IMG/VR virus record: IMGVR_UViG_3300020442_001876
Span: 1 to 31,832 of that record
Reading direction: 5' to 3' (one strand)
DNA: 31,832 nucleotides
Source of the DNA: a virus
Lineage: Duplodnaviria > Caudoviricetes
How positions within the stretch are numbered: the first letter of the stretch is position 1; every line of letters begins with the position of its first letter. The notes beneath the pieces are model-generated. The model searched no databases. It was not told where the DNA came from and saw nothing but the letters and a program-made list of their open reading frames with translations. Shown in pieces: positions 1-31,832 of this stretch. The translations under genes and the position numbers were made by a program.

Positions 1-852
1 ATGGATTGGTTCCCACAAGGTAACCAAAGTGTCTTTTGGCAAGCAATGCTTGACAATGACAATCACGATTTAAAAATCAATATCAAACCAGGTGGTCCAA
101 AAGTACATACCACTGCACAGGTTGCCGCAGGTTCAGTTGAATTTGGACTTCAAGCATCTGATTCAGTAATGGCCGCCAACGCCAAAGGTGCAGGTCTTGT
201 TGCAATTTTTGCCAACCTTGACCACGTGCCATATACACTTGTATTTCATCCTGACCAAGGGATTAAAACTGTTAAGGATCTTGAAGGTAGAAGATTTGCC
301 GTTAAGATGGGTGTAACATATTGGAAATGGGTAAAAGCAGAATACGGTGTAACTGCACAAGAATTCCCACTTAAAGGTGACTTAGGATTGTTTGCTAGGG
401 AAAAAGAAATGTTCCAACAGGGCTATTCACTTTTTCTTCCTGCTAGACTCGCCGCCAAAGGTGTGCCAACAGATCAAATTAAATTGGTAGACTTAGGCTA
501 CAGACCTTACAGTACTCTTTTCACAACACAAAAGATGATTGACGAGAACCCAGAACTTGTACAAGAAGTTGTGGATAGACTGCGAGCGGCATTTGTAAAG
601 TCACTAAACAATCCGGATCCAACTGCTGACCTTATTCTTTCAAAATCAAAGAAAGTAACTAGAGATATTCATATGAATGCTATTGAGCTTATGAAGGCTG
701 AATTTTTACCTAAAGACTACAGCAAACTAGGTTGTATGAAGTCAGAACGTTGGGACGAATTAGCAGGACAACTAAAACAAGTTGATATGGTTCCTGCAGA
801 CTTTGATCCTTCAGCGAGTTACAATTTATCTTTTATGGGCAACTGCGAATAA
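1..852 (+). CDS. ABC transporter substrate-binding protein, NMT1/THI5 (SsuA/TauA-like) family; 5' end with signal peptide probably lies outside the window
   Basis: Begins at the family's N-proximal DWxP motif (MDWFPQGNQ); GGP...VAAGSVEFG and PYSTLFTT...ENPELV segments; followed by ATPase and permease. Confidence 0.88.
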   Translation: MDWFPQGNQSVFWQAMLDNDNHDLKINIKPGGPKVHTTAQVAAGSVEFGLQASDSVMAANAKGAGLVAIFANLDHVPYTLVFHPDQGIKTVKDLEGRRFAVKMGVTYWKWVKAEYGVTAQEFPLKGDLGLFAREKEMFQQGYSLFLPARLAAKGVPTDQIKLVDLGYRPYSTLFTTQKMIDENPELVQEVVDRLRAAFVKSLNNPDPTADLILSKSKKVTRDIHMNAIELMKAEFLPKDYSKLGCMKSERWDELAGQLKQVDMVPADFDPSASYNLSFMGNCE

Positions 853-864
853 AAGGTAACTGCA

Positions 865-1569
865 ATGATAGGAATTTCCAAAGTTAGTAAACACTTTGAT
901 GAAGTTCAAGCATTAGCAGAAGTAAATTTAGATATTGCCACAGGCGAGTTCATTTCTATAGTTGGACCTTCAGGCTGTGGCAAATCTACACTACTAAGAA
1001 TAATTGCTGATCTAGTGCCAACTGATGGAAGTGTTACCAAACCCAAAAAGGGTGCATTTGTATTTCAAGACAGTGCATTGTTACCATGGCGTACCGTACA
1101 AGGCAATGTAGAATTGCTGATGGAACTGGAACACACAGATAACAAGAGAGCCAAAGCCGCAGTAGCTCTAAAACAGGTAGGCCTAAATGGTTTTGAACGT
1201 TCATACCCACATCAGTTATCAGGCGGTATGAAAATGAGATTAAGCCTTGCAAGAAGTTTAGTATTAGATCCCGAATATATTTTATTAGATGAACCATTAA
1301 GTGCAGTAGATGAATTAACAAGAGAAGTACTGCAAGAAGAATTATACGACATGTGGACAAGAGACAAGTTCACTGCAATACTAGTAACCCACAACATAGC
1401 TGAAGCAGTATATCTAAGCAACAGAGTTGTTGTGATGTCACCCCGACCTGGCAAAATTACAGACATTGTAGATATACCATTTAATAAAAGAACACCAGAC
1501 ATTAGAAGTAAACCACAATTTAGTAAAGTTGTAAATGATATAGCAGGAAAGTTAAGAACATGGAAATAA
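865..1569 (+). CDS. ABC transporter ATP-binding protein, NitT/TauT family
   Basis: Walker A GPSGCGKST, Q-loop VFQD, signature LSGGM, Walker B ILLDEP, H-loop VTH. Confidence 0.97.
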   Translation: MIGISKVSKHFDEVQALAEVNLDIATGEFISIVGPSGCGKSTLLRIIADLVPTDGSVTKPKKGAFVFQDSALLPWRTVQGNVELLMELEHTDNKRAKAAVALKQVGLNGFERSYPHQLSGGMKMRLSLARSLVLDPEYILLDEPLSAVDELTREVLQEELYDMWTRDKFTAILVTHNIAEAVYLSNRVVVMSPRPGKITDIVDIPFNKRTPDIRSKPQFSKVVNDIAGKLRTWK

Positions 1570-2333
1570 AAAAGATCATACCACCTGCATTGATATTAGC
1601 TTTGTTTTTAGGAGGTTGGCACATTGGTGCGTTGATATACGATATGGCTTTTATATTGCCTACTCCTTTTGCCGTTGCAAAACAATTTGTAGCCGACTTT
1701 GAAATAATTATGATAGGACTAGGACTTACATTTAGAGCCGCCTTCACAGGCTATGTAATTGCAATATTGATAGGCATAACTGTAGCTACAATAATGAGTC
1801 TTAACAAAATTTTAGAACGCAGTTTATATCCTTATGCAATACTATTACAAACTGTACCAGTGGTTGCTGTTGCACCATTGATTGTATTATGGTTTGGGTT
1901 TGAAATCAAAAGCATTATTATTATCAGTATTATTATTAGCTTATTTCCTATTATCAATAATACACTTTTAGGATTAAACAGTACAAACAAAACACTTGTT
2001 GAACTATTTAAATATCACAAAACTAACAGCATTACAAATTTTATAAAATTACGTTTCCCTGCCGCAATTCCTAACATTATTGCAGGACTTAAAATCAGTG
2101 CAGGACTTAGTGTAATTGGTGCTATTGTTGGAGAATTTATTATTGGCTCAGGCAGTGAAGATGGAGGCTTAGGAGTGCAGATTATATATGCACAAGCAGA
2201 ATTAGAAACAGCTCTAGTAATGGCTTTGATACTTACAGCCACAGGACTAGGCTTTGCATTTTTTATCACGGTACAAACTATTGGTTGGTACTTGATGCGT
2301 AAATGGCATGAATCAGAAATGAAAGGAAGTTAA
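1560..2333 (+). CDS. ABC transporter permease, NitT/TauT (SsuC/TauC-like)
   Basis: Multiple hydrophobic segments, ILPTP motif, KLRFPAAIPNIIAGLK...AIVGEF...GLG. Confidence 0.95.
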   Translation: MEIKKIIPPALILALFLGGWHIGALIYDMAFILPTPFAVAKQFVADFEIIMIGLGLTFRAAFTGYVIAILIGITVATIMSLNKILERSLYPYAILLQTVPVVAVAPLIVLWFGFEIKSIIIISIIISLFPIINNTLLGLNSTNKTLVELFKYHKTNSITNFIKLRFPAAIPNIIAGLKISAGLSVIGAIVGEFIIGSGSEDGGLGVQIIYAQAELETALVMALILTATGLGFAFFITVQTIGWYLMRKWHESEMKGS

Positions 2334-3227
2334 ATGGACAAAGTACCTGTAATAGATATCAGTAGAGATCCTAAAGTTGTACACGAAGAAATAGATGAAG
2401 CATGTAAAAAGTGGGGATTCATTGTTGTAAGCGGACATGGAATAAGCAAAGATCTTATTGATAGAATGTTTAGTATCAACAAAACATTTTTTGATCAGCC
2501 ATTAGAACATAAAGAACAGTTTCAAAATATGGAGCATGGTAGAGGTTATTACAAAGTAAGAGCAAAGGCACTTGCTAAAACATTAGGTATTGAAGATGCT
2601 CCACCTGATGAAAAAGAAACATTCAGCATGGGTCAGGAAGGCATTCCAGGAGATCCATATTACGAAACAGAAGGTGCAAAGGGTTTCTTCTATCCCAACA
2701 TCTGGCCCAATGCAGATATGAAAGCAGTCTATGAAGAGTACGATAAGATGTGTGTTGATCTATCACAACGTTTATTAGATCTAATGCATTGTCCTTTACG
2801 CAGTGACAAACCAATCAGTAATTTGATTGTGCATAACTATCCTAAACAAGATGTATCGCCTGAAGGTATAAGAGCAGGTATGCATACAGACTTTGGAAGT
2901 CTAACTTTGTTATTGACTGAAGACAAACCAGGTGGACTACAGGTAATGGGGTTAGATGATCAATGGCACGATGTAAAGCCGTTACCATACACTTTTATTG
3001 TAAACTTGGGAGACCTTATGCCACGTTGGAATCCTGAATGGCGTAGCACATTACATAGAGTTACTAATCCTCCAGTAGGTAGTGAGTCAAGACGCATGAG
3101 TATTGTATACTTTCATGCACCTAATTATGAAACAGAAGTAGACGGTACAACGTCAGGCGAACATTTAATGATGAAATTTGGTAAAAACAAAAACTTGGAG
3201 ATACAAAATGACAACAGTAGCTCGTAG
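2334..3227 (+). CDS. 2OG-Fe(II) oxygenase, isopenicillin N synthase/DIOX family
   Basis: VPVIDIS...ACKKWGF...GHGI N-terminus; HxD (HTDFGSLTLL), distal His (STLHRV), RxS (RMS). Confidence 0.93.
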   Translation: MDKVPVIDISRDPKVVHEEIDEACKKWGFIVVSGHGISKDLIDRMFSINKTFFDQPLEHKEQFQNMEHGRGYYKVRAKALAKTLGIEDAPPDEKETFSMGQEGIPGDPYYETEGAKGFFYPNIWPNADMKAVYEEYDKMCVDLSQRLLDLMHCPLRSDKPISNLIVHNYPKQDVSPEGIRAGMHTDFGSLTLLLTEDKPGGLQVMGLDDQWHDVKPLPYTFIVNLGDLMPRWNPEWRSTLHRVTNPPVGSESRRMSIVYFHAPNYETEVDGTTSGEHLMMKFGKNKNLEIQNDNSSS

Positions 3228-4221
3228 AAAACTAGGACTTACACATTACGATAATAGAACGGCAGGTGGTTACACATTGTTTGCACCACAAACAGGTGGC
3301 GGTAGAGTGCCACTGATTGATGATGGAGGTGAACTGGTGCATGAATGGAACATGCCAGTTCGACCAGGTCGTGATGCTGTGATATTACCAAATGGTAACT
3401 TAGGATACAATGGCAGTCATAATACCAGTGTTGATCTGTATCCACCTTGGGATATTTGGCATGGCGGACATTTTATGGAAGCAGATAGCAAAAGCAATAT
3501 TGTTTGGGAGTATGAAGATCCTTATGCTCATCACGATGCACAATGGTTAACCCATGGATTGCTTTATGTTGCCGCGGCTGATTACAAAGATGGTCGTTAC
3601 AGTGACGTGGTTAGAATAATTGATCGCCAGGGCAACGTGACATGGGAATGGTGTGCATGGAAAAAACTTAGCGAAAAGAATTGGCCTGTACATGAAGGTA
3701 TGCCAGACAACCATTGGCCCATGATTAATGGTGTGCATTTACATGACAATATTGTATACATGAGCTTGAGGAATACTTCAGGTATAATTGGTGTACACAT
3801 AGACAGCAAAGATATTGTTTGGCAAAAGAAATGGCCAGATGTAGCACAACAACATTGTCCTGTTGTAACTGATAAAGGAACATTAATTGCATTTTGCAAT
3901 GGTAATATTCGTCCGCCTAGTGTACATCATAGTAGAATAGTAGAATTTGATTTAGTGACTAAAGAAATGGTCTGGAGTTACGTGGACGACATGCCTCCAG
4001 CATTTTTCAGTCCCTATATGGGTAGTGTGCAAAGACTTTGGAACGGCAACACATTTATTTGTGAAAGTGCCTTTGGTAGACTTTTTGAAGTTACTGCACA
4101 AGGCGAAACAGTTTGGGAATATGTGATTCCTGACTTTGCCGAATACCCGGAACCGCTCAATAAATTTATAACTGGTAAACAAAATTCTTGTTTTAAAGCA
4201 CATAGATACAAAAATTATTGA
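3208..4221 (+). CDS. Arylsulfotransferase (ASST)-like beta-propeller protein, no signal peptide
   Basis: HHD, QQH, FxNG, SRIVE, GSVQRLWNGNTFICE...GRLFEVT..GETVWEY motifs; start at ATG 3208 behind GGAG. Confidence 0.8.
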   Translation: MTTVARRKLGLTHYDNRTAGGYTLFAPQTGGGRVPLIDDGGELVHEWNMPVRPGRDAVILPNGNLGYNGSHNTSVDLYPPWDIWHGGHFMEADSKSNIVWEYEDPYAHHDAQWLTHGLLYVAAADYKDGRYSDVVRIIDRQGNVTWEWCAWKKLSEKNWPVHEGMPDNHWPMINGVHLHDNIVYMSLRNTSGIIGVHIDSKDIVWQKKWPDVAQQHCPVVTDKGTLIAFCNGNIRPPSVHHSRIVEFDLVTKEMVWSYVDDMPPAFFSPYMGSVQRLWNGNTFICESAFGRLFEVTAQGETVWEYVIPDFAEYPEPLNKFITGKQNSCFKAHRYKNY

Positions 4222-4246
4222 CATGTGTGTAAATTTATTGTATACT
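4218..4246 (+). promoter_or_regulatory. Sigma70-type promoter upstream of prs
   Basis: TTGACA (4218-4223), 17 bp spacer, TATACT (4241-4246). Confidence 0.8.
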
Positions 4247-4277
4247 ATAATTAAATCTATAAAGAGGAAGGCTTACA

Positions 4278-5237
4278 TTGAGTATGAAAATTATTTCAGG
4301 TAACGCCAATAATAAATTGGCACAAGAAATTGCAGAACATTGTTTTGCAAATCTAGTCCCAGCGAACATTAGCACATTTGCTGATGGCGAGACTAGTGTA
4401 GAATTTTTAGAAAATGTTAGAGGGCAAGACGTTTTCATTGTTCAACCAACATGTACACCCGTAAATGATAGTTTAATGGAACTTATGGTGATGACTGATG
4501 CCGCCAGACGTTCTAGTGCAGATAGAATAACCGCAGTTATACCTTACTTTGGTTATGCTAGACAAGATCGTAAGAGTGCTAGTAGGACACCTATAACTGC
4601 AAAACTAGTAGCAAATTTAATTGTTACTGCTGGTGCAGATAGAATTCTTACAATGGATCTTCATGCTGGTCAGATACAGGGTTTCTTTGATATACCTGTG
4701 GATGATCTTACCAGCAGGGTGGTTTTCTCTAAAGACATTAAACGGACTATAGGTATTATTGATGATCCTGACGTTGAACAGGTAGGCACAGTATTTGTAT
4801 CGCCAGACGCAGGTGGTGTAGTCCGTGCAAGAAAGTTTGCAGATATGTTTCATGGAGACATTGCAATAGTAGATAAACGCAGACCAGAAGCAGGCAAGTC
4901 AGAAGTAATGAATCTAATAGGAGATGTAAAAGGCAAACATGCTATACTCGTAGATGATATAGTTGACTCTGGTGGTACACTTTGCAATGCGGCAAAAGCA
5001 ATTATGGATGCGGGTGCTTTAAGTGTCCGTGCTTATATTACACATGGAGTATTGACCGGAGAAGCATGTCAAAAGGTAGAAAAGAGTGTACTTGCAGAAT
5101 TAGTTGTGACAGATTCTATCCCTAATAGATGTCCTAAGGGTTGTAAAAAAACAAGACAGGTTTCTGTATCTGAATTGTTTGGCGAAGCAATAAGACGTGT
5201 TCACAATGAAGAGTCAGTAAGTAGTTTGTTTGTCTAA
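4278..5237 (+). CDS. prs: Ribose-phosphate pyrophosphokinase (PRPP synthetase)
   Basis: FADGE, PYFGYARQDRK, MDLHAGQIQGFF, VSPDAGG, VDDIVDSGGTL motifs; start TTG 4278 or ATG 4284. Confidence 0.97.
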   Translation: MSMKIISGNANNKLAQEIAEHCFANLVPANISTFADGETSVEFLENVRGQDVFIVQPTCTPVNDSLMELMVMTDAARRSSADRITAVIPYFGYARQDRKSASRTPITAKLVANLIVTAGADRILTMDLHAGQIQGFFDIPVDDLTSRVVFSKDIKRTIGIIDDPDVEQVGTVFVSPDAGGVVRARKFADMFHGDIAIVDKRRPEAGKSEVMNLIGDVKGKHAILVDDIVDSGGTLCNAAKAIMDAGALSVRAYITHGVLTGEACQKVEKSVLAELVVTDSIPNRCPKGCKKTRQVSVSELFGEAIRRVHNEESVSSLFV

Positions 5238-5405
5238 ATTTTTCTGTAAACACACAAATTGTTTATTAAAATGAGTAGGAAAAAATAATTTCCTTGCCTT
5301 TGCAGAGTATTCACATCTAGGTTTATGATTAAATGTTGCTACATGTTCTGTAGTAATTGATCCGTCATTCAAGGCTGTAACAAGTATCAGAATCCAATCT
5401 TTCAT
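5214..5405 (-). CDS. Small putative exported protein with two Cys
   Basis: Hydrophobic N-terminus, F-x5-C ... FVC pattern; start overlaps the lipase stop codon (TAATG coupling). Confidence 0.6.
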   Translation of the reverse strand: MKDWILILVTALNDGSITTEHVATFNHKPRCEYSAKARKLFFPTHFNKQFVCLQKNLDKQTTY

Positions 5406-6151
5406 TACATTGCTTCACTAATATTTGTGTGATATGCAATTATATCATGATCGCCTATTGAGTCAAACTTTCTCGCTTTGATTCCTGCCCACATACCTTT
5501 ACACCAGTCTTTAAATCCTGGTTTACCTATTTTATTATCGCTTGTAATATAATGCATAGTACCGTGATGTCTATACCCCATTATCCATAATGGTACTTTG
5601 GTAACTATATCATTATTATTTCTCCAGCGATGATGTGTTACGTCAAGGCTTTCAACATATTTTTTCCAACCTACTCTTGGAGAACCATATGTATAAAGTT
5701 CGACAGGATCATTTAGTTCATCATTAAATTTCGCTCTTGACGCCATTATTGTTGCCATTGCTCCGCCCAAGCTGTGTCCACAAAACCATAAGTTTTTCTT
5801 TAGGTTTGTCTTTCTGTTTATATCTTCACATACCATTGGCCAAAGTTCATCTACTTCTTCTTTGAATCCTTTATGTACTCTACTAATGGTTTCTGACATA
5901 ACAGGTATAGCTTTTAAGTCTGCACTAATATCATTCCAACAAGTAGGTTCTGTTCCTCTACATGCAATTACAAGATCCGTTTTATTCATAAATCTGTATG
6001 CTTGAGCACCTTCCCTATCGTAAAACTCAATTGTTGAAAAACCTAATTTTTTTGCTTGACTTTTAGCTTTGTCAATGTTATAGTAAGCGATCCTTGCTAA
6101 ATTAGCAAACAAAAGAGATCGATCTTTAAAGTTTAATGAAATTATGTCCAT
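5405..6151 (-). CDS. Class 3 lipase (alpha/beta hydrolase)
   Basis: RGT, VHKGF, GHSLGG nucleophile elbow, YGSPRVG, NDIVTKVP, DH; start moved to ATG 6151, which has GAGGAG upstream. Confidence 0.92.
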   Translation of the reverse strand: MDIISLNFKDRSLLFANLARIAYYNIDKAKSQAKKLGFSTIEFYDREGAQAYRFMNKTDLVIACRGTEPTCWNDISADLKAIPVMSETISRVHKGFKEEVDELWPMVCEDINRKTNLKKNLWFCGHSLGGAMATIMASRAKFNDELNDPVELYTYGSPRVGWKKYVESLDVTHHRWRNNNDIVTKVPLWIMGYRHHGTMHYITSDNKIGKPGFKDWCKGMWAGIKARKFDSIGDHDIIAYHTNISEAM

Positions 6152-6177
6152 TGCCCTGCTCCTCATTATTATAAACA

Positions 6178-6198
6178 TATTTATTATCACGCTAAATA
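6178..6198. promoter_or_regulatory. Back-to-back TAAATA late-promoter-like motifs (minus 6178-6183, plus 6193-6198)
   Basis: Both sit in the only divergent intergenic gap and resemble the T4 late promoter TATAAATA. Confidence 0.6.
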
Positions 6199-6217
6199 CA
6201 AATATAGGGTAGATGCC

Positions 6218-6472
6218 ATGAGAAAACAAACTAGAACAATACTACAAGAACTTAATTCATTAGCTTTAAACAAGCCGAACAGTGACTTATTGATTGAAAC
6301 AACTGCTGATAATATAATTAAAAGCAGTATAAACCTATTAAACCTAATAAATGAAACATATGACGCTCACACTGCTAATGAACTAGAACGCAGATTTTTA
6401 AATTCTATCAAGTCTGGGGATCCAAGAAAGTTCAAACGTGGTGTGCAAAAAATTATAGAGAGTAAAAAATGA
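6218..6472 (+). CDS. Hypothetical helical phage protein
   Basis: 84 aa ORF with ATGA overlap to the next gene. Confidence 0.75.
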   Translation: MRKQTRTILQELNSLALNKPNSDLLIETTADNIIKSSINLLNLINETYDAHTANELERRFLNSIKSGDPRKFKRGVQKIIESKK

Positions 6473-7230
6473 TACTTAAAGAAGGTGGTAATATATTTAA
6501 GGATCCTGAAACAAAGGAACCTTTAACACAAAGGATTAACAAAGAAGATGTTATTCCTACTTTACAATGGCTTGAAAAAATCACCAATCTACCTCATGAA
6601 GACTTTATGCTAGGCACCACTGGTAAAAAAGACACTAGTGGTGACCTAGATGTTGCAGTCAATCAAGAAGAAGTTACAAAAGATGATCTTGTGCAAAGAT
6701 TAGTAGCTTGGTGTAAACAAAATGGAAAAGATCCAAAGCAATGGATTAAGAAGTCTGGTATATCTGTACACTTCTTTACACCTATTAGAGGTGACGAAGC
6801 AAACGGATTTGTTCAAACAGACCTTATGTTTGGTGATCCTAACTGGATGAAATGGAGTTTACGTGGAGCAAGTGGTGATAGTCCTTATAAAGGACAACAT
6901 AGACAGATTTTAATGAGTAGCATAGCATCTGCACAGGGAATGAAATGGTCCGCCAATGTAGGATTAATGGATCGTGAGACAAATGAAATTATAAGTAAAA
7001 GTCCTGTAGAAATTGCAAAGAAACTGTTAGGACCAAATGCACAGCAAGATGACTTAGAATCAGTAGAAACTATTATAACTAGAGCAAAAACTTTACCTAA
7101 CTATGAAGAGCTGGTAGCTGATGCTAGAGAAACATTTAGTAGAATGAATTTAACATTACCTGAAAGCAGAAGCAAAGAAATAGAAAATGCTCTGAATTTA
7201 GATAGAATAAGAGAGTTAGCAGGATTATGA
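6469..7230 (+). CDS. Pol-beta-superfamily nucleotidyltransferase-like protein, probably virion-internal
   Basis: LGTTGKKDTSGDLDVAV matches hG[S/T]x(n)DhDh; third Asp in VQTDLM; N-terminal MILKE; C-terminal LDRIRELAGL. Confidence 0.7.
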   Translation: MILKEGGNIFKDPETKEPLTQRINKEDVIPTLQWLEKITNLPHEDFMLGTTGKKDTSGDLDVAVNQEEVTKDDLVQRLVAWCKQNGKDPKQWIKKSGISVHFFTPIRGDEANGFVQTDLMFGDPNWMKWSLRGASGDSPYKGQHRQILMSSIASAQGMKWSANVGLMDRETNEIISKSPVEIAKKLLGPNAQQDDLESVETIITRAKTLPNYEELVADARETFSRMNLTLPESRSKEIENALNLDRIRELAGL

Positions 7231-8354
7231 GATTCCACGAATTTAAATTAACAGAGTCAAAATTATTTGAAGCTGAAGCTCGTATTCAACATGCTGAAGA
7301 TGTTGTTTTCTGGGAAGGTTCTAAAGGTGCGGCTAGAGCTATAGAAAGTTTAAAGAAACTTGAGCAAGGAGGACATAATGATGTTACAATCAAATGGGAT
7401 GGATCTCCCGCAATCATTTTTGGACGCGATGTTGATGGAAAGTTCGTGTTTACCGACAAGAGTGGATTCGTCAAAAAAGGAGGAGTTGAGAGAGCAACCA
7501 GCGGCGCTGACCTTGAACAATTCTTACTTAACCGCGGTGGCGGAGCAAACAAGGATAACCCAGACCGCATAGCATTTGCCGGAAAGATGAAGCAGGCATT
7601 TAAATTATATGAACGTGCAACACCAAAAGATCATAGAGGATATTTCAAAGGAGACTTGTTATATTACACAACTCCGCCTTTAAAAAATAATACTTTTGTT
7701 TTTACACCTAATATTGTAACTTATACTGTAGATGTTGATAGTGACATTGGAAAACGTATACAACAAAGCCAATCTGGTATTGTTATACACAGACAGTTAG
7801 ACGAACAAGGAAATGAAAGTGCTATTACAATAGATCCTAATACATTTTTTGAAGGCAATGATGTGTTGGTATTTCCTCCAGTCACAGTCACAAAAGGTCC
7901 GCAAATTATAGATAAAGAAATACAAGAATTACAAGCCATAGTTTCTAAAAATGCATCTGCAATGGACAAGTTGTTAGATAAAAATACATTGGCTGGTCTT
8001 AAACTAAGTGACTTTAGTGATGTGCTTTACAAGTATGTTAATCAAACCAATATGAAAAGTGATTTTGTACAATGGTTAGGCACAAGTAATGTTAGTAAGG
8101 TAAAACAACAAAGAATCATAGAATACATCGGACAAAACAAAGCAGGATTTGACGCTTTGTGGCAAGTTGTATCTGGCATCCAAAAGGTTAAAAATGATAT
8201 AATCAACCAATTTGATAACCATGATGCTGATGTTAAGGCAAGTATAGGCGATAACCCAGGCGGAGAAGGATATGTGTTAGCTCACCCACAAGGTGATATA
8301 AAACTTGTAAATAGAAGTGGATTTACTGCCGCTAATAGAGCAGTACAAAGATAA
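7227..8354 (+). CDS. RNA-ligase-like covalent nucleotidyltransferase (DUF6267-like), probably virion-internal
   Basis: Motif I VTIKWDGS (KxDG), III YFKGDLLY, IV GEGYV, V IKLVNR; N-terminal MRFHEFKLTE. Confidence 0.7.
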   Translation: MRFHEFKLTESKLFEAEARIQHAEDVVFWEGSKGAARAIESLKKLEQGGHNDVTIKWDGSPAIIFGRDVDGKFVFTDKSGFVKKGGVERATSGADLEQFLLNRGGGANKDNPDRIAFAGKMKQAFKLYERATPKDHRGYFKGDLLYYTTPPLKNNTFVFTPNIVTYTVDVDSDIGKRIQQSQSGIVIHRQLDEQGNESAITIDPNTFFEGNDVLVFPPVTVTKGPQIIDKEIQELQAIVSKNASAMDKLLDKNTLAGLKLSDFSDVLYKYVNQTNMKSDFVQWLGTSNVSKVKQQRIIEYIGQNKAGFDALWQVVSGIQKVKNDIINQFDNHDADVKASIGDNPGGEGYVLAHPQGDIKLVNRSGFTAANRAVQR

Positions 8355-8364
8355 GGAAAAAACT

Positions 8365-8739
8365 ATGAAACTAAAAGACATAATGAAAGAAGGCGACTTT
8401 GACGATTTGGGTCTAAAAAATTATGGTAAAGAACTAGACCAAGACGACACAGGAGCAGGTTTTAAGAATGACTCAATGTTTGAACAGTTAGGTAAAATCC
8501 TTGATAGTGCTGGAAATCCAAATCCTATTAAGCATGTTATGACAGATGACGGTGAAAAAGTTGAAGTATCACCTCAACAAGCAAGAGTGCTTAGACAACT
8601 GTTAACTGCTGAAGGTGTAAAGCCTAACGTAAAGATGCAGTTTACAAAGGATATCCAAAACAGTCAAACACTACATGATTTCGTAGATGTAAAAGATTAC
8701 CACAAGATGGGTCAAATTTTCATGCAAAAGTATATGTAA
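8365..8739 (+). CDS. Hypothetical protein, candidate head-internal protein
   Basis: ATG 8365 behind AAGGA; starts MKLKDIMKE. Confidence 0.7.
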   Translation: MKLKDIMKEGDFDDLGLKNYGKELDQDDTGAGFKNDSMFEQLGKILDSAGNPNPIKHVMTDDGEKVEVSPQQARVLRQLLTAEGVKPNVKMQFTKDIQNSQTLHDFVDVKDYHKMGQIFMQKYM

Positions 8740-8740
8740 G

Positions 8741-9613
8741 ATGGAATTTATAAAAGAGATTACAGAAGCTAGAATGACACGTGATAGTTCAAACCAAAGG
8801 GTTTTGACCTATACCGATTGTTGTGAGCGGACTTATCTATCTCTTTTAGCACTAGAGTTTATGAGAAACTTTCCATCTTACACTTCTTTTGTGCAAGATT
8901 ATTGTAAAAAATCAAGACATCATAATTACCAACATTTTAAAATAAGTGGCACTGATCTATATAATTTAATTTACTTTATACGAGGTGACGAACATGCTCT
9001 AGGAAAACTAAAAGATCCCGGAGCCGCAAAAAGGATGCAGGCATCAATAGCTTGGCCAAAGAATGATGTTGCAGACTTTTTAAGTAAAGTAGGTAGTGGC
9101 TTAAAACCTACAAATGTTAATCAAATGTTTATACGTTTAGAGAATGGGTTAGATATACCTAATACAGATTATAAAAATAATAGACGATCTTTAACAAATT
9201 TTTCAAGACTTTCTAACAACGACAAAAAAACTCTAGCAACAAGAATACTATATGCTTTACGTGCTAAATTAAGAAACAGTGATATTATAGATGACTTTTC
9301 TAAACTAGTTGCTGGTAAGGGCTTAGAAAGTAATTGGGTAGATGACACAGAACCAACAGTAAGTAGTCCAGATATAAAACCTACCACTAGTGCTGACTAT
9401 GTATATTACCGCCTATTAGCTAAACCAGAAAACTTAATATTAATAAAAGGTTTCCTTGAATATATGAGAGCAGGAAAACCTATACCAGGAAACATGGTAC
9501 GTGCATACCAACCAGTAGCACAAGCAATGGATGACATTGTTCGTGCAGGCCCATCTTACATCAATATGTTAAGATCTATCCAAAATCGGGCCAAAAACAG
9601 CGTAAAAAGCTAA
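8741..9613 (+). CDS. Hypothetical protein, candidate head-internal protein
   Basis: 290 aa ORF; starts MEFIKEITE. Confidence 0.75.
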   Translation: MEFIKEITEARMTRDSSNQRVLTYTDCCERTYLSLLALEFMRNFPSYTSFVQDYCKKSRHHNYQHFKISGTDLYNLIYFIRGDEHALGKLKDPGAAKRMQASIAWPKNDVADFLSKVGSGLKPTNVNQMFIRLENGLDIPNTDYKNNRRSLTNFSRLSNNDKKTLATRILYALRAKLRNSDIIDDFSKLVAGKGLESNWVDDTEPTVSSPDIKPTTSADYVYYRLLAKPENLILIKGFLEYMRAGKPIPGNMVRAYQPVAQAMDDIVRAGPSYINMLRSIQNRAKNSVKS

Positions 9614-9629
9614 AAATACCTATTTTCAC

Positions 9630-9664
9630 TAAATACATATGTAACAACTTCACTGAGCGTGAAG
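9630..9664 (+). promoter_or_regulatory. TAAATA late-promoter-like motif followed by a 5'-UTR stem-loop
   Basis: TAAATA 9630-9635; CTTCAC-tgagc-GTGAAG 9648-9664; AAGGAG RBS downstream. Confidence 0.6.
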
Positions 9665-9689
9665 GCTATTTTACGATAAGGAGAAAAAA

Positions 9690-10025
9690 ATGGCAACAGT
9701 AACAAGAGTAAATGGCTTAGGCCATGCACACGGGACACTGTATTCAACAGCAAACCTCGACTTTTACGCAATTGACACAAAAGCAACACTTGCTTCACAA
9801 GGCGGAATCGGCGGAGCAATTGAAGCAGTTATGCAAGAGTGTCAAGCACTTATGCATGTTTCATCTGGAACAGACGGATTCATCGGCATTATCGTTGATG
9901 GACACTCAACTAGTGCGGCAGATCTTCAAGCAAGAGTACGAGCATTAGGTACAGTGAATGGATTTGATCTATCAAGTTCAACCGTGGCATTACAAACTAA
10001 CCTATTCGATATTGCAGACGCATAA
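9690..10025 (+). CDS. Small putative virion structural protein
   Basis: Strong AAGGAG RBS; Ala/Gly/Thr-rich; starts MATVTRVNG. Confidence 0.65.
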   Translation: MATVTRVNGLGHAHGTLYSTANLDFYAIDTKATLASQGGIGGAIEAVMQECQALMHVSSGTDGFIGIIVDGHSTSAADLQARVRALGTVNGFDLSSSTVALQTNLFDIADA

Positions 10026-10056
10026 TCGTAGATTACTTACATAATAGGAGAAGAAT

Positions 10057-10395
10057 ATGGCAACAGTAACAAATACAAACGGAATCAGCAGATCAGGTAG
10101 TGGTAACGGTCCAAGAACCAGAATCATTAACCTTGCTAAATCAAACATGACTGAAGCAGAATTAACTGCGGCATTGAAATATCTTGCGGCAGGTGATGTT
10201 GCAGGCACTAACGATGCTCACACAATCGCGGCAGTAGCTCCATTGACAGAAAACGGTGTTTTCACAGGTGGAACAACTGATAATGTTCAAGTTATGATCC
10301 AAGGTACAGGCGCATTTACAGCGGCTTCTAACTTTGGTATTGGCTCAACAGGCGTTACATCATCATTGTTAGCTGATTTCCACGAAGGTTATTAA
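10057..10395 (+). CDS. Small putative virion structural protein
   Basis: AGGAG RBS; Gly/Thr/Ala-rich; starts MATVTNTNG, with first 16 nt identical to the gene at 9690. Confidence 0.65.
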   Translation: MATVTNTNGISRSGSGNGPRTRIINLAKSNMTEAELTAALKYLAAGDVAGTNDAHTIAAVAPLTENGVFTGGTTDNVQVMIQGTGAFTAASNFGIGSTGVTSSLLADFHEGY

Positions 10396-10418
10396 TTAAC
10401 ACCCTAAGGGGGAATTAT

Positions 10419-10455
10419 AAAAAGGGCGTTCATATTTTGTTCGCCCTTTTTTTTT
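10419..10455 (+). terminator. Rho-independent terminator, potentially bidirectional
   Basis: AAAAAGGGCG...CGCCC followed by T9. Confidence 0.85.
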
Positions 10456-10472
10456 GATCATTAAATAGTTGC

Positions 10473-10889
10473 ATGGAGAGAATACAAATATTCACTGTGA
10501 TCGACATGACAGAAACAAATGTTGGTCGTAGTGGAGAAGCCAAGCAACGTAATCAACAAGCAAATTACAACACAGTGGTACAAACAGCAGGTTTGCGAGT
10601 TAATCCTATGCCTATATCATTAGAATCTAAAGTAGGTGTTGTTGATGGGATAGGCTTTGGATCATCTATAAAAGACAAGCAGAGATACTGGGTATTCACA
10701 TTTCAGCATGAATTTGAAAATGCTCTCAATATAGATCAGCTTAAAGACGATTTTGATCTAGTACCAGTAATTACTGGATTAGATGAAACTGCTATGATAA
10801 ATAATTCTGCTTTTAGAACGAAAGATAGTGTTGAAACTAATATTGTTTTTAAGTTTGTAGATAAAGAAAATTTAGGCACAGATAAATAA
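10473..10889 (+). CDS. Hypothetical late protein, apparently leaderless
   Basis: 138 aa ORF; TAAATA 10462-10467 lies 5 nt before the ATG; no SD. Confidence 0.75.
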   Translation: MERIQIFTVIDMTETNVGRSGEAKQRNQQANYNTVVQTAGLRVNPMPISLESKVGVVDGIGFGSSIKDKQRYWVFTFQHEFENALNIDQLKDDFDLVPVITGLDETAMINNSAFRTKDSVETNIVFKFVDKENLGTDK

Positions 10890-10991
10890 ATTATATAGAG
10901 AATAGGCAATAGTATTACGGCAAACATTACATCTTACTAGGCATTAGAGATTAGGCCCCGTCCAAGAGACAAAAGGAACGGAGAGAAAGAG

Positions 10992-11228
10992 ATGGCAAGA
11001 GCCACTGAACTAGAAAAAGAAAATTTAGAAGCACACGTTGACTTATGCCAACAGAGGTATGAAGCATTGGAGGGTCGTCTCACAAAAATTGAAGAAAAAG
11101 TAGAGCATATCCATAATGATATGATTCATGGCAACAAAGCTATGATTAAAGTTATGATAGGTGCCGCCGGCACAGTAGTTGCAGGACTGCTATCCACTAT
11201 CGTAGTTATCCTTATAAACGTACAATAA
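10992..11228 (+). CDS. Small coiled-coil + C-terminal TM protein (XhlA/holin-like architecture)
   Basis: Heptad-like RYEALEGRLTKIEEKVE then hydrophobic MIGAAGTVVAGLLSTIVVILI; TAAATA at 10883-10888. Confidence 0.55.
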   Translation: MARATELEKENLEAHVDLCQQRYEALEGRLTKIEEKVEHIHNDMIHGNKAMIKVMIGAAGTVVAGLLSTIVVILINVQ

Positions 11229-11241
11229 ACATAAATACGTT

Positions 11242-11520
11242 ATGCGTATAAAAGAATTTGCCCTTGTGGCTGAAAAACAAGTATGGGCTAAAAGAGGTCA
11301 AAGCGTTGTAAGAAAGTACAGATGTACTTCTGGCAATAGAAAAGGCCGTGTCGTTGCACAGGTTTCACAGTGTTTTAAGGCTCCTGATATAAAGAAAAGG
11401 ATAACACTTAAAAAGACCAAAGCAAGACTTGGACCGAGAATGGCTAGAAAGGCACGCAGAACAAAACGCATGAATCCTGTGTCGCGTAGAGTTGCGACAC
11501 TCAATAAGGCGGCAAGATGA
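11242..11520 (+). CDS. Small highly basic protein, paralog 1
   Basis: K/R-rich; VWA..G...RKYRCT.G.RKGRV motif; TAAATA 4 nt before the ATG. Confidence 0.75.
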   Translation: MRIKEFALVAEKQVWAKRGQSVVRKYRCTSGNRKGRVVAQVSQCFKAPDIKKRITLKKTKARLGPRMARKARRTKRMNPVSRRVATLNKAAR

Positions 11521-11807
11521 TAGTACAAGAAGTAACAAGAGTTTGGGCTAGAACTGGCGGAAAGCAAACAAGAAAGTATAGATGTACACACGGACATCGT
11601 AAAGGCCGTGTAATGAGCAGTCCATCTGCTTGTAATGCTCCGATTAATGTTAAAAAGAGTGCTTCAATGGGAGCAACCAGAGCCCAACGTGCAGGTACAC
11701 AAGCGGTAAAAAGTAAAATTACTAAGAGAGTCAATCCAGCTAGTAGACGTTTACCAAGATTAAACAAACCAAAGTCTTCGCCATTCGGAAGGAAAAAGTT
11801 CAAATGA
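11517..11807 (+). CDS. Small highly basic protein, paralog 2
   Basis: Same VWA..GG...RKYRCT.G.RKGRV...NP.SRR...LNK motif; ATGA overlaps on both sides. Confidence 0.75.
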   Translation: MIVQEVTRVWARTGGKQTRKYRCTHGHRKGRVMSSPSACNAPINVKKSASMGATRAQRAGTQAVKSKITKRVNPASRRLPRLNKPKSSPFGRKKFK

Positions 11808-12712
11808 GATATCACGAATTTATAACAGAAGCAAAAACTAAATTAGTTGAATTTAAATTACAGCGAAAAGGATCTAAAGGTCCTGCTGTGAAAGAAATGC
11901 AAAAAATGTTGATAGCTTTGGGATACCTTAAGCCTACGTTCAAATCTAAAAGAACAGGTAAAACATTTCCTAATGACGATGGTGTATTTGGTAGTGGCAC
12001 TGCAAGAGCTGTAAAAGCATTCCAAAAAGCTCAAGGCTTGAAAGTTGACGGGTTAGTAGGTAAAAATACTATTATGGCGATGCGTAAAGTTGCTGACAGA
12101 AAAGAACGTGGAGAAATGGATGCAAAGAAAGCCGCTGGCGTTGGCAAAGCAAAACAAGAACTTGACACATTAGTTAAAAATGTTCTAAAGAAGAGAGAAG
12201 ATAAAAAAATTGCTGATCTTGTAGATCAAAAGATTAAAGGCAAAATGCGTAATCCAGAAATGTTTGATGACTTAAAATCTTTAATTTCAGCAAAAGGTAA
12301 AGTAAGCGGAGAAGAATTTGGTAAACTTGCAAGAGCATATGTTAATAAAGATTTAGCAATGTATGTGCAAAAATTAGACTTTGCTGGAGCATTGGACTTT
12401 ATGCTACAGAAAACTACAATGTTACCGCCGGCAGAAAGAAAAGACGTTGTGCAACAAGTTATGGCAATGCGAAATGAAATTTTAGCAGTCAAAAAAATGA
12501 CTCCAGACCAAGCAGTTGCAAAACATGGAGATGCAAAACAAAAGGCACAGCTAGATCGGTATAACAAAAAAATCGCAGACCTTGATAAGCAAATTAACAG
12601 AATAGATAATAGAACATTGGATGGAGTTCCAGTAGGAAGCCAAGCTGAAAAAGATTTTGAAAAGAAAGTTGGTCAGAGAACACCATACGCACTGGCAACA
12701 CAAGGAGGGTAA
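11804..12712 (+). CDS. Peptidoglycan-binding (PG_binding_1) domain protein with a T4 CTS-like N-terminus
   Basis: GSKGPAVKEMQKMLIALGY...DGVFGSGTARAVKAFQKAQGLKVDGLVGKNT; starts MRYHEFITE. Confidence 0.85.
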   Translation: MRYHEFITEAKTKLVEFKLQRKGSKGPAVKEMQKMLIALGYLKPTFKSKRTGKTFPNDDGVFGSGTARAVKAFQKAQGLKVDGLVGKNTIMAMRKVADRKERGEMDAKKAAGVGKAKQELDTLVKNVLKKREDKKIADLVDQKIKGKMRNPEMFDDLKSLISAKGKVSGEEFGKLARAYVNKDLAMYVQKLDFAGALDFMLQKTTMLPPAERKDVVQQVMAMRNEILAVKKMTPDQAVAKHGDAKQKAQLDRYNKKIADLDKQINRIDNRTLDGVPVGSQAEKDFEKKVGQRTPYALATQGG

Positions 12713-12713
12713 C

Positions 12714-12980
12714 ATGAAAATAAATGAAATTGCATCAATACTTTTGTCAGAACAAGAACTTACAGTAGTGAACTCCGATGCCCGCCAAATCACACTTGTC
12801 GATCCAAAGACAAAAATTCAAACTATCGTTCCTAAAGATCCAAATAAGCCAGGTATGATACAACCTGATCCAGACGATGCTACAGGAAAAAGTTTTAAAT
12901 TAGACATGAAATCAAATGGCACAGTACCCAAAGAAATTGGCCCAGGTGCAAAGGTCAAGGTCGGCGGTCCTGTACAGTGA
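12714..12980 (+). CDS. Hypothetical protein, candidate head-internal protein
   Basis: ATG 12714 behind AAGGAGGGT; starts MKINEIASILLSE. Confidence 0.7.
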   Translation: MKINEIASILLSEQELTVVNSDARQITLVDPKTKIQTIVPKDPNKPGMIQPDPDDATGKSFKLDMKSNGTVPKEIGPGAKVKVGGPVQ

Positions 12981-13183
12981 AGTTAAATGAACTTATAGGT
13001 GATTTCACCGTCTTTACGACTATCGAAGAACAAGCCCTGTTAGATGTTATGCCTAGTGAGCCTAAGCGTATGACAGACTTTACAGACAGAGAACAAGTCA
13101 TTTTAGAGAATTTAATCAAGAAGAGTTTAGTAAGTAAGATAGCACACAAGGACTATTTCTTGGTTATACCGAATGATAGATGA
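12977..13183 (+). CDS. Small hypothetical protein
   Basis: GTGA overlap with the previous gene; starts MKLNEL. Confidence 0.65.
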   Translation: MKLNELIGDFTVFTTIEEQALLDVMPSEPKRMTDFTDREQVILENLIKKSLVSKIAHKDYFLVIPNDR

Positions 13184-13592
13184 GCGTACACTACAACAAC
13201 TTGAAGATATTGTTTCAAATAGCAAATATCTGGCCAAAATTCCTTATCAAAAAGGTAACAGTATTCGCATAGGCAAATACGTTATTAGGAAAAATAGATT
13301 CGGATATTTGATATATGATTGCCAATCTCATGAACAAAAAACTTCTACTTGGAGTAAAAGTGCGGCTTTAGCACTGGTAAAAGGTTGGGAAGAATCAAGA
13401 AACAACGCACCGGAAATACGTAGATTAGATAAAATTGTAGAAAAAAATGAATTAGATGCTATGTTTTACAGAAACACAGTAAACAAAAGCAGTGATAAAT
13501 CAAGAATACTATCAGCTCAAACACGCTTAGATATAGCAAATGAGCTTATATATGATGCAAGAGTCAAATTAGCCGATATGATTATTTACTGA
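13173..13592 (+). CDS. Hypothetical protein
   Basis: 139 aa ORF overlapping the previous stop. Confidence 0.7.
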   Translation: MIDERTLQQLEDIVSNSKYLAKIPYQKGNSIRIGKYVIRKNRFGYLIYDCQSHEQKTSTWSKSAALALVKGWEESRNNAPEIRRLDKIVEKNELDAMFYRNTVNKSSDKSRILSAQTRLDIANELIYDARVKLADMIIY

Positions 13593-13628
13593 TATGATAA
13601 ATAAATATAATACGTTAGGAAAACAGCT

Positions 13629-15047
13629 ATGAAACTAAAAGAAATTTCAAAACCACAAACAACTGCATCTCTAAACGAGAGTCTTGCAAAAACCTTTGGT
13701 CAAAGAATCAATGTTGATGCTTTCACTTTAGAACAATTACAGGACGCTCGAAATAAAATAAGAACTGAACTTAGTCAAATAGAAACAAATGAAAGTTTTG
13801 ACTCTGTGCTGAAAGATTCCGACTACCAAAAGAAAAAAATGTTCCTAGACGTATTAAATTCCGCAGTAGCTGACAGAGAATCTATTTCAGAAGATAATGA
13901 AGCAGACAAGGATGACAAAATGAGCACTGTAAATGAAAAGGGCGCCAAGCCAGACTATTTAGATTTTGACAAAGATGGCGATAAAAAAGAACCTATGAAA
14001 AAAGCTCTTAAAGATAAAAAGAAAAAAGGGCCTGTAAAAGAAGGTGACGGCATTTATCATGATTGTGCTAAATCATTTAAGCATCCTAAGTTAGGTGAAT
14101 GTGAGTGCATTCCGGGACAACATACGTTACTAGAAGACGGAACTGTTACTCATTATGATGTTAAGTTTAAAAAAGACGGTAAACTTTATATTGCAAAAAA
14201 TGTGCCTATTGCTGAAGCAACTGATATTGTTTCAGAAAGCCATAAGCATATGCCTAAAAAGAAAAAGAAAACTAACGAAGGTATTTCACCAGTGCCAAAA
14301 GATGGAAAATGTCCAAATGGATATACACTATCTCCAGATGGTAAAAAATGCATTAGAGATAAGAAAATGGACGAAGGAAAAAATCCTACAAAAGCTCATG
14401 TAATGAAAATGGTAAAAGATGGCAAGTCCGAAAAAGAAATGATGGACATGCATTCAGATGCAGATAAGGACAAATTAAAGGCAATGATTAAAGATTGCAA
14501 AAAAGAAATGAAAGAAAACAAAGACCAAGGTAAAGTAATTATTGAAAATTATTTTAAGTCATTAATTGAAGGCGAAGAAGACAAGGCTGAGATTGTAATG
14601 GCGGCTAAGGACATGGTAGACAGAATTACAAGTTGGATGGAAGACACAGCAGAAATGCAGGCTGAGTCTATGCTTGAACTTGGTGATGCAATTAGAGACG
14701 AGTTAGGAGCATCACAATCTGAATCTTATATCCAAACTGTTAAGCCATCTTTAGAATCTTTGTATGCGGCATTAGAGGTAACACGTGGGGCACTTACAAG
14801 CGGCGTAGCCAAATTGACAGGCGAAGAAGATCCTGCACAAATGATGGGCGACGAAGCAGGTGCAGAGCCAGCAGTAGATGCTGATATGGAACCATCCATG
14901 GATGCAGAAGAGCCAGCGGCACCAGCAGATGACTTTGACGCTTCAGAACCAGCGGCAGGTGGTGAAGACGAAGCAGGCCGTGCTAAAAGAGAATCAATAG
15001 AATTATCAGTAAAACTAGGCCAAATTCTTAGTTCAAAAAAAAAGTGA
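13629..15047 (+). CDS. Prohead core/scaffold-like modular protein with many (hydrophobic)-X-E sites
   Basis: Tandem TAAATA 13598-13607; starts MKLKE; charged modules end at LNE/VNE/VKE/VSE/MDE/MKE/LIE; acidic Pro/Ala tail. Confidence 0.55.
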   Translation: MKLKEISKPQTTASLNESLAKTFGQRINVDAFTLEQLQDARNKIRTELSQIETNESFDSVLKDSDYQKKKMFLDVLNSAVADRESISEDNEADKDDKMSTVNEKGAKPDYLDFDKDGDKKEPMKKALKDKKKKGPVKEGDGIYHDCAKSFKHPKLGECECIPGQHTLLEDGTVTHYDVKFKKDGKLYIAKNVPIAEATDIVSESHKHMPKKKKKTNEGISPVPKDGKCPNGYTLSPDGKKCIRDKKMDEGKNPTKAHVMKMVKDGKSEKEMMDMHSDADKDKLKAMIKDCKKEMKENKDQGKVIIENYFKSLIEGEEDKAEIVMAAKDMVDRITSWMEDTAEMQAESMLELGDAIRDELGASQSESYIQTVKPSLESLYAALEVTRGALTSGVAKLTGEEDPAQMMGDEAGAEPAVDADMEPSMDAEEPAAPADDFDASEPAAGGEDEAGRAKRESIELSVKLGQILSSKKK

Positions 15048-15427
15048 GAATCAACGAAGTTACAGACTCGAGCTCTAAATTAGTTCAAGTATTAAGAACT
15101 GTGATTTCAAGTGCGGACAGAAAAGGCACTCCTTTATTTTTACATTTCACAAAACCTAAAGAAGAAAACATCAAACAAGGCGCTAAGAACCTTGACTTGA
15201 ACAAACTAATGCAAAATGTAGGCGGTGAACAGTTTGATTACGGAACTTTTAAAGCCGCCTACGACACTGATCCAAGAGTCAAAACAATGGTTTCCAATTT
15301 CAGTGCAGAAGGTATTGAACCCAAAACAGCTGAAAAAATAGATTCAGATACTCCACAACAAGACACAACAGGTGACAAGGTTGCAACAATGGCTAAATCC
15401 GCAACCAACCTTGGCGATAAATTATAA
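15044..15427 (+). CDS. Hypothetical protein (GTG start or -1 frameshift extension of the previous gene)
   Basis: GTGA overlap immediately after A9; starts (M/V)RINEV. Confidence 0.7.
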   Translation: MRINEVTDSSSKLVQVLRTVISSADRKGTPLFLHFTKPKEENIKQGAKNLDLNKLMQNVGGEQFDYGTFKAAYDTDPRVKTMVSNFSAEGIEPKTAEKIDSDTPQQDTTGDKVATMAKSATNLGDKL

Positions 15428-15428
15428 C

Positions 15429-15457
15429 TTGACATTTAAATACTTTTCGTGTAGTAT
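15429..15457 (+). promoter_or_regulatory. Sigma70-type promoter upstream of nifU-exonuclease-pyrF
   Basis: TTGACA 15429-15434, 17 bp, TAGTAT 15452-15457. Confidence 0.7.
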
Positions 15458-15481
15458 TAATAGAATACGGAGAACATTTTT

Positions 15482-15820
15482 ATGACTGATAGAACAGATG
15501 AAGAAATCATCGAACAAATCAAGCATCTGATTGAAACCAATGTAAAGCCAGCAGTGGCAAGCCATGGTGGTGTAATAGATTTTGTAAATTATAAAGACGG
15601 GCATCTTAATCTTATACTAGGTGGAGCATGTAGTGGTTGTGCTAGTAGCACTATCACGCTGAAAATGGGCGTTGAGAACATGATAAAACATTATGTTCCA
15701 GAAGTACAATCCATTTCAGCAGAAGATGATCCAAACAGCACTGTAGACCCATATTACATGCATGACCCATTTATGGAGAGATTTGACGAATACGAAGATG
15801 CCCATGACGCTGATAAGTGA
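15482..15820 (+). CDS. NifU/NfuA-like C-terminal domain Fe-S cluster carrier protein
   Basis: VKPAVASHGG...LGGACSGCASSTITLKMGVENMIKHYVPEV with CxxC. Confidence 0.93.
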   Translation: MTDRTDEEIIEQIKHLIETNVKPAVASHGGVIDFVNYKDGHLNLILGGACSGCASSTITLKMGVENMIKHYVPEVQSISAEDDPNSTVDPYYMHDPFMERFDEYEDAHDADK

Positions 15821-16484
15821 AAAATTTAAATACAAACCTATAGAACGAAAACAAATTGATGGTAGGAGAAAATATTTAACTCCTGACGGAAAAGCCGTAG
15901 CTAGTGTTACAACTATACTTGATGCCACTAAAGATAAAACACATTTAATTAATTGGCGTAAAAGGGTAGGAGAAGCAAAAGCACAGGAAATCACTATCGA
16001 AGCGGCAGGCGTGGGTACACGAATGCACAAGTATCTTGAAGATTATATTGAGACTGGAGATTGGCCTACTCCTGGTAGCAATCCTTATGCTCAACAAGCC
16101 CATAAAATGGCAGGTGAGATAAAAAAGAAAGCATTGAAAGATGTAAATCAAATATGGGGATCAGAAGTTAATTTATACATGCCCAGTATGTATGCAGGAA
16201 CTACAGATCTAGTCGGACAATACAAGGGCAATGATTGCATAATGGATTTCAAGCAAACTAACAAGCCAAAGAAAGAAGAATGGGTTATAGATTATTACCT
16301 TCAATTGGTTGCTTATGCAGAAGCCCATAATGAAATTTATGGTACAAATATAAAAGAAGGACATGTGTTCATGTGTTCTCGTGAATTACAATATCAACAG
16401 TTTGATGTTTGGCCTCATGAGTATGATGAATGGCGTGAAGAATGGTACAAGAGGTTATACACGTATTATGACAAACACTTCTAA
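15804..16484 (+). CDS. PD-(D/E)XK exonuclease (phage/MGME1-like)
   Basis: SVTTIL, WRKRVG, GTRMH, YAGTTDLV, IMDFKQ, QLVAYA; start ATG 15804 or 15798. Confidence 0.88.
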   Translation: MTLISEKFKYKPIERKQIDGRRKYLTPDGKAVASVTTILDATKDKTHLINWRKRVGEAKAQEITIEAAGVGTRMHKYLEDYIETGDWPTPGSNPYAQQAHKMAGEIKKKALKDVNQIWGSEVNLYMPSMYAGTTDLVGQYKGNDCIMDFKQTNKPKKEEWVIDYYLQLVAYAEAHNEIYGTNIKEGHVFMCSRELQYQQFDVWPHEYDEWREEWYKRLYTYYDKHF

Positions 16485-17148
16485 AATAATCGTAGCATTA
16501 GATTACACGAATCCTTTAGATGCATTAGAAATGGCGGCTAAACTTAGAGACGTGGTAGACGGATTTAAAATTAACCATGCATTATGGAGCCAAAGTGTTT
16601 ATATCAAAGATTATACAAAAGACAACGAACTTTTTATTGATTGTAAACTGTGGGATACACCAAACACTGTCAAGCAAGTACTACAAAAAATTGTAGATAA
16701 GGGTGCAACAATGGCAACTATTTGTACTCAAAACAGTGAAAGTGTATTCGAAGCAATACAGCCATTTGCAAGTATGACAAAACTTTTAGGAGTTACATAT
16801 CTTACAAGTTGGGACGGACAAGAAAGAGCAAGTTTATATAATAATACTGTGGAACAAATGTGGGAAACCAGTATTGATAAAATGATAAAATATAAATTTG
16901 CTGGTGTTATCTGTAGTCCATTAGATATCAAAACTATAAAATTTGTAAAACCTTACAATCATTTAATTAAAGTTTGTCCTGGAATACAAACAAAAAACTA
17001 TGAATCAAAAAAAGACCAAAAAAGAGTTACAACACCCAAAGAAGGACAGCAACTTGGTGCAGATTTCTTGGTTATTGGAAGATCTATTACTGAGTCAAGC
17101 GATCCGATCGACACAATCCAAAATATACGCAAGAGCTTATCGGCATAA
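16468..17148 (+). CDS. pyrF: Orotidine 5'-phosphate decarboxylase
   Basis: IIVALD, FKI, DCKLWDTPNT (DxKxxD), GVTYLTS, VCPGI, DQKRVTTP, LVIGRSI. Confidence 0.92.
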   Translation: MTNTSKIIVALDYTNPLDALEMAAKLRDVVDGFKINHALWSQSVYIKDYTKDNELFIDCKLWDTPNTVKQVLQKIVDKGATMATICTQNSESVFEAIQPFASMTKLLGVTYLTSWDGQERASLYNNTVEQMWETSIDKMIKYKFAGVICSPLDIKTIKFVKPYNHLIKVCPGIQTKNYESKKDQKRVTTPKEGQQLGADFLVIGRSITESSDPIDTIQNIRKSLSA

Positions 17149-17175
17149 ATACTAATAATTAATTAGGAGCATTTA

Positions 17176-18828
17176 ATGGCCGTTGTACAGATATCACGTA
17201 TACAAATTAGAAGAGGACAAAAGAACCAAGGGTCTGGTTTACCACAATTAGCCAGCGGAGAACTTGGTTGGGCTATTGATACAAGAGAATTATACATAGG
17301 TAATGGCTCTGTAAGTGAAGGATCTCCAGCAGTAGGTAATACAAAAGTATTAACGCAATATGATAATATATTTTCACTAGCAGATACATATACGTACAGA
17401 ACAGATGATGCATACATACAGACTGGCAGTTCTAGTGTTAGTCCAATTCAAAGAACATTACAAGACAGACTAGATGATACTGTAAGTGTAAGGGCTTTTG
17501 GATTAACTGGCGTCACTAGTCAAAATGCAACTGTAGGATTACAAAGGGCCATTGATCAATTATTTTTAAATTCTGCTACAAAAGGCAGTGAACAAAGCAG
17601 AGTAGTGCTTAATTTAGAGCCAGGAATATATATAATAGATGCAACAATAAATATTCCACCTTACTGTATATTACAAGGGGCAGGACCTGATCGCACAGTT
17701 ATTAGACAGACTGGTAACTTCCCTATAATAAAAACAGTAAACGACAGTAGCACTCCTGGTAATTATGCAAATGATTCTTCTAGTACCTTCAACAATCAAG
17801 CTAGAGAAATTATAATCAAAGATTTGACTTTACAAAATAATACAACAAATTTAGGTATGCTTTTAGAAAGTTGTAGAGACAGTGTATTTGAAAATGTAAA
17901 CATTATTGGACCTTGGCAGACTGCAGATACTATTCCTGCAGATTTTGCATCTAGCACAGGTGTAAGAATGGATTCGTTAAGTGGATCAGTTGAAAGCAGC
18001 AAAAATAAATTTATAAATTGTAAAATTACAAACTGGGCATATGGTATCATGAGTAATTTTGATATAAACAATACCGTAATAGACAAATGCCATTTTGATT
18101 ATTGTGGTAATGCAATTAACTTAGGTGTGAATATGACATTAAGCACACCAGCTACAGGCAGATCAACAGGACCAGTCAATACCCTGATATCAAATAATGT
18201 TTTTTCAAATATCAATAGATATGGTATTTGGGTAGAAAACGGCACTTACAATACTTCTAAAGGAAATAGTTTTACACTGGTAGGAAATGAAGGTGGCACT
18301 GAAGCACAACCTGTATATTCATGTATTAAGTTTAACAAAGTAGGCAACCAAAGTGTATCTGATTTTTTTGCAAGAACAGAAGCACTTTCATATACACAGG
18401 CAAATATTAATTCTTCTCCGTATGTACCAGAGATACAAGGAACAATAGACTATACGGACGGATTTACACATAGTCTTTCAATATCACAAACAGGCGGAAC
18501 AAAATTATTTAGACTGCCTGGCTTTGCAAATCAATCGTTTATAATTGAATATCAGATGATGAGCGAAACTTACGAAATGCAGAGAATTGGAACAATGACT
18601 ATAACAACTGAAATAAGATCTACACCTACAGTAAATATCACTGACGATTATGATTATTCAGGAGATGTTACATATGAAGATAATATTTCATTCACCGCGG
18701 CGATTGCAGATGTAAATGCAGACTTGACAAACGACACAATAGATGTTACAGTAGTAAGTACAATGCCGAGCAACGACACGACACAATTCAAGTTTAGAGT
18801 ACTCAATAGAAAAACTAGCCTTGTGTAA
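17176..18828 (+). CDS. Tail fibre/spike-like structural protein with a right-handed beta-helix (pectate-lyase-like) domain
   Basis: N-terminal IQIRRG...LASGELGWAIDTRELYIGNG fibre-type module; VSVRAFG...LQRAID...PGIY...GAG and Asn-ladder repeats; TAAATA 17146-17151; AGGAG RBS. Confidence 0.75.
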   Translation: MAVVQISRIQIRRGQKNQGSGLPQLASGELGWAIDTRELYIGNGSVSEGSPAVGNTKVLTQYDNIFSLADTYTYRTDDAYIQTGSSSVSPIQRTLQDRLDDTVSVRAFGLTGVTSQNATVGLQRAIDQLFLNSATKGSEQSRVVLNLEPGIYIIDATINIPPYCILQGAGPDRTVIRQTGNFPIIKTVNDSSTPGNYANDSSSTFNNQAREIIIKDLTLQNNTTNLGMLLESCRDSVFENVNIIGPWQTADTIPADFASSTGVRMDSLSGSVESSKNKFINCKITNWAYGIMSNFDINNTVIDKCHFDYCGNAINLGVNMTLSTPATGRSTGPVNTLISNNVFSNINRYGIWVENGTYNTSKGNSFTLVGNEGGTEAQPVYSCIKFNKVGNQSVSDFFARTEALSYTQANINSSPYVPEIQGTIDYTDGFTHSLSISQTGGTKLFRLPGFANQSFIIEYQMMSETYEMQRIGTMTITTEIRSTPTVNITDDYDYSGDVTYEDNISFTAAIADVNADLTNDTIDVTVVSTMPSNDTTQFKFRVLNRKTSLV

Positions 18829-19256
18829 TGTTCAGCCTTAGCCAATATGAGGATAGACTCCTTGAATGGGCGGAGTTTCGACAAAGCCTAGAAAAGGATG
18901 AATATCCGTTTCAAAAGGTTGTAGACTTCTATAACCGTATTCCTAGATGCAGTATTAATACTGATCCTTGGAATAAAAAGATTTGGCCTGGGCCTTGGGA
19001 ATTAGTATACGAAAATCAATACTGTAATTTTTGTATAATACTAGGAATGTGTTATACATTGCAGTTAACAGAACGTTTTAAAGGAGAAGCTTTTGAGATA
19101 CATATTGCAAAAGATAACAAAAATTCATCTTTACACTATTATCTCACTATTCAGGGATATGTACTTGGCTTTTCGGACGGAGAGGTTTTGCACATGAACA
19201 AGTTACCCACAAACTTAATTGTTCAAAAATCTTTTCTAATGGATAATATACAATAA
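18828..19256 (+). CDS. Hypothetical protein, possibly transglutaminase/papain-like fold
   Basis: WPGPWELV...YCNFCIILGMCYTL...HYYL loosely resembles BTLCP-type Cys/His arrangement. Confidence 0.55.
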   Translation: MFSLSQYEDRLLEWAEFRQSLEKDEYPFQKVVDFYNRIPRCSINTDPWNKKIWPGPWELVYENQYCNFCIILGMCYTLQLTERFKGEAFEIHIAKDNKNSSLHYYLTIQGYVLGFSDGEVLHMNKLPTNLIVQKSFLMDNIQ

Positions 19257-19278
19257 ATATAGGATACGAGGAAAAAAT

Positions 19279-21591
19279 ATGTCAAACGGAAATAACATTT
19301 ATATCATTAAAAGAGACGGAAACAAAGAAGAATTAAATATTGATAAAATCCATAAAGTAGTTGAATTTGCCTGTACAGGGTTAGCTGGTGTTAGCAGTAG
19401 TCAAATAGAAATGAATGCAAACATACAGTTCTACGATGGTATGAGTTCAACAGAAATACAAGAAATACTTATAAAAAGTGCTAATGATCTTATTTCCTTA
19501 GATAATCCTAATTATCAATATGCCGCGGCAAGACTTTTACTTTACACAACATACAAAGAAATATTTGGCGAATATAAAACTTTACCTTTACGAGAGCTTA
19601 TTGATATTAATATTGATAACGGAGTGTATGATCCGGAAATTTTAGAAAAATATACAGATGAAGAATTAGAAAAATTAGACAAATGGATTAATCATAAACG
19701 TGATGAAAATTTTACCTATGCAGGCTTGAGACAAGTTGTTGACAAATATCTTTGTCAAGATAGATCATCTGGAGAGATGTATGAAACTCCACAATATATG
19801 TATATGATGATAGCGGCAACTTTGTTTGCAAATTATCCAAAAGAAGATAGGTTATATTATGTAAGGAGATATTACGATGCGACCTCCCTTTTTAGACTCA
19901 ACATACCAACGCCGGTCATGGCCGGAGTGCGTACTCCAGTTAGGCAGTTTGCCAGTTGTGTGCTCGTTGATAGTGACGACACACTTGATTCGATCTTTGC
20001 GTCAGACATGTCCATCGGTAGATACACGGCTCAAAGAGCTGGTATCGGTATTAACGCAGGACGTATCAGAGGCGTCAACTCAAAAATCAGAGGAGGAGAA
20101 GTAGCACATACAGGTATCATTCCTTTTCTAAAAAAGTTTGAATCAACTGTGCGTTGTTGCACACAAAATGGTGTACGTGGCGGAAGTGCTACAACACATT
20201 TTCCATTCTGGCATCAAGAGATTGAAGATATTCTTGTACTTAAAAATAACAAAGGCACTGAAGATAACCGTGTACGGAAGTTAGATTATTCAATTCAAAT
20301 GAATAAAACTATGTATGAAAGATTACTTAGTGGTGGAAAAATTACACTTTTTTCTCCGCATGATGTACCAGGGTTATATGAAGCATACTTTGGCGATGCA
20401 GATAAGTTTCAAGAATTATACGAATCTTACGAAAGAAAAACAAGTATCAAGAAGAAGTCTATCGACGCAATGGAATTATTTTCTGCACTAATAAAAGAAC
20501 GTGCAGAAACCGGACGTATCTATATAATGAATGTAGATCATTGTAATTCGCATAGTTCATTTAAGGACACTGTATATATGAGTAACCTATGCCAAGAAAT
20601 TACATTGCCAACAAAACCATTGCAACATATTGATGATGATAATGGTGAGATTGCTCTTTGTATTCTCAGTGCTATCAACGTAGGTGTTATTAAGTCTTTA
20701 GATGATTTAGAAGATCTATGTGATCTTGCAGTTAGAGCTTTGGAAGAAATTATTGATTATCAAAAATATCCTATTGTGGCGGCTGAAAAGTCCACAAAAG
20801 CTAGAAGGAGTTTGGGCATAGGCTATATAGGACTAGCACATTATTTGGCGAAACAAGGTGTATCATATGATAGTAAACGTGCATGGAAATATGTACACGA
20901 TTTATCAGAAGCTTTTCAATATTACTTGCTGAAAGCCAGTAATGAATTAGCACAAGAAAGAGGAGCCTGCGATTACTTTGACCGCACTAAATATAGCGAT
21001 GGCATACTGCCTATTGATACTTATAAAAAGGACGTGGATAATATTGTTCCACATAAATTAAAATATGATTGGAATACTCTTCGCGAGGACATACGAACAC
21101 ACGGTTTACGGCACAGCACATTGTCCGCACAGATGCCTTCAGAGAGCAGTTCCGTTGTGTCGAATGCCACAAACGGTATTGAGCCACCTAGAGGATACCT
21201 GTCCGTTAAGAAAAGCAAAAAAGGGCCTCTTAAGCAGATTGTTCCGCAATATCATACCTTAAAAAATGAATATACATTATTATGGGAAATGACTAGTAAC
21301 GAAGGCTATATTAATATTGTTGCTGTCATGCAAAAGTTCTTTGATCAAGCAATATCAGGTAACTGGTCATACAATCCAACACAGTATGACAATAACGAAG
21401 TACCTATGAGTGTTATGATTAAGGATTTGTTAACTACATATAAACTTGGTTGGAAAACAAGTTATTATCAAAACACCTATGACTTCAAAACGGATCCTAG
21501 TGAAGTTGAAGAGGAGAAGCCAGTGGTAAATACACAACCTATATCAGCGGAACAGCAAGACGAAGAAGAATGTGAGGCCTGCACTATTTAG
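19279..21591 (+). CDS. nrdA: Ribonucleoside-diphosphate reductase class Ia alpha subunit
   Basis: N-terminal ATP cone (IIKRDG), PTPVMAG, FASCVL, SNLCQEI, QMPSESSS, C-terminal CEAC; no intron or intein seen. Confidence 0.98.
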   Translation: MSNGNNIYIIKRDGNKEELNIDKIHKVVEFACTGLAGVSSSQIEMNANIQFYDGMSSTEIQEILIKSANDLISLDNPNYQYAAARLLLYTTYKEIFGEYKTLPLRELIDINIDNGVYDPEILEKYTDEELEKLDKWINHKRDENFTYAGLRQVVDKYLCQDRSSGEMYETPQYMYMMIAATLFANYPKEDRLYYVRRYYDATSLFRLNIPTPVMAGVRTPVRQFASCVLVDSDDTLDSIFASDMSIGRYTAQRAGIGINAGRIRGVNSKIRGGEVAHTGIIPFLKKFESTVRCCTQNGVRGGSATTHFPFWHQEIEDILVLKNNKGTEDNRVRKLDYSIQMNKTMYERLLSGGKITLFSPHDVPGLYEAYFGDADKFQELYESYERKTSIKKKSIDAMELFSALIKERAETGRIYIMNVDHCNSHSSFKDTVYMSNLCQEITLPTKPLQHIDDDNGEIALCILSAINVGVIKSLDDLEDLCDLAVRALEEIIDYQKYPIVAAEKSTKARRSLGIGYIGLAHYLAKQGVSYDSKRAWKYVHDLSEAFQYYLLKASNELAQERGACDYFDRTKYSDGILPIDTYKKDVDNIVPHKLKYDWNTLREDIRTHGLRHSTLSAQMPSESSSVVSNATNGIEPPRGYLSVKKSKKGPLKQIVPQYHTLKNEYTLLWEMTSNEGYINIVAVMQKFFDQAISGNWSYNPTQYDNNEVPMSVMIKDLLTTYKLGWKTSYYQNTYDFKTDPSEVEEEKPVVNTQPISAEQQDEEECEACTI

Positions 21592-21592
21592 G

Positions 21593-21621
21593 TTGACACA
21601 GTGTTTATCTGATGTTACATT
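21593..21621 (+). promoter_or_regulatory. Sigma70-type promoter between nrdA and nrdB
   Basis: TTGACA 21593-21598, 17 bp, TGn-TACATT 21616-21621. Confidence 0.65.
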
Positions 21622-21639
21622 ATAAAAAAGGAATGAAAA

Positions 21640-22743
21640 ATGGCGAAAACTGTATTCAATAAAGACAAAGTAGATTTCACCAAGCAGAACATGTTTTTTG
21701 GTGCAGATCAAAATACACAAAGATATGATGTATTTAAATTTCCTGTGTTTGACAAATTAAATCAAACTATGTTAGGTTATTTTTGGAGACCCGAAGAAGT
21801 TAGTTTGCAAAAGGACAGAGCAGATTATGCAAACTTTAGACCAGAACAAAAACATATTTTTACTGCAAATTTAAAATATCAAACTTTGTTGGATTCAGTA
21901 CAAGGCAGAGGCCCATGTTTAGCCTTTTTGCCTCATGTATCATTGCCAGAACTTGAAGGCTGTATTGTAACTTGGGACTTCTTTGAAACTATTCACAGTC
22001 GTTCTTATACACATATTATGAAAAATGTATATGCAGATCCTAGTGAAGTATTTGATACTATATTAGATGATGAAAAGATTTTAGAAAGAGCAGTTAGTGT
22101 TACAAAGCATTATGATGCTTTCAATGAAACCGCAGATAAGTTTATGCATCTAAAGCAAGGATCCATGAAAGATGTCAAAAAGAAACTATACCTTGCAATG
22201 ATGACTGTAAATATACTAGAAGGCTTACGTTTTTATGTATCTTTTGCATGTACTTTTGGATTTGGAGAATTAAAATTAATGGAAGGTAGTGCTAAGATTA
22301 TTTCACTTATTGCTAGAGATGAAGCACAACATTTAGCACTTAGTACACACGTTTTAAAATTATGGCAACAAGGTAAAGACGATCCACAAATGGCAAAGAT
22401 AGCAAAAGAATGTGAAGAAGAAGTATATGATTTGTGGCGTGAATGTGTAGCTGAAGAAAAAGCCTGGGCTGAATACTTATTTAAAGACGGTTCTATGATA
22501 GGGTTGAATGCACAACTTTTACATAGATATGTTGAATACATAGCTAACAGAAGACTGAAAGCATTAGGCTATGATGCAATATTTGATCAACCACAAAATA
22601 ATAATCCGCTTCCTTGGACACAACACTGGTTGAGTAGTGCAGGACTACAAGTTGCTCCACAAGAGACTGAAGTAGAAAGTTATATTGTAGGCGGAATCAA
22701 ACAAGATGTAACAAAGGATGCCCTTAAAGGGTTTGAACTATGA
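21640..22743 (+). CDS. nrdB: Ribonucleoside-diphosphate reductase class Ia beta subunit
   Basis: FWRPEEV, LLDSVQGR, ETIHSRSY, LEGLRFYVSF, RDEAQH, VAPQETEVESY. Confidence 0.98.
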   Translation: MAKTVFNKDKVDFTKQNMFFGADQNTQRYDVFKFPVFDKLNQTMLGYFWRPEEVSLQKDRADYANFRPEQKHIFTANLKYQTLLDSVQGRGPCLAFLPHVSLPELEGCIVTWDFFETIHSRSYTHIMKNVYADPSEVFDTILDDEKILERAVSVTKHYDAFNETADKFMHLKQGSMKDVKKKLYLAMMTVNILEGLRFYVSFACTFGFGELKLMEGSAKIISLIARDEAQHLALSTHVLKLWQQGKDDPQMAKIAKECEEEVYDLWRECVAEEKAWAEYLFKDGSMIGLNAQLLHRYVEYIANRRLKALGYDAIFDQPQNNNPLPWTQHWLSSAGLQVAPQETEVESYIVGGIKQDVTKDALKGFEL

Positions 22744-22994
22744 TTAATATAGAAATATACGGAAAGCAAAATTGTGCTAGTTGCACAAAAGCTAAAATGT
22801 ATTGCGAAAGTCGTGGTTGGAATTTTTCATATCTAGAGCTTGACCGAGATTTCACTCGGGACGATGTGTTAGAAAAATTTCCAGGTGCTAGGACTTTTCC
22901 GCAAATAAGAATACATGGCCAGAATGTAGGCGGATTCGAAGACTTTATGAAGTACATCGATGACACTGGATTTACAAATTCAGGACACGGGTAA
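22740..22994 (+). CDS. Glutaredoxin
   Basis: CASC active site, RTFPQI, VGGF; follows nrdB. Confidence 0.92.
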   Translation: MINIEIYGKQNCASCTKAKMYCESRGWNFSYLELDRDFTRDDVLEKFPGARTFPQIRIHGQNVGGFEDFMKYIDDTGFTNSGHG

Positions 22995-22998
22995 TCAT

Positions 22999-23286
22999 AT
23001 GCTAGTAGAAAATGTTTACAAAGAAGGTGATACTGTATCTATCAAAATAACATCTGGTGAAGAAGTTGTTGGTAGATTAGTTGAGGAGACATCTTCACAC
23101 GTCAAGCTCAAAAAACCTATGATGGTTGTAATGTCTGGACAAGGTATAGGGTTAGCACCTTATATGTTTACTACTACAAGTGAAGACATTAAGTTTAATG
23201 CAAATTTAGTCGTAACAACTGCAAAAACTATCGAAGATATAAACAAAAAATATCTCGAAGCAACTACAGGTTTAAAACTAAACTAA
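22999..23286 (+). CDS. Sm/LSm-like fold protein
   Basis: GDTVSIKITSGEEVVGRL...VKLKKP pattern typical of Sm-like beta-barrels. Confidence 0.6.
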   Translation: MLVENVYKEGDTVSIKITSGEEVVGRLVEETSSHVKLKKPMMVVMSGQGIGLAPYMFTTTSEDIKFNANLVVTTAKTIEDINKKYLEATTGLKLN

Positions 23287-23297
23287 AGGAGATAAGT

Positions 23298-23474
23298 ATG
23301 AGTATACATGAACAAATCGTTCAAGCATTTAACAATTATGTGGCTGAACAAGAATCTTTTGAAACAAAAGGTGTGAAAGCCGCGGCGGCCCGTGCAAGAA
23401 AAGCACTAGGCGACCTTGGTAAACTTACAAAAGAAAGACGTAAGGAAATCCAAGAGAAGAAAAACAATATGTGA
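23298..23474 (+). CDS. Histone H1-like Hc1-family small basic protein (58 aa; absent from the ORF track)
   Basis: AAGGAG RBS; MSIHEQIVQAFNNYVAEQESFETKGVKAAAARARKALGDLGKLTKERRKEIQEKKNNM contains the G.KAAA.RARK motif. Confidence 0.75.
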   Translation: MSIHEQIVQAFNNYVAEQESFETKGVKAAAARARKALGDLGKLTKERRKEIQEKKNNM

Positions 23475-23480
23475 TCAGAT

Positions 23481-23759
23481 ATGGCTATGCGAGGTGGTCA
23501 AACCTTCAAAGAAGAAATACAGCCAAATAAAAAATATAAACCATATAAAGGAATCGGTCGGCTAATACATGGTCGGCCGGTTGTCTTCTATGCAACTGAT
23601 GATCCTGAATTTCAAATGTGGATACACAGACGAAAAGAAAGAATCCGGTTAGGAGTGCTTTCTCTGTTCTGGGCATCATTTGCTTATATTGTAGTAGACA
23701 TTTTTTATTTGCAAGTATATAAAGAAATGGTTGACAATACCATTCGATATATGTTATAA
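23481..23759 (+). CDS. Small membrane protein, hypothetical
   Basis: One hydrophobic segment LGVLSLFWASFAYIVVDIFYL; 3' end overlaps the tmRNA promoter. Confidence 0.55.
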   Translation: MAMRGGQTFKEEIQPNKKYKPYKGIGRLIHGRPVVFYATDDPEFQMWIHRRKERIRLGVLSLFWASFAYIVVDIFYLQVYKEMVDNTIRYML

Positions 23760-23762
23760 ATA
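23731..23762 (+). promoter_or_regulatory. Composite promoter for tmRNA: sigma70 -35/-10 overlapping a perfect T4-type late TATAAATA
   Basis: TTGACA 23731-23736; TGnTATAAA; TATAAATA 23755-23762. Confidence 0.7.
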
Positions 23763-23766
23763 TAAT

Positions 23767-24072
23767 ACAACGTTGAAGCAATTCGAAAGTTGGACTGGAC
23801 CCGGGGGCGGTACCCGGCGCCTCCACCAAAACACTTTTAAGACGAGAGTCTTTTTATGGGGGCGAAATAGGATCGACAGGCAGTGAATAGGAAAGTGGAG
23901 TTGTCCGGATGTAAGCTCGGTTAACGCGAACAAACTTTATAAATGCAAACGAAAACTTTGCACCTGAAGCGTTCACTTCTTTAGACATGTCTATGGACAG
24001 TGAACTTATCGCCGCTTAATAACCGGTGAGCTTCGCGGTATGGTTCCACCGGGCAACAGAACGGGCCATTCC
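23767..24072 (+). ncRNA. ssrA: tmRNA, circularly permuted two-piece alphaproteobacterial type (acceptor piece ~23767-23828, intervening segment 23829-23857, coding piece 23858-~24072)
   Basis: T-arm CCGGG-GGCGGTA-CCCGG, then CGCCTCCACCA; downstream GGGGGCGAAATAGGATCGAC completes a 7-bp acceptor stem with G3-U70; tag ORF 23945-24019 ANENFAPEAFTSLDMSMDSELIAA then TAATAA; outer ends approximate. Confidence 0.95.
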
Positions 24073-24096
24073 TTCCTTATATAAAATAAATACAGT

Positions 24097-25080
24097 ATGC
24101 TTGTACAAGAAATCCTCATCGAGAAAAAAGATAAAACCGCAGACTTAGGGCAAACTATTATAAGTTTGTTGAAGAAAACTCCTAAGGCAAAACGTGCAGG
24201 TAGCCAAGGGCAATTCCAAAACGATCCTGGTAAGATACATGCTAAAGCAAGAGCATACTTTAGGACTTGGTGTAAAAGAAACGGCATGAAATATATCAAT
24301 CCTAACATAATGAATCGTGGTGGAAGTAAAATACGTTTTTATACATTTGTAGGTATGATGCAAAAAGAATGTGGTCTTCCTGTATCAGGTGTCCTTGACG
24401 TGTCTACTATGAGAGGATTTTTGGAAAATTCAAATAGATTTACAGACAATTATATAAACAGTAGAGTAGAGCAATCAATATCTTCTAGTTCATCGTCTGT
24501 TCCTAGAGGCTGTATTGATGTTGTAAAGGCAATTGAAAATCCGGTTAATTTATGGACAAGTGCATATGCTAGTTATCATGATATCAACGGGAGGCTAGAT
24601 AGTGGTATTGGTCCTGGACAGGTAGAACCTAAAACATACGGTGATGTTAAAGGTGGAACTTTTAATTTTGCAGACTGGGATGACGTGACAAGTATTCAAA
24701 AATTAACTACATTGATGTTAGAAGCAATACAACTGAAAATGGGATTTGCAGATAGAATTGCTAAAAAGGGCGGGAGAGAATTTGCAACATTAGAAGACTT
24801 TGCAAAAGCATGGAATTACAAACATTTTGGTAAAGCAAAAAACATTTACGGAGATAACAAGCCAATGCGTCCTGAAATGGTTACAAAGTCTCCGCCAAAA
24901 AGACCCGACGATCTAGGTAAAGAACCTAAAGCACCCAAAGTAGATAAAACTTCAATAGATAAAGCAGTAACTAAAGCATTAGAACCAGAACAAAAACCTG
25001 AAGAAAAACCAGGATACTTTAGTAGACTTAAAAAAGGTTTGGGTAGTATGGTTCAAAATTATTTAGATTCGGATAAATGA
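24097..25080 (+). CDS. Putative virion-associated peptidoglycan hydrolase (PG-binding-like segment + lysozyme/SLT-like motifs)
   Basis: QKECGLPVSGVLDVST; KAIEN and GIGPGQVEPKTY (E...GxxQ) and AWN; starts MLVQEILIE; TAAATA 4 nt before the ATG. Confidence 0.5.
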   Translation: MLVQEILIEKKDKTADLGQTIISLLKKTPKAKRAGSQGQFQNDPGKIHAKARAYFRTWCKRNGMKYINPNIMNRGGSKIRFYTFVGMMQKECGLPVSGVLDVSTMRGFLENSNRFTDNYINSRVEQSISSSSSSVPRGCIDVVKAIENPVNLWTSAYASYHDINGRLDSGIGPGQVEPKTYGDVKGGTFNFADWDDVTSIQKLTTLMLEAIQLKMGFADRIAKKGGREFATLEDFAKAWNYKHFGKAKNIYGDNKPMRPEMVTKSPPKRPDDLGKEPKAPKVDKTSIDKAVTKALEPEQKPEEKPGYFSRLKKGLGSMVQNYLDSDK

Positions 25081-25250
25081 CGAATCCTCCGGAAACAATA
25101 ATATATGTTGATCAACCCCGTGTTTGGTGTATGGGAGAAAACATGGATCATCCAAAAGTTTACTATACCATTCCAGAAAATGGTGAAGCAGTATGTGGAT
25201 ATTGTGATATAAAGTACAGATTAGAGGTTGACAAATCTGATAATTCGTAG
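25077..25250 (+). CDS. zf-CHCC zinc-finger protein (NDUFS6-like; 57 aa, absent from the ORF track)
   Basis: MTNPPETIIYVDQPRVWCMGENMDHPKVYYTIPENGEAVCGYCDIKYRLEVDKSDNS: C-x6-HPxV-x(n)-CGYC. Confidence 0.85.
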   Translation: MTNPPETIIYVDQPRVWCMGENMDHPKVYYTIPENGEAVCGYCDIKYRLEVDKSDNS

Positions 25251-25256
25251 TATATT
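25228..25256 (+). promoter_or_regulatory. Sigma70-type promoter
   Basis: TTGACA 25228-25233, 17 bp, TATATT 25251-25256. Confidence 0.7.
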
Positions 25257-25264
25257 AAGTTATT

Positions 25265-25492
25265 ATGAAATTTGTATTAGTATTAACAATTTTAAGCGTT
25301 TTCAGTGATTTAAACCTAAATATTGTAACAAATAAGACGTTTGATACATTAGAAGAGTGTTTAGATCATGAAATTCATATAAATTCTGTGGATTTCAATT
25401 TTGGACTAGTATGTATAGATGACTGGGATTTGGAAGAATTCAATAAGGATATTCCTACAATATACTTGTCAGAGAATATTTTACCAAAATAA
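25265..25492 (+). CDS. Small putative exported protein with two Cys
   Basis: MKFVLVLTIL signal-like start; FDTLEEC...LVC. Confidence 0.6.
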   Translation: MKFVLVLTILSVFSDLNLNIVTNKTFDTLEECLDHEIHINSVDFNFGLVCIDDWDLEEFNKDIPTIYLSENILPK

Positions 25493-25521
25493 TTGACTTT
25501 CGTGTAAAGTTGTTGTATATT
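25478..25521 (+). promoter_or_regulatory. Sigma70-type promoter with upstream ATTTTACCAAA box
   Basis: Box 25478-25488; TTGACT 25493-25498, 17 bp, TATATT 25516-25521. Confidence 0.7.
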
Positions 25522-25550
25522 GAACACAACATTATAACAAAGGAGTAATA

Positions 25551-25817
25551 ATGATCATGAGTAAAACAAAAGCAGTTGGTACAAAATTCTTTTCAGAAGG
25601 TACCCAAAATCAAAAAATCTTACAAAACTACTGGGGAACTGGTAAAACATTTACCACTTTAGATCTTAAGAAGAAATTAAAGATCGCTTCACCTGGTGCT
25701 AGACTTACAGAATTAAGAGAAGCTGGCTTTAATGTAAAAGTTAGTTCAATCGATTCTGGTAACGTAGGCAGACCAGCAGTAGCTTACTCTATTCCAAGAA
25801 GAAGAGTAACTGTATAA
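25551..25817 (+). CDS. Winged helix-turn-helix DNA-binding protein
   Basis: FTTLDLKKKLKIASPGARLTELREAGFNV...VAYSI; AAGGAG RBS. Confidence 0.75.
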   Translation: MIMSKTKAVGTKFFSEGTQNQKILQNYWGTGKTFTTLDLKKKLKIASPGARLTELREAGFNVKVSSIDSGNVGRPAVAYSIPRRRVTV

Positions 25818-25862
25818 ATTTAACCAAAGTAGGTTGAAATAATCTAAATTGTGTGCTACAAT
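25818..25862 (+). promoter_or_regulatory. Sigma70-type promoter with upstream ATTTAACCAAA box
   Basis: Box 25818-25828; TTGAAA 25834-25839, 17 bp, TGc-TACAAT 25857-25862. Confidence 0.7.
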
Positions 25863-25897
25863 GTATAAAATTAACTTATTATGCGGAGTAGCACATA

Positions 25898-26359
25898 ATG
25901 ACAATGCATCTAGCAAGAGGGCTTACTACTGTAAATACTAAGAAGCCCAAGAAGAAAAAGCTCACCCCTGAGCGAATAAAAAAATATCAAAAATCTTTGA
26001 AAGACCATAATAAACACATGAGACGTATAGGTGCTCATGATTTACAGATGGATTTAGAGCAGTACATTGCTTACTGCCATGGTGAACACAAACCGAGAAG
26101 AAAAGCCGCTCCAGTTGCGGATTGGTATCATGAAGGCGGTACAGTTTGGGAACGTCCAACAATAGATGCACCAAGCCTTAACAGTGACAAGTCATTTGCA
26201 CCGTGTGTAAAAAAAGAATCAATACAATACACAGGTGAAAGAAGATTAGTAGGTATAGCAACTATGCACAAAAGTAATATGGTTCCTGTATTTGCTGATG
26301 AAGACGATCGGACAGGATCGAAACAAGCAACTGAAATCGCAAAAATGAGGAGAGGATAA
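25898..26359 (+). CDS. Conserved hypothetical myophage protein
   Basis: C-terminal YTG..LVGIATMHKSNMVPVF...ATEIAKMRR motif recognised from T4-like phages. Confidence 0.7.
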   Translation: MTMHLARGLTTVNTKKPKKKKLTPERIKKYQKSLKDHNKHMRRIGAHDLQMDLEQYIAYCHGEHKPRRKAAPVADWYHEGGTVWERPTIDAPSLNSDKSFAPCVKKESIQYTGERRLVGIATMHKSNMVPVFADEDDRTGSKQATEIAKMRRG

Positions 26360-26538
26360 TGTTCCAAACAAAAGAACAAGCTACCGAATGGGCACTTGAT
26401 CAACTAAAAAAATACGGGATCAAGCAACCTTATGAATATTCTGAAAAAGAGCTTCGTGCTTTAAATCCGGATATTCCTGAACAGTTTATTAAAAACCATG
26501 TGGAAAAAAGGAAGGAAAAAACTAATGTTAGTGTTTAA
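26359..26538 (+). CDS. Small hypothetical protein (59 aa; absent from the ORF track)
   Basis: TAATG coupling with GGAG upstream; MFQTKEQATEWALDQLKKYGIKQPYEY... Confidence 0.65.
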   Translation: MFQTKEQATEWALDQLKKYGIKQPYEYSEKELRALNPDIPEQFIKNHVEKRKEKTNVSV

Positions 26539-27145
26539 AGAATTCTACCACCATTGTAAATATATTATGAGGTTGATGATCACATTCATCGTCTTTGTAT
26601 TCTACGGTTTTTGGATGGTACCTATAAGTTGGGCCCAGGCCGTGACTTTAATGAATGCAGTAGAAGGTGAACTATATACTGAAGTTTCTCACCCTCAGCT
26701 ATACTGTTTGGCAAAGAACATATACTTTGAATCCAAATCAGAGCCTATAGCTGGACAATATGCCGTCGCGGATGTTGTTCTTAACAGGGTAAAAGACACC
26801 AGATTTCCAAATACAATTTGTGACGTTGTATATGAAGGACCTGTGAGAGAAAGTTGGAAAACACAAAAGCAAAAGGACTTGCCTGACTCAGAGAGAGTTT
26901 ATATACCCAAAAGAGATCGATGTCAATTTTCTTGGTGGTGTGATGGTAAGTCTGACAATATAAAAGATAGTGATTCCTGGCGCAAATGCCAAGAGATTGC
27001 TTACAGGATTACTAATGAAGGTAAGCATCGTGGAATCACTGAAGGTGCAACTCACTATCATGCAACTTATGTCAATCCAAAATGGGCACCTACTTTGGAT
27101 TTGATTGGCAGAATAGGAACACATATTTTTTACAGATGGCGATAA
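26525..27145 (+). CDS. Cell wall hydrolase SleB (Hydrolase_2) with N-terminal membrane anchor
   Basis: CLAKNIYFES...AVADVVLNRV...FPNTICDVV...CQFSW...GATHYHATYVNPKW...IGTHIFY; start uncertain. Confidence 0.93.
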   Translation: MLVFKEFYHHCKYIMRLMITFIVFVFYGFWMVPISWAQAVTLMNAVEGELYTEVSHPQLYCLAKNIYFESKSEPIAGQYAVADVVLNRVKDTRFPNTICDVVYEGPVRESWKTQKQKDLPDSERVYIPKRDRCQFSWWCDGKSDNIKDSDSWRKCQEIAYRITNEGKHRGITEGATHYHATYVNPKWAPTLDLIGRIGTHIFYRWR

Positions 27146-27786
27146 AATTAAAACACATAATACTTTACCTTGGGCTGTGGATCCTAACAACTTCTTCAGC
27201 CTATTATTTTGGAACGTATAAACCAAATCAAAAAGTAATAGTAGATCTAACAAATAAGATAGCATCAGAGATTCAGAAAGACTATGCACAACACAAGTTA
27301 TTTGAACCTGAGATAATTTATACTGATAATGAAAGTTTTATGAGGGCAGTAAATAGTTGTGTTGATTTTGTTAACTTGACAACATCACCTGCTAATAGAA
27401 TACAAAAAGATATCATAATTGCAATGGCTGTTATTGAATCTGGTTATGGCACAAGTAGATTTGCAATACAGGGTAATAACTTGTTTGGCATTAGAACTTG
27501 GAACAATAATGAAGCTCAAATGAAACCTAAAGATAACCCAGATGCTGAATGGGGAGTTAAAACCTATATTACTAAATGCAAATCTGTCGCTGATATGATT
27601 AGTATTATAAACAGACTTGAAGTTTACAATGCATTTAGGTTAGAACGTCAACGGCAGTTAGAAGAAGGCATTGTCGATCTTGATCGAATGATAGATCATT
27701 TAAGTGCCTGGAGCACCAATCCAAAATATACTGCTCTTGTCAAAGAAAAAGCAAAACAATCAGCTGAACTATTTTCCAAAAATTAA
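27136..27786 (+). CDS. GH73 glucosaminidase (Bax-like) with N-terminal anchor
   Basis: AMAVIESGYGTSRFA..GNNLFGIRTW; WSTNPKY. Confidence 0.88.
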   Translation: MAIKLKHIILYLGLWILTTSSAYYFGTYKPNQKVIVDLTNKIASEIQKDYAQHKLFEPEIIYTDNESFMRAVNSCVDFVNLTTSPANRIQKDIIIAMAVIESGYGTSRFAIQGNNLFGIRTWNNNEAQMKPKDNPDAEWGVKTYITKCKSVADMISIINRLEVYNAFRLERQRQLEEGIVDLDRMIDHLSAWSTNPKYTALVKEKAKQSAELFSKN

Positions 27787-27830
27787 TTTTACCAAAAAAC
27801 ATTGACTTTAGTATTGTGCTATGTTATAGT
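27786..27830 (+). promoter_or_regulatory. Sigma70-type promoter with upstream ATTTTACCAAA box
   Basis: Box 27786-27796; TTGACT 27802-27807, 17 bp, TGt-TATAGT 27825-27830. Confidence 0.72.
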
Positions 27831-27868
27831 GTATACAATACTAACGAAAAGGCTCATAAGGAGGCATA

Positions 27869-28027
27869 ATGGAAACGTTCAATAAAGTAAAAGATTTTCT
27901 TGTCCAAGAAAAAGACAAGATAATAGAGTATCAGACACAGTCGTGGGCTGATGCAAAGATTCAACTGGCAGACAACCAAGAACAGATTACAGAAATGTTC
28001 AACAAGGTTGTTTCAATCTTTAATTAA
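27869..28027 (+). CDS. Small hypothetical protein (52 aa; absent from the ORF track)
   Basis: AAGGAGG RBS; METFNKVKDFLVQEKDKIIEYQTQSWADAKIQLADNQEQITEMFNKVVSIFN. Confidence 0.7.
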   Translation: METFNKVKDFLVQEKDKIIEYQTQSWADAKIQLADNQEQITEMFNKVVSIFN

Positions 28028-28037
28028 GGAGGCAATA

Positions 28038-28523
28038 ATGAAAGGCATAAAACTAGGATTAGCGATTGGTGCAGTTACACTAATGAGTGCTTGTTCAACT
28101 ATGACAGAAGTTGAAAAAAGAACTTCGTATGCAATGCCCAAGTGGTATGAAAAATGTCAAGAAGCTGGAACTGATGGTTGGTTCTGGTGGAAAGAAGAGT
28201 ATGTTTATTCCTGTGGTGCAGGTGTAAGTGTACATCATCAAGCGGCAGAAGAGGAAATGAAAGCATTTGCTTTGAATGCCTTAGCACAGAGAATTAACGG
28301 CACTGTTGATTCAGAGACAATAGTAAAATTTAACGGTCAAAAGAAAAGTTCTACAACAATAATTAAACATATTGTGCCTATGACTACTATTAATGAGTAT
28401 GTTCAATATGAAACTTCATGGTACGAGCTTAATGGTCAACACTATAAGTTTGTAAGAGTAAAGATGAAGAAAGAAACTTTTGATACACTTAAATCTCAAG
28501 CTCAGCTAAAGAACAATGCATAA
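28038..28523 (+). CDS. Lipoprotein, LPP20-like
   Basis: AAGGAGG RBS; lipobox MSAC; PKWY...GAGVS...ALAQRINGTV. Confidence 0.72.
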   Translation: MKGIKLGLAIGAVTLMSACSTMTEVEKRTSYAMPKWYEKCQEAGTDGWFWWKEEYVYSCGAGVSVHHQAAEEEMKAFALNALAQRINGTVDSETIVKFNGQKKSSTTIIKHIVPMTTINEYVQYETSWYELNGQHYKFVRVKMKKETFDTLKSQAQLKNNA

Positions 28524-28845
28524 AATCCTACTCCTTATTGGAGTAGGCCTCATTGTTACTGCATGTAGCTCTGCTCCTAAGTATGCAATAAATGAAAATA
28601 ATTATTGCTCTACAAAACAAAACATTACTGTAAAGAATGGTGAGCAAGTTGATAGTATCACTAAAATAGAGTGTGACGATTCAACTGTGAAAATATTTGC
28701 TAAAACAACAGGTATATCAGATGACTGTACAAGATACAGACAAAGATATCTTAAAAACGGAAAGACTAGAAATGCTAAAGGAATTTATTGCAAAATGCCG
28801 GGTAGCGACAGTTGGGAGCTTATTGAGCCTCCTTTGCCTCATTAG
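28516..28845 (+). CDS. Lipoprotein, Cys-rich hypothetical
   Basis: MHKILLLIGVGLIVTAC lipobox; four further Cys. Confidence 0.75.
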   Translation: MHKILLLIGVGLIVTACSSAPKYAINENNYCSTKQNITVKNGEQVDSITKIECDDSTVKIFAKTTGISDDCTRYRQRYLKNGKTRNAKGIYCKMPGSDSWELIEPPLPH

Positions 28846-29227
28846 CACAGGCTGTTCAACCCAAAATCAATACTATGGGCAATTCACTACTGCTGATAGA
28901 ACCCATTCTGGCAATTCACTTTATCACTTGTTAGGTAACGGAATAAAAAATAGTGCTTATTCTGTGCCAAAAAAAGATAGGAATAGGCACCAAAAATGTG
29001 TTTATTTTGTATTAGATAATTTAGATGCTGGTGAAGGTTGTACTTGGTATAGTCCAGACAATAGTGCTAAAGGTGTAGTAGCTATTAGAATGATTTATCC
29101 ACAGGATAGCAAAATGTGTCATGTATTATATAATACTGTACATTACAAAGGAAAGCATAATAGTTGGCAAGATACTGCCTGTTATAATGCCGTGAGAGAT
29201 AAATGGACATTTATTTCAAAAAGCTAA
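28772..29227 (+). CDS. Lipoprotein resembling 17-kDa surface-antigen (RT0821/Lpp0805-like) domain
   Basis: LISTGC lipobox; LDN..AG...WYSPD..AKGVV...Y......C......V...G......TACY....KW; start uncertain. Confidence 0.6.
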   Translation: MLKEFIAKCRVATVGSLLSLLCLISTGCSTQNQYYGQFTTADRTHSGNSLYHLLGNGIKNSAYSVPKKDRNRHQKCVYFVLDNLDAGEGCTWYSPDNSAKGVVAIRMIYPQDSKMCHVLYNTVHYKGKHNSWQDTACYNAVRDKWTFISKS

Positions 29228-29243
29228 TCCAGGTAAATACTAC

Positions 29244-31076
29244 ATGTTCTTAGCAGTTTTGACATTAATCACTGCATTATCAATTAGTGCAGTTGCTATA
29301 TATTACTCGGTAGCAGGTTTAGTAGCTATTTTTGCCGCGGCCGCAGTACCAATCATGATAATGGGCGGTACTTTGGAGATAGGCAAACTGGTGACAGCAG
29401 TATGGCTACACAGACATTGGGAAAGGGCTACTTGGTGGCTCAAAACCTATTTAAGTATAGCAGTAATTGTTCTCATGGTTATCACGTCTATGGGAATTTT
29501 TGGTTTCTTATCTAAAGCACATATTGAGCAAACTTCTGCAAGTACTGAGTCTATAGAAAAGATAGAAAGACTTGATACGGAAATCAACAGGCAAGAGCTT
29601 ATTATTACCAAAGCTGAACGTAAAATAGACGAAGCTGAAAACCAAGGTGCTAACAAAAACGACACAATCCAAGACCAAATCGACAGAGAACAAAAAAGGA
29701 TTGATACTGCCTACACACGAATTCAGCCATTAGTTGCAGAACAACAAAAAATAATCCAACAAGAAACAGAAAGAAAAGATAGTAAGTTAGATCCCTATCT
29801 TGCACAAATATCAAGTATAGACGAAGACTTGGCTACACTTTCAGATTTACTTAATCGACGAGATAGTGAAAGCATAAGACGTTTACAAAGTATAGTTGGA
29901 ACAAGAGTAGACGGCACTTATGGTAGTAGAACTGCAAAACAAGTTGAAAATTATAGAGAAGGTTTAATTGCAAAAAGAGAAAGCATTCTACTCACTGTTC
30001 AAAAACTAGAAGAAAAAGATTCTCCTATAATTAAGGCCGCAAACGAAGAAATAAAAAGACTTCGTGATATAGCTGAAAAAGAAATTGCAGACTCTAATAA
30101 AGTAATAAACAAATTGCGTTCAGAAATAGGTAGTGTTTCTCCAGATAACAACACTGCACTGATAGAAGAAAATTTGCTTAAAATTAAAAAAGCAAATCAA
30201 GAAATAGATACGTTAACAGAACAAAAATATTCTTTAGAAGCTGAATACAGAGCTTTAGAAGCTGAAGTTGGACCTATCAAATATATTGCAGAATTTATTT
30301 ACGGTGAAGAAGCAGATAGGGATTTACTAGAAGAAGCAGTGAGGTGGGTGATTATCATTCTTATAGTTGTATTTGATCCATTAGCAGTATTATTGCTAAT
30401 TGCAAGTCAATATACTTTTGAATTCGCCCGTCCCAGGAAATCCAATAAAGAGACTTGGAAAGAGTATGAAAAAGCTCGTGCTGAAAAAATAGTTGCAAAT
30501 TCTAGTTTTGAAAAGGAAGAAAAAAATGATACACAACCTATTGACGATCCAGTTCCTCAATCTGAAAATGATAGATCAGATGATGGGAACGAAGCTAGAG
30601 ACGACTTACAAGAAATTAATGTGGCAGACGATGAATCAAATAGAGAAGCCAATAATGAGGCAAGTGTTCCAGAACGGGAGACAGTGGAGGAAGATGAAGG
30701 ACAGGTTTCTAACACTACCCCATTAGACCCAGGTCATATTGCAACCGGTTATAGTGAAGCATGGGACAATCACAACACCAAAACAGAACCTGAACTTATT
30801 CCAGCACAACCAGATCCAGTGCCAGAGCAGGTCGAAAAAAAAGAGTTATCGTCGGAAGATTATCGATTAACAAAAGAGGATCTTGATGCTCTTGATGAAC
30901 TAGATGATTGGAAAGAGGCAAAACAAAAATGGAAAATAGATAATCCAGGAGAAGAACTTAAAAATTACAAAACTTGGTATTTACAAGGTAAAATAGATAA
31001 TCTTCCTTGGGAAAAATATCTTAAAGACGATGACACAGTTCTAAAAAAAAAGAATTTGAAAAAGGATCAAGAATAA
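29244..31076 (+). CDS. Membrane protein with long coiled coil, embedded PG-binding-like motif and acidic tail (possible -1 frameshift extension to 31171)
   Basis: Three N-terminal TMs, TSMGIFGFLSKAH, IRRLQSIVGTRVDGTYGSRT, EAEVGPIKYIAE, VVFDPLAVLLLIA; TAAATA 4 nt before the ATG. Confidence 0.8.
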   Translation: MFLAVLTLITALSISAVAIYYSVAGLVAIFAAAAVPIMIMGGTLEIGKLVTAVWLHRHWERATWWLKTYLSIAVIVLMVITSMGIFGFLSKAHIEQTSASTESIEKIERLDTEINRQELIITKAERKIDEAENQGANKNDTIQDQIDREQKRIDTAYTRIQPLVAEQQKIIQQETERKDSKLDPYLAQISSIDEDLATLSDLLNRRDSESIRRLQSIVGTRVDGTYGSRTAKQVENYREGLIAKRESILLTVQKLEEKDSPIIKAANEEIKRLRDIAEKEIADSNKVINKLRSEIGSVSPDNNTALIEENLLKIKKANQEIDTLTEQKYSLEAEYRALEAEVGPIKYIAEFIYGEEADRDLLEEAVRWVIIILIVVFDPLAVLLLIASQYTFEFARPRKSNKETWKEYEKARAEKIVANSSFEKEEKNDTQPIDDPVPQSENDRSDDGNEARDDLQEINVADDESNREANNEASVPERETVEEDEGQVSNTTPLDPGHIATGYSEAWDNHNTKTEPELIPAQPDPVPEQVEKKELSSEDYRLTKEDLDALDELDDWKEAKQKWKIDNPGEELKNYKTWYLQGKIDNLPWEKYLKDDDTVLKKKNLKKDQE

Positions 31077-31163
31077 AACCGGATCTGACTACAGTAATTG
31101 AACCAGAAAGCTATATACAAAATAGCGAACAGTCTGATAAAAGTATATGGCGAAAAATAAACA

Positions 31164-31553
31164 ATGAGTGATATTAACATAATAACACCACCCGATATTT
31201 TACACAACAAAAATTTTTCAGTATTCTTATTATATCCCAGTTTGTACGTAAAAGAACAATTCCAAGAAATACTTACAAAAAGCAAGAGTAGATTTAACGT
31301 GTATATGTATCAAGATCCAAACGGACAAGATATAGACTGGGTTTTGAATGTGCATAAATTGAGCCAAATAGTAATTTTGGATTTGGATAATCTTCCCCCA
31401 TTTTGGAAAAAATTAGAATCATATTTGGTAAGTTTTGGTAACACTTACTACTTGACAAAAGCCGAAGAAATAATGTATAATAAGATTAGTGCGAATAGAA
31501 TATTTGCAGTAGAAGAAATTGAATCAAAACTCGGAGGTAAATTTGAGATTTAA
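31164..31553 (+). CDS. Hypothetical protein
   Basis: 129 aa ORF starting MSDINIITPPD. Confidence 0.7.
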   Translation: MSDINIITPPDILHNKNFSVFLLYPSLYVKEQFQEILTKSKSRFNVYMYQDPNGQDIDWVLNVHKLSQIVILDLDNLPPFWKKLESYLVSFGNTYYLTKAEEIMYNKISANRIFAVEEIESKLGGKFEI

Positions 31554-31803
31554 TACTAAAAGAAAATGGAGTAAAGATAACTATACTCCAGGAGACGGTA
31601 TTACGGTAATTGTCCGTAATAACGATGTTAATGCCGCTTTACGTAAATTTAAGAAAAAAGTACAAGAAGCAGGTATTATACAAGAAATAAAAGAAAGACA
31701 ATGTTACGTCAAACCAAGCGAAAAGAAAAGGAAAGCAAAAGCGGCAGGTAGAGCACGATGGCTGAAAAAACAAGCCAAAGAAAAAATAGATCGTGGATAC
31801 TAA
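31543..31803 (+). CDS. rpsU: Ribosomal protein bS21 (phage-encoded) with N-terminal extension
   Basis: VIVRNNDVNAALRKFKKKV...GIIQEIKERQCYVKPSEKKRKAKAAGRAR; TTG 31543 behind GGAGGT. Confidence 0.92.
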   Translation: MRFNTKRKWSKDNYTPGDGITVIVRNNDVNAALRKFKKKVQEAGIIQEIKERQCYVKPSEKKRKAKAAGRARWLKKQAKEKIDRGY

Positions 31804-31806
31804 GCC

Positions 31807-31832
31807 ATGGCAATGCACACCGAACTTTGGTT
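31807..31832 (+). CDS. Start of the next gene, truncated by the window (MAMHTELW...)
   Basis: ATG 3 nt after the bS21 stop; only 8 codons visible. Confidence 0.4.

Follow-up and report, generated by a model that had tools for sequence, protein, structure and literature searches.

An accessory phage cassette of an ABC importer, an oxygenase and an arylsulfotransferase-like enzyme, a candidate route into purine salvage

Introduction

Phages are known to carry transporter genes such as pstS. Viral transporter genes have been surveyed (PMC6163359), and a preprint describes, in huge phages from the gut, complete ABC systems with binding protein, ATPase and permease together that adjoin 15 pspA genes (bioRxiv 10.64898/2026.10.24.761521). 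The premise of a first-pass annotation of the DNA studied here, that phages usually carry single transporter components, is a fair one, but the complete systems of huge phages are already in that preprint. Neither the accessible text of the survey nor that of the preprint mentions purine salvage, any sulfotransferase or an importer of the NMT1 type (0 matches in the preprint's main text).

Among described importers, TauABC, SsuABC and ThiXYZ have in common with the locus reported here a three-gene architecture, a BPD_transp_1 permease and an NMT1/SsuA-type receptor. Regarding the enzymes, E. coli ASST/AssT (3ELQ) and Streptomyces Cpz4, which sulfates a liponucleoside (9KF4), share with the phage enzyme a propeller fold and the equivalents of His252, Asn358, Arg374 and His436. 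Fungal thymine-7-hydroxylase (5C3P) shares with the phage oxygenase the IPNS/DIOX fold, the metal triad and the equivalents of Tyr194, Arg286, Ser288 and Phe292. We tentatively favor a reading in which this accessory phage cassette imports a nucleobase-like compound, its putative cargo, and desulfates it, thereby feeding purine salvage during infection.

Results

The five-gene block belongs to phage genomes

The window (the whole stretch of viral DNA analysed, 31,832 nucleotides) begins with five co-oriented ORFs that are separated by gaps of +12, -10, 0 and -20 nt and are followed by prs:

1..852, + strand: NMT1/THI5-like ABC substrate-binding protein (SBP; Pfam NMT1, 5.8e-22)
865..1569, + strand: ABC ATPase of the NitT/TauT type (Pfam ABC_tran, 7.1e-28)
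1560..2333, + strand: ABC permease (Pfam BPD_transp_1, 1.1e-24)
2334..3227, + strand: IPNS/DIOX-family 2OG-Fe(II) oxygenase, cassette-specific 'type A' (Pfam DIOX_N + 2OG-FeII_Oxy, 4.2e-26)
3208..4221, + strand: ASST-fold beta-propeller, cytoplasmic (Pfam Arylsulfotrans, 5.6e-15)
4218..4246, + strand: sigma70-like promoter match (11/12) before prs at the right cassette border, a consensus match only
4278..5237, + strand: prs (PRPP synthetase), a backbone gene beside the slot and outside the cassette (NCBIfam PRK01259, above cut-off)

All five Pfam matches exceed their curated cut-offs. The fifth ORF could start as early as a TTG at 3178, and the ATG at 3208 has a GGAG 7 nt upstream and agrees with the starts of homologues. 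The first-pass description of five tightly spaced or overlapping genes in a phage context, followed by prs, agrees with the ORF map, the Pfam matches and the flanking phage genes, the window also coding for RNR, a virion protein, endolysins and rpS21. Its 'complete importer operon' is found in the IMG/VR contigs L002 and L003, where all five genes are intact and the binding protein, at its full length of 308 aa, begins with a hydrophobic signal; in the window, however, the contig edge truncates this protein, removing its first 25 residues including the signal peptide.

The block is real, intact, phage-borne and non-chimeric. The block is likewise linked to prs and a virion-gene region in L002 and L003, at 94-97% nucleotide identity, and all five genes are under purifying selection (pairwise dN/dS 0-0.15), which together argue against a chimera. 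The junctions are the same in L001-L003 and in the reads of two studies, with a contig (4100-4661) spanning the ASST/prs joint with zero differences in two DNA runs of different studies, and with read depth unbroken over 1-9000 in DNA runs of two studies. There is also no composition break, as GC is 0.34-0.41 across the block versus 0.31-0.41 across the window, and GC3 and codon use of the block fall within the range of 15 other window genes. The cassette occurs in at least two phage backgrounds that have DNA polymerase, terminase, UvsX and helicase genes. RNA contigs (two runs of one study) partly cover each of the five genes, differing at 2-7%, but they also cover other genes and may represent DNA carry-over. 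The earlier claim of an intact import-and-modify block is thus borne out by its phage-borne location, by selection, by the intact ATPase motifs and oxygenase Fe triad described below, and by the lack of contamination.

The cassette shares slots with a BMP and oxygenase pair

The core of SBP, ATPase, permease and ASST-like gene is present in all 23 sufficiently long viral contigs, several of which are near-copies and not independent, while the remaining 12 of 35 contigs end within the block. The conserved core is therefore the importer plus the ASST-like enzyme, which always occur together in phages. Among 50,697 cultured phage records, none has the cassette. The type A oxygenase sits in the cassette in 7/7 viral and 25/25 metagenome loci, the latter with the permease upstream in 24 and the ASST-like gene downstream in 24, both misses being at contig ends. 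An oxygenase beside the ASST-like enzyme is absent in 6/23 phage contigs, and 11/23 have only the BMP-linked type B.

Gene order around the variable slots indicates that the cassette is accessory, and that several phage lineages have it inserted within, or in place of, a far more common pair of BMP and oxygenase genes amid purine-salvage genes. The slot before prs that holds the cassette in the window is occupied by BMP-2OG_B in L165. Likewise, folE-BMP-2OG_B (L127-L129) is found as folE-BMP-cassette-2OG_B in L004 and as folE-cassette in L007-L010, and GuaC-XPRT-BMP (L205, L214, L227) is found as GuaC-XPRT-SBP in L022, L091 and L092.

The cassette's neighbors across phages are mainly purine-salvage genes. 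A xanthine-PRT-like gene, a weak label (E 4e-9, below cut-off), flanks 21/23 cassette contigs and is directly upstream in L002 and L003. These neighbors are common phage genes, the PRTase having at least 351 viral relatives, so their adjacency to the cassette may reflect an insertion hotspot; the cassette's SBP lies beside only 10/60 close PRTase relatives.

The ASST-like enzyme has an altered catalytic site

A structure model of the enzyme (pLDDT 88) matches Cpz4 with Z 32.5 (rmsd 2.6 over 304 residues) and E. coli ASST with Z 28.7 (rmsd 3.3 over 305 residues), while the best other fold reaches Z 21.8, well under both sulfotransferases. Differences from ASST and Cpz4 are also apparent, as the phage enzyme has ~20% identity to them, is 337 aa long and consists of the propeller only. 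Unlike the periplasmic E. coli ASST, it lacks a signal peptide, and it has no hydrophobic segment.

Profile alignment to 3ELQ and 9KF4 places H109, N174, R188 and H216 at His252, Asn358, Arg374 and the nucleophile His436 of the ASST catalytic residue list (PMC10932419, PMC13426309), and all four are invariant in 89 aligned homologues. The fifth catalytic residue, His356, is replaced by M172. This position is Met in 117/120 and Leu in 3/120 homologues, and each of the 12 bacterial orthologues has one of these two residues, while 67/93 rows of the wider ASST family retain His; sulfuryl transfer may therefore be lost. The clade is defined by H-W-P-[ML]-x-N instead of the wider family's [ED]-W-x-H-x-N, with a new, clade-specific H169 three residues upstream of M172. 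With one of five catalytic residues missing the label 'sulfotransferase' is not secure, and the first-pass term 'arylsulfotransferase-like' holds for the fold and four residues but not for the fifth. As regards inactivating substitutions, none affects the ATPase motifs or the Fe triad of the oxygenase, but this enzyme has Met at His356.

These changes are the basis for the strongest alternative, which keeps the importer and salvage role but holds that the ASST-fold protein is no sulfuryl enzyme and instead converts a modified nucleobase that bears no sulfate, for example by phosphoryl transfer or His-rich metal-assisted hydrolysis. The altered motif, the invariance of six His residues (H85, H108, H109, H169, H216, H241) in the 89 homologues, and the pairing of the enzyme with NCS2 permeases in bacteria are all congruent with this alternative. 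However, the sulfate-binding set is wholly kept, the structural matches to sulfotransferases exceed those to other folds, and two bacterial copies lie within sulfur-scavenging clusters, so that we regard it as fairly unlikely.

Bacterial relatives and the importer

The five genes recur in this order, at 59-72% identity, in a probable cellular copy (L298-L301). Beyond this, bacterial orthologues of the ASST-like enzyme form single units with importers of four unrelated kinds. In Salmonella, Pantoea and Burkholderia the orthologue is beside a uracil-xanthine (NCS2) or purine/pyrimidine permease; in Variovorax it is with an NMT1-type ABC importer orthologous to the phage one (42% binding protein, 54%, 53% permease); in Alloyangia, Salipiger, Streptomyces, L036 and L037 it is with an unrelated SsuA-like ABC importer; and in a Comamonadaceae plasmid it is with a TTT receptor. 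The Salmonella (STM3633-STM3632-STM3631) and Variovorax (INQ48_40215-40200) units share the orthologous enzyme (48-57%) and the same altered motif, and differ from the cassette in having a divergent LacI or LysR regulator, no oxygenase and a varying importer type. We found no published function for these units in the literature. Neither a 2OG oxygenase nor a purine-salvage enzyme is beside any of nine annotated bacterial orthologue loci, and a close orthologue of the enzyme occurs in 0/400 genomes sampled from the class that surrounds an alphaproteobacterial centre genome.

The importer has the hallmarks of the Type I ABC NitT/TauT class, namely an NMT1/SsuA-type receptor, all five ATPase motifs (Walker A, Q-loop, LSGGM signature, Walker B and H-loop) and a BPD_transp_1 permease with at least five hydrophobic segments by hydropathy. 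The best NCBIfam models for the ATPase are SaoA, TauB and SsuB, with SaoP and SsuC among the top ATPase/permease models. None of the TauABC, SsuABC or SaoAP equivalog cut-offs is reached (SsuA 54.8 vs 163.5; SaoA 197 vs 360; TauB 183 vs 357; SsuC 70 vs 347). The next-nearest binding proteins (27-30%) adjoin cytosine-deaminase-like and creatininase genes, and structure and profile comparison found no purine-ligand relative of the binding protein.

These models also raise the alternative that the cassette serves to obtain sulfur or carbon from a scavenged sulfonate or aryl or heteroaryl sulfate ester, with no nucleotide role and with its purine-gene location being an insertion hotspot. Roseobacter-group copies do use an SsuA-like receptor, the Variovorax and Streptomyces copies lie amid msuE, LLM monooxygenase and Rrf2 genes, and an arylsulfatase is near the Salipiger copy. 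Against this, every one of the NCBIfam scores is below cut-off, comparison of the phage binding protein with the SsuA-like receptors of the bacterial units gives no significant match, and three different gene contexts show the cassette and BMP in shared slots. As seawater holds ~28 mM sulfate, its release would gain little. Sulfur supply, which the first-pass annotation had included, is possible but less likely, and we consider this alternative as a whole quite improbable.

The oxygenase lacks Arg190 of thymine-7-hydroxylase

Alignment to 5C3P shows that H184-D186-H241, Y169, R254 and S256 of the oxygenase, all invariant columns, are intact, indicating the presence of the HxD...H triad and the RxS 2OG-binding motif. 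The thymine-7-hydroxylase positions were read from the same alignment, where file numbering is shifted by 2. Phe292 is kept as F260 and Tyr217 is F187, a Phe that is tolerated in the fungal enzyme (PMC4787775). In contrast, Arg190 is I165, Asn87 is G69, Glu122 is S98 and Asn294 is A262, and changing Arg190 to Lys or Ala drastically lowers fungal activity (PMC4787775).

In the reading that goes back to the first-pass annotation, a thiamine precursor (HMP/FAMP) or modified pyrimidine would be imported, undergo oxidation by an enzyme resembling thymine-7-hydroxylase and then be used together with prs and pyrF. Thymine dioxygenase is indeed the second-best solved relative of the oxygenase, the binding protein falls in Pfam NMT1/THI5 with 4NMY as its closest solved structure by sequence, and pyrF, pyrB or TK are near some loci. 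However, the four substitutions count against this reading, and the profile matches to THI5/THI13 and 4NMY are weak (E 1e-4 to 3e-3 for THI5). Neither the window nor L002, with its 841 nt upstream, has a riboswitch, and there is no thiamine gene among the annotated neighbors of the loci. A specific partnership with prs is not supported either, as prs has its own sigma70-like site, although such sites number 27 in the region versus 24.1 +/- 5.2 expected by chance, and is present in close relatives without the cassette (e.g. L313, L317, L322). The same is true for pyrF, which is 12 kb from the block in the window and, like PyrB (2/23), rarely flanks the cassette (3/23) relative to the xanthine-PRT-like gene. 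With prs a backbone gene and Arg190 missing, the pyrimidine reading is weak and in our view distinctly improbable. Finally, a host-phage chimera or decaying recent bacterial pick-up, which the probable cellular copy might suggest, is rejected given the shared junctions, even composition, purifying selection and several phage backgrounds.

Discussion

In the desulfation and salvage reading that we favor, the cassette was likely captured from a marine bacterial operon and its importer likely takes up a nucleobase-like ring compound. This cargo may be a purine-type heterocycle that carries an O- or N-sulfate on a good leaving group, and we propose that this allows Met at the His356 position. The cytoplasmic ASST-like enzyme would strip the sulfate, with His216 accepting the sulfuryl group like His436 in E. 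coli ASST and handing it to water or an acceptor, and the oxygenase may hydroxylate or dealkylate the ring. Since its sulfate would be removed, the freed base could feed purine salvage, where a xanthine-type phosphoribosyltransferase with PRPP from prs would yield the nucleotide. Salvage is supported by the core linkage, the slot sharing with BMP and oxygenase, and the nucleobase permeases beside bacterial orthologues. Sulfate chemistry is supported by Cpz4 and E. coli ASST being the top structural matches, by four of five catalytic residues, and by the sulfur-related Variovorax and Streptomyces contexts. We know of no natural sulfated purine in seawater.

A broader proposal, which we regard as somewhat unlikely, is that marine jumbo phages give their hosts an uptake-and-unmasking pathway, lacking in most cells, for an unrecognised sulfated nucleobase-like seawater metabolite. 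It would employ a sulfotransferase subfamily rewired for desulfation (His356 to Met, new His169) in a cartridge swapped with a BMP and oxygenase purine-scavenging pair. If true, enteric and soil bacteria in which this enzyme adjoins a nucleobase permease would have a widespread, as yet undescribed catabolic pathway. The cassette also draws attention to an orphan subfamily of enzymes in which one catalytic residue is changed, and to a metabolite worth importing both for marine phages and for bacteria with nucleobase permeases.

Relative to NitT/TauT-family importers, the cassette importer is below every equivalog cut-off and is partnered by an ASST-like enzyme, not TauD or SsuD. Like the phage transporter genes described in the survey and the preprint cited above, it places host-type uptake machinery on a phage. 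However, most nutrient genes of phages are isolated components that enhance a system of the host, whereas here a whole importer with processing enzymes is kept under strong selection and moves between phage genomes as a unit. Given the 0/400 count for close enzyme orthologues, infection may bring the host a new capacity instead of boosting an existing one. What sets the cassette apart from known phage transporter genes is that the importer is accompanied by cytoplasmic enzymes of its own and alternates with a BMP and oxygenase pair.

The five-gene block is a real, selected and mobile phage cassette

The window is an entire virus record of 31,832 bases. Five co-oriented ORFs occupy its positions 1-4221 with intergenic gaps of +12, -10, 0 and -20 nt, and their Pfam labels, each above its cut-off, read in order NMT1-type binding protein, ABC ATPase, permease, DIOX/2OG oxygenase and arylsulfotransferase (the ASST-like enzyme, with ATG 3208 as the most probable start codon of its gene). 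The first-pass annotation had described a complete operon. The gene order stands and all five genes are under purifying selection (dN/dS 0-0.15 in pairwise comparisons with loci at no less than 75% identity, one pair being saturated), but the binding-protein gene is clipped by the contig edge, its full 308-residue form with a signal peptide being found in L002 and L003, two near-identical carriers of the block. RNA contigs from two runs of one study overlap parts of all five genes, which gives only a weak hint that the block is expressed.

Elsewhere the window codes for an RNR, a virion protein, endolysins and rpS21. There is no GC step along its length, and in GC3 and codon use the five genes stay within the spread of 15 others from the window. 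L002 and L003 agree with the window at 94-97% in the block and flanking DNA alike, and a contig bridging 4100-4661 with zero differences and unbroken depth was recovered in two DNA runs from different studies. Together with the dN/dS values, these results rule out the host-phage chimera or contamination for which the first-pass annotation had wanted contig continuity and coverage checked, and leave an artefactual origin of the block with a vanishingly small probability. A scan of 102 selected long ORFs from related cassette contigs identified genes for DNA polymerase, terminase, UvsX and helicase, and CheckV completeness implies genomes of ~250-350 kb for five of the related cassette contigs. 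We conclude that the block is a real, selected, mobile phage cassette. Additional features of the window are:

15482-15820, NifU/NfuA-like Fe-S protein
16363-17148, pyrF (TIGR01740, above cut-off)
23714-24110, + strand, permuted tmRNA of alphaproteobacterial type (RF01849, 141.7 bits relative to a cut-off of 50; ARAGORN agrees)
31519-31803, ribosomal protein S21

The permuted alphaproteobacterial tmRNA hints at an alphaproteobacterial host.

A four-gene core travels with a cassette-specific oxygenase

Among 35 IMG/VR contigs examined, several of them near-copies, the binding protein, ATPase, permease and ASST-like genes are present together in all 23 that are sufficiently long; the remaining 12 stop within the block. 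An IPNS-type oxygenase adjoins the enzyme in 17 of these 23 contigs and falls into two clades with a mutual identity of only 25-30%, type A, which is that of the window, and type B. Taking this adjacency as coupling is rejected in part, since type B accounts for 11 of the 17. Type B has 257 relatives among viruses; of the best 80 loci, 74 have a BMP binding protein (a label based on the Pfam name 'PnrA-like') nearby and only 7 have an ASST-like gene, indicating that type B is the partner of BMP. Type A lies inside the cassette at 7/7 viral and 25/25 metagenome loci, down to 58% identity. Thus, the five-gene form is a real and persistent variant of the four-gene core, and type A is the only cassette-specific oxygenase.

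The BMP gene with a directly downstream IPNS-type 2OG oxygenase is a very common marine phage pair (L124-L202, L118; for example L127:4879-6858 and L165:1194-3151), often accompanied by APRT, PurA or a xanthine-PRT-like gene. Further host-type genes of cassette phages (L018:11066-12340, L022:7518-8543, L024:8583-9982, L047:9539-10231) are isocitrate lyase, an SbmA/BacA transporter interposed between the cassette ATPase and permease, PyrB and RpiB interposed between the permease and the enzyme, and a ferredoxin-dependent bilin reductase. In the ~350-kb cassette phages L050-L052 and L060, radical SAM genes occur in long runs, along with a carbamoyltransferase and genes for sugar modification. 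The cassette of L281 adjoins TctA-family tripartite tricarboxylate transporter genes (L281:6318-7676, L050:6369-7868), to which viral contigs G002 and G005 have a relative at 40% identity.

The cassette shares genomic slots with the BMP and type B pair

The cassette is accessory and has slots in common with the BMP and type B pair. In the window lineage, a 319-aa membrane protein weakly similar to PHO4 precedes a variable slot, which is followed by prs, a lipase and virion genes in this order. At the ten loci with both borders in order, this slot holds the cassette in two (L002, L312), is empty in two (L313, L317), holds BMP and type B in one (L165) and has a short insert in the other five, with a 200-aa ORF in both inserts read. 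Located 3' of folE, L127-L129 have BMP-type B, L004 has BMP-cassette-type B and L007-L010 have only the cassette. Downstream of GMP reductase and a xanthine-PRT-like gene, the occupant is BMP in L205, L214 and L227 and the cassette's binding protein in L022, L091 and L092. Regarding PRTase neighbours at 60 close loci (from 80 kept of at least 351 relatives), BMP is present in 38 and the cassette's binding protein in 10. Note that purine-salvage neighbours are common phage genes, so adjacency alone is modest evidence; the repeated substitution of the cassette for BMP is a stronger hint.

The first-pass annotation also had the cassette cooperating with prs and pyrF. This specific partnership is rejected, as prs is preceded by a promoter-like site of its own (4218-4246) and is independent of the cassette. 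Near prs or the lipase in two relatives of the window phage (L315:2-637, L326:3-368) a truncated ORF scores 334.8 bits with TIGR00972 (cut-off 343.2) and codes for a PstB-like phosphate ABC ATPase, which suggests a fuller Pst system than pstS alone.

The enzyme has lost one ASST catalytic residue and the oxygenase differs from thymine-7-hydroxylase

The structural model of the enzyme is confident (pLDDT 88), and its fold aligns best with Cpz4 (Z 32.5), followed by E. coli ASST at Z 28.7, both well ahead of other propellers (Z no higher than 21.8). A phmmer comparison of the protein with PDB sequences gave no match, its relatives being found only via profile and fold searches, and the Atlas supplied family names only. 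The ASST active site, as given in two papers, consists of His252, His356, Asn358, Arg374 and sulfated His436 (PMC10932419, PMC13426309). Profile alignment places H109, M172, N174, R188 and H216 at these positions, so relative to E. coli ASST four of five catalytic residues are kept and His356 is replaced by Met172. Met or Leu is present at this position in 120/120 homologues and 12/12 bacterial orthologues, whereas His is retained in 67 of 93 wider-family rows; an invariant His169 is a gain of the enzyme's clade. If His356 of ASST acts as acid/base for the phenol, its loss would fit a substrate with a good leaving group, and hydrolysis in place of sulfuryl transfer to a phenol. Two short records without annotation that are classified as phages (H2, OR850888.1; H3, OR845952.1) contain the enzyme at 51-56% identity, resemble the Salmonella gene and are probably host DNA.

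The window oxygenase retains the metal triad and RxS motif. It differs from thymine-7-hydroxylase in having Ile at Arg190, described as a critical residue in PMC4787775, and in lacking Asn87, Glu122 and Asn294 as well. Phage-type copies are 285-303 aa relative to 324-341 aa for longer aligned relatives, and the longer relatives also lack Arg190, so a reading of its absence as decay is rejected.

Cellular orthologues are found with several kinds of importer

Bacterial orthologues of the enzyme (39-57% identity) mostly occur with a divergent LacI or LysR regulator and an importer that varies by lineage. In Salmonella (STM3631, assigned to NCS2 in PMC5607611), Pantoea and Burkholderia a uracil-xanthine permease takes this place. 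Variovorax has an NMT1-type ABC orthologous to that of the cassette. Alloyangia, Salipiger, Streptomyces, L036 and L037 have an SsuA-like ABC unrelated to it, and on a Comamonadaceae plasmid the partner is a TTT receptor. No importer was seen in the stretch of L038 read, and one further record was unannotated. One cytoplasmic enzyme with four kinds of importer argues that a single small compound is imported and then processed. A nucleobase-like cargo is suggested by the NCS2 partner, and a sulfur-containing one by the sulfur-related Variovorax and Streptomyces clusters.

The gene is rare in cells, with five loci confirmed by a scan of 185,579 species genomes using exact patterns, which missed Salmonella, and among 401 genomes searched only the alphaproteobacterial centre genome has a close match. 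L035 (PAAV01000031.1, a contig of a Chloroflexota MAG) codes for a protein 100% identical to that of viral L019, indicating that it is phage DNA mis-binned into a species genome. The five-gene order recurs at 59-72% identity in L298-L301 and L034, the latter 99% identical to the former, in a low-GC marine genome where SDR, a LivF/UrtE-like ATPase and short repeats flank it; these few flanking genes indicate that the group is probably cellular. Its identity to Variovorax (45/58/58%) is slightly higher than that of the window (42/54/53%), and it is nested in the phage clade in both trees (quick method). It may be a donor lineage or a recipient. In the ASST tree, also built by a quick method, a branch with SH-aLRT 100 separates 17 phage rows from the 12 bacterial rows that are named, and a designation as phage-only clade is withdrawn since unlabelled rows inside include L034.

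A candidate route from a sulfated heterocycle to nucleotide

BMP and IPNS-type oxygenase genes are tied to purine salvage in bacteria, a link that our literature search did not confirm. In our tentative favored route, which we consider somewhat short of an even chance, a purine-type heterocycle bearing a sulfate would enter through the importer, the ASST-like enzyme would strip the sulfate via His216, the oxygenase would trim the ring and salvage enzymes would produce nucleotide. A modified base as cargo with non-sulfuryl enzyme chemistry is roughly half as probable; it shares the nucleobase-like cargo and departs from the sulfur content that the Variovorax and Streptomyces clusters argue for. 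Scavenging of sulfur or carbon, which is congruent with those clusters, is a little less likely again. The pyrimidine/HMP route of the first-pass annotation is the most doubtful of the three, given an oxygenase without the four thymine-7-hydroxylase residues.

Comparison with known systems

The literature searched, with most subscription papers and possibly relevant preprint supplements outside it, gave no account of the cassette or of STM3632, and the cassette was found in no cultured phage, the few matches being either bacterial or short records that lack annotation. PMC6163359 covers viral ABC transporters, which come from eukaryotic viruses, and phage nucleotide transporters. Complete ABC systems in huge phages, adjoining 15 pspA genes, are reported in a preprint (10.64898/2026.10.24.761521). 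The present analysis adds the His356 change, the split between type A and type B oxygenases, the swapping of slots and a five-gene copy that is probably cellular.
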